From Deltaproteobacteria bacterium TL4 (GTDB lineage: Bacteria; SAR324; NAC60-12), in the NCBI GenBank assembly GCA_051382335.1, contig JBBCAX010000154.1, positions 1 to 34,099 on the forward strand: 34,099 nucleotides of DNA, given 5' to 3'. The notes below the pieces were generated by a model that searched no databases, was not told where the DNA came from, and worked only from the letters and a program-made list of their open reading frames with translations. How positions within the stretch are numbered: the stretch's first letter is position 1; each line of letters opens with the position of its first letter. Position numbers and translations under genes: made by a program. Positions 1 to 34,099 of the stretch are shown here, in pieces.

Positions 1-86
1 CCCAAAAATTAGTCATTCTTTAGCCATGAGTTGTTTTCAAAATGATCGGAAAAAAATTGGAGTGGACGTATTCAAGGAGGCGCAAC

Positions 87-317
87 ATGCTGGCAGTTAA
101 AGGAACTTATCAAGATGGGAAAGTTACGATTCAAGAGGTTATCCGGACTGTGAAACCAGTGGCGGTCATCGTGACCTTTCTGGAAGAAGTGACTGCCCCT
201 GCTGAGAAGAAGCTCAATCTGGAAAAGTTTTCATTCAAGCAATCCCAAAAATTATTGGAGGGTTATCATGGTTCATTAAGCGACGCTGTTGTGGAAGAAC
301 GCAGGAGCGCCCTATGA
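87..317 (+). CDS. Putative antitoxin (DUF104/AF2212-like, VapB-type) paired with a PIN toxin
   Basis: AGGAGG RBS just before ATG 87; N-terminus MLAVKGTYQDGKV and C-terminal LSDAVVEERR are typical of PIN-associated antitoxins; ATGA overlap with the PIN gene. Confidence 0.7.
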   Translation: MLAVKGTYQDGKVTIQEVIRTVKPVAVIVTFLEEVTAPAEKKLNLEKFSFKQSQKLLEGYHGSLSDAVVEERRSAL

Positions 318-505
318 TGGCCTTCTTGGATACGTCATCCTTGATTAAGCTGTATCATCATGAGGATGGCTCTGATTGGATCATGGAAACCCTCTCCCAT
401 AACAAGATTGAAGATATTTTTCTATCAGAACTGGCCATTCTGGAATTCCGTTCGGCGTTGTGGAAGAAAGTCAGGGTAAAAGAGCTGGAAGAACGGGTGT
501 TTTGA
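314..505 (+). pseudogene. vapC: Truncated PIN-domain (VapC) toxin, N-terminal half only
   Basis: FLDTSSLIKLY..E.GS and SELAILEFRSAL motifs; stops at 63 aa whereas VapC proteins are typically about 130-140 aa. Confidence 0.75.
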
Positions 506-667
506 CCCATTTAGGGGTAGATCGTCACAGAAAAGTGACATCGACCCGTAGCTACAAGGCTTTGTGAGGATTTTCAACTTCCAGAAATTGATTATGGATT
601 AAGTTTTTTACTGGAAGAATATTTAGGGACATACACGTTTTTAGGGAAAGCGTACCTAACTCGGGGT

Positions 668-901
668 GTGCATGAAACACTGCCGCCAGAGGAGGTATTG
701 CTGATATTTCAGGATATTCAGGAAGCGGTGCGGAAGGAAGGCGGACTGGATTATCTCCAAGTGTTCATAAAAGAGGGGACAATAGGCGATGGATACGAGA
801 ACAAAATTTTTGCCATTGACCAACTGAATGCGGAAATGAAGGCGAGTGGGGAGTTTTCACAGGAAGAGGATTACTGGACGATTCTTTTTGCGCATGAGTA
901 A
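668..901 (+). CDS. DUF960-like small protein of mobile elements, possibly 5'-truncated
   Basis: The frame is open from 539 and gives YLTRGVHETLP...DYLQVF...WTILFAHE, resembling the DUF960 pattern (T.GV...DY..F...T.L...EY). No ATG/GTG/TTG lies upstream of the TRGV motif. Confidence 0.45.
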   Translation: MHETLPPEEVLLIFQDIQEAVRKEGGLDYLQVFIKEGTIGDGYENKIFAIDQLNAEMKASGEFSQEEDYWTILFAHE

Positions 902-927
902 GGCATGGGGTGGCGTCAAATGATAGT

Positions 928-956
928 TTGTCGTTTGTGGGATGGGCTGGTATAAT
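928..956 (+). promoter_or_regulatory. Sigma70-type promoter of the antitoxin-pemK operon
   Basis: TTGTCG (928-933), 17-nt spacer ending in an extended -10 TGn, TATAAT (951-956). Confidence 0.6.
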
Positions 957-966
957 ATGGGGGAAT

Positions 967-1239
967 ATGAAAAGAATTCAAACGAGATCGGATATGGAAA
1001 CACAATTAGGGAAAAGCCAAATGGCGTTAGGCTTTATTCGTTTTTTAGCGAAGGAGGAAGGAGTATCCGTTGAGCAAATGTTGTCGGAAATCCAAGCTTT
1101 GATTCATCAAGAGCAAGATACGGTCATGGATGACGATGAAGATCAAAGTTTTTATCAAACTGCCATGCTTCATGCGCAAAGAGATATGGGGGATGACGAA
1201 ACGGAATACACATTAAAAGACGCTAAGCAAATCTTATGA
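967..1239 (+). CDS. Putative antitoxin of the PemK/MazF toxin (start 967 or 994)
   Basis: Small acidic protein with a helix-GxS-helix segment and C-terminal AQRDMGDDETEYTLKD; ATGA overlap with the toxin. Confidence 0.6.
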   Translation: MKRIQTRSDMETQLGKSQMALGFIRFLAKEEGVSVEQMLSEIQALIHQEQDTVMDDDEDQSFYQTAMLHAQRDMGDDETEYTLKDAKQIL

Positions 1240-1619
1240 TTACTCCTGGGCAGATACTCTTAATGGAATTCCCGCAATCGGATTTATCATCAGGGAAACT
1301 ACGCCCGGTACTCATTATCAAAGCGGTCAAAGGAGATTTTAAGGATTGGGTTGTATGTATGGTGTCCTCACAGGTAAGACAAGCGATACAAGGATTTGAT
1401 GAGATTGTTGTGTCTACAGATGGTGACTTTCCTGAATCAGGATTAAAGGTTGACAGTGTTATACGGGTTGGACGGTTGTTTACCGCGCATGAGAGTGTAT
1501 TTAAAGCTGTTATGGGCACTATTAGCCAAGAACGATTACAGCGTGTCCAAAATACACTTTCTACCTTTTTTAAGGCAGAACCCCTACCGGATAAGCTGGA
1601 TTTATCGGAAACGGATTAG
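1236..1619 (+). CDS. Type II TA PemK/MazF-family endoribonuclease toxin
   Basis: GQILLMEFPQSDLSSGKLRPVLII, CMVSSQ and SGLKVDSVIRVGRLFT motifs. Confidence 0.88.
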   Translation: MITPGQILLMEFPQSDLSSGKLRPVLIIKAVKGDFKDWVVCMVSSQVRQAIQGFDEIVVSTDGDFPESGLKVDSVIRVGRLFTAHESVFKAVMGTISQERLQRVQNTLSTFFKAEPLPDKLDLSETD

Positions 1620-1629
1620 CCAATAAAAA

Positions 1630-1884
1630 ATGGAAGCTATAGAATTAAATGATAAAGACTTTCAACGTCTGGAACATATAGCCGTTCTTTCAGGAAAATC
1701 AGTACAAGCACTGATGCACGAAGTTATTGAGCAACTTGAATCACGCATTGTAAATGGTCACAAACAAACGGCTGTTGTGGAAGAAATGAAGGAATGGTCT
1801 GACTTCTCCCTTTCCCAAGCGATGCGGGGAATGGAAGATGAACCTAAATCATACACTCTGGGCGATATTAAAACACGATACTAA
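1630..1884 (+). CDS. Second antitoxin-like protein (RHH-like N-terminus), paralogue of 967-1239
   Basis: RLEHIAVLSGKSVQALMHE helix pair; C-terminal EWSDFSLSQAMRGMEDEPKSYTLGDIK aligns ungapped with the upstream antitoxin. Confidence 0.6.
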   Translation: MEAIELNDKDFQRLEHIAVLSGKSVQALMHEVIEQLESRIVNGHKQTAVVEEMKEWSDFSLSQAMRGMEDEPKSYTLGDIKTRY

Positions 1885-1907
1885 CTGAGATTAACATTCT
1901 GACCATT

Positions 1908-1937
1908 TTGTACCTAATTCTCCAGAATTGGGTACAA
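1908..1937. repeat. 13-bp imperfect palindrome; one arm recurs at 2583-2594
   Basis: TTGTACCTAATTC-TCCA-GAATTGGGTACAA (12/13 complementary) between convergent genes; GAATTGGGTACA is repeated exactly at 2583-2594. Confidence 0.7.
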
Positions 1938-1943
1938 GATTCT

Positions 1944-2405
1944 TCATTCAACTGGTTCAGTGGATTTTGCCTTTTCACCACTAATAAGCCGTCTTCCATC
2001 CGCATCAATCACACAATTGATTAAACGTGCCAGACCACAAATAGCATAAGCCTTATCAGTCAAAAGTGATAAAAATATTGGTTTCATAGCATCCAAGGGC
2101 AATAACTTGGATAGTTCTTCAAGTTCTTTTTGTTTATCTTGGTCTCTATGATATTCATGTGCGTTGAGCCAATTTTTTACTGTTTCTTCTGAATTTATTA
2201 TCACATCGTTTAAACTGAGCACCATTTGAGATTGGAACCTCTTACCTTGGTATTGCTCTCGAAACCGGATTAGATCGGCTTTAATATTTTGATCATGCCC
2301 AAACTTTTTAATAAAAAGACCAGATACTTTATAAAACTCTGTTGATTCATCTTGTAGATACAAAGGCCTCAACACGTGAAGAAAAGACCAAATGTAGTCT
2401 ATCAT
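1944..2405 (-). pseudogene. Hypothetical protein, probably 5'-truncated; possibly HEPN-like helical domain
   Basis: The called ATG lies at the MITE boundary; contains FLHVLRPLYLQDE and WLNAHEYHRD. The family assignment is tentative. Confidence 0.45.
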
Positions 2406-2583
2406 AGGTGTTCGGGATTTTTATTATTTATAATCAGTTGGTTAAAATCCAGATTTCTGGGGTGTCCGTAAATGCCCGTTAAACAAGGATAAAAAATATC
2501 CGTGAATTACCGGTTTTAGAGACAATTATGAGGCGTCTCTCTAAGTACATGATTAAAAATATAAAAAATCCAGAACACCTATG
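2403..2583. mobile_element. MITE: 173-bp core (2407-2579) flanked by TA/TA, with 34-bp imperfect terminal inverted repeats
   Basis: 2403-2436 CATAGGTGTTCGGGATTTTTATTATTTATAATCA versus reverse complement of 2550-2583 CATAGGTGTTCTGGATTTTTTATATTTTTAATCA (30/34); no coding capacity. Confidence 0.8.
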
Positions 2584-2711
2584 AATTGGGTACATTATTT
2601 TTTTCTCATTGCCTAAGACTATGAAAAGGAAAATTAAAACGAAACAAAGCCGATGAAATTACAAACCAATTACTTAAAGAATACCATTCCTGAATTGGAA
2701 GCTTTCAATGA

Positions 2712-2810
2712 TGGCGGAGATACGTAGGAATCGAACCTACCTAGCGTAGTATTAGTACGCTACACGCGGTTTTGAAGACCGGGGAGACCACCAGTGCCCC
2801 ATGTATCTCC
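2712..2810 (-). tRNA. selC: tRNA-Sec (anticodon UCA)
   Basis: 8-bp acceptor stem GGAGATAC/GTATCTCC, G discriminator plus CCA, anticodon loop CTTCAAA, long variable arm TAGCGTA/TACGCTA, 5-bp T stem GTAGG-TTCGATT-CCTAC; 99 nt. Confidence 0.97.
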
Positions 2811-2831
2811 TTTGTTGTGAAGGGAGGAGGG

Positions 2832-2860
2832 AGTATAAAGCTGGAGTTACGAAATGTCCA
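2832..2860 (-). promoter_or_regulatory. Sigma70 promoter of selC
   Basis: Minus strand TGGACA-17 nt-TATACT followed by a C-rich discriminator, about 20 nt upstream of the tRNA. Confidence 0.65.
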
Positions 2861-3264
2861 GATCTCTCTTGAGCGAAGGGCACGAGCACAAGTCGTATAA
2901 ACCAGAGAGCGTTCCACAAAACACCAGTAAACAGGCAGATTGTCAACGGTACCTCTCCAAATGAGTTTCCCTAAGATCACTAAAACAATAAAAATTCCTA
3001 GAGGGGCTTTACGCCCTTATCACTCCTCAACTTTGCGTTAGCGACTCCAAAAATAGATATGTCTTTGCATTAGGCTCGAAATACGATATTCTTTGGCTAT
3101 TCACTCTAAATCCATTTGAATATTGCTTGAGCGACTACATGGAAAAGGTATCAAGGACACAAACATTAGAAGCTATTTTTGAGGGTAGTGCGTCCTAAGG
3201 AACCTTTAAAATTGCCGCGGAACAAGCGAGTTTGAATAACTGGTCGCTGTCTGGAAAAGGGTCT

Positions 3265-4134
3265 ATGAAACGGTTTTTATTGATAGTTATTGCGGGTTTA
3301 CTGATAGGCGTCAATTGGCAAATGACGGTTGTCGCCAATGAACAAGAACAAAAGGAATGGAAAAAAATCAATAATTCAATCATTGATTCTGATTATGAAG
3401 ATTATCTCTTTCTATTTCCCAAAAGCCCTTTTGTTGAACTTGCGCGAAGAAGACTTCATTCATTAATTCAAAACCAAAAGAACCAAACCACCCCAGCACC
3501 GGACATCATCCCACCCAATCAATCCGCTGAAAACGCCGTGGCACCTTGCCCTTTGTGCGATGGCTGGTCTGATTCAACCGGGGAAAATAATCTGCAATTA
3601 ATAGCTAAAGGCAAAGCCCGTTTTGAAACGTATTCGCAACAAAGCAAGGTCCGCTGTGTGGAAGAATTTAAAACCTGGTTCTTTGAGGAAAATCGAATGA
3701 TTTTTCAAGAGGGGCAGAAATATTGTTCAGACCGAACTCAACGTAGCAGGGAACAATTGGTTGTCACATTTTTAATAAAGAACCGGGACACCCTAGAATT
3801 AATTTCAGATCAAACCATTTCCTACGCACGTCAAACAAAATTAAAGATTGAACCACAATCTCAAACGAGCATCCCGCTGTTGTGTCTCAGTAAAACCTGT
3901 GTTGAGTCCAATAAATCAGACTGTCAGCGTTGGCAAATACAATTTCAATGTATTGAGTACACCTACCAAGGTACAAGTTGTGAGGATCAACTAGGACAAG
4001 AATGGAGTGAGCCCAGTTACTCTCTGGTAAAAAGCACCCCCCCAGAAAGCATGGCTGAATGTCGAGAAGTTTGTAAAAATGCCGAAACTCAACCCTTCGG
4101 CCCCCAATTCAAGGTCATCTGCCTCGCCCCCTAG
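3265..4134 (+). CDS. Secreted cysteine-rich hypothetical protein
   Basis: Signal peptide MKRFLLIVIAGLLIG; W...DYEDYLFLFPKSPFVELARRRL helical motif; 12 Cys in the mature part. Confidence 0.7.
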   Translation: MKRFLLIVIAGLLIGVNWQMTVVANEQEQKEWKKINNSIIDSDYEDYLFLFPKSPFVELARRRLHSLIQNQKNQTTPAPDIIPPNQSAENAVAPCPLCDGWSDSTGENNLQLIAKGKARFETYSQQSKVRCVEEFKTWFFEENRMIFQEGQKYCSDRTQRSREQLVVTFLIKNRDTLELISDQTISYARQTKLKIEPQSQTSIPLLCLSKTCVESNKSDCQRWQIQFQCIEYTYQGTSCEDQLGQEWSEPSYSLVKSTPPESMAECREVCKNAETQPFGPQFKVICLAP

Positions 4135-4140
4135 TTGAGC

Positions 4141-4175
4141 GGCACCCATCACAATGCTTGTTTCTGATGGGTGCC
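4141..4175. terminator. Hairpin between convergent genes, possible terminator
   Basis: Perfect 11-bp stem GGCACCCATCA/TGATGGGTGCC with a 13-nt loop; no clear U tract. Confidence 0.5.
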
Positions 4176-4217
4176 TATCGCGAAGGACGCGTTCCGGACA
4201 AGGGCGACTTTACAAAA

Positions 4218-5807
4218 TCAAAGTCTGATTTTTTTGACTCCGGTGATGTATTCTTGTTGACGCAGTTCTTCTATGGCCAGATCAGGGATATCGTCGTCAA
4301 CTAAAATCAAGGCCATCGCTTCTCCGCCTCTTTTATTACGAGCAAGTTCAAACTGATTGATGTTGACTTTATGTTTTCCAAGGATCGTACCAATCAGTCC
4401 AACCATTCCAGGACGGTCAACGTTGGAGGTCGCGAGAATCGTTCCTTCAGGCTGCACCGCAATTTCAAAGATGAAATCATTGACTAGGGTAATGCGTGGA
4501 TGAGGTCCACTAAAAACGACACCTCCGATTTTAAAGAGGCTTCCATCTTTTGAAGTCAAAATGCATTTCAAGGCACTTTCGTAGTCTTCAAACAAAGGGT
4601 CATCACTTTCTTTTACATGTAAACCGATACTCTTGGCACGTTGTTCCGCGTTCACATAGCTAACATAATCATAATCATTCGCCAGAAAGCCTTTCAGGAA
4701 GGCCAGCCTCAGCAAAGAGCAATCCTCTTTGGCAAGTGTTCCACGATACGACATTTCCAGTTGATGGGGAATATGATCCAAATATTGTGACGCGAAGATT
4801 CCAAGTTTTTCTGCCAAAACGGTGTAAGAGACCAATAAGTTCCCTTCAAGGATTTTCATTTGAGGCATGTTGACAGGGTAATCGACCACTTCGCCCCGAA
4901 GCGCTCTAGGCACTTGAATGGCAATGGTTTCAGCGACACGAATTTGCGCTTCCTCTGTTGAGGCTCCAATATGAGGGGTCATGACCACTTGCGGAAGAAA
5001 ACGGAATGGATTTTCAACAGGAGGCTCCTGATCCCAAGTATCAATTCCAGCCGCGGCAACTTTTCCAGATTTTAAGGCTTCAAGAAAGGCTTTTTCTTCA
5101 ATAAGTCCTCCACGAGCGATATTTAAGAGGATGACTCCGTCTTTCATCTGCGCAATAGTTTTCGCCTGAATCATTCCTGTGGTCTCTTTGTTTTTAGGTG
5201 TATGAATGGTAATAATGTCAGACTCTTGAATCAAAGTGTCCCAATCTGCTTTTTGGACTCGATTGTTTTCAAACACCTCATCCGCAATGTACGGATCATA
5301 AGCCAACACCCTCATATCAAAGCCACGCGCAAACTTGGCGACACGGTGTCCCACATTTCCGAGTCCAATAATTCCAAGGGTTTTATCCAACAACTCCGTC
5401 CCTTGGAAATGATGACGATTCCACTTGAGTTCACGCATACTGTTTTGGGCCTCAGGGATTTTTCTGAGAACGGCCAGCAGGACGCCCATCGTCAACTCTG
5501 CGGCGGAGTTTGTATTCTTACCAGGGGTATTGATGACCAGAATTCCTTTCTCGGTCGCATAATCGACATCAATATTCGCAATCCCTACGGCGGCCCGTGC
5601 TAAAACTTTAAGATTTTTACCCCTATCAATGAGTTCCTTATACAACGGTGTTTCTGATCGGGTAATGATGCAGTGGTAAGGTTCAATGATTTCCAGAATT
5701 TCACTCAAGGGCAAATCCGGCCTAAAATCCACTTCAAGATCCTGTGTATTTTTCAACATCTCCACCCCCTTGGAGTGAAGGGCACCTGTAATTAAAACTC
5801 GAAACAT
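4218..5807 (-). CDS. serA: D-3-phosphoglycerate dehydrogenase, long form with ASB and ACT domains
   Basis: GIIGLGNVG Rossmann motif, NIARGG, TPHIGASTEEAQ and C-terminal ACT (DRPGMVGLIGTILGKHKVNI); 529 aa. Confidence 0.95.
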   Translation of the reverse strand: MFRVLITGALHSKGVEMLKNTQDLEVDFRPDLPLSEILEIIEPYHCIITRSETPLYKELIDRGKNLKVLARAAVGIANIDVDYATEKGILVINTPGKNTNSAAELTMGVLLAVLRKIPEAQNSMRELKWNRHHFQGTELLDKTLGIIGLGNVGHRVAKFARGFDMRVLAYDPYIADEVFENNRVQKADWDTLIQESDIITIHTPKNKETTGMIQAKTIAQMKDGVILLNIARGGLIEEKAFLEALKSGKVAAAGIDTWDQEPPVENPFRFLPQVVMTPHIGASTEEAQIRVAETIAIQVPRALRGEVVDYPVNMPQMKILEGNLLVSYTVLAEKLGIFASQYLDHIPHQLEMSYRGTLAKEDCSLLRLAFLKGFLANDYDYVSYVNAEQRAKSIGLHVKESDDPLFEDYESALKCILTSKDGSLFKIGGVVFSGPHPRITLVNDFIFEIAVQPEGTILATSNVDRPGMVGLIGTILGKHKVNINQFELARNKRGGEAMALILVDDDIPDLAIEELRQQEYITGVKKIRL

Positions 5808-5863
5808 AAGGCTTCTCCGTTAATAGATAAACTAGTTTTTTTAAAAGTAGCATAAGCTTGGGT

Positions 5864-6166
5864 TTATTCAGTCATGGTACTTTTGAAAGGGGCAAACCAG
5901 GAATAGATTGCTTGGAGCGCAAGGACTTCAGCAAAGTTGTACACCACCTCTCCAATTAAGATAATCCACGAAATCCAGGTATGAAACAGTTCTACAAGAA
6001 TAATCCGTGAGATCTCGGTCACTTGCTGAGTATCTACTTTTTTAAGCGTTCGGACCACCCGGATGGATTTTTCATACAACTGTTTTAACAGTTCTTCTAC
6101 ATCGACATCAAGATTCATATTCACTACTTCAGTTTTGATGGTGATGGAGGGAATCGTCCCCTCCAT
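5864..6166 (-). CDS. Small hypothetical protein with a hydrophobic C-terminal half
   Basis: 100-aa ORF filling the gap between the carboxylase and serA on the same strand. Confidence 0.5.
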   Translation of the reverse strand: MEGTIPSITIKTEVVNMNLDVDVEELLKQLYEKSIRVVRTLKKVDTQQVTEISRIILVELFHTWISWIILIGEVVYNFAEVLALQAIYSWFAPFKSTMTE

Positions 6167-6211
6167 GTTTCAGTAAACTTGTATGCTCCGCTAACGACAC
6201 CCTCAGTAAAA

Positions 6212-9200
6212 TCAGGAAGAGGAACTCGGTTCAACCACAAACAGGAGATCTCCTTGACTCACCGTTTGTCCATTTTCTGCCATAACCCGTTTGACCTGAT
6301 AGCGTGGGGCGTTATAAAGATTTTCGCCGTCGCCGCTTTTGAAGGTTCCCAATGAGATCGTAGAAAATACTTTCATCGACTCTAACAGACACAAGGTACT
6401 TTTAGTATCAATTTCTTTTCCTTCCTCAACAAAGGGCCGTTCTGCGGGTCCATTAGAGCGAAAGAAATTCCCCATCCTTGGCGAAAGCACTTTTAACTCT
6501 TTACTTCCCGGAATTTGAATCCCTTCCGAATCAAGCGGGGGCGTTGAATTTCCAGAGAACTCTTTTGTTTTTTTGATCAAATCCGCGGGTTTGATGCGCT
6601 TTAAAAACCCTTTCAGAAAATTGGTGTCATAATCGCCATTAATAAACATCTCATCATTCAGAATCATTTGCATCAAGGCTTGATTGCTTGAAATTCCATG
6701 AACCCGAACTCTTCCCAAATATTCAAGCAAGCGTTGAATCGCCTCCTCCCTGTTGATGCCCCAGGCAATGATCTGTACAAGCATACTGTCATAAAAGGGA
6801 GAGACCACCGAGTTAGTCTCCACGGAAGTAATGACCCGGACATATTGTTCCTCAGGAAGAAAAAGTTCTGTTATTTTTCCGGGATCCGGCAAAAAGGCTA
6901 ACGTTCCCTCAGGCACTAATTCAACACGTTCCGCATTAATTCGCCACTCAATCGCATGGCCATTTTGAGGAATTTTCAGGTTTTTGATGGAGTGACCTTC
7001 TGCTATTTCAAACTGTTTACGAACCAAATCAATCCCGGTTACCATTTCAGAGACAGGATGTTCCACTTGCAAACGGGTATTCATTTCCATAAAGTAGATC
7101 TTGTGTTCATTGCAATCAAAGATAAACTCCGCCGTTCCCGCACCGATATAGTCGATATCGTGGATTAGCTTTTTGGTGTAGCGCTCCAAATCTTTCATAA
7201 TTTTCGGAGGAACCTCATAAGCTGTTTCTTCAATTATTTTCTGGAAATTACGTTGAATGGAGCAATCCCGGACGCCCAGGGTTTTCGCGTTTTTGTGAGT
7301 ATCTCTCAAGAATTGAACTTCCAGGTGCCTCATGGAAGTGATGAATTTTTCCAGGTAGAGATCCCCATTGCCGAAAGCATTGAAGGCTTCCCGGCTCATC
7401 CGTGAAAAAATGGAAACAAAATCCCTTCGTTCATGAACAACACAAATTCCTTTTCCGCCGCCGCCGTGAGCGGCCTTGATCAAGACAGGGAAACCGATTT
7501 CATCGGCAATACTCAAAGCGTGCATGGGATCCGTCAAAACCCCCTCACTTCCAGGGACGACGGGGATTTGTAAGCGTGTCGCGGTGGCAATGGCATTGGA
7601 TTTATTGCCCATAAGGTTCATGCTTAAAACCTTGGGACCCACAAAATTGAAACCATGCGAGCGACAAATCCGAGCATAAGCGGAAGACTCCGAGAGGAAC
7701 CCTATCCCGGGATGGATGGCGTCTACATTTTCCTGCTCAGCAACCCGAATCACACTCATGCCATTCAAATAGCTGTCTTGAGGGGAGTTCCCTCCAATAC
7801 AAACCAGCCGATCTTTCTCATTCAAGAGTTTTGCCGGGTAACCATCCATATCCGGATCCGACTGAACTAAAACCACATGGATCTCGGAATCATGTGCCGC
7901 TTGAATCAAACGAGCGGCCGTACATCCTCGCGCATGAATCAAAACGCTTTCAATTTTGTTCAAGTGAAAGTGTTGATCATCCGGTTCTTTCTTTTGCTGG
8001 GAGTCTTCCAGTTGTACAGGGGGTTTGTACTCCCCTGCCAATATTTTGGAAATCACCGTTTGCACGGTTAACCGGGCAATCGGAATTTCAGCATCAATTT
8101 GACTGAGACGCGCGTCAATATTTTCGTCAAAAGGGTTATGAACCAAACCCGCCATACTTCCAGAATTGGTTGACAGGTAGTTCGATAAAATCGCATTCAT
8201 GGGCAAGTGACTTTCCACAACCAGTTGTCCGGCAAAGGACATCATGGTTCCAGAGAAATAGTAACTATGAGCCAGAATATGTGTCATAAAACTGGCTTGT
8301 GCGCCTCCCATGCAATCACGGAAACCAAAACAAATAATGGGCAAGTCCCGATCCTTGACAAACCGTGTGATCCGGTCATTCATCACCGCCATTGAGAATA
8401 GCGCCCCAGGACCTTCCTTGGTTTGCATGCCCCCGGAGGAAATAAACATGATCACCGGGAGTTTTTGGCTAGCGCATTGAGTTAATAATTTACAGACTTT
8501 CTCACAGCTTGCCATATCAAAGGCACCTGCCTGAAACTGGGTATTACTAATCACCAAACCAACTCGGTTTCTCATGGTACCATCATGATAAGTGGCAATC
8601 CCCGTAATGGCACCGCAAGGTGCTATACCTTGATCCAGGGCCTGCTCAATGGAGGTTCGGAACCCTGGAAATTGAACAGGGTCCGCCGTCATCCGATCCG
8701 CGTAGAATTCACGGAAGTCCTCAAAAAATTGATCGATGATCATTTGGTGGGTGATCGTTTTCTGTTGTTTGTACTCATTGAGCATTTGTTGAATGAGCAA
8801 ATCTTTATACGCCCGGTCCAAGCGATTCCAGAAATCCTTGATCCCAATGTTCCTCGGTGTGATCTTGCCATAAAAATCAGCTTCATGGTTCTGTGCTCTG
8901 TAGAGTGCGGTCAGTAACCCTGAAAAATAATAACTCACCACCGCGAACAAGGGGGGGCTTAAGCGGGGGAATAAGACTTGCTTCCAATCACTGATGTTTC
9001 TCATGATTTGATCGCAATTCTGTTTGGCAATGAAACTGACCAGCCACTTGAAAAAACGTTGCCGGATCTCCTTGTCTTCGACTTTAAAGGAACTCGTTTT
9101 TAATTCTTGCATCGCCCGTTCAAAGGCATCTTCAAAAAGTATTTCCACAGACGCCTGTGAAATCTGATTGGTTCCCTTTAATTCTTCGGCTATGGTAATC

Positions 9201-10756
9201 ATCCTTTCCATAATGCCGTTATAGAGCAAATCAAAAAGTAGAATATTCTGAAAGTTCTTTTGAAAATACTTATTGATTGCAGGCTTTTTTAGTAAATCCA
9301 GAACGGTTGGGTTATTACGATTATAACTATAAGCCTCGACAGAGACCGTTTGCAGATATTCATAAAGCTGAATTAAATTCTCGCTGGCGTCACCTTTCCA
9401 ATAGTTATAAAGGTACAGCAAGATCTCCCCCGTCAATTCTCCGACTAATCTCTCATAATTTTCTTCAGGATCTCCCATAAAAAAGCGGATGATTTTCCCT
9501 CGTTCTTTTTCGCGTTCTTCAACGGCGTCCAGGAATAACCGGTATTTCCTGTAAATCGTGTCGACGTAACGTATTTCCAAGGGCGTATTGAGCCATTTTT
9601 CGAACTTGTTTTTCCGTTCAGACGCCAGTCTCTGCTGCAACATGCCTTGGGGAATTTTAAAATTACTCAAACGGGAATAACCGGAAATGGATCGACTGCT
9701 TAAACGGTGACGAAGTTTTAGATAGCGTAAAAAACGGTTCACACTTCCAAAAATGTTCAACATGCCTGTCGGCGTCTTATCAGAAATCCGGTTCTCCTCC
9801 AGGAGCAATTCTGAAGGATTCAGGTAGTGGTTAATGTTTTCCTGATAATGTTCAAAAAACGCGTCATTTTCTGCCAGAAAAACTTTGGAGTTTTCTTCAA
9901 TACATTCAACAGCGCTCAAAATCGCTTCTTTCAAATTGGCTAACAAATGGGGTTCTTCAGGCGTGTAGTTGATGATCCCATCAAAATATCCCTGCGCGCA
10001 AAGCTCATAAGAGGAAATTCCAATATACTTGGCGCATTCCTGCCAGGAAAGGTTATGTTTTCTGGCTATATTGCTGAGCCCTTTAGGATGAATGGTATTA
10101 AAAACACCGTTTTTGAGAGAGAGTAAGATATTGGTGGAGGCTAAAGGAATCGCGCCTCCGCTATAGCCATGTCCCCAGACAATACCAACGCTTGGAAGCT
10201 GAAGGTTTGCCATTTCCGCGATAAAATACGAAATACTGTGGGATTGATTATTTAAATTGGCTTCTGCGTCCGCCGCGGCTCCGGGAGTATCCATAAAGGT
10301 GATGAGGGGCATTCCATGAGACGCAAAAAAACGTGCTTTTTCCGCGGCGCGGTGATGATGTCCCGCCCCCCACACGCCTGAGAGGACTTTACGATTCTGT
10401 GCGATAAACCCAAGACGTCGTGTTCTCCCATTGGTGATGAATTCAACCTCTGCCATGTAAAGCGAACCGCACGCCTCTTCGTCGATCATCCGACCTCCAA
10501 GTTGAGGGATTATTTCAGCGGCACTCATGCGCGTAGGGTTTTCCGTAGGGGATACGGTTTGTTGAATGTATTCATCGACATCCAGTTCACTTAACAGTTT
10601 TATCTGTTTTTTAATTTCTTCTTCTTTTACAAGACCTTTCAGCGAAGATTGATCAAAATACTTGGGGCGCTTATCGGGGAGAAAGGATAAATCATTTGAA
10701 ATCGCTTCGGCCTGTAAAAAAAGCGATTGGTTTTTCTTCAACGGTCGGTTACTCAT
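6212..10756 (-). CDS. Single-chain multidomain acyl-CoA (acetyl-CoA-type) carboxylase: CTalpha-linker-CTbeta-biotin carboxylase-BCCP
   Basis: AccA-like PLITFMDTPG...GHGYSGGA; AccD-like DPVQFPG...SSGGMQTKEG...GGAQASF; BC motifs HPGIGFLSE, IKAAHGGGGKG, RDCSIQR, EMNTRLQVEH; BCCP ESMKV and GDLLF. Confidence 0.92.
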   Translation of the reverse strand: MSNRPLKKNQSLFLQAEAISNDLSFLPDKRPKYFDQSSLKGLVKEEEIKKQIKLLSELDVDEYIQQTVSPTENPTRMSAAEIIPQLGGRMIDEEACGSLYMAEVEFITNGRTRRLGFIAQNRKVLSGVWGAGHHHRAAEKARFFASHGMPLITFMDTPGAAADAEANLNNQSHSISYFIAEMANLQLPSVGIVWGHGYSGGAIPLASTNILLSLKNGVFNTIHPKGLSNIARKHNLSWQECAKYIGISSYELCAQGYFDGIINYTPEEPHLLANLKEAILSAVECIEENSKVFLAENDAFFEHYQENINHYLNPSELLLEENRISDKTPTGMLNIFGSVNRFLRYLKLRHRLSSRSISGYSRLSNFKIPQGMLQQRLASERKNKFEKWLNTPLEIRYVDTIYRKYRLFLDAVEEREKERGKIIRFFMGDPEENYERLVGELTGEILLYLYNYWKGDASENLIQLYEYLQTVSVEAYSYNRNNPTVLDLLKKPAINKYFQKNFQNILLFDLLYNGIMERMITIAEELKGTNQISQASVEILFEDAFERAMQELKTSSFKVEDKEIRQRFFKWLVSFIAKQNCDQIMRNISDWKQVLFPRLSPPLFAVVSYYFSGLLTALYRAQNHEADFYGKITPRNIGIKDFWNRLDRAYKDLLIQQMLNEYKQQKTITHQMIIDQFFEDFREFYADRMTADPVQFPGFRTSIEQALDQGIAPCGAITGIATYHDGTMRNRVGLVISNTQFQAGAFDMASCEKVCKLLTQCASQKLPVIMFISSGGMQTKEGPGALFSMAVMNDRITRFVKDRDLPIICFGFRDCMGGAQASFMTHILAHSYYFSGTMMSFAGQLVVESHLPMNAILSNYLSTNSGSMAGLVHNPFDENIDARLSQIDAEIPIARLTVQTVISKILAGEYKPPVQLEDSQQKKEPDDQHFHLNKIESVLIHARGCTAARLIQAAHDSEIHVVLVQSDPDMDGYPAKLLNEKDRLVCIGGNSPQDSYLNGMSVIRVAEQENVDAIHPGIGFLSESSAYARICRSHGFNFVGPKVLSMNLMGNKSNAIATATRLQIPVVPGSEGVLTDPMHALSIADEIGFPVLIKAAHGGGGKGICVVHERRDFVSIFSRMSREAFNAFGNGDLYLEKFITSMRHLEVQFLRDTHKNAKTLGVRDCSIQRNFQKIIEETAYEVPPKIMKDLERYTKKLIHDIDYIGAGTAEFIFDCNEHKIYFMEMNTRLQVEHPVSEMVTGIDLVRKQFEIAEGHSIKNLKIPQNGHAIEWRINAERVELVPEGTLAFLPDPGKITELFLPEEQYVRVITSVETNSVVSPFYDSMLVQIIAWGINREEAIQRLLEYLGRVRVHGISSNQALMQMILNDEMFINGDYDTNFLKGFLKRIKPADLIKKTKEFSGNSTPPLDSEGIQIPGSKELKVLSPRMGNFFRSNGPAERPFVEEGKEIDTKSTLCLLESMKVFSTISLGTFKSGDGENLYNAPRYQVKRVMAENGQTVSQGDLLFVVEPSSSS

Positions 10757-10946
10757 GCTGTCATTTCCTTCATCGCTAGATGATTAAACTGATTTGGAAG
10801 ATCCTGGTTTGTGACTAGTTAGTCGCTGTCGCTTAATAGGTATTAGCCTTGAGGTATTAGGGATAACGTTCTTTGAGGGTTTTTTCCTAATACCTAAAAG
10901 CTATTTCGTGACCGCGAATATTTGGGTTCATGTTGGCCTCATTTGA

Positions 10947-12866
10947 TCATTCGCGCATGAAGACTTCGGGGAATTCTTCATACCCTAGTGAAGGCGAACT
11001 GATTGGAAATAATAAACGGTTTTCTGAAACAGATCTCTGTGCCTTGAAGATAGGGTCATTTTTGTAATTGAATTGTTTTAGGTAATATAAGGCTTTTTCC
11101 GGATTACTCAGTTGTTGAAAAATTATTATGAGACGATTCAAAAAGATGCTTTTCAAAGAATGCTCCATTCCTATCACACTTTCCAGCAGTTCTCGAGCTT
11201 CTTCCCATTTATTTTGACGAATATATAACAGGCTGAGCGCATCAATCAGTTCCAAGTGATCCGGAAAGCGTTCGAGTCCTTGTCGATATACCTTTTGAGC
11301 TTCTTCTTCATTATTTTGGTAGCGGTACATGTCTCCGATCAAACGGTGAATATACCCTTGACCTTCCTTCTTTTCCAGAAAGACCTTGCTCTCCGCCGTT
11401 TCCTTTTGAAATCGACCTAACCGATTCAAGGTCATGGTATGTAAATAATAACTTTCCCAACTGGAGGGATATTTCTGACGTAATTTTTCTGTCAAGGACA
11501 AAACTTTGTTGTAATCTCCCTGGAGATAGAGCACTCGGGCCAGCGAAAATTGAACCAGATCACTGTCAGACAAAACAAGAAGCTGCCGGAGGAGACTTTC
11601 GGCTTTTAAATATTTTTCCTGAATTACGTAGAGATCCGCCTCTAAGCGACGTACTTCCATATTTAAGGGGTCTTTGGCCAAAAGTTGTTGGACTTGCTGT
11701 TCTACGTAAACAATGTCTCCTTTCATTAACTGTCTGCGTAATGAAAGAAGCTGAAAAGCAAGATTAAAAGAGTCCTGTTCCAAGGCTCGATTTAGAGCTA
11801 AATCCCCTTCAAGAAAGTTATTTTGTTTGTAGAAGATCGTCGCCTGTAAATAATAAGCTTCCGGATTCTTGCTATTGACCTCTAACCCACGGGATAACCA
11901 CAGCATGGCTTGCTCCATTTCATCAGCTTGCAGGTGTAACATGGCCAGTTCATTCATCGCATTGATATTCAGCGCGTCTTTTTCAATAATTTGTAACAAG
12001 AGTTGATTGGCTTTGTCGCTCTCTTTACGTTCCAGTAAGATATGGGCATGAATCAACTGCTCTTCAACCCGCAGTTGATTCTGTTTTTCGAGCAGCATAA
12101 TCTGTTCAACCGCGTCAGTCCACTGATGTTGTACGAATAAAACCCGGATCAGTTCCCGTCGGGCCTGAGGTCGTTCCGGAGCCGCGTTGATGAGATCCTG
12201 CGCAAGTGTTTTTGCGTGAAAATAACTTCCCTGCTCGGTATAAATACGAATTTGCAGCAACGCCGCTTCTTGATTATCAGGTTCTAATACCAAAACACGA
12301 TTAATGGACTGCAAGGCATTTTCAAAGGCCCTCCGGTTAAGACTGATCCGGGCCAAGTGATAGAGCGCTTCAACATACCGGGGTTCTTTTTGAAGAACTT
12401 CATCCAGGGAGGCGATGGCCGACTCAGCTTCTCCAATTTTTTCATAAGTCAAGGCCAGTTTCAGGTAGACGGACAGCAATTCCGGACTAATCCGGATGGC
12501 CGAGCTAAAGGCGTTTAAGGCATCACCATAACGTTGCTGCTGAAAAGAAATATCTCCCAGTAACTCAAAATACGCGGGTCTGAGCGGAGATAATTGATTG
12601 GCGATTCGAATGTGTGTTTCCGCTTTGGCGTAAGATTTTTCCTTATAATAGGCCGCGGCCAGTTGAAAATGAACCACAGGATCGTTGGGGTTGGATCTTA
12701 AATTTTTTTCTTGTGCCAAAATATATTCGCTGAGGTTGGTGTTCTCCAAGATCAGTCCCGCTTGTTCCGTGGAGCCTCCTGAGCACCCAAACCCCGTAAA
12801 AATTATGGTGATTACCAAGAATCTGCTCACCCGCTGCCGGCTGCTTGCCCGTGTCCATACTTTCAT
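10947..12866 (-). CDS. Tetratricopeptide-repeat lipoprotein
   Basis: Hydrophobic signal ending GFGC; many TPR-type helical repeats (e.g. YFELLGDISFQQQRYGDALNAFSSAIRISPE). Confidence 0.85.
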   Translation of the reverse strand: MKVWTRASSRQRVSRFLVITIIFTGFGCSGGSTEQAGLILENTNLSEYILAQEKNLRSNPNDPVVHFQLAAAYYKEKSYAKAETHIRIANQLSPLRPAYFELLGDISFQQQRYGDALNAFSSAIRISPELLSVYLKLALTYEKIGEAESAIASLDEVLQKEPRYVEALYHLARISLNRRAFENALQSINRVLVLEPDNQEAALLQIRIYTEQGSYFHAKTLAQDLINAAPERPQARRELIRVLFVQHQWTDAVEQIMLLEKQNQLRVEEQLIHAHILLERKESDKANQLLLQIIEKDALNINAMNELAMLHLQADEMEQAMLWLSRGLEVNSKNPEAYYLQATIFYKQNNFLEGDLALNRALEQDSFNLAFQLLSLRRQLMKGDIVYVEQQVQQLLAKDPLNMEVRRLEADLYVIQEKYLKAESLLRQLLVLSDSDLVQFSLARVLYLQGDYNKVLSLTEKLRQKYPSSWESYYLHTMTLNRLGRFQKETAESKVFLEKKEGQGYIHRLIGDMYRYQNNEEEAQKVYRQGLERFPDHLELIDALSLLYIRQNKWEEARELLESVIGMEHSLKSIFLNRLIIIFQQLSNPEKALYYLKQFNYKNDPIFKAQRSVSENRLLFPISSPSLGYEEFPEVFMRE

Positions 12867-12911
12867 GACTAACTCATTGATCTAAGAAATGTTGTTCATT
12901 GGTGTGACGCC

Positions 12912-13841
12912 TTACAAAGGGGTGGAAGGCACCGAGGGTTCCAGAGAAACAGGGATGATAATGGCTTTCGACGGAGAACTTTCGTTACCTTGAGCGTCAA
13001 CAAGCCTTAAGTGGTAAAGATGGTTATTATTTTGCTGTTGATAATACTCAATAAAAGATCTTCTGAAAGGAAGTCTCTTTTTAGGACCGTCTATTGGCCG
13101 TGGAGACACGTCCTGAGGCAAAATAAAAAAACCGTCCTTAATTTTTGCTTTGAAGGGCTGTTCAGGCCAAGGATAGCCTTGTCTTGTTTTATATAAATTC
13201 ACAGCATAATACAACGAATTTTTTAGCATTTCCTCGCCCGTATTAAATCGCAACACCGCTTTTTCAACGACAGGAACCCATGAAATCATAAACATCGGTA
13301 CCTGATGGAGATCCGAAGACAAACCTGGCAAAAACACAGTTTGCAACCGTTTCAAATGCTTTGAATCCACCAGCCTGATCTGGGGTGCGGGCGCTTTGGG
13401 AAATTCAACAAACCCCTTGAATTGAACCTCTTGTTCCAGGCCTAACGTTTTACCTTCCTTCGTTTGATGCGCGATAGTAAAGTAATGGACGGAGGTATCT
13501 TTATGAATCTGTGGAGGATAATTAAAAACGTGAAGACCTGAGATCTCAAAATGCTGTGAAGGAAAAGGCAGTGTATAAAAACGAAGGGGTTCCGGAGTGC
13601 ACTCCAAACACGTTTTACGCACAACCCGCTCTTGGATGAAAAACCTTTCAACCCCCAGCGTTTCAGGAATAGGTTTGATCATTTCCCAAGATAATCGGAC
13701 TTTCCCCCCTCGTTGCTGAACTTGCAGGTTATGAAAAGTCTTCTCCACTTCAATAATAGGGCTGGGACTGGTCCGATATCCACATGAGGCAAAACTGAGC
13801 ATCAGCAGTAATGACAAGAAAATCCCAAGTTGTTTCATCAT
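12912..13841 (-). CDS. Putative lipoprotein with beta-sandwich (FN3-like) segments
   Basis: MMKQLGIFLSLLLMLSFASC lipoprotein signal, CGYRTSPSP, VRLSW and C-terminal VDAQGNESSPS. The start at 13841 fits better than the called 13940. Confidence 0.65.
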   Translation of the reverse strand: MMKQLGIFLSLLLMLSFASCGYRTSPSPIIEVEKTFHNLQVQQRGGKVRLSWEMIKPIPETLGVERFFIQERVVRKTCLECTPEPLRFYTLPFPSQHFEISGLHVFNYPPQIHKDTSVHYFTIAHQTKEGKTLGLEQEVQFKGFVEFPKAPAPQIRLVDSKHLKRLQTVFLPGLSSDLHQVPMFMISWVPVVEKAVLRFNTGEEMLKNSLYYAVNLYKTRQGYPWPEQPFKAKIKDGFFILPQDVSPRPIDGPKKRLPFRRSFIEYYQQQNNNHLYHLRLVDAQGNESSPSKAIIIPVSLEPSVPSTPL

Positions 13842-14224
13842 GAAAACCTTTCTCGAGGGTACAGCGAATTTTTCTATGCTTTTAAACCTATCCATAAAAA
13901 TCTTCAATCCGTTTTTTAGCGCATGATGATTTTCATTCATCCCCTTTTGCAGGCGCTGGCGGATGAAGGTGAATGAAGACGCCTAAATGCGCTTTGACTC
14001 TCTAAAAACAAAATTTTACTAAAAAATTTTAAAATTAAGGAGAACATCTCTTGCGAACCTTCGTCTGAATGTGTAATAATCATAGAAAGATACCAAATAA
14101 AAAGGGAATTCATTTTCCCAGACAGTCCCGCGTCTTGATTTAAGAACGTAAGCGAAATCTCTAAACCGTTGTTTTGAGCGTTCCAAGGGGATGATTAAAG
14201 AATTCTTATAGCAAAAGAGGGATA

Positions 14225-14842
14225 ATGGAAAATAAGCGTACAGCATATGGGATGATCGCATGGATGGGCTTGATCTTCTTGCTGTTGAGTTGCGGACTTG
14301 ATGAGACGCAAAAAAAAGATTGTAGAGATAACCTTTATGAAGTAGGTAAAGCCTTTTGTTCTGAACGAAAGGCAAAAACCGTTCAAAACGAAGCCGTGCA
14401 TGAAATTGTGGGCTCATGGAACCAAATTTCAGGATTTGCTATTGACTCAGGTTGCGGGTTGGTCCGTGAATTTGAAAAAAATGGCGCTTTTTATTTACGA
14501 ACCTGGCTCAGTAAGGATCAAAACAAGGTAACCATTGATTCCACATCAGGAACGTATCTCACAAAAAAGGCTTTTGTCACCACCATGAAAGATGGAAAAG
14601 AAGTAATCACCTCAAGACGCTATCTTCTGGTATCCGAATACAGTGGCTGGGATGAGAAAACAGGGTGTTCCAAAGGTGAAGGCAATGGCTTGGTCGGTAC
14701 TCAGTCCCAAGCTTATATTGAATTTTCTCAAGATCTCAATGCGGATGGCTCGGTCACAGATTCAATGAATGTTTACGAAAACGCAACTGGAGGCAAACCC
14801 CGGTCGGTTTTTCATAGAGGTGAAGAAGCCACGACAGAATAA
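14225..14842 (+). CDS. Hypothetical lipoprotein (possible lipocalin-like barrel)
   Basis: GAGG RBS, lipobox LLLSC, IVGSW motif. Confidence 0.65.
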   Translation: MENKRTAYGMIAWMGLIFLLLSCGLDETQKKDCRDNLYEVGKAFCSERKAKTVQNEAVHEIVGSWNQISGFAIDSGCGLVREFEKNGAFYLRTWLSKDQNKVTIDSTSGTYLTKKAFVTTMKDGKEVITSRRYLLVSEYSGWDEKTGCSKGEGNGLVGTQSQAYIEFSQDLNADGSVTDSMNVYENATGGKPRSVFHRGEEATTE

Positions 14843-14931
14843 GAAAGCTTCTTCTATCCCGACGTGCTGCGTTCATCCAGTTGTGCCTGTAGCCGTGTTG
14901 AATCTATCGTGTTTCGGAAAAGTATTTTGAG

Positions 14932-14985
14932 CTGAGAGCGCAGGCGTCCCGCCTGCTTTTGCGGGCAGGATGCCCGCATTCCCAG
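14932..14985. repeat. REP doublet (two inverted palindromic units)
   Basis: CTGAGAGCGCAGGCGTCCCGCCTGC-TTTT-GCGGGCAGGATGCCCGCATTCCCAG; each half is a hairpin and the halves are imperfect inverted copies. Confidence 0.75.
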
Positions 14986-15012
14986 GAAAGACTTATCTAT
15001 TATTTGTAACTG

Positions 15013-16713
15013 TTGTTTGAAATGAGAATGTCCATGATCGATTTCAGGAAACTAGTTTACCTCCTTTTTGCGGTGTTGCTCCTTTGCCTCACCAGTGGTT
15101 GTCAGTCCAAGGAAAAAGCCGCGGAAAAAATCCCGGCAACAACACCTGAAGTTACCCTCAGTAACGGCTTTGAGCTGGATGACGGAAGTGTTTTTTATGC
15201 GCCGGAAGAAGTAGAGTATGAGTTATCCGCTTCAAAAATGGCGGTCGTTACAGGGGCTTTTAAAGGAGTGACCCTGCATGATAAGACACAGCAAATGTCA
15301 GGGTTTGTCTCAAGAATCAAAGACCTTTCCGAAGATCCCTTGAATACAGGTGCCCTGGTTGATGCGTCGGGAGACGAACTGAACTTTGACAATATTCGTG
15401 AACGAATGACTAAAAAACTCGAAGAGCAAGAATCGATTAAAGAAGTGAGAGGGGTCGCTGTCTCATCAGGCGCGGAAGAAGAAACCATCTTGGACAGTGT
15501 TGGCGGTAATTTTTCTGTCACCACCACGGTTCCGCTAAGTCCAAGCGCGTTATCCGCATTGATTCTGAAAACCATTGGTGTTCATGAACCCGGGGGTAAA
15601 GCGGATAATATCCCGGAGCTGGACAGTAATTTGCTAACAACAGATTTCCGCATGGATTTGGCCATTCTCTATAAAAACAATGAAAACGTCTTTTTGATTG
15701 TTGCCCTAACCACCGATGAACTTTACGAATCCCTGCAAGGCACCATGAACGCGACGGCAAATGTCTTTAATATCGTTGCTCCCGGTTCCTACTTAAAAGC
15801 CGGTGCGGATGAATATACGGCACGTGAACCTGTGACGAATGCTGATTTTTTGGTTGTCATTGATCATTCAGGGAGTATGTTTGAAGAACAGGAATCCATT
15901 GCGAAAAACGCGGCGGCCTTTTTTGATAAGCTGGAAAGCGCGGGCTTTACCTTTAACCTTGGTGTGATTACGACAGGCCCCCAACAAGACAAAGACGGAA
16001 ACATTATCCAGGGCACTCAACTTCGAGGGGAAGGGTTCACTAATTCAAAAGCTTCTTTTCAAAACGCGATTAAAGCGGGAACAACGGGTTCTCCTTCTGA
16101 ATCTGGAATTTTCCACGCGGAGCAGGCTCTAAAAGAAACAGGTTTGGATGAGAAGGGGAAACTTGATCCTAATATTGACAAAGGCAGCGTTGTGACTGCG
16201 GGCTATCCTCGAGCTGGCGCACAGTTGTCGGTCTTGCTGATCAGCGATGAACCCGACCAATACACGTCTTATAGCGATGAGTCGAGACCCTTCAACTTTT
16301 CGAATAATGTTTTTACCGAAAAAGGTTATATTGTCCATGCCATTGTTGCGGACCCAGATTCGGGCTGTTCAGGTGACGGCGGTTCAGCAGGCGGAACCCC
16401 TGACTATAAAACTCTGACACGAAACACAGGGGGAACCTTTGGAAATATTTGTCAGTCCGACTATAGCGCAACGTTAGATATGATTGTCCAACAAGCGGGA
16501 GGCAACTCTTATTCTATCAGCATAGGACGCGCGATCTACTCCCAAATCAAAGTGTCGGTTAACGGCAAAAACGTTTTGAGGAGTTCCACCAATGGATTTC
16601 TCTACAATTCCAATACCCGGAATATTTCTTTTTTAGGTAACGCTGTTCCCACCAAAGGGAGTAAAATTGCAGTTTCTTACACGTATCCCGCCTTGAATCT
16701 TGCCGCACCTTAA
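15013..16713 (+). CDS. von Willebrand factor A domain lipoprotein (start may be ATG 15022, 15028 or 15034)
   Basis: Signal ending LTSGC; MIDAS motif VIDHSGSM, LGVITT and ISDE; C-terminal GFLYNSNTRNISF...P.KGSKIAVSY module. Confidence 0.8.
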   Translation: MFEMRMSMIDFRKLVYLLFAVLLLCLTSGCQSKEKAAEKIPATTPEVTLSNGFELDDGSVFYAPEEVEYELSASKMAVVTGAFKGVTLHDKTQQMSGFVSRIKDLSEDPLNTGALVDASGDELNFDNIRERMTKKLEEQESIKEVRGVAVSSGAEEETILDSVGGNFSVTTTVPLSPSALSALILKTIGVHEPGGKADNIPELDSNLLTTDFRMDLAILYKNNENVFLIVALTTDELYESLQGTMNATANVFNIVAPGSYLKAGADEYTAREPVTNADFLVVIDHSGSMFEEQESIAKNAAAFFDKLESAGFTFNLGVITTGPQQDKDGNIIQGTQLRGEGFTNSKASFQNAIKAGTTGSPSESGIFHAEQALKETGLDEKGKLDPNIDKGSVVTAGYPRAGAQLSVLLISDEPDQYTSYSDESRPFNFSNNVFTEKGYIVHAIVADPDSGCSGDGGSAGGTPDYKTLTRNTGGTFGNICQSDYSATLDMIVQQAGGNSYSISIGRAIYSQIKVSVNGKNVLRSSTNGFLYNSNTRNISFLGNAVPTKGSKIAVSYTYPALNLAAP

Positions 16714-16817
16714 ACATTGCCACCCAGAACAGCTTTTTTGTCGGAATGAAAAATGGACGCTGTCGAAAATAAGACGTTCGCTGCTTAGGTCGGAGTAAGC
16801 GAAGCGTCCAAACCGGA

Positions 16818-16840
16818 GTTCCCACGCGAGGCTTGGGAAC
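16818..16840. repeat. REP-like palindrome (GTTCCCA...TGGGAAC type), degenerate
   Basis: GTTCCCACGCGAGGCTTGGGAAC, preceded by GCGAAGCGTCC. Confidence 0.55.
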
Positions 16841-16930
16841 CCTATAAAATTCCAATCATGACCCATTCCGCGTAGCGGTGACTTGTGGAATGGGTTTTCA
16901 CTCTTGAAAACACTTTGCGATAGTACCCCA

Positions 16931-19159
16931 ATGACATCCATGCCTGAATTCCGCAACTTTTCCCTGTTTGTTACCACTCCCAAAGGCCTCGAAGCGATCC
17001 TCCAGGAAGAATTAAAATTGCTGGGGATCACCCGCTCTCGAAGACTGACAGCGGGCGTTCAGTTTAAAGGAACGCTGGAAGACGCCTACAAGGTTTGTTT
17101 ATGGTCTCGTACCGCCAACCGGGTTCTGCTCAATATCGCCTCCTTTCAAGCGCCCACCCCCGAAACGCTTTACGAAGGAATTATGGCAGTGAACTGGAGT
17201 GAACATCTGGCACCAGACGGTTCTCTTGCGGTCAGTGTGAATACTCTCGATTCCGCCGTCAAACACACTCAGTATGCGGCTCAAAAGGTCAAGGATGCTA
17301 TTGTCGATCAATTTCGACAGAAATTGGGGCAACGTCCCAATGTGGATCTGGAGCATCCGCATCTCCGTGTTAATGTTTATCTGTTGCATGACCGGGCCCA
17401 GGTCAGTCTGGATTTGTCTGGGGAAAGCTTACATCGAAGGCATTATCGTGTGGAAGAGGTGGCCGCACCCCTCAAGGAAAATCTGGCGGCCGCGCTTTTG
17501 ATTGAATCCGGTTGGCTCCAAAAGTGCCAGGCCGGAATCGGCTTAATGGATCCCATGTGTGGTTCCGGAACTTTTTTGATTGAAGCCGCTCACATGGCAG
17601 GAGATCGGGCGCCAGGGTTGGGACGTCCGTATTTCGCTTTTCTACACTGGCAACAACATGATGCCGCGCTCTGGGGCCGATTGGTTCAGGAAGCTCAAGA
17701 ACGTGCTGAAGCGGGGAAGCGGCAAATGCCTCCCATCGTTGGTTATGACGCTGACACTCATGCCATTCGTGCTTGCTGGGCGAATCTGGAACGTGCCCAG
17801 CTCCACAAAATCATTCATGTGGAAAAAAAGGCTATTTCTGAGATCACCACCCATCCCGCTTTTAAACAGCAGCCAGGTCTGCTCATCGTAAATCCTCCTT
17901 ATGGCGAACGATTGGGAGAGATCCGTCAACTGGAAAAACTGTATGCTCAACTGGGAAAGAGTCTATCCAACCAGTTTCCTCAATGGACAGCCGCAATCTT
18001 GAGTGGAAATCCCAGACTGTTGTCCAAAGTGGGCTTGCGTTATGATTTCAAAACCGATTTTTTCAACGGTGCCCTGCCCTGTGAATTAAGAGTATATGAG
18101 GTTCCCGCATTAAAAGCGGTACTTCCCGCAACGCAAACAGACGCCCCTGATCCGGAAGTTGAGGAACGTCCTCTTTCCCATTTTTCAGCATCTGTCCCAA
18201 CTTCTGGAACGATACAGGAACAGGAGTTTGACAAAGCTGAAATGTTTGGCAATCGTCTGCAAAAAAATCTGAAAAAAGTCCGAAAATGGGCAAAGCGAGA
18301 AGGAATTCAGTGCTATCGTGTGTATGATTCGGATTTGCCTGAATATGCGGTGGCGATTGATCTTTATGGAGACTGGGCCCATGTTCAGGAATATGCGCCC
18401 CCAGTCACCATTGATCAGGAAAAAGCCGTTGCTCGTTTGAAGGCGATCATGCACACTCTGCCTGCAATCCTCCAATTGCCCCAAAAACATATCGTTCTCA
18501 AACAGCGCCAACGACAAAAAGGAAATGCGCAATACGAGAAACGGCAGGATTCTGGGCAGTTTCTGGAAATCCAGGAAAACGGACTTAATTTTCTGGTGAA
18601 TCTCCAGGATTATCTGGATACAGGCCTTTTTCTGGACCACCGCATCACCCGCAAAATGCTGAAAGACGAAGCCAAAGACAAGCGCTTCCTGAATCTTTTT
18701 GGCTATACCGGCACTGCGACTGTTTACGCGGCAAAAGGTGGCGCATACTCCACAACAACCGTAGATCTGTCTAACACTTATTTGGATTGGGCACAAAAAA
18801 ACATGAAACTGAACTACCTGACAGGCAAACAACATCGGTTTATTCAGGCGGATTGTTTGAAATGGATTAAGGCAGAAAAAGAAAAATATGACCTGATTTT
18901 TCTGGATCCTCCCACGTTTTCCAATTCAGCCAAAATGCAGGATATTCTGGATATTCAACGCGATCATGTGGTGTTGATTCACGATACGCTTCAACTCCTG
19001 GACCCCGGAGGCATCCTGGTATTTTCAACCAATCGGCATCATTTCCATTTGCAGCAGGAATCCTTTCAACAATGGAATGTGGAAAATATTACGTCTCAAA
19101 CCGTTTCCTTTGATTTTGAACGAACCCCCCGGATTCATCACTGCTGGAAATTTCAATGA
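16931..19159 (+). CDS. rlmKL: Bifunctional 23S rRNA m2G2445/m7G2069 methyltransferase RlmKL
   Basis: THUMP region, APLKENLAAA, DPMCGSGT, NPPYGERL; second MTase YRVYDSDLPEY, DYLDTGLFLDHR, DPPTFSNS. Start at ATG 16931 or 16940. Confidence 0.95.
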   Translation: MTSMPEFRNFSLFVTTPKGLEAILQEELKLLGITRSRRLTAGVQFKGTLEDAYKVCLWSRTANRVLLNIASFQAPTPETLYEGIMAVNWSEHLAPDGSLAVSVNTLDSAVKHTQYAAQKVKDAIVDQFRQKLGQRPNVDLEHPHLRVNVYLLHDRAQVSLDLSGESLHRRHYRVEEVAAPLKENLAAALLIESGWLQKCQAGIGLMDPMCGSGTFLIEAAHMAGDRAPGLGRPYFAFLHWQQHDAALWGRLVQEAQERAEAGKRQMPPIVGYDADTHAIRACWANLERAQLHKIIHVEKKAISEITTHPAFKQQPGLLIVNPPYGERLGEIRQLEKLYAQLGKSLSNQFPQWTAAILSGNPRLLSKVGLRYDFKTDFFNGALPCELRVYEVPALKAVLPATQTDAPDPEVEERPLSHFSASVPTSGTIQEQEFDKAEMFGNRLQKNLKKVRKWAKREGIQCYRVYDSDLPEYAVAIDLYGDWAHVQEYAPPVTIDQEKAVARLKAIMHTLPAILQLPQKHIVLKQRQRQKGNAQYEKRQDSGQFLEIQENGLNFLVNLQDYLDTGLFLDHRITRKMLKDEAKDKRFLNLFGYTGTATVYAAKGGAYSTTTVDLSNTYLDWAQKNMKLNYLTGKQHRFIQADCLKWIKAEKEKYDLIFLDPPTFSNSAKMQDILDIQRDHVVLIHDTLQLLDPGGILVFSTNRHHFHLQQESFQQWNVENITSQTVSFDFERTPRIHHCWKFQ

Positions 19160-19226
19160 GGGCACTCCCGTCTTTTCTCATTTTAAAAAACTTTTCTGGA
19201 CATCTATACGTTAACCAAATCAGAAA

Positions 19227-20837
19227 TCAGGCTTGTATCGTATTGAGCAGCCAAACCAGAAAACGTGTGCAGACAATCATGCCAATCAGAGCCACGGGAT
19301 AAACCGTAGCGTAGGCAGACGCGGCATAGGCGGTATCGGACAATGAGGTGGTTGAGGCCAAGCCCGGGGTACTGGTCATCCCGCCAGTCAAGACTCCCAA
19401 GGATCTTAAAAACCTGATTTTCAAAAAATAAAAACAAAATGGAAAACCAAAACACATCGGGAGCAGGGTCACCATAATACCAGAAACGAACAACCCGATC
19501 CCCTGTTCCTGAATCGTTTGGATGATTGAAGAACCCGCGTTCGTTCCAACGGAAGCTAAAAACAAGACCAATCCTAGTTCCCGAATAAAATTGTTGCCTG
19601 TGACTGGCATTTCCCAAACCAAGGGACCTGTGCTGTATAAATAGCCAAGAATGAGTCCCGCAAAGAGAACACCGCCGGTGATTCCGAGCGTAATGTCACC
19701 CACACCCGGAAAATAGACGGGAACAATACTGACCACAAACCCGATCATCATTCCCAAAAGAACCGTAAATACATCAATCCCGTAAACCGCTTTAACGTCA
19801 TTTCCCAGCAGTCTGGCGATATTATCAATCGATTGGGAGTTGCCCACCAGATGCAAAATATCTCCTATTCTCAACCGCATATTGCCGCTGGCAGGAAGGT
19901 CAAAGCCGCTGCGTGTCAGTCGGGATACCCTCACATTGAAGGTGTTGCCAAAATTCAGCGCGCTGATCGTGTCGCCCACCACTCTTCGTTTGGAAACCAG
20001 AATTTGCCGGACCACCATATCTCCCTCAAAACGTATATCTTCGTCGGTTGGTCGCCCGATCATCATTTCAACCTTCTGGAGATCCTCTTCCGTACCCACA
20101 ATTCGCAAACGGTCGCCTTCATACAAGAGGGTATCTCCAGATACCAGTTGGGCGACATTTTCTTCCCGCCTCTGTAACCGGGTAATGGACACAGGCGCAA
20201 TATTGTCCAGCTTGATCTCTTTGACCTTCTTATCAAAAATATTAGGGTTATTCACAATCACATGGTGATAGACGACCGGCGGATACTGATTGGACATTTC
20301 TTCCTGAATTTGTCTTTCTTCGAGGGGAATATCAATACGCAAAATCTGAGGCAATAATTTGACAAACAGGATCACACCAATCACACCAAAACTGTACGTT
20401 ACGCCATAGGCCGCCGCTGCGTTTTTTCCAGTTGTCAGATCTACAGCGACTGCCAAACCGGGGGTACTGGTCATGGCACCAGCAAAGATTCCCGCGCCAA
20501 TCCCACTATTATATCCAAATACCAGACAGAGCGCAATCGTGGTAAACATTCCAATCACCACCAGAAAGATGGCACCCAAGGTCAGACGCAGGCCCTCGCT
20601 CCGAAACGAACTGATGAATCCGGGACCGGCCTGGATCCCGATGGAATAGATGAAAAAAACAAGCCCCAACGTCTGAAAAACTTTAGGAATGGTGTAGCCA
20701 AAATATCCAAACAACAACGCTACAAAGATTACCGCTGATGAACCGAGTTCAAAACTTTTGTACTTCAACTTTCCAAGTGCCAAACCCAATACCACAATAA
20801 TCAGCAAGACAAAGACAGGTTCTTTCAGTAAAATCAT
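19227..20837 (-). CDS. Aspartate:alanine exchanger (YidE/YbjL) family transporter with two TrkA-C domains
   Basis: FIYSIGIQAGPGF, duplicated GAMTSTPGL/GGMTSTPGL, YATVYP and central soluble RCK-C domains. Confidence 0.9.
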   Translation of the reverse strand: MILLKEPVFVLLIIVVLGLALGKLKYKSFELGSSAVIFVALLFGYFGYTIPKVFQTLGLVFFIYSIGIQAGPGFISSFRSEGLRLTLGAIFLVVIGMFTTIALCLVFGYNSGIGAGIFAGAMTSTPGLAVAVDLTTGKNAAAAYGVTYSFGVIGVILFVKLLPQILRIDIPLEERQIQEEMSNQYPPVVYHHVIVNNPNIFDKKVKEIKLDNIAPVSITRLQRREENVAQLVSGDTLLYEGDRLRIVGTEEDLQKVEMMIGRPTDEDIRFEGDMVVRQILVSKRRVVGDTISALNFGNTFNVRVSRLTRSGFDLPASGNMRLRIGDILHLVGNSQSIDNIARLLGNDVKAVYGIDVFTVLLGMMIGFVVSIVPVYFPGVGDITLGITGGVLFAGLILGYLYSTGPLVWEMPVTGNNFIRELGLVLFLASVGTNAGSSIIQTIQEQGIGLFVSGIMVTLLPMCFGFPFCFYFLKIRFLRSLGVLTGGMTSTPGLASTTSLSDTAYAASAYATVYPVALIGMIVCTRFLVWLLNTIQA

Positions 20838-21099
20838 ATAAATCCATAAGAAAAAACGTTACCCGAAAGCTTCGATCATCGAAAGCCTTGCGGTCTTGAT
20901 TACAATAAATGACCAACACGGATCCCTACCGAAGGGACGCCTTAAAGAATTCCAGGAATATACTGCACAATAGGTTGAGACACCCCAGATCCGCGTACCA
21001 CATCGCCATCAAAGATGCTAGAGCAGAAATTAAAGAATTTTTATTCAGGTAGCTACTTTGAGGCAATATCAAGGTGTGACCGGTTTCCGTTTGGAAAAA

Positions 21100-22260
21100 C
21101 TAATTGGCGATAGTGACTGGCGCGTTTACGATTGGAATTTCAACGATAAAAGTCGCCCCCTTTCCTTCCTCACTACGGACATTAATTTGCCCTCCTATGT
21201 TGCGGATGAGTCCATGACAAACAGAAAGCCCTGTTCCTGTACCCGTCCCCACTTCTTTGGTGGTAAAAAACGGGTCAAACAGTCTTTCCATAAAAGCCTC
21301 GGGAATTCCGGAACCTGAGTCTTCGACTTCGATAAAAACGCGGTCTTCCTTTGAGTAAGTCCGAATGCAAATTTTTTTGACAGCTCGATTTTTCAGCGCG
21401 TCTTTGGAGTTATTTAATAATTGAATCAAGGTATGTTCAATACTGATGGGAATCGTGGTGAGTAGCGGGAGCGAATCCATCAAATCCAATTCTAATTCAA
21501 TGTCTTCCGTTTGTAATTGATTATGAAGCAGTAACATCGTCTTTTGAACAAGTTCATTGACATCCAGATCTTTTACCAAGGCCTCTCTTTTTCCTCTTCC
21601 AAACTCTAATAAGTGACGAGTGACAACACCGCACCGTTTTGACATGGAAATGATCCTGTCCAAATAAGAAACGTCCACTTCCTCCCGTCCTAAAATTTGT
21701 TCTTTTAAAAGAGCTGCCGCCAATTCGATGACTTGAATGGGATTGTTGATCTCATGCGCAACCCCTGCCGCCAGTTGCCCTAACGAAGCCAGTTTCGCAG
21801 AATGGATCATTTGTGCTTGTGTTGTTTGAAGTTCCTGATTGAGCTGTTTTAATTGCATTCGACTGGAATAAAGCTCAAGGTGGGTTTTCACTCTGGCGAG
21901 TAACTCCGTATGGTTAAAAGGCTTGGAGACATAATCAACAGCACCCAGTTCAAAACCTTTGACGAGATCCCCAGTTTCCGTTTTTGCGGTCAGGAAAATG
22001 ATGGGGATGTCCTTGTTCTTAGTGGATTCTTTAAGCCGTCTGCACGCCTCGTAACCATCCATCTCAGGCATCATGACATCCATCAAAATCAGGTCAGGGG
22101 CAATGGTTTGAACAAACCTCAGTGCTTGTTCTCCATTGGCAGCGATACCAAGTTCATAGCCCTCTCTAGAAAGAATTTCACCCAAAACCTTGATGTTTTT
22201 TGAGTTGTCATCCACAATCAAAATACGAGCAACCTTCACTGTATTCACTGTACCTTGCAT
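21100..22260 (-). CDS. Cytoplasmic hybrid response regulator/histidine kinase (REC-HisKA-HATPase)
   Basis: ILIVDD, DLILMDVMMP, H-box AHEINNP, EDSGSG, FDPFFTTK; no TM or sensor domain. Confidence 0.92.
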   Translation of the reverse strand: MQGTVNTVKVARILIVDDNSKNIKVLGEILSREGYELGIAANGEQALRFVQTIAPDLILMDVMMPEMDGYEACRRLKESTKNKDIPIIFLTAKTETGDLVKGFELGAVDYVSKPFNHTELLARVKTHLELYSSRMQLKQLNQELQTTQAQMIHSAKLASLGQLAAGVAHEINNPIQVIELAAALLKEQILGREEVDVSYLDRIISMSKRCGVVTRHLLEFGRGKREALVKDLDVNELVQKTMLLLHNQLQTEDIELELDLMDSLPLLTTIPISIEHTLIQLLNNSKDALKNRAVKKICIRTYSKEDRVFIEVEDSGSGIPEAFMERLFDPFFTTKEVGTGTGTGLSVCHGLIRNIGGQINVRSEEGKGATFIVEIPIVNAPVTIAN

Positions 22261-22578
22261 AGGGCACTCCCTCCAAAATCACGTTTTAAATTAAAAAATC
22301 TTATCCCAAACTCATATCACCCTATATACTACAGAAGTAAACTTTAAGTCAAATTTTCTATATTTTAAAAATATCCTGCCCAAAAATCAGGGATAGACCC
22401 ATCACCCTGAATGAAATTAGGACGTTAGCCCGTTTAATGCTCTGAAAGGGCGACGTAAAGACGCTGCACACCCTGTTTTAGTGCGCACTTTCCAATGAGT
22501 CTCAGGACAGCCCATGAATTATCTTGCAAAAGAGTTTACGATTTCTTACGTTGTGCGAGAAATAAAATTAGAAATTTT

Positions 22579-22687
22579 GGCATGGTTCAAAAATGTCCAT
22601 TCTCAAGTAACAGAACGGATTGTCCTCGTTTCCCTGCTTTGAAGGGGAACGAAGTAGAAAAGATGTCATCCTGATTTGAACCATGCC
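22579..22687. mobile_element. 109-bp MITE-like element with perfect 13-bp terminal inverted repeats
   Basis: GGCATGGTTCAAA (22579-22591) and TTTGAACCATGCC (22675-22687); internal hairpin TCGTTTCCCT/AGGGGAACGA; no clear target duplication. Confidence 0.6.
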
Positions 22688-22822
22688 GCAAAAACATAAT
22701 ATCCAGGCCTTTCGGTTTGCCAGGGTGGAACCCTGCGCTACTTTTTCTTATGTCAAATCATCGTGATAGACAAATAAGGTAGGTGTAAGGGCTAAGACCT
22801 CCCATTTTGATTCTTCTGAAAT

Positions 22823-24583
22823 ATGTCCCCATTTAAAGTACCCTTAGCTTATCAGCGTCGTCTCTCCCGTGTGGTCTCTGTGGGAAATGTCAAAATTGGT
22901 GGAACGGAACCGATATGTGTTCAATCCATGTTGACGTCAGATACCTCCGATGCGCCAGCCTGCCTTAAAGAAATTGAAACGTTGGCAGCGGCTCAATGTG
23001 GATTGATTCGGTTGACGGTTCCCAATCAAAAATCGTTAGAAGCCATTCCGGTTATCAGGAAAGGCATGCAAGACCTTGGGATTGAGATCCCTTTAGTTGC
23101 AGATATCCATTTCAGTCCACAATTGGCTCTCGATTCCTGTGAGTTCTTTGAAAAAATCCGCATCAATCCTGGAAATTACGTGGATAGAAAGCGTTTTGAA
23201 ATTCGGGAATATTCCGATCAGCAATATCAAGAAGAGCTCAACCGTTTGAAAGAGGCTCTGGCGCCTCTCATAAAGCGGTTAGTCCAATATAAACGAGCAA
23301 TCCGTATCGGTACCAATCATGGCTCACTGGCGGACCGGATCATTAATCGTTATGGAGATACGCCTGAAGGAATGGTTGAATCCGCACTCGAATTTCTTCG
23401 TATATTTAAAATAAATCAGTTCCATGACCTCATCATTTCGATGAAAGCCTCCAATCCTTTAGTGATGAGGCAAGCTTATCATTTATTAGTCCAACGAATG
23501 GATGAAGAAGCGATGGATTATCCTCTGCATTTGGGGGTTACCGAAGCCGGGGATGAATTGGAAGGCAGAACCAAAAGTGCCATCGGAATTGGCGGACTTT
23601 TATGTGACGGCATCGGTGATACCCTACGCGTCTCATTAACAGAGCCTGCGGAAAATGAAATTCCTGAAGGGCAAAAACTAATCCAGGGGATTGAAGCCTT
23701 AATCAGCCATAGTTTTCAATATCCCCATGAGTCCCTTGATATTGCCCCGCGTACAGCCAACTATCCTGCCAGTCCTGTCTCTGTGGGACAAATAATGGTT
23801 GGAGGTGACGCCACCTTTAAGTTTTTTGAAACAGGAAATTCTGGAACAGCGTCGAACATACCGAATTCAGATGCTGTTATTTCAACGGCTCAACTATCCT
23901 CCCTGACCGATTTTTCTGTTCACAATACCGACTCTGCTTTCATTGTTATTAACGATGAGATTTTTCAAAAGCAAAATTTTAACCAGGAACTTCAACGACT
24001 CCATAACCTGAGTTCGGCCTGTATTCTTTTAGTTGAAAGCGAACACCCTCTTTTTGTTGTACGAAACCTCGTCAAACTCCTCAAAAATCAGGGAACTCCT
24101 TGGCCTCTAGGAATCCAGTTTCCAGCTTCGTTTAATGCGGTAAACTGGAGATCCTTCGCCATGGAAACAGGCGCTCTGATCGCTGACGGTCTTTTAGCCT
24201 GTGTTGTCGCGCCTGAAAAGGCCCCTGAATTTATTCAGCGGTTTATTCCTGTCTTGCTCCAGGCAACCCGTGTCCGACTTTATAAAGCGGATTTCATTTC
24301 CTGTCCCTCTTGTGGAAGGACCCATTTTGATTTGAAAGCCACAACCCAGCGGATCAAAGAACGTACCCGGCATTTAACCGGAGTGAAAATAGGAATCATG
24401 GGTTGTATTGTCAATGGACCGGGGGAAATGGCGGACGCTGATTTCGGTTATGTCGGTGTGGGAAAAGGCAAGATCAGCCTGTATCATGGTCAAAACTGTG
24501 TCAATCGCGGTATCTCCGCGGAAGAGGCGGTGGACCATTTAATTGCTTTAATCAAAGAAAAAGGACGCTGGCTGGATCCCTGA
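22823..24583 (+). CDS. ispG: (E)-4-hydroxy-3-methylbut-2-enyl-diphosphate synthase, long three-domain form
   Basis: VQSM, PLVADIHF, RINPGN, RIGTNHGSL, HLGVTEAG, GIGDTLRVSL, CPSCGR, MGCIVNGPGE. Confidence 0.96.
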   Translation: MSPFKVPLAYQRRLSRVVSVGNVKIGGTEPICVQSMLTSDTSDAPACLKEIETLAAAQCGLIRLTVPNQKSLEAIPVIRKGMQDLGIEIPLVADIHFSPQLALDSCEFFEKIRINPGNYVDRKRFEIREYSDQQYQEELNRLKEALAPLIKRLVQYKRAIRIGTNHGSLADRIINRYGDTPEGMVESALEFLRIFKINQFHDLIISMKASNPLVMRQAYHLLVQRMDEEAMDYPLHLGVTEAGDELEGRTKSAIGIGGLLCDGIGDTLRVSLTEPAENEIPEGQKLIQGIEALISHSFQYPHESLDIAPRTANYPASPVSVGQIMVGGDATFKFFETGNSGTASNIPNSDAVISTAQLSSLTDFSVHNTDSAFIVINDEIFQKQNFNQELQRLHNLSSACILLVESEHPLFVVRNLVKLLKNQGTPWPLGIQFPASFNAVNWRSFAMETGALIADGLLACVVAPEKAPEFIQRFIPVLLQATRVRLYKADFISCPSCGRTHFDLKATTQRIKERTRHLTGVKIGIMGCIVNGPGEMADADFGYVGVGKGKISLYHGQNCVNRGISAEEAVDHLIALIKEKGRWLDP

Positions 24584-24691
24584 CACGGCCCTTTCAATTC
24601 GTTCCCCAGGTAAACGCTCGAAATGCATCTAGACGTTCATTTAAATAAATTCATCTGAGTCTTAACCTGGGTGGCTGTCCGAGAATGTGAT

Positions 24692-24722
24692 GTAGGGTGT
24701 GCTTTAGCGAAGCGAGCGCACC
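24692..24722 (+). repeat. GTAG-type REP element
   Basis: GTAG followed by the stem GGTGTGCT/AGCGCACC around TTAGCGAAGCG. Confidence 0.6.
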
Positions 24723-24843
24723 AGAAAGCTTGCTGTCTTTTGAAGCAAAAACTAAAATATAAATTGAAATTTGTCATTAATATGCTTAAACCACATTCCT
24801 TGTGGTGATAGTCATTTTTAAAATCTTCTTTCAAGGAACAACT

Positions 24844-25944
24844 ATGGATCGCAGAAGTTTTATTAAAAAGGCGGGTGCGAGTGCATTGGCCGCAGGAACA
24901 TTGATTTCTCAGACTCCCGCGGTGTTGGGACAACAGCAATACAAATGGAGCATGGTTACGGCGTGGCCCAAAAATTTCCCAGGTTTGGGAACCGGTGCCA
25001 GCAGGCTGGCAAAAGCGATTGAAACACTTTCTGGCGGACGAATTTCCATAAAAGTTTACGGAGCCGGAGAACTCGTTCCTCCCTTTGAAGTATTTGATGC
25101 GGTATCCAAAGGAACGGCCCAGATGGGACATTCGGCATCTTACTACTGGCGTGGAAAAATTGCGGCGGCCCAGTTCTTCACTACCGTCCCGTTCGGGTTG
25201 ACCACGACCGAAAGCGCAGCCTGGCTTAATTATGGCGGAGGCCAGGAATTATGGGATGAAATCTATGCTCCCTTTAATGTGAAACCTTTTCCTGCAGGGA
25301 ATACCGGGACTCAAATGGGTGGCTGGTTCAACAAGGAAATCCATACGATGGAAGACTGGAAAGGACTTAAAATGCGGATGCCTTCTCTGGGAGGAAATGT
25401 TCTGACCAAAGCGGGGGCGACGATCGTCAATGTCCCTGGCGGTGAGATCTTTCAGTCCTTGCAATCCGGAGCAATTGACGCCGCAGAGTGGGTAGGCCCC
25501 TTCAATGATCTGTCTTTTGGACTCTTCAAAGCAGCCAAATTCTATTACTGGCCTGGATGGCATGAGCCCGGTTCTGTTCTCGAGTTACTGGTTAATAAAC
25601 AGGAATTCGAAAAACTGCCCCAAGATTTGCGGGAAGTCATTAGTCAGGCAGCCAAAGCGGCTTACACCGATATGCTTTCCGAATTCACAGCGCAGAACAA
25701 TATGGCGCTTGGAGAGCTGTTACATAAACATAAGATACAGCTTAAACGGTTTCCAGATCCGGTGCTCGAAAAGCTGGCAGAACTCACTCAGCAGGTGATG
25801 GAGGAAACAGCGGCCAAAGATGAGGCCTTCAAGAAAGTTTATGCGTCCTTTAACAGTTTCCGTAACCGTGCCCTGGCATGGAACACCATTGGCGAAGAAA
25901 GCTCCAGCATTGCACGCTCGCTGTTTTACAAAACAGGGCTTTAA
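24844..25944 (+). CDS. dctP: TRAP transporter substrate-binding protein (TakP-like), Tat signal
   Basis: MDRRSFIK twin-arginine signal, WPKNFPG, GNTGTQMGGWF, GLKMR, EWVGP, PGWHEP. Confidence 0.93.
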   Translation: MDRRSFIKKAGASALAAGTLISQTPAVLGQQQYKWSMVTAWPKNFPGLGTGASRLAKAIETLSGGRISIKVYGAGELVPPFEVFDAVSKGTAQMGHSASYYWRGKIAAAQFFTTVPFGLTTTESAAWLNYGGGQELWDEIYAPFNVKPFPAGNTGTQMGGWFNKEIHTMEDWKGLKMRMPSLGGNVLTKAGATIVNVPGGEIFQSLQSGAIDAAEWVGPFNDLSFGLFKAAKFYYWPGWHEPGSVLELLVNKQEFEKLPQDLREVISQAAKAAYTDMLSEFTAQNNMALGELLHKHKIQLKRFPDPVLEKLAELTQQVMEETAAKDEAFKKVYASFNSFRNRALAWNTIGEESSSIARSLFYKTGL

Positions 25945-26496
25945 ATGGTGAAACCGTTTCTCCTCTGGATGACGAGTTCCCTTGATCAGTTCAATGATTG
26001 GGTCGGACGCACTTGCGCCTGGCTCACCCTGAGCATGGGAATCGTTACATGTGCTACCGCCATTTTAAGGTATGCCTTCAATCTGGGCTGGGTCTGGATG
26101 CAGGAATCCAGCACCTACATGCATGCCGCGCTGTTCATGCTAACCGGAGGCTATGCACTGCTTCATGGATCGCACGTGCGGATTGATATCTGGTATACTA
26201 ACCGCTCACTCAAAACTAAAGCCGTGGTTGATCTGCTGGGTGCCCTGTTTTTTCTGCTGCCCATGTGTTGTGTCATTTTTTATTACAGTCTGCCTTATGT
26301 CCTCTCATCCTGGAGCGTCCTTGAAAAATCACCCTCCGATGGTCTGCCCTTTGTGTATTTATTGAAAACGCTCTTACTGATGGCGCCCCTACTTCTTGGG
26401 TTACAGGGCTTATCCGGAATGGGTCGATCCTTGCTGTGGTTACTTGGCCAAGAGGAAGCGCCAGACTTCAAGACTGAGGAAAAATATGCTCTCTGA
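25945..26496 (+). CDS. dctQ: TRAP transporter small permease
   Basis: Four TM segments, RYAF...QE and HVRID motif. Confidence 0.92.
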   Translation: MVKPFLLWMTSSLDQFNDWVGRTCAWLTLSMGIVTCATAILRYAFNLGWVWMQESSTYMHAALFMLTGGYALLHGSHVRIDIWYTNRSLKTKAVVDLLGALFFLLPMCCVIFYYSLPYVLSSWSVLEKSPSDGLPFVYLLKTLLLMAPLLLGLQGLSGMGRSLLWLLGQEEAPDFKTEEKYAL

Positions 26497-27886
26497 GTCG
26501 ATCTCCCTATGGATGTTTGGTGTTGCCATGGTGGTGCTGATGCTGGGGTATCCTGTGGCCTTCAGCCTGGCAGGAACTGCTCTGGGCTTTGCGGTCCTGG
26601 GGCATTTTACCGGGGACTTCAATCTTCAACTGCTCGGTGCTTTTCCCCAGCGCATTTATGGAACCATGGCCAACGACACCTTGATTGCGGTACCGCTGTT
26701 TGTGTTTATGGGCGTCATGTTGGAACGTGCCAAAATCGCGGAGGATTTGCTGGAAACCATGGGGCTTTGGTTTGGTCGTCTTCCGGGCGGCATCGGAATC
26801 TCTGTCTGTATCGTTGGCGCGCTGCTGGCAACCTCCACAGGCATTGCGGGTGCCGATGTGGTGGCCATGGGATTGATTTCCCTGCCGACCATGCTGAAAT
26901 ATGGTTATAATGTTCCACTCGCCAGCGGCTTGATTACCGCGTCGGGGACACTGGGACAAATTATTCCTCCCAGCATCATCCTGATCATGTTGGGGGATGT
27001 GATCAACTCGGCCAGTCAGCAAGCCCAATTGGAGATGGGAAGTTTTTCCATCATGACGGTTTCTGTTGGAGATTTATTTCTGGGCGCTTTTATTCCAGGT
27101 TGGTGTCTGGCTCTGCTTTATATGTTGTTTATCGCAGTCATTGCGATCGTACGCCCTTCGATGGTTCCCCCAATGCCTGTGGAAGATCGTGCAGCCCTGA
27201 ATCGAAAGGAACTTTTGGTTCGAACCATCAAGGTCTTGTTGCCGCCTTTTCTTCTGATCCCTGCCGTATTGGGGACCATTCTGCTTGGCATTGCAACGCC
27301 CACTGAAGGCGCCTCTTTTGGTTGTATTGGAAGTATCCTGTTGGCTGCCATGAAGCGCGAACTGAATCTGACAGTGCTGCGCGGGGTGATGCAAACCACA
27401 ACCCGTATTACCTGTATGGTTTTCATGATTCTGATCGGTACCAGTTTGTTTTCTTTGGTCTTTCGGGGCTATGGCGGCGATGAACTGGTTGGCAGATTCC
27501 TTCAGAATCTCCATGGAGGCAAAGAGGCCTCATTTATCCTGGTCATGGCCGTGATGTTTGTTATGGGGTTTTTTCTTGATTTCTTTGAAATCATTTTCAT
27601 CGTGGTTCCGATTGTGGGACCCTCCTTGATCATGATGGGCTTTGATCCTCTCTGGCTTGGAGTTGCGATGGGTATCAATCTGCAAACCTCATTTCTGACA
27701 CCCCCCTTTGGTTTCTCTCTTTTTTATTTTAGAGGCGTTGCTCCAGCTTCGGTGACTTCCACTCAAATTTACAAAGGAGTCATTCCTTTCATTTTTATTC
27801 AGTTCAGTATGCTGGTGCTTCTTTGGTTCTTCCCCCAAATAGTGACTTGGCTTCCTCAACACATTTCAGGTAGCACCGTTCCCTGA
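26486..27886 (+). CDS. dctM: TRAP transporter large permease
   Basis: GYPVAFSL, AVPLFVFMG, GTLGQIIPPS, TPTE, LTPPFGFSLF; ATG 26486 follows GAGG and overlaps the dctQ end. Confidence 0.93.
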   Translation: MLSESISLWMFGVAMVVLMLGYPVAFSLAGTALGFAVLGHFTGDFNLQLLGAFPQRIYGTMANDTLIAVPLFVFMGVMLERAKIAEDLLETMGLWFGRLPGGIGISVCIVGALLATSTGIAGADVVAMGLISLPTMLKYGYNVPLASGLITASGTLGQIIPPSIILIMLGDVINSASQQAQLEMGSFSIMTVSVGDLFLGAFIPGWCLALLYMLFIAVIAIVRPSMVPPMPVEDRAALNRKELLVRTIKVLLPPFLLIPAVLGTILLGIATPTEGASFGCIGSILLAAMKRELNLTVLRGVMQTTTRITCMVFMILIGTSLFSLVFRGYGGDELVGRFLQNLHGGKEASFILVMAVMFVMGFFLDFFEIIFIVVPIVGPSLIMMGFDPLWLGVAMGINLQTSFLTPPFGFSLFYFRGVAPASVTSTQIYKGVIPFIFIQFSMLVLLWFFPQIVTWLPQHISGSTVP

Positions 27887-27977
27887 CCATTCCTCTAATC
27901 TGGTCAAAGAAAATACTTGGTGCCATTGAGCGATAACATTGGATAAAATGAGGGAGAATAGTAAACATCCGATGGAA

Positions 27978-29075
27978 TCAGGAACCCTCAACTTTTGGTG
28001 TTGTTGAGTCGGGCTCAGACGTTGATTCCGTTTTCATGGGTTTAGAACTCGGTGTGTCTGAGGAGGCGTCGCTTTTTGCAAAAGGATCTTGGGTTAAATC
28101 CAACTGTTTTTGGCAAACTTGCTGAAAAGGGACAAAACAAGTCCACGCTCCAGAAGGTGGAAGTTGAGCACAGCGGCAGGAGTCAAGGCTCTGATCAATA
28201 AGGATTTCATTTCCAGCTTTACAGCGACTTAATTTTGCTTCCCACTTGATATAATCACAAGTTTCTTCCTGCGTTTGATAAGGCGAATGATTCAAGGTCA
28301 CAATCTCACTGACTACATAATAATCACTTTTTTCCTTGTGTTCACAGTAGTCAATATACCGTACCGTACAGGACCAGCTTTTGGCTGAATTTTGCCCACA
28401 ATAGCATTCGCTGAGGGTCTTTTTTATTAAATTTTCGTTGACAGGATTACAATGGGATTGCTGGGCTTGTTTGACGACAGGGGCACACGCTTCATATTCG
28501 GTAAAGACAATGAGTTCCTGAGTGACCGCAAGATCCCGGATTCTTCGCAGGGGGGCACTGGCCTCTGAAGCAGAGACAACTAAAGTGGAGGACGGTTGCA
28601 ACAAGGGATCAACTTTTTTGATCACCTTTTCAGGCATTGGGTAAAAACCTTCTCCAACTCCATTTTGATCTTTAGACGTCATGTACCCGTAATAGAATTG
28701 ATACTGATAGGGTTTTTCCGCGTTAAGGGGAACCACGAGATAACTCATGGATTGTTGCGGTTCCAGATCATATCCGCCTTTCCTCAAGCCCACATATCGT
28801 GAATCAACATTTTGGTTTTCAATAATACTGAACGCGACGATTTTGATCCGTTGGTCCGAATGATTAGTCAGAATCACTTCGGATTTTTGATTTTGAAATT
28901 CTTTGGATTCGGAGACAATTTCCCATTGAATGATCGAATCTCCTCCGGTCTGTAATGTTTCCAGGGCCCAAGAGGGTAACGGTTTGAAAAATAATAAAAT
29001 TCCCAAAAAAAGAGAGAATCCTTTGATCGTTATTTGAACTTCACACTTAGGCTTCCACATTTGACAACCCCTCAT
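27978..29075 (-). CDS. Secreted hypothetical protein with two tandem 6-Cys modules and a low-complexity tail
   Basis: Signal-like FSLFLGILLFFKPLPSWA; repeated C-x11-C-x14-CxC-x9/10-C-x7-C pattern. Confidence 0.75.
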   Translation of the reverse strand: MRGCQMWKPKCEVQITIKGFSLFLGILLFFKPLPSWALETLQTGGDSIIQWEIVSESKEFQNQKSEVILTNHSDQRIKIVAFSIIENQNVDSRYVGLRKGGYDLEPQQSMSYLVVPLNAEKPYQYQFYYGYMTSKDQNGVGEGFYPMPEKVIKKVDPLLQPSSTLVVSASEASAPLRRIRDLAVTQELIVFTEYEACAPVVKQAQQSHCNPVNENLIKKTLSECYCGQNSAKSWSCTVRYIDYCEHKEKSDYYVVSEIVTLNHSPYQTQEETCDYIKWEAKLSRCKAGNEILIDQSLDSCRCAQLPPSGAWTCFVPFQQVCQKQLDLTQDPFAKSDASSDTPSSKPMKTESTSEPDSTTPKVEGS

Positions 29076-29360
29076 CAGAATATATTTATGGTGTACACTA
29101 CTTCTAACCGTTTGGGGACGCTGCTTTCCAGGACTTAATTAAAACAATTTTCTGTAGTCCGCGATGATTTAAATTAGCGCACTTCGTGCGGACTTTTCAC
29201 CTTTTTCGCTATCAGAACATCCCGTTTTCGAAGGCCTTGGACCGTTACGGAAGGATAACGCAAAACATTGGGGCTGTGCGGGGCTTTTCTTACACCTTCT
29301 GGAATCTAACTTTAAAACGACCCGCACAGTTGGAAACAAGGCCACCGTAACTGTTCTGAC

Positions 29361-30410
29361 TTACTGAGCTTTGACCATCGTCCAGGTTTGATCAATGATC
29401 TTGTTTTGATCGCCAAGATCCTTCACAAAACGCAAAACTTTCATAGTTTCCGGAGTCGGCCAAACACCTGGATTATTCAGATCTTCCTTGGCTAAATGGG
29501 GTTTTGAGGCCTCATTCGGTGAGGCGTAGTGATTATAGTTTGAAAGGGCCGCGCCCACTTCGGGTTCGAGGATCCAGTTGATCCATTTGTGAGCGGCGTC
29601 GGGATTCGGAGCCTGAGCGGGAATACTCATGACGTCAATCCAGATCGGTCCACCTTCCTTTGGCACAATAAAGGCCAGGTCCGTGTTCTCAGCAATAGCT
29701 CTCACGGCGTCTCCATTGTAAACAATGGCGGCATTGGCAACACCGGCAACGACGTCGTTTTTCCCTCCAACACCGCCTTTAAAGCCCATGCTGGAAGATC
29801 GCTTCTTTGTTTTGATGAGTAGTTCTGCCGCGGCTTTCAACTCTTTGGGATTGGTACTGTTGAAATCATAGCCCAGGTACGCAAGGGTAATCCCCAGCAT
29901 TTCCCTTACGGAATCAATCATGCAGAAAGGGCCTGGATTTTTTGCGGGATCAAAGAGGATGTTCCAGGAAAGCGTATCCTGTGCTTTGATCTTTTTCTTG
30001 TTGTACATCAGGCCGACTGTTCCCCACTGCCAGCCTACCGTGTAAGCATTTCCCGGATCGAAGGTGGTCTCTCTGAAGGTCTGCCCCAGATTCTTCAAAT
30101 TGGGTAATTGGGAACGATCCAGTTTTTGAATGAGTTTCAGGTTGATCAGACTTGGAACGATGAAGTCTGAAGGGACAATGAGGTCATATTGGCTGGTTCC
30201 TCCTGCCTGAAGTTTCGCCATCATGTCCTCATTGGATTCGTAAAGATCCAGTTTGACCTTGATTCCTGTTTTTTTCTCAAAAGCTTGTGTCATCTGAGCT
30301 TCATCCATATATTCAGACCAGATGAAGATTCTCAACTCATTCTGAGCCGCCGTGACCGTGGAACCGAGTAGCAGAGTGAAGGCTGTGAACAGTAGAAAAT
30401 GCTTAAACAT
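29361..30410 (-). CDS. potD: Spermidine/putrescine ABC transporter substrate-binding protein
   Basis: Signal peptide, WSEY, YESNE, YDLIVPS, DPGN.Y, WGTVG, PKEG, WID. Confidence 0.92.
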   Translation of the reverse strand: MFKHFLLFTAFTLLLGSTVTAAQNELRIFIWSEYMDEAQMTQAFEKKTGIKVKLDLYESNEDMMAKLQAGGTSQYDLIVPSDFIVPSLINLKLIQKLDRSQLPNLKNLGQTFRETTFDPGNAYTVGWQWGTVGLMYNKKKIKAQDTLSWNILFDPAKNPGPFCMIDSVREMLGITLAYLGYDFNSTNPKELKAAAELLIKTKKRSSSMGFKGGVGGKNDVVAGVANAAIVYNGDAVRAIAENTDLAFIVPKEGGPIWIDVMSIPAQAPNPDAAHKWINWILEPEVGAALSNYNHYASPNEASKPHLAKEDLNNPGVWPTPETMKVLRFVKDLGDQNKIIDQTWTMVKAQ

Positions 30411-30556
30411 GATAGTACTCCTTATGAAGTGAATTTTTGATAACGGTCCAGAGACATTCCCGTCTAAATCCCGGAAAAGAACTCCCTGGAAGTCTTTTTT
30501 ACATGATTTCAGTCAACCTTGGATAAAGAATATTTTTTCTGTCGATTCAACTCCTT

Positions 30557-30604
30557 CTCGTTCCAGTGTTCTGCCTGGAGACGTCTGAACAGAGGCCGTG
30601 CCTC
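30557..30604 (+). repeat. Degenerate REP-like repeat in the potC-potD spacer
   Basis: CTCGTTCCAGTGTTCTGCCTGGAGACG...GAGGCCGTGCCTC, two short hairpins resembling CTCGTTCCCA-type repeats. Confidence 0.4.
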
Positions 30605-30720
30605 AAGATCACACAGCTCTTCCGCTTCAGAACAGCGGAACAAGCACATGGTGGATGAACAAAAAGCAAACCCGAAAAAAGGTCATGTAGTCTCCTCAGA
30701 ACTACGCTCAGCGACAAAGA

Positions 30721-31521
30721 CTAATTCTTCTGCGTCCTGCGTGTGAGGCGCTCTGCTCCGACGACAAGTCCAATCGTGATCAGAAGGACGATCGTGGAAA
30801 GCGCGTGTATCTCGGGAGTAACCACCCGTCTCACCGCAGCGTAGATGTAAATGGGAAGCGTTATCGAATCGGTCCCGGCCGTAAAAAAGCTGATCACAAA
30901 ATCATCCAGTGAAAGCGTAAACGCGAGTAACGCTCCAGCCAGAATGCCAGGAAAAATAAGCGGAAGCGTGATATGCCACAGCAAATAGGGGGTGCTTGCG
31001 AATAAATCTCTCGCGGCTTCCTCAATTTCCGGATTCAAGGCAACCAGCCTACTGCGTACAACCAATGCGACAAAGGCAACCTGAAACGTGACGTGCCCAA
31101 TGCACATGGTCAAAAGACCCGGTTCAAACCACGACGAAAGCCTTCGCAAAAGGCTGAAAATAACCACGAGCGCAGCCGCCAGAATAATATCAGGGATGAC
31201 CACAGGCAGGTGCATCAACATGTCAAGAGACGTCTTTATCCGATCAGGCCAAGGAAAGCGCTCAATGCCAATGGCAAGAAAGGTTCCCAGAAAAGTGGAG
31301 GTCATTGTTGAGATTACGGCCAGGAGCAAAGTATTCCATGCTGCGTTCAAAATCATGGGATTGTTGAACAACCGGAAGTACCAGTCCAGCGTGAATCCCT
31401 GCCACACCAGACCATACTTCGTGGCGTTGATTGAAAAAAAAGCAACAGCCGCCAGAGGCAGGTATAGAAACGCCAGAGTGGACAGCGCCATAAAAGTTAC
31501 AATGCGACCGGATCCTCTCAT
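30721..31521 (-). CDS. potC: Polyamine ABC transporter permease PotC
   Basis: FLYLP, GFTLDWY, EEAARDL, AFTLSLDDF, TLP, TPEIHALST. Confidence 0.9.
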   Translation of the reverse strand: MRGSGRIVTFMALSTLAFLYLPLAAVAFFSINATKYGLVWQGFTLDWYFRLFNNPMILNAAWNTLLLAVISTMTSTFLGTFLAIGIERFPWPDRIKTSLDMLMHLPVVIPDIILAAALVVIFSLLRRLSSWFEPGLLTMCIGHVTFQVAFVALVVRSRLVALNPEIEEAARDLFASTPYLLWHITLPLIFPGILAGALLAFTLSLDDFVISFFTAGTDSITLPIYIYAAVRRVVTPEIHALSTIVLLITIGLVVGAERLTRRTQKN

Positions 31522-32423
31522 AGAATGATGGCCTCCTTATTTTTACGTCGATAAACATACAGACTTCCCATCGTCAACACCATGAGTCCCATGCTGATTG
31601 CGGAACCGAAGGCCCAGTCACGGCTTGAACCGAACTGCTGCTGAATCAGATTTCCCATCAGCATATACTTTGCGCCTCCAAGAAGATCAGGCACAATGAA
31701 CATTCCCATTGCGGGGACAAAGGTAAGGATGATTCCCACAGAAAGTCCAGGCATTGTCTGCGGAAGAATTGCGTGCAGGAACATTCTGACGGGCGAAGCA
31801 AACAGATCCTGGGCGGCTTCCACCAGAGACCAGTCCATCCGCTCAATGCTGGCAAATAAAGGTAACGCCACAAACGGAAGATAGATAGAGACCATTCCAA
31901 GATAAATGGCAAAAACACTAGGATAGAGGGGCGAGCCTTCCGCCGTAAGCCCCAGAAATGCCGAAAACTTCGCCAACGGAAGTTCTGGCGCAAGGATCAG
32001 AAACCACGCATAAGTGCGGATAACCATATTGGTCCAAAAGGGAATAATGAGCAGGGCCAACCACAGATACCGGGTCCTGTCAGACCTGCCCGCAATGAAA
32101 AAACAAAGGGGATAGGACAGACAAACGGACAGGAAGGTTGTGACAAACGCCACAAACAGCGATCTCAGAAAAATGATGATATAATCTGGTGTCCAGCCGA
32201 ACAAGCCATAACCGGCAAGGCGACTGAAGTTCTCCAGGCTGAATTCCCAAACAAGCTGTCCATAAGCACCCCGTCCGGCAAAACTTACGATGACAAGCAC
32301 TACCCCCGGCAAAAGCAGGAAAATGAAAAGCCACAGCAGGCCCGGAGAGATGAAAAAAAAACCGCGTTTTATGAGTTTGCGGACAGAGGTGAGTTCCCCG
32401 TACCAAATGATCAGTCTATTCAT
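31518..32423 (-). CDS. potB: Polyamine ABC transporter permease PotB
   Basis: PFWTNMVIRTYAW, YLPF, EAAQDL, PDLLGG, GNLIQQQF. Confidence 0.9.
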   Translation of the reverse strand: MNRLIIWYGELTSVRKLIKRGFFFISPGLLWLFIFLLLPGVVLVIVSFAGRGAYGQLVWEFSLENFSRLAGYGLFGWTPDYIIIFLRSLFVAFVTTFLSVCLSYPLCFFIAGRSDRTRYLWLALLIIPFWTNMVIRTYAWFLILAPELPLAKFSAFLGLTAEGSPLYPSVFAIYLGMVSIYLPFVALPLFASIERMDWSLVEAAQDLFASPVRMFLHAILPQTMPGLSVGIILTFVPAMGMFIVPDLLGGAKYMLMGNLIQQQFGSSRDWAFGSAISMGLMVLTMGSLYVYRRKNKEAIIL

Positions 32424-33456
32424 TCAGCGCCACCAGATCTGAGGGAGCCAGATTAAGCCAGGCTCTGTCTCCAATTTTAAAATGCTTATAAGAACTGCTC
32501 CTGACTCTCAAGGGCCCGGGAGCGAACCAGATATCAAAATCGCTACCGCGATAGATGATTTTTGAAACCTCCGCCCAGACCCCATTCTTTGCGGGTTGTT
32601 GTTCGTGAACGCTGATCCATTCAGGCCGGATGGCAACTTTCCCTTGTTTCCAGAGCGGAGGGTTTTCCAGTTCAAACCGCCCCATCTCCGTTTCGAAGTA
32701 GTGATTATCAAATACGCCTTCGAGCAGATTGGCCGCACCCAGGAATTCAGCGACAAACTGGGAATTCGGTTTATCATACACCTCCTCAGGCGCTCCGTAC
32801 TGCACAATTCCCCCGTCACGCATGACTGCGATTGTGTCTGAAACGATCAGCGCCTCTTCTTGATCATGAGTCACCAGAATGAACGTTTGCTTCAGACGCT
32901 GCTGAAGTTGCCGCAGTTCCACCTGAAGCTGTGCCCGCAATTTGGCATCCAGTGCTGACATGGGTTCATCCAGGAGCAAAACTTCTGGCTCATTCACTAG
33001 TGCTCTCGCCAGTGCGACGCGTTGCTTCTGTCCGCCGGAGATCTGATCTGGTTTCCTGGTAATCAGCTTTCCGATATCCAGCATTTCAATGTGCGGAGTA
33101 ATCCTTTTTTTGATATCCTCTTCCGCGAATTTCCGTGAGCGAAGACCAAAGGCGATATTGTCATAGATGGAAAGATGAGGAAAAAGGGCATAACTCTGAA
33201 ATACAGTATTGACCTGTCTTTTTGTTGCGGGAAGGGAGGTAATGTCCTTTCCGCCAAGGATGACTCTTCCGGAATCCGGCAGGGCCAGTCCCGCAATAAT
33301 CCTCAGCAACGTCGTCTTCCCGCAGCCTGAGGGACCCAAAAGCGTAAAAAAGGTCCCGGCTTCCACATCGATCGACACATTCCTGACAGCAACTACCTCA
33401 TCGAAACTCTTACTGACATCCTGGAGATGCAGTCCCTTCTTATCTTGAAAACTCAT
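32416..33456 (-). CDS. potA: Polyamine ABC transporter ATP-binding protein PotA
   Basis: GPSGCGKT, VFQSYALFPH, SGGQKQR, LLLDEP, VTHDQEEA. Confidence 0.93.
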   Translation of the reverse strand: MSFQDKKGLHLQDVSKSFDEVVAVRNVSIDVEAGTFFTLLGPSGCGKTTLLRIIAGLALPDSGRVILGGKDITSLPATKRQVNTVFQSYALFPHLSIYDNIAFGLRSRKFAEEDIKKRITPHIEMLDIGKLITRKPDQISGGQKQRVALARALVNEPEVLLLDEPMSALDAKLRAQLQVELRQLQQRLKQTFILVTHDQEEALIVSDTIAVMRDGGIVQYGAPEEVYDKPNSQFVAEFLGAANLLEGVFDNHYFETEMGRFELENPPLWKQGKVAIRPEWISVHEQQPAKNGVWAEVSKIIYRGSDFDIWFAPGPLRVRSSSYKHFKIGDRAWLNLAPSDLVALNE

Positions 33457-33714
33457 CGTCCTCGCCTAAAAAAAGAATCAAAACCACATTCTATTCTCGG
33501 ACAGCCATCCAGGCTGATTCAATAACTATCGCAATCCTGCTGATTCCACCGTCTGGGGAATGAAAGAAATTCCAGGGGAGTGTTAGGCTTCGGCAGGTCT
33601 ATAGCACACTGAATTCCTATACATGTGTGTGGAAAGTATGACAGGATGATGAATGGCGCAAGTTGGAAATGCAGAAAATTTAACTTCATCGGATCAAACG
33701 TTCAAAATAGGTCC

Positions 33715-33834
33715 ATGGCCGATACGCTTACGGAAGGCCCAGGAATCAATGCTGCTACGAGGGTTTTCAGCGTGAGTAAGAATAGTCTCTATAGATGGCA
33801 GGGGCGCTTGAGTGAATTGACGCCTCGCCTATGA
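33715..33834 (+). pseudogene. Transposase HTH fragment (IS1/IS6-like)
   Basis: LTEGPGINAATRVFSVSKNSLYRWQ is a typical transposase helix-turn-helix; no catalytic domain follows. Confidence 0.65.
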
Positions 33835-33845
33835 CGAATATGAAT

Positions 33846-33863
33846 AAACTTTGCGACAGAACC
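33846..33863. mobile_element. Solo IS6-family-like terminal inverted repeat
   Basis: Reverse complement GGTTCTGTCGCAAAGTTT closely resembles the IS257/IS1216 end GGTTCTGTTGCAAAGTT as I recall it. Confidence 0.6.
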
Positions 33864-34099
33864 ATAAAAATTACACGGTTCGCTACCGCCTATAGCATAC
33901 CTCTTGCATTTTCGGGATGAGGTGGCCTTGTCTCTATAAAAATCACATCTTTTAGACCACGTTGGAATCATTTTGCCTTTCCTGATGTTGGTTAGCTTTT
34001 CCTATAGATGTTCATTTAAATAAATTCAGAATGTATATTTCGGACGATCCATTTAATCGACTCATTATTAGGAGTGTCAAAGCTTGCTTTGACCAGAAA

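Follow-up and report, generated by a model that had tools for sequence, protein, structure and literature searches.

In heteromeric AccABCD, as in E. coli and S. aureus, the modules of acetyl-CoA carboxylase (ACC) lie on four polypeptides, and AccD carries a Zn finger in its N-terminal part. Eukaryotic ACC and bacterial LCC are single chains with the order biotin carboxylase (BC)–BCCP–(central domain)–carboxyltransferase (CT), in which the beta-like CT half comes first. Shewanella oneidensis has another single-chain enzyme, the 1517-aa AccS (SO_0840), which stands in for AccABCD and whose gene was named accS in 2016 (PMC4793157). A 2024 paper (PMC11602165) assigns a biotinylated band of ~170 kDa in Shewanella to AccS, reports that E. 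coli accA/accD/accBC restore growth impaired by low accS, describes a non-eukaryotic domain order that differs from that of eukaryotic single-chain ACC, and limits AccS to a few Gammaproteobacteria. The cryo-EM structure of the S. oneidensis AccS holoenzyme dimer was released on 2025-11-19 as PDB entry 9KKM.

An AccS-type single-chain carboxylase

In the window, which is the whole 34,099-nt stretch of DNA analysed here (zero N), the minus strand at 6212..10756 holds a stop-free ORF with an ATG start that encodes a 1514-aa accS-type single-chain acetyl-CoA carboxylase. A candidate Shine-Dalgarno-like AAGGA, picked out by reading the sequence, lies 9 nt 5′ of the ATG (10766..10770, minus strand). 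The original prediction that this single ORF carries four ACC components in the order CTα–CTβ–BC–BCCP was borne out by ordered Pfam and NCBIfam matches and by a collinear, single-stretch alignment with PDB entries 9KKM/9W4A ('AccADCB'; 1450.5 bits, aa 10-1511 versus 17-1515); the runner-up PDB match reached 347 bits and covered BC only. The CT half alone matched 9KKM/9W4A with E 6e-247. An AF2 model of aa 1-930 (pLDDT 87.7) likewise matched 9KKM by Foldseek (E 1.5e-71, TM 0.82, 43% identity) and by VIA (Z 53.5, 866 residues aligned, rmsd 4.5). The BC–BCCP–CT, beta-first order was not encountered; the matches run CTα–CTβ–BC–BCCP.

The host assembly comprises 445 contigs (100% complete, 2.61% contamination), which could suggest that the ORF arose by misassembly or that separate acc genes were joined by chance not long ago. 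However, 1129 homologues of the CT half were found, with 111 of the 120 listed (query included) longer than 1450 aa; a solved structure spans the same collinear chain; and the gene occurs throughout the order. Misassembly, a possibility raised alongside the original prediction, is thus very unlikely, and we give the artefact reading practically no weight. Among matches to the middle module shorter than 832 aa (20 proteins), which might have represented a split AccS, the 5 inspected were fragments of this architecture, truncated or apparently frameshifted, and gave no hint of a split form.

The original prediction went further and saw here an independently fused carboxylase class, leaving it open whether this had already been characterised. 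Neither NCBIfam nor Pfam holds a model spanning the whole 1514-aa protein or its middle module, and the literature searched, which covers few subscription journals, yielded no publication on the 9KKM structure; both points could be taken in favour of an undescribed class. Against it, accS was named in 2016 and its unusual domain order stated in 2024 (PMC4793157, PMC11602165); the gene has been studied genetically there, and the PDB entries 9KKM and 9W4A exist. The chance of an undescribed class is therefore vanishingly small: the CTα–CTβ–BC–BCCP architecture is genuine but already known as AccS/AccADCB, and with the architecture already named, genetically studied and solved, the finding itself matters little. 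Homologues occur in SAR324, PVC bacteria and Desulfuromonadales. The range of AccS is thus wider than stated in the 2024 paper (PMC11602165), a modest novelty; titles and abstract openings of the literature searched contained no link between SAR324 and AccS.

Two CT halves around a helical middle module

CT-alpha (AccA-like, about aa 75-292; 9881..10534, minus strand) matched Pfam ACCA, NCBIfam AccA_sub and TIGR00513, the ACCA/accA match covering aa 141-292 (Pfam E 4e-24; NCBIfam E 5e-28). Its oxyanion motif YSGG occupies aa 198-201 (10154-10165) and is kept in 110/111 full-length proteins. CT-beta (AccD-like, about aa 669-910; 8027..8752, minus strand) was recognized by the accD model TIGR00515 at aa 680-850 (E 1.2e-10), and its MGG motif (aa 816-818; 8303-8311) is kept in 109 of the 111. 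As predicted, CT-beta lacks the Zn finger: the accD profile alignment begins at profile position 70-71 of 285, aa 582-713 contain no Cys, and no Cys cluster precedes the CT-beta core.

Outside AccS, the best PDB matches of the two halves were 2F9I_A (E 2.6e-14) and, for CT-beta, 2F9I_B (E 8.8e-13). In VIA comparisons, the CT gave Z 27-28 to AccA chains versus about 17 to eukaryotic CT, and eukaryotic/LCC CT superposed on both CT halves together only at rmsd 16-17 Å. The CT halves are thus closest to stand-alone AccA/AccD, consistent with a fusion event separate from those behind eukaryotic ACC and LCC and with the original prediction of an independently fused carboxylase in which CT leads and alpha precedes beta. 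With heteromeric AccABCD, which supplies the nearest non-AccS relatives of each domain, the protein shares chemistry and modules; it differs from that system in being a single ORF without Zn finger and in having a middle module, and its matches to canonical acc subunit models all fall under the curated cut-offs.

The original prediction left unnamed a module of ~375 aa between the CT halves (aa 293-668; 8753..9880, minus strand), which is AccS-specific and all-helical in both AF2 models. It superposed on 9KKM 380-675 with Z 27.7 (rmsd 2.5, 277 residues aligned) and matched it by Foldseek with E 1.3e-14. Among the 48,161 chains compared, 9KKM was the sole structural match (runner-up Z 4.9), which does not by itself prove a unique fold; the ESM Atlas gave no usable match. 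The protein resembles eukaryotic ACC and bacterial LCC in having all modules on one chain, but their central domain is absent among the structural matches of the middle module. A middle-module profile search of 1.84 billion representatives returned 119 matches. When 14 long ones were scanned for occurrence outside AccS, 12 had ACCA before BC; the remaining 2 were an N-terminally truncated AccS and a PKS (P0258).

BC, BCCP and a predicted catalytic cycle

A likely flexible linker (aa 911-934; 7955..8026, minus strand) joins CT-beta to BC (aa 935-1385; 6602..7954, minus strand); its pLDDT falls below 50 across aa 913-930, which form the truncated end of the model. Within BC, matches to Biotin_carb_N (935-1043), CPSase_L_D2 (1052-1258) and Biotin_carb_C (1270-1382) were accompanied by intact GGGGKG (aa 1098-1103), QK (aa 1172-1173), EMNTRLQVEH (aa 1224-1233) and RINAE (aa 1272-1276) motifs. 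The ANRGE present in 2VPQ is replaced by an AccS-type HARGC, common to 9KKM and found in 93/111 full-length proteins. BCCP (aa 1418-1509; 6230..6505, minus strand) was delimited by Pfam PF00364 (Biotin_lipoyl), TIGR00531 and the alignment to 9KKM. Its motif ESMKV holds the predicted biotinyl-lysine, Lys1462 (codon AAA, 6371..6373, minus strand), and E-x-M-K occurs in all 111 full-length proteins. The CT Gly-Gly motifs, the BC catalytic motifs and Lys1462 were all found at the predicted places.

From family knowledge, BirA, whose gene is present in the host (TIGR00121, 167 bits versus a cut-off of 83), would biotinylate Lys1462; BC would carboxylate this biotin with ATP and bicarbonate; and the C-terminal BCCP would swing over to the CT site and there hand the carboxyl group on to acetyl-CoA. 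Going by the title of the 9KKM entry, two chains would dimerise and likely rebuild an alpha2-beta2 CT core, and the helical middle module may act as a scaffold. Yeast ACC is also a dimer, as the title of 5CSL states.

A probable order-wide replacement of AccABCD

The protein resembles Shewanella AccS in length, domain order, helical middle module, lack of a Zn finger, HARGC start of BC and extended BCCP segment after the MK motif, and also as the genome's replacement for AccABCD. It differs in sequence (43-44% identity over aa 1-930), in its biotin motif (ESMKV versus EAMKM) and in its host, which named homologues and a tree place in the SAR324 lineage, as against Gammaproteobacteria. In Shewanella, a divergent LysR-type activator gene, accR, adjoins accS; here the 24 window proteins scanned gave no LysR match, and no AccR-like regulator adjoins the ORF. 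Its upstream neighbour is a same-strand TPR protein (10947-12866), and downstream lie a 100-aa ORF and then serA. Promoter and terminator scans stayed at chance level (7 versus 8.6 expected and 7 versus 5.9 expected).

The host genome (100% complete) has no accA or accD above cut-off, which answers the question, posed with the original prediction, of whether separate accABCD genes exist. Its other two BC domains lie within catabolic-looking clusters, and its third CT resembles the alpha subunit of methylmalonyl-CoA decarboxylase. Canonical accA or accD was found in 0/41 genomes (the host's own and 40 relatives; controls passed in 7 and 6 of 14), and 38 of the 40 relatives have an accS-type gene, which in the reduced genomes G027 and G032 (1.6-1.7 Mb) is the only CT match. 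The AccS middle module was detected in 60/63 other genomes of the same order but in none of 24 genomes from other orders (canonical accA being present in 17 of these 24), so that accS-type gene and accA show a complementary distribution across the phylum. Two genomes of the same order, G007 (92% complete) and G036 (80%), have neither gene. The lack of canonical accA/accD in the host, together with the order-restricted distribution, makes it very likely that the accS-type protein is the housekeeping ACC; it is likely the usual source of the malonyl-CoA that this bacterium needs to make fatty acids.

The same fold and family could also serve a broad acetyl-/propionyl-CoA carboxylase that additionally makes methylmalonyl-CoA for polyketide synthases or anaplerosis. 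The host genome encodes several PKS megasynthases, database names of homologues (automatic labels) include 'acetyl/propionyl-CoA carboxylase', and the CT half, at 43-44% identity to its counterpart in Shewanella AccS, could have shifted in acyl-CoA preference. We nevertheless consider such breadth improbable: the CT halves are nearer AccA/AccD than PCC beta, and the gene is retained in small genomes without another CT match (G027, G032, G033, G037, G038), which fits an essential acetyl-CoA role. The protein is with high probability an orthologue of Shewanella AccS and likely the sole ACC of the bacterium, providing malonyl-CoA for lipid synthesis.

AccS-type proteins are an annotation trap. 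The accA/accD models miss them at cut-off, and NCBI labels homologous proteins 'ATP-grasp domain-containing protein', so SAR324 genomes can look ACC-less. An orthologue of ~44% identity would be usable for comparative enzymology or for engineering a one-gene malonyl-CoA supply.

Malonyl-CoA loading

Elsewhere in the host genome lie acpP-fabF, fabG, fabZ, plsX and a pfa-type cluster. In Shewanella, both FabD and an additional accB are present (PMC4793157); here neither a stand-alone FabD nor an accB-type gene was identified in the genome. The missing stand-alone FabD suggests that the step after malonyl-CoA is non-canonical. Titles and abstract openings of the literature searched held no link between SAR324 and FabD loss. 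We lean slightly towards a scenario in which AccS, a multi-phylum ACC, displaced AccABCD at the base of the SAR324 order without the Shewanella regulator, and FabD was replaced by a PfaA transacylase. A PfaA malonyl transacylase, acting within the Pfa synthase or as a stand-alone protein of ~430 aa, would then take over the loading of malonyl-CoA; if true, the replacement would be the natural counterpart of a bypass that only laboratory mutants have shown to date. Across the host's family, canonical FabD is mostly missing and PfaA-type transacylases occur in its place.

A single-chain carboxylase of the AccS family

The accS-type gene is a single stop-free ORF of 1514 aa on the minus strand of the window (6212..10756). 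Pfam and NCBIfam scans assigned aa 141-292 to an AccA-like domain, aa 680-850 to an AccD-like one, aa 935-1385 to biotin carboxylase (BC) and aa 1418-1509 to a biotinyl domain; the uninterrupted frame and these positions confirm the CTα–CTβ–BC–BCCP order that had been proposed for a one-ORF carboxylase. Every motif named in the original prediction was found where claimed, including Lys1462 (6371-6373), and the expected lack of a Zn finger in CTβ was borne out, because aa 582-713 are free of Cys. Between the two CT halves lies a helical stretch of ~375 aa (aa 293-668), here called the middle module, which gave zero matches in the Pfam and NCBIfam scans.

A PDB sequence search matched entries 9KKM and 9W4A ('Acetyl-CoA carboxylase multifunctional enzyme AccADCB', 1517 aa) over aa 10-1511 in a single stretch (1450.5 bits), with the runner-up covering BC only (347 bits). 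The BC–BCCP half is collinear with that of Shewanella AccS (9KKM), with no reordering, and the two proteins share the HARGC start of BC and an extended BCCP segment. An AlphaFold model of aa 1-930, built on a 101-sequence alignment (pLDDT 87.7, pTM 0.86), matched 9KKM in both Foldseek (E 1.5e-71, TM 0.82) and VIA (Z 53.5, 866 residues, rmsd 4.5, 44% identity). Modelled alone, the middle module aligned with 9KKM 380-675 (Z 27.7, rmsd 2.5, 277 aligned), and no other fold match to it exceeded Z 4.9 among 48,161 chains. Entry 9KKM, released on 2025-11-19, is titled 'cryo-EM structure of acetyl-CoA carboxyltransferase holoenzyme dimer from Shewanella oneidensis, mutant E1238A'; our literature search found no paper on this structure. 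Its chain A has Ala in place of the conserved Glu in the EMNTRLQVEH motif of BC, an engineered change (E1238A) according to the title, whereas the window protein keeps the Glu.

Passages of PMC4793157 (2016) describe the S. oneidensis ACC as the product of one gene, accS (SO_0840, 1517 aa), that replaces AccABCD, and a passage of PMC11602165 (2024) notes that its domain order is unlike that of eukaryotic ACCases. The reading as a fused carboxylase stands but the proposal of a new class does not, since the class is already described, as AccS in both papers and as AccADCB in 9KKM; the window protein is a new member of a described family.

Six homologues of ~1630-1640 aa (P0088, P0100, P0106, P0111, P0188 and P0199, two of them named Thalassolituus) matched in two stretches, a pattern that points to an extra insert of ~110-120 aa in the middle module. 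Another protein, P0258 (1269 aa), has an N-terminal piece like the AccS middle module (E 3.5e-12) followed by PKS AT-DH-methyltransferase, and may be a chimeric gene call.

Carboxylases and fatty-acid initiation in the genome

The genome that carries the window (6.59 Mb, 445 contigs, 100% complete, 2.61% contamination) has no accA or accD above the curated cut-offs. Its three BC C-terminal domains belong to the window protein and to two ~665-aa BC-BCCP proteins (contigs C248 and C62), each adjoined by PCC/MCC-type CT and acyl-CoA dehydrogenase-like ORFs; judging by N-terminal sequences, these clusters look MCC-like and atu-like, and catabolic. A further CT, on contig C50, resembles the alpha subunit of methylmalonyl-CoA decarboxylase (794 bits, under the 999 cut-off) and is adjoined by a small BCCP. 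Both birA and fabF scored above cut-off, the latter adjoining acpP, and fabG, plsX and fabZ were located by tblastn. Judged by gene content, the lineage very likely relies on AccS as its housekeeping ACC.

Searches of this genome with TIGR00128, PF00698 and tblastn (queried with five FabD proteins from relatives) revealed no stand-alone FabD, the only matches being AT domains within megasynthases. Canonical fabD scored above cut-off in 15/16 sister-family genomes versus 2/24 of the window's family. Four relatives (G003, G005, G006 and G015) encode stand-alone proteins of 399-456 aa that share 44-49% identity with the transacylase region of PfaA from the window's genome, and the three stand-alone transacylases scanned matched the PfaA model at positions ~481-920. 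Transacylases of this type lie inside PfaA (C289:4230-21513) and, as stand-alone genes, at loci L062:9297-10664, L063:7745-8941, L064:6956-8242 and L065:6397-7722. It is possible that they are a natural FabD replacement; as a laboratory precedent, PMC8174602 shows mutants of Photobacterium and E. coli in which pfa genes can take the place of fabD. FabH was likewise not found above the curated cut-off (best 189.7 versus 292.1 bits; candidates at C52:604-1668, C68:949-2055 and C388:14994-16127), and therefore fatty-acid initiation may also be non-canonical. In one relative, G033, identical fabD matches at identical coordinates on contigs C6 and C11 suggest a duplicated contig.

Distribution and phylogeny

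The CT half was present in 38/40 sampled relatives, and canonical accA and accD scored above cut-off in 0/41 genomes versus 7/14 and 6/14 control genomes, respectively. Among 88 genomes of the phylum, which are kin and not independent, the middle module occurred in the window's own genome, in 43/44 and 17/19 genomes from the two families of the order, but in 0/24 genomes of other orders; canonical accA was found in 17 of those 24, and the other 7 had no accA match at E 1e-10. Three genomes run counter to the pattern: G007 (92% complete) and G036 (80%) show neither middle module nor accA, and all that G043 (61%) shows is an accA-like piece within a 407-aa frame. In seven genomes of another order of the class (G074-G080, 88-93% complete), neither the middle module nor an accA match (E 1e-10) was found. 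In-frame stops occur in the AccS copies of G013 (C34:16694-19435, one TGA) and G056 (C1:431956-433062, one TAG and two TAA), possibly through assembly errors.

A passage of PMC11602165 describes AccS homologues as confined to Shewanella and a few gammaproteobacterial genera. Our protein search returned 1129 matches among 8000 candidates scored, with names, mostly from MAGs, that include the SAR324 cluster (52-63% identity), Lambdaproteobacteria, Planctomycetota, Verrucomicrobiota, Lentisphaerota, Desulfuromonadales, Thalassolituus, Methylacidiphilales and Oceanospirillaceae. Going by these matches, the host itself probably belongs to SAR324. In a midpoint-rooted FastTree phylogeny of 62 selected full-length proteins without Shewanella, all SAR324-labelled sequences formed one clade (support 1.0) with two subclades matching the two families, the window protein falling in the first. 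The tree fits vertical inheritance within the order and does not establish donors.

Proposed mechanism

To the observed parts, their order, motifs and fold, and the observed absence of a canonical alternative, we add a mechanism modelled on established biotin-carboxylase chemistry. Lys1462 would be biotinylated, BC would carboxylate the biotin using ATP and bicarbonate, and the tethered BCCP would carry the carboxyl to the CT site, which has two Gly-Gly motifs, yielding malonyl-CoA. By analogy with the title of 9KKM, the protein would be a homodimer; the CT sites may form between chains, with the middle module as a scaffold.

Gene neighbourhood

Immediately upstream of accS on the same strand (10947-13940) are genes for a 639-aa TPR protein and a 342-aa lipoprotein-like product, the latter without a Pfam match. 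This pair accompanies accS in 4/11 relative loci inspected, and the remaining neighbours vary. Downstream are a 100-aa ORF (5864-6166), with no Pfam or NCBIfam match, and then serA; no LysR gene adjoins accS in the window. Farther away, a 566-aa lipoprotein-like ORF (15013-16713) has weak CglD/MIDAS-type adhesin similarity, below cut-off, and at 910-1619 a 109-aa ORF overlaps a 127-aa PemK/MazF-like ORF (PF02452, E 3.5e-12), the two being a likely type II toxin-antitoxin pair.
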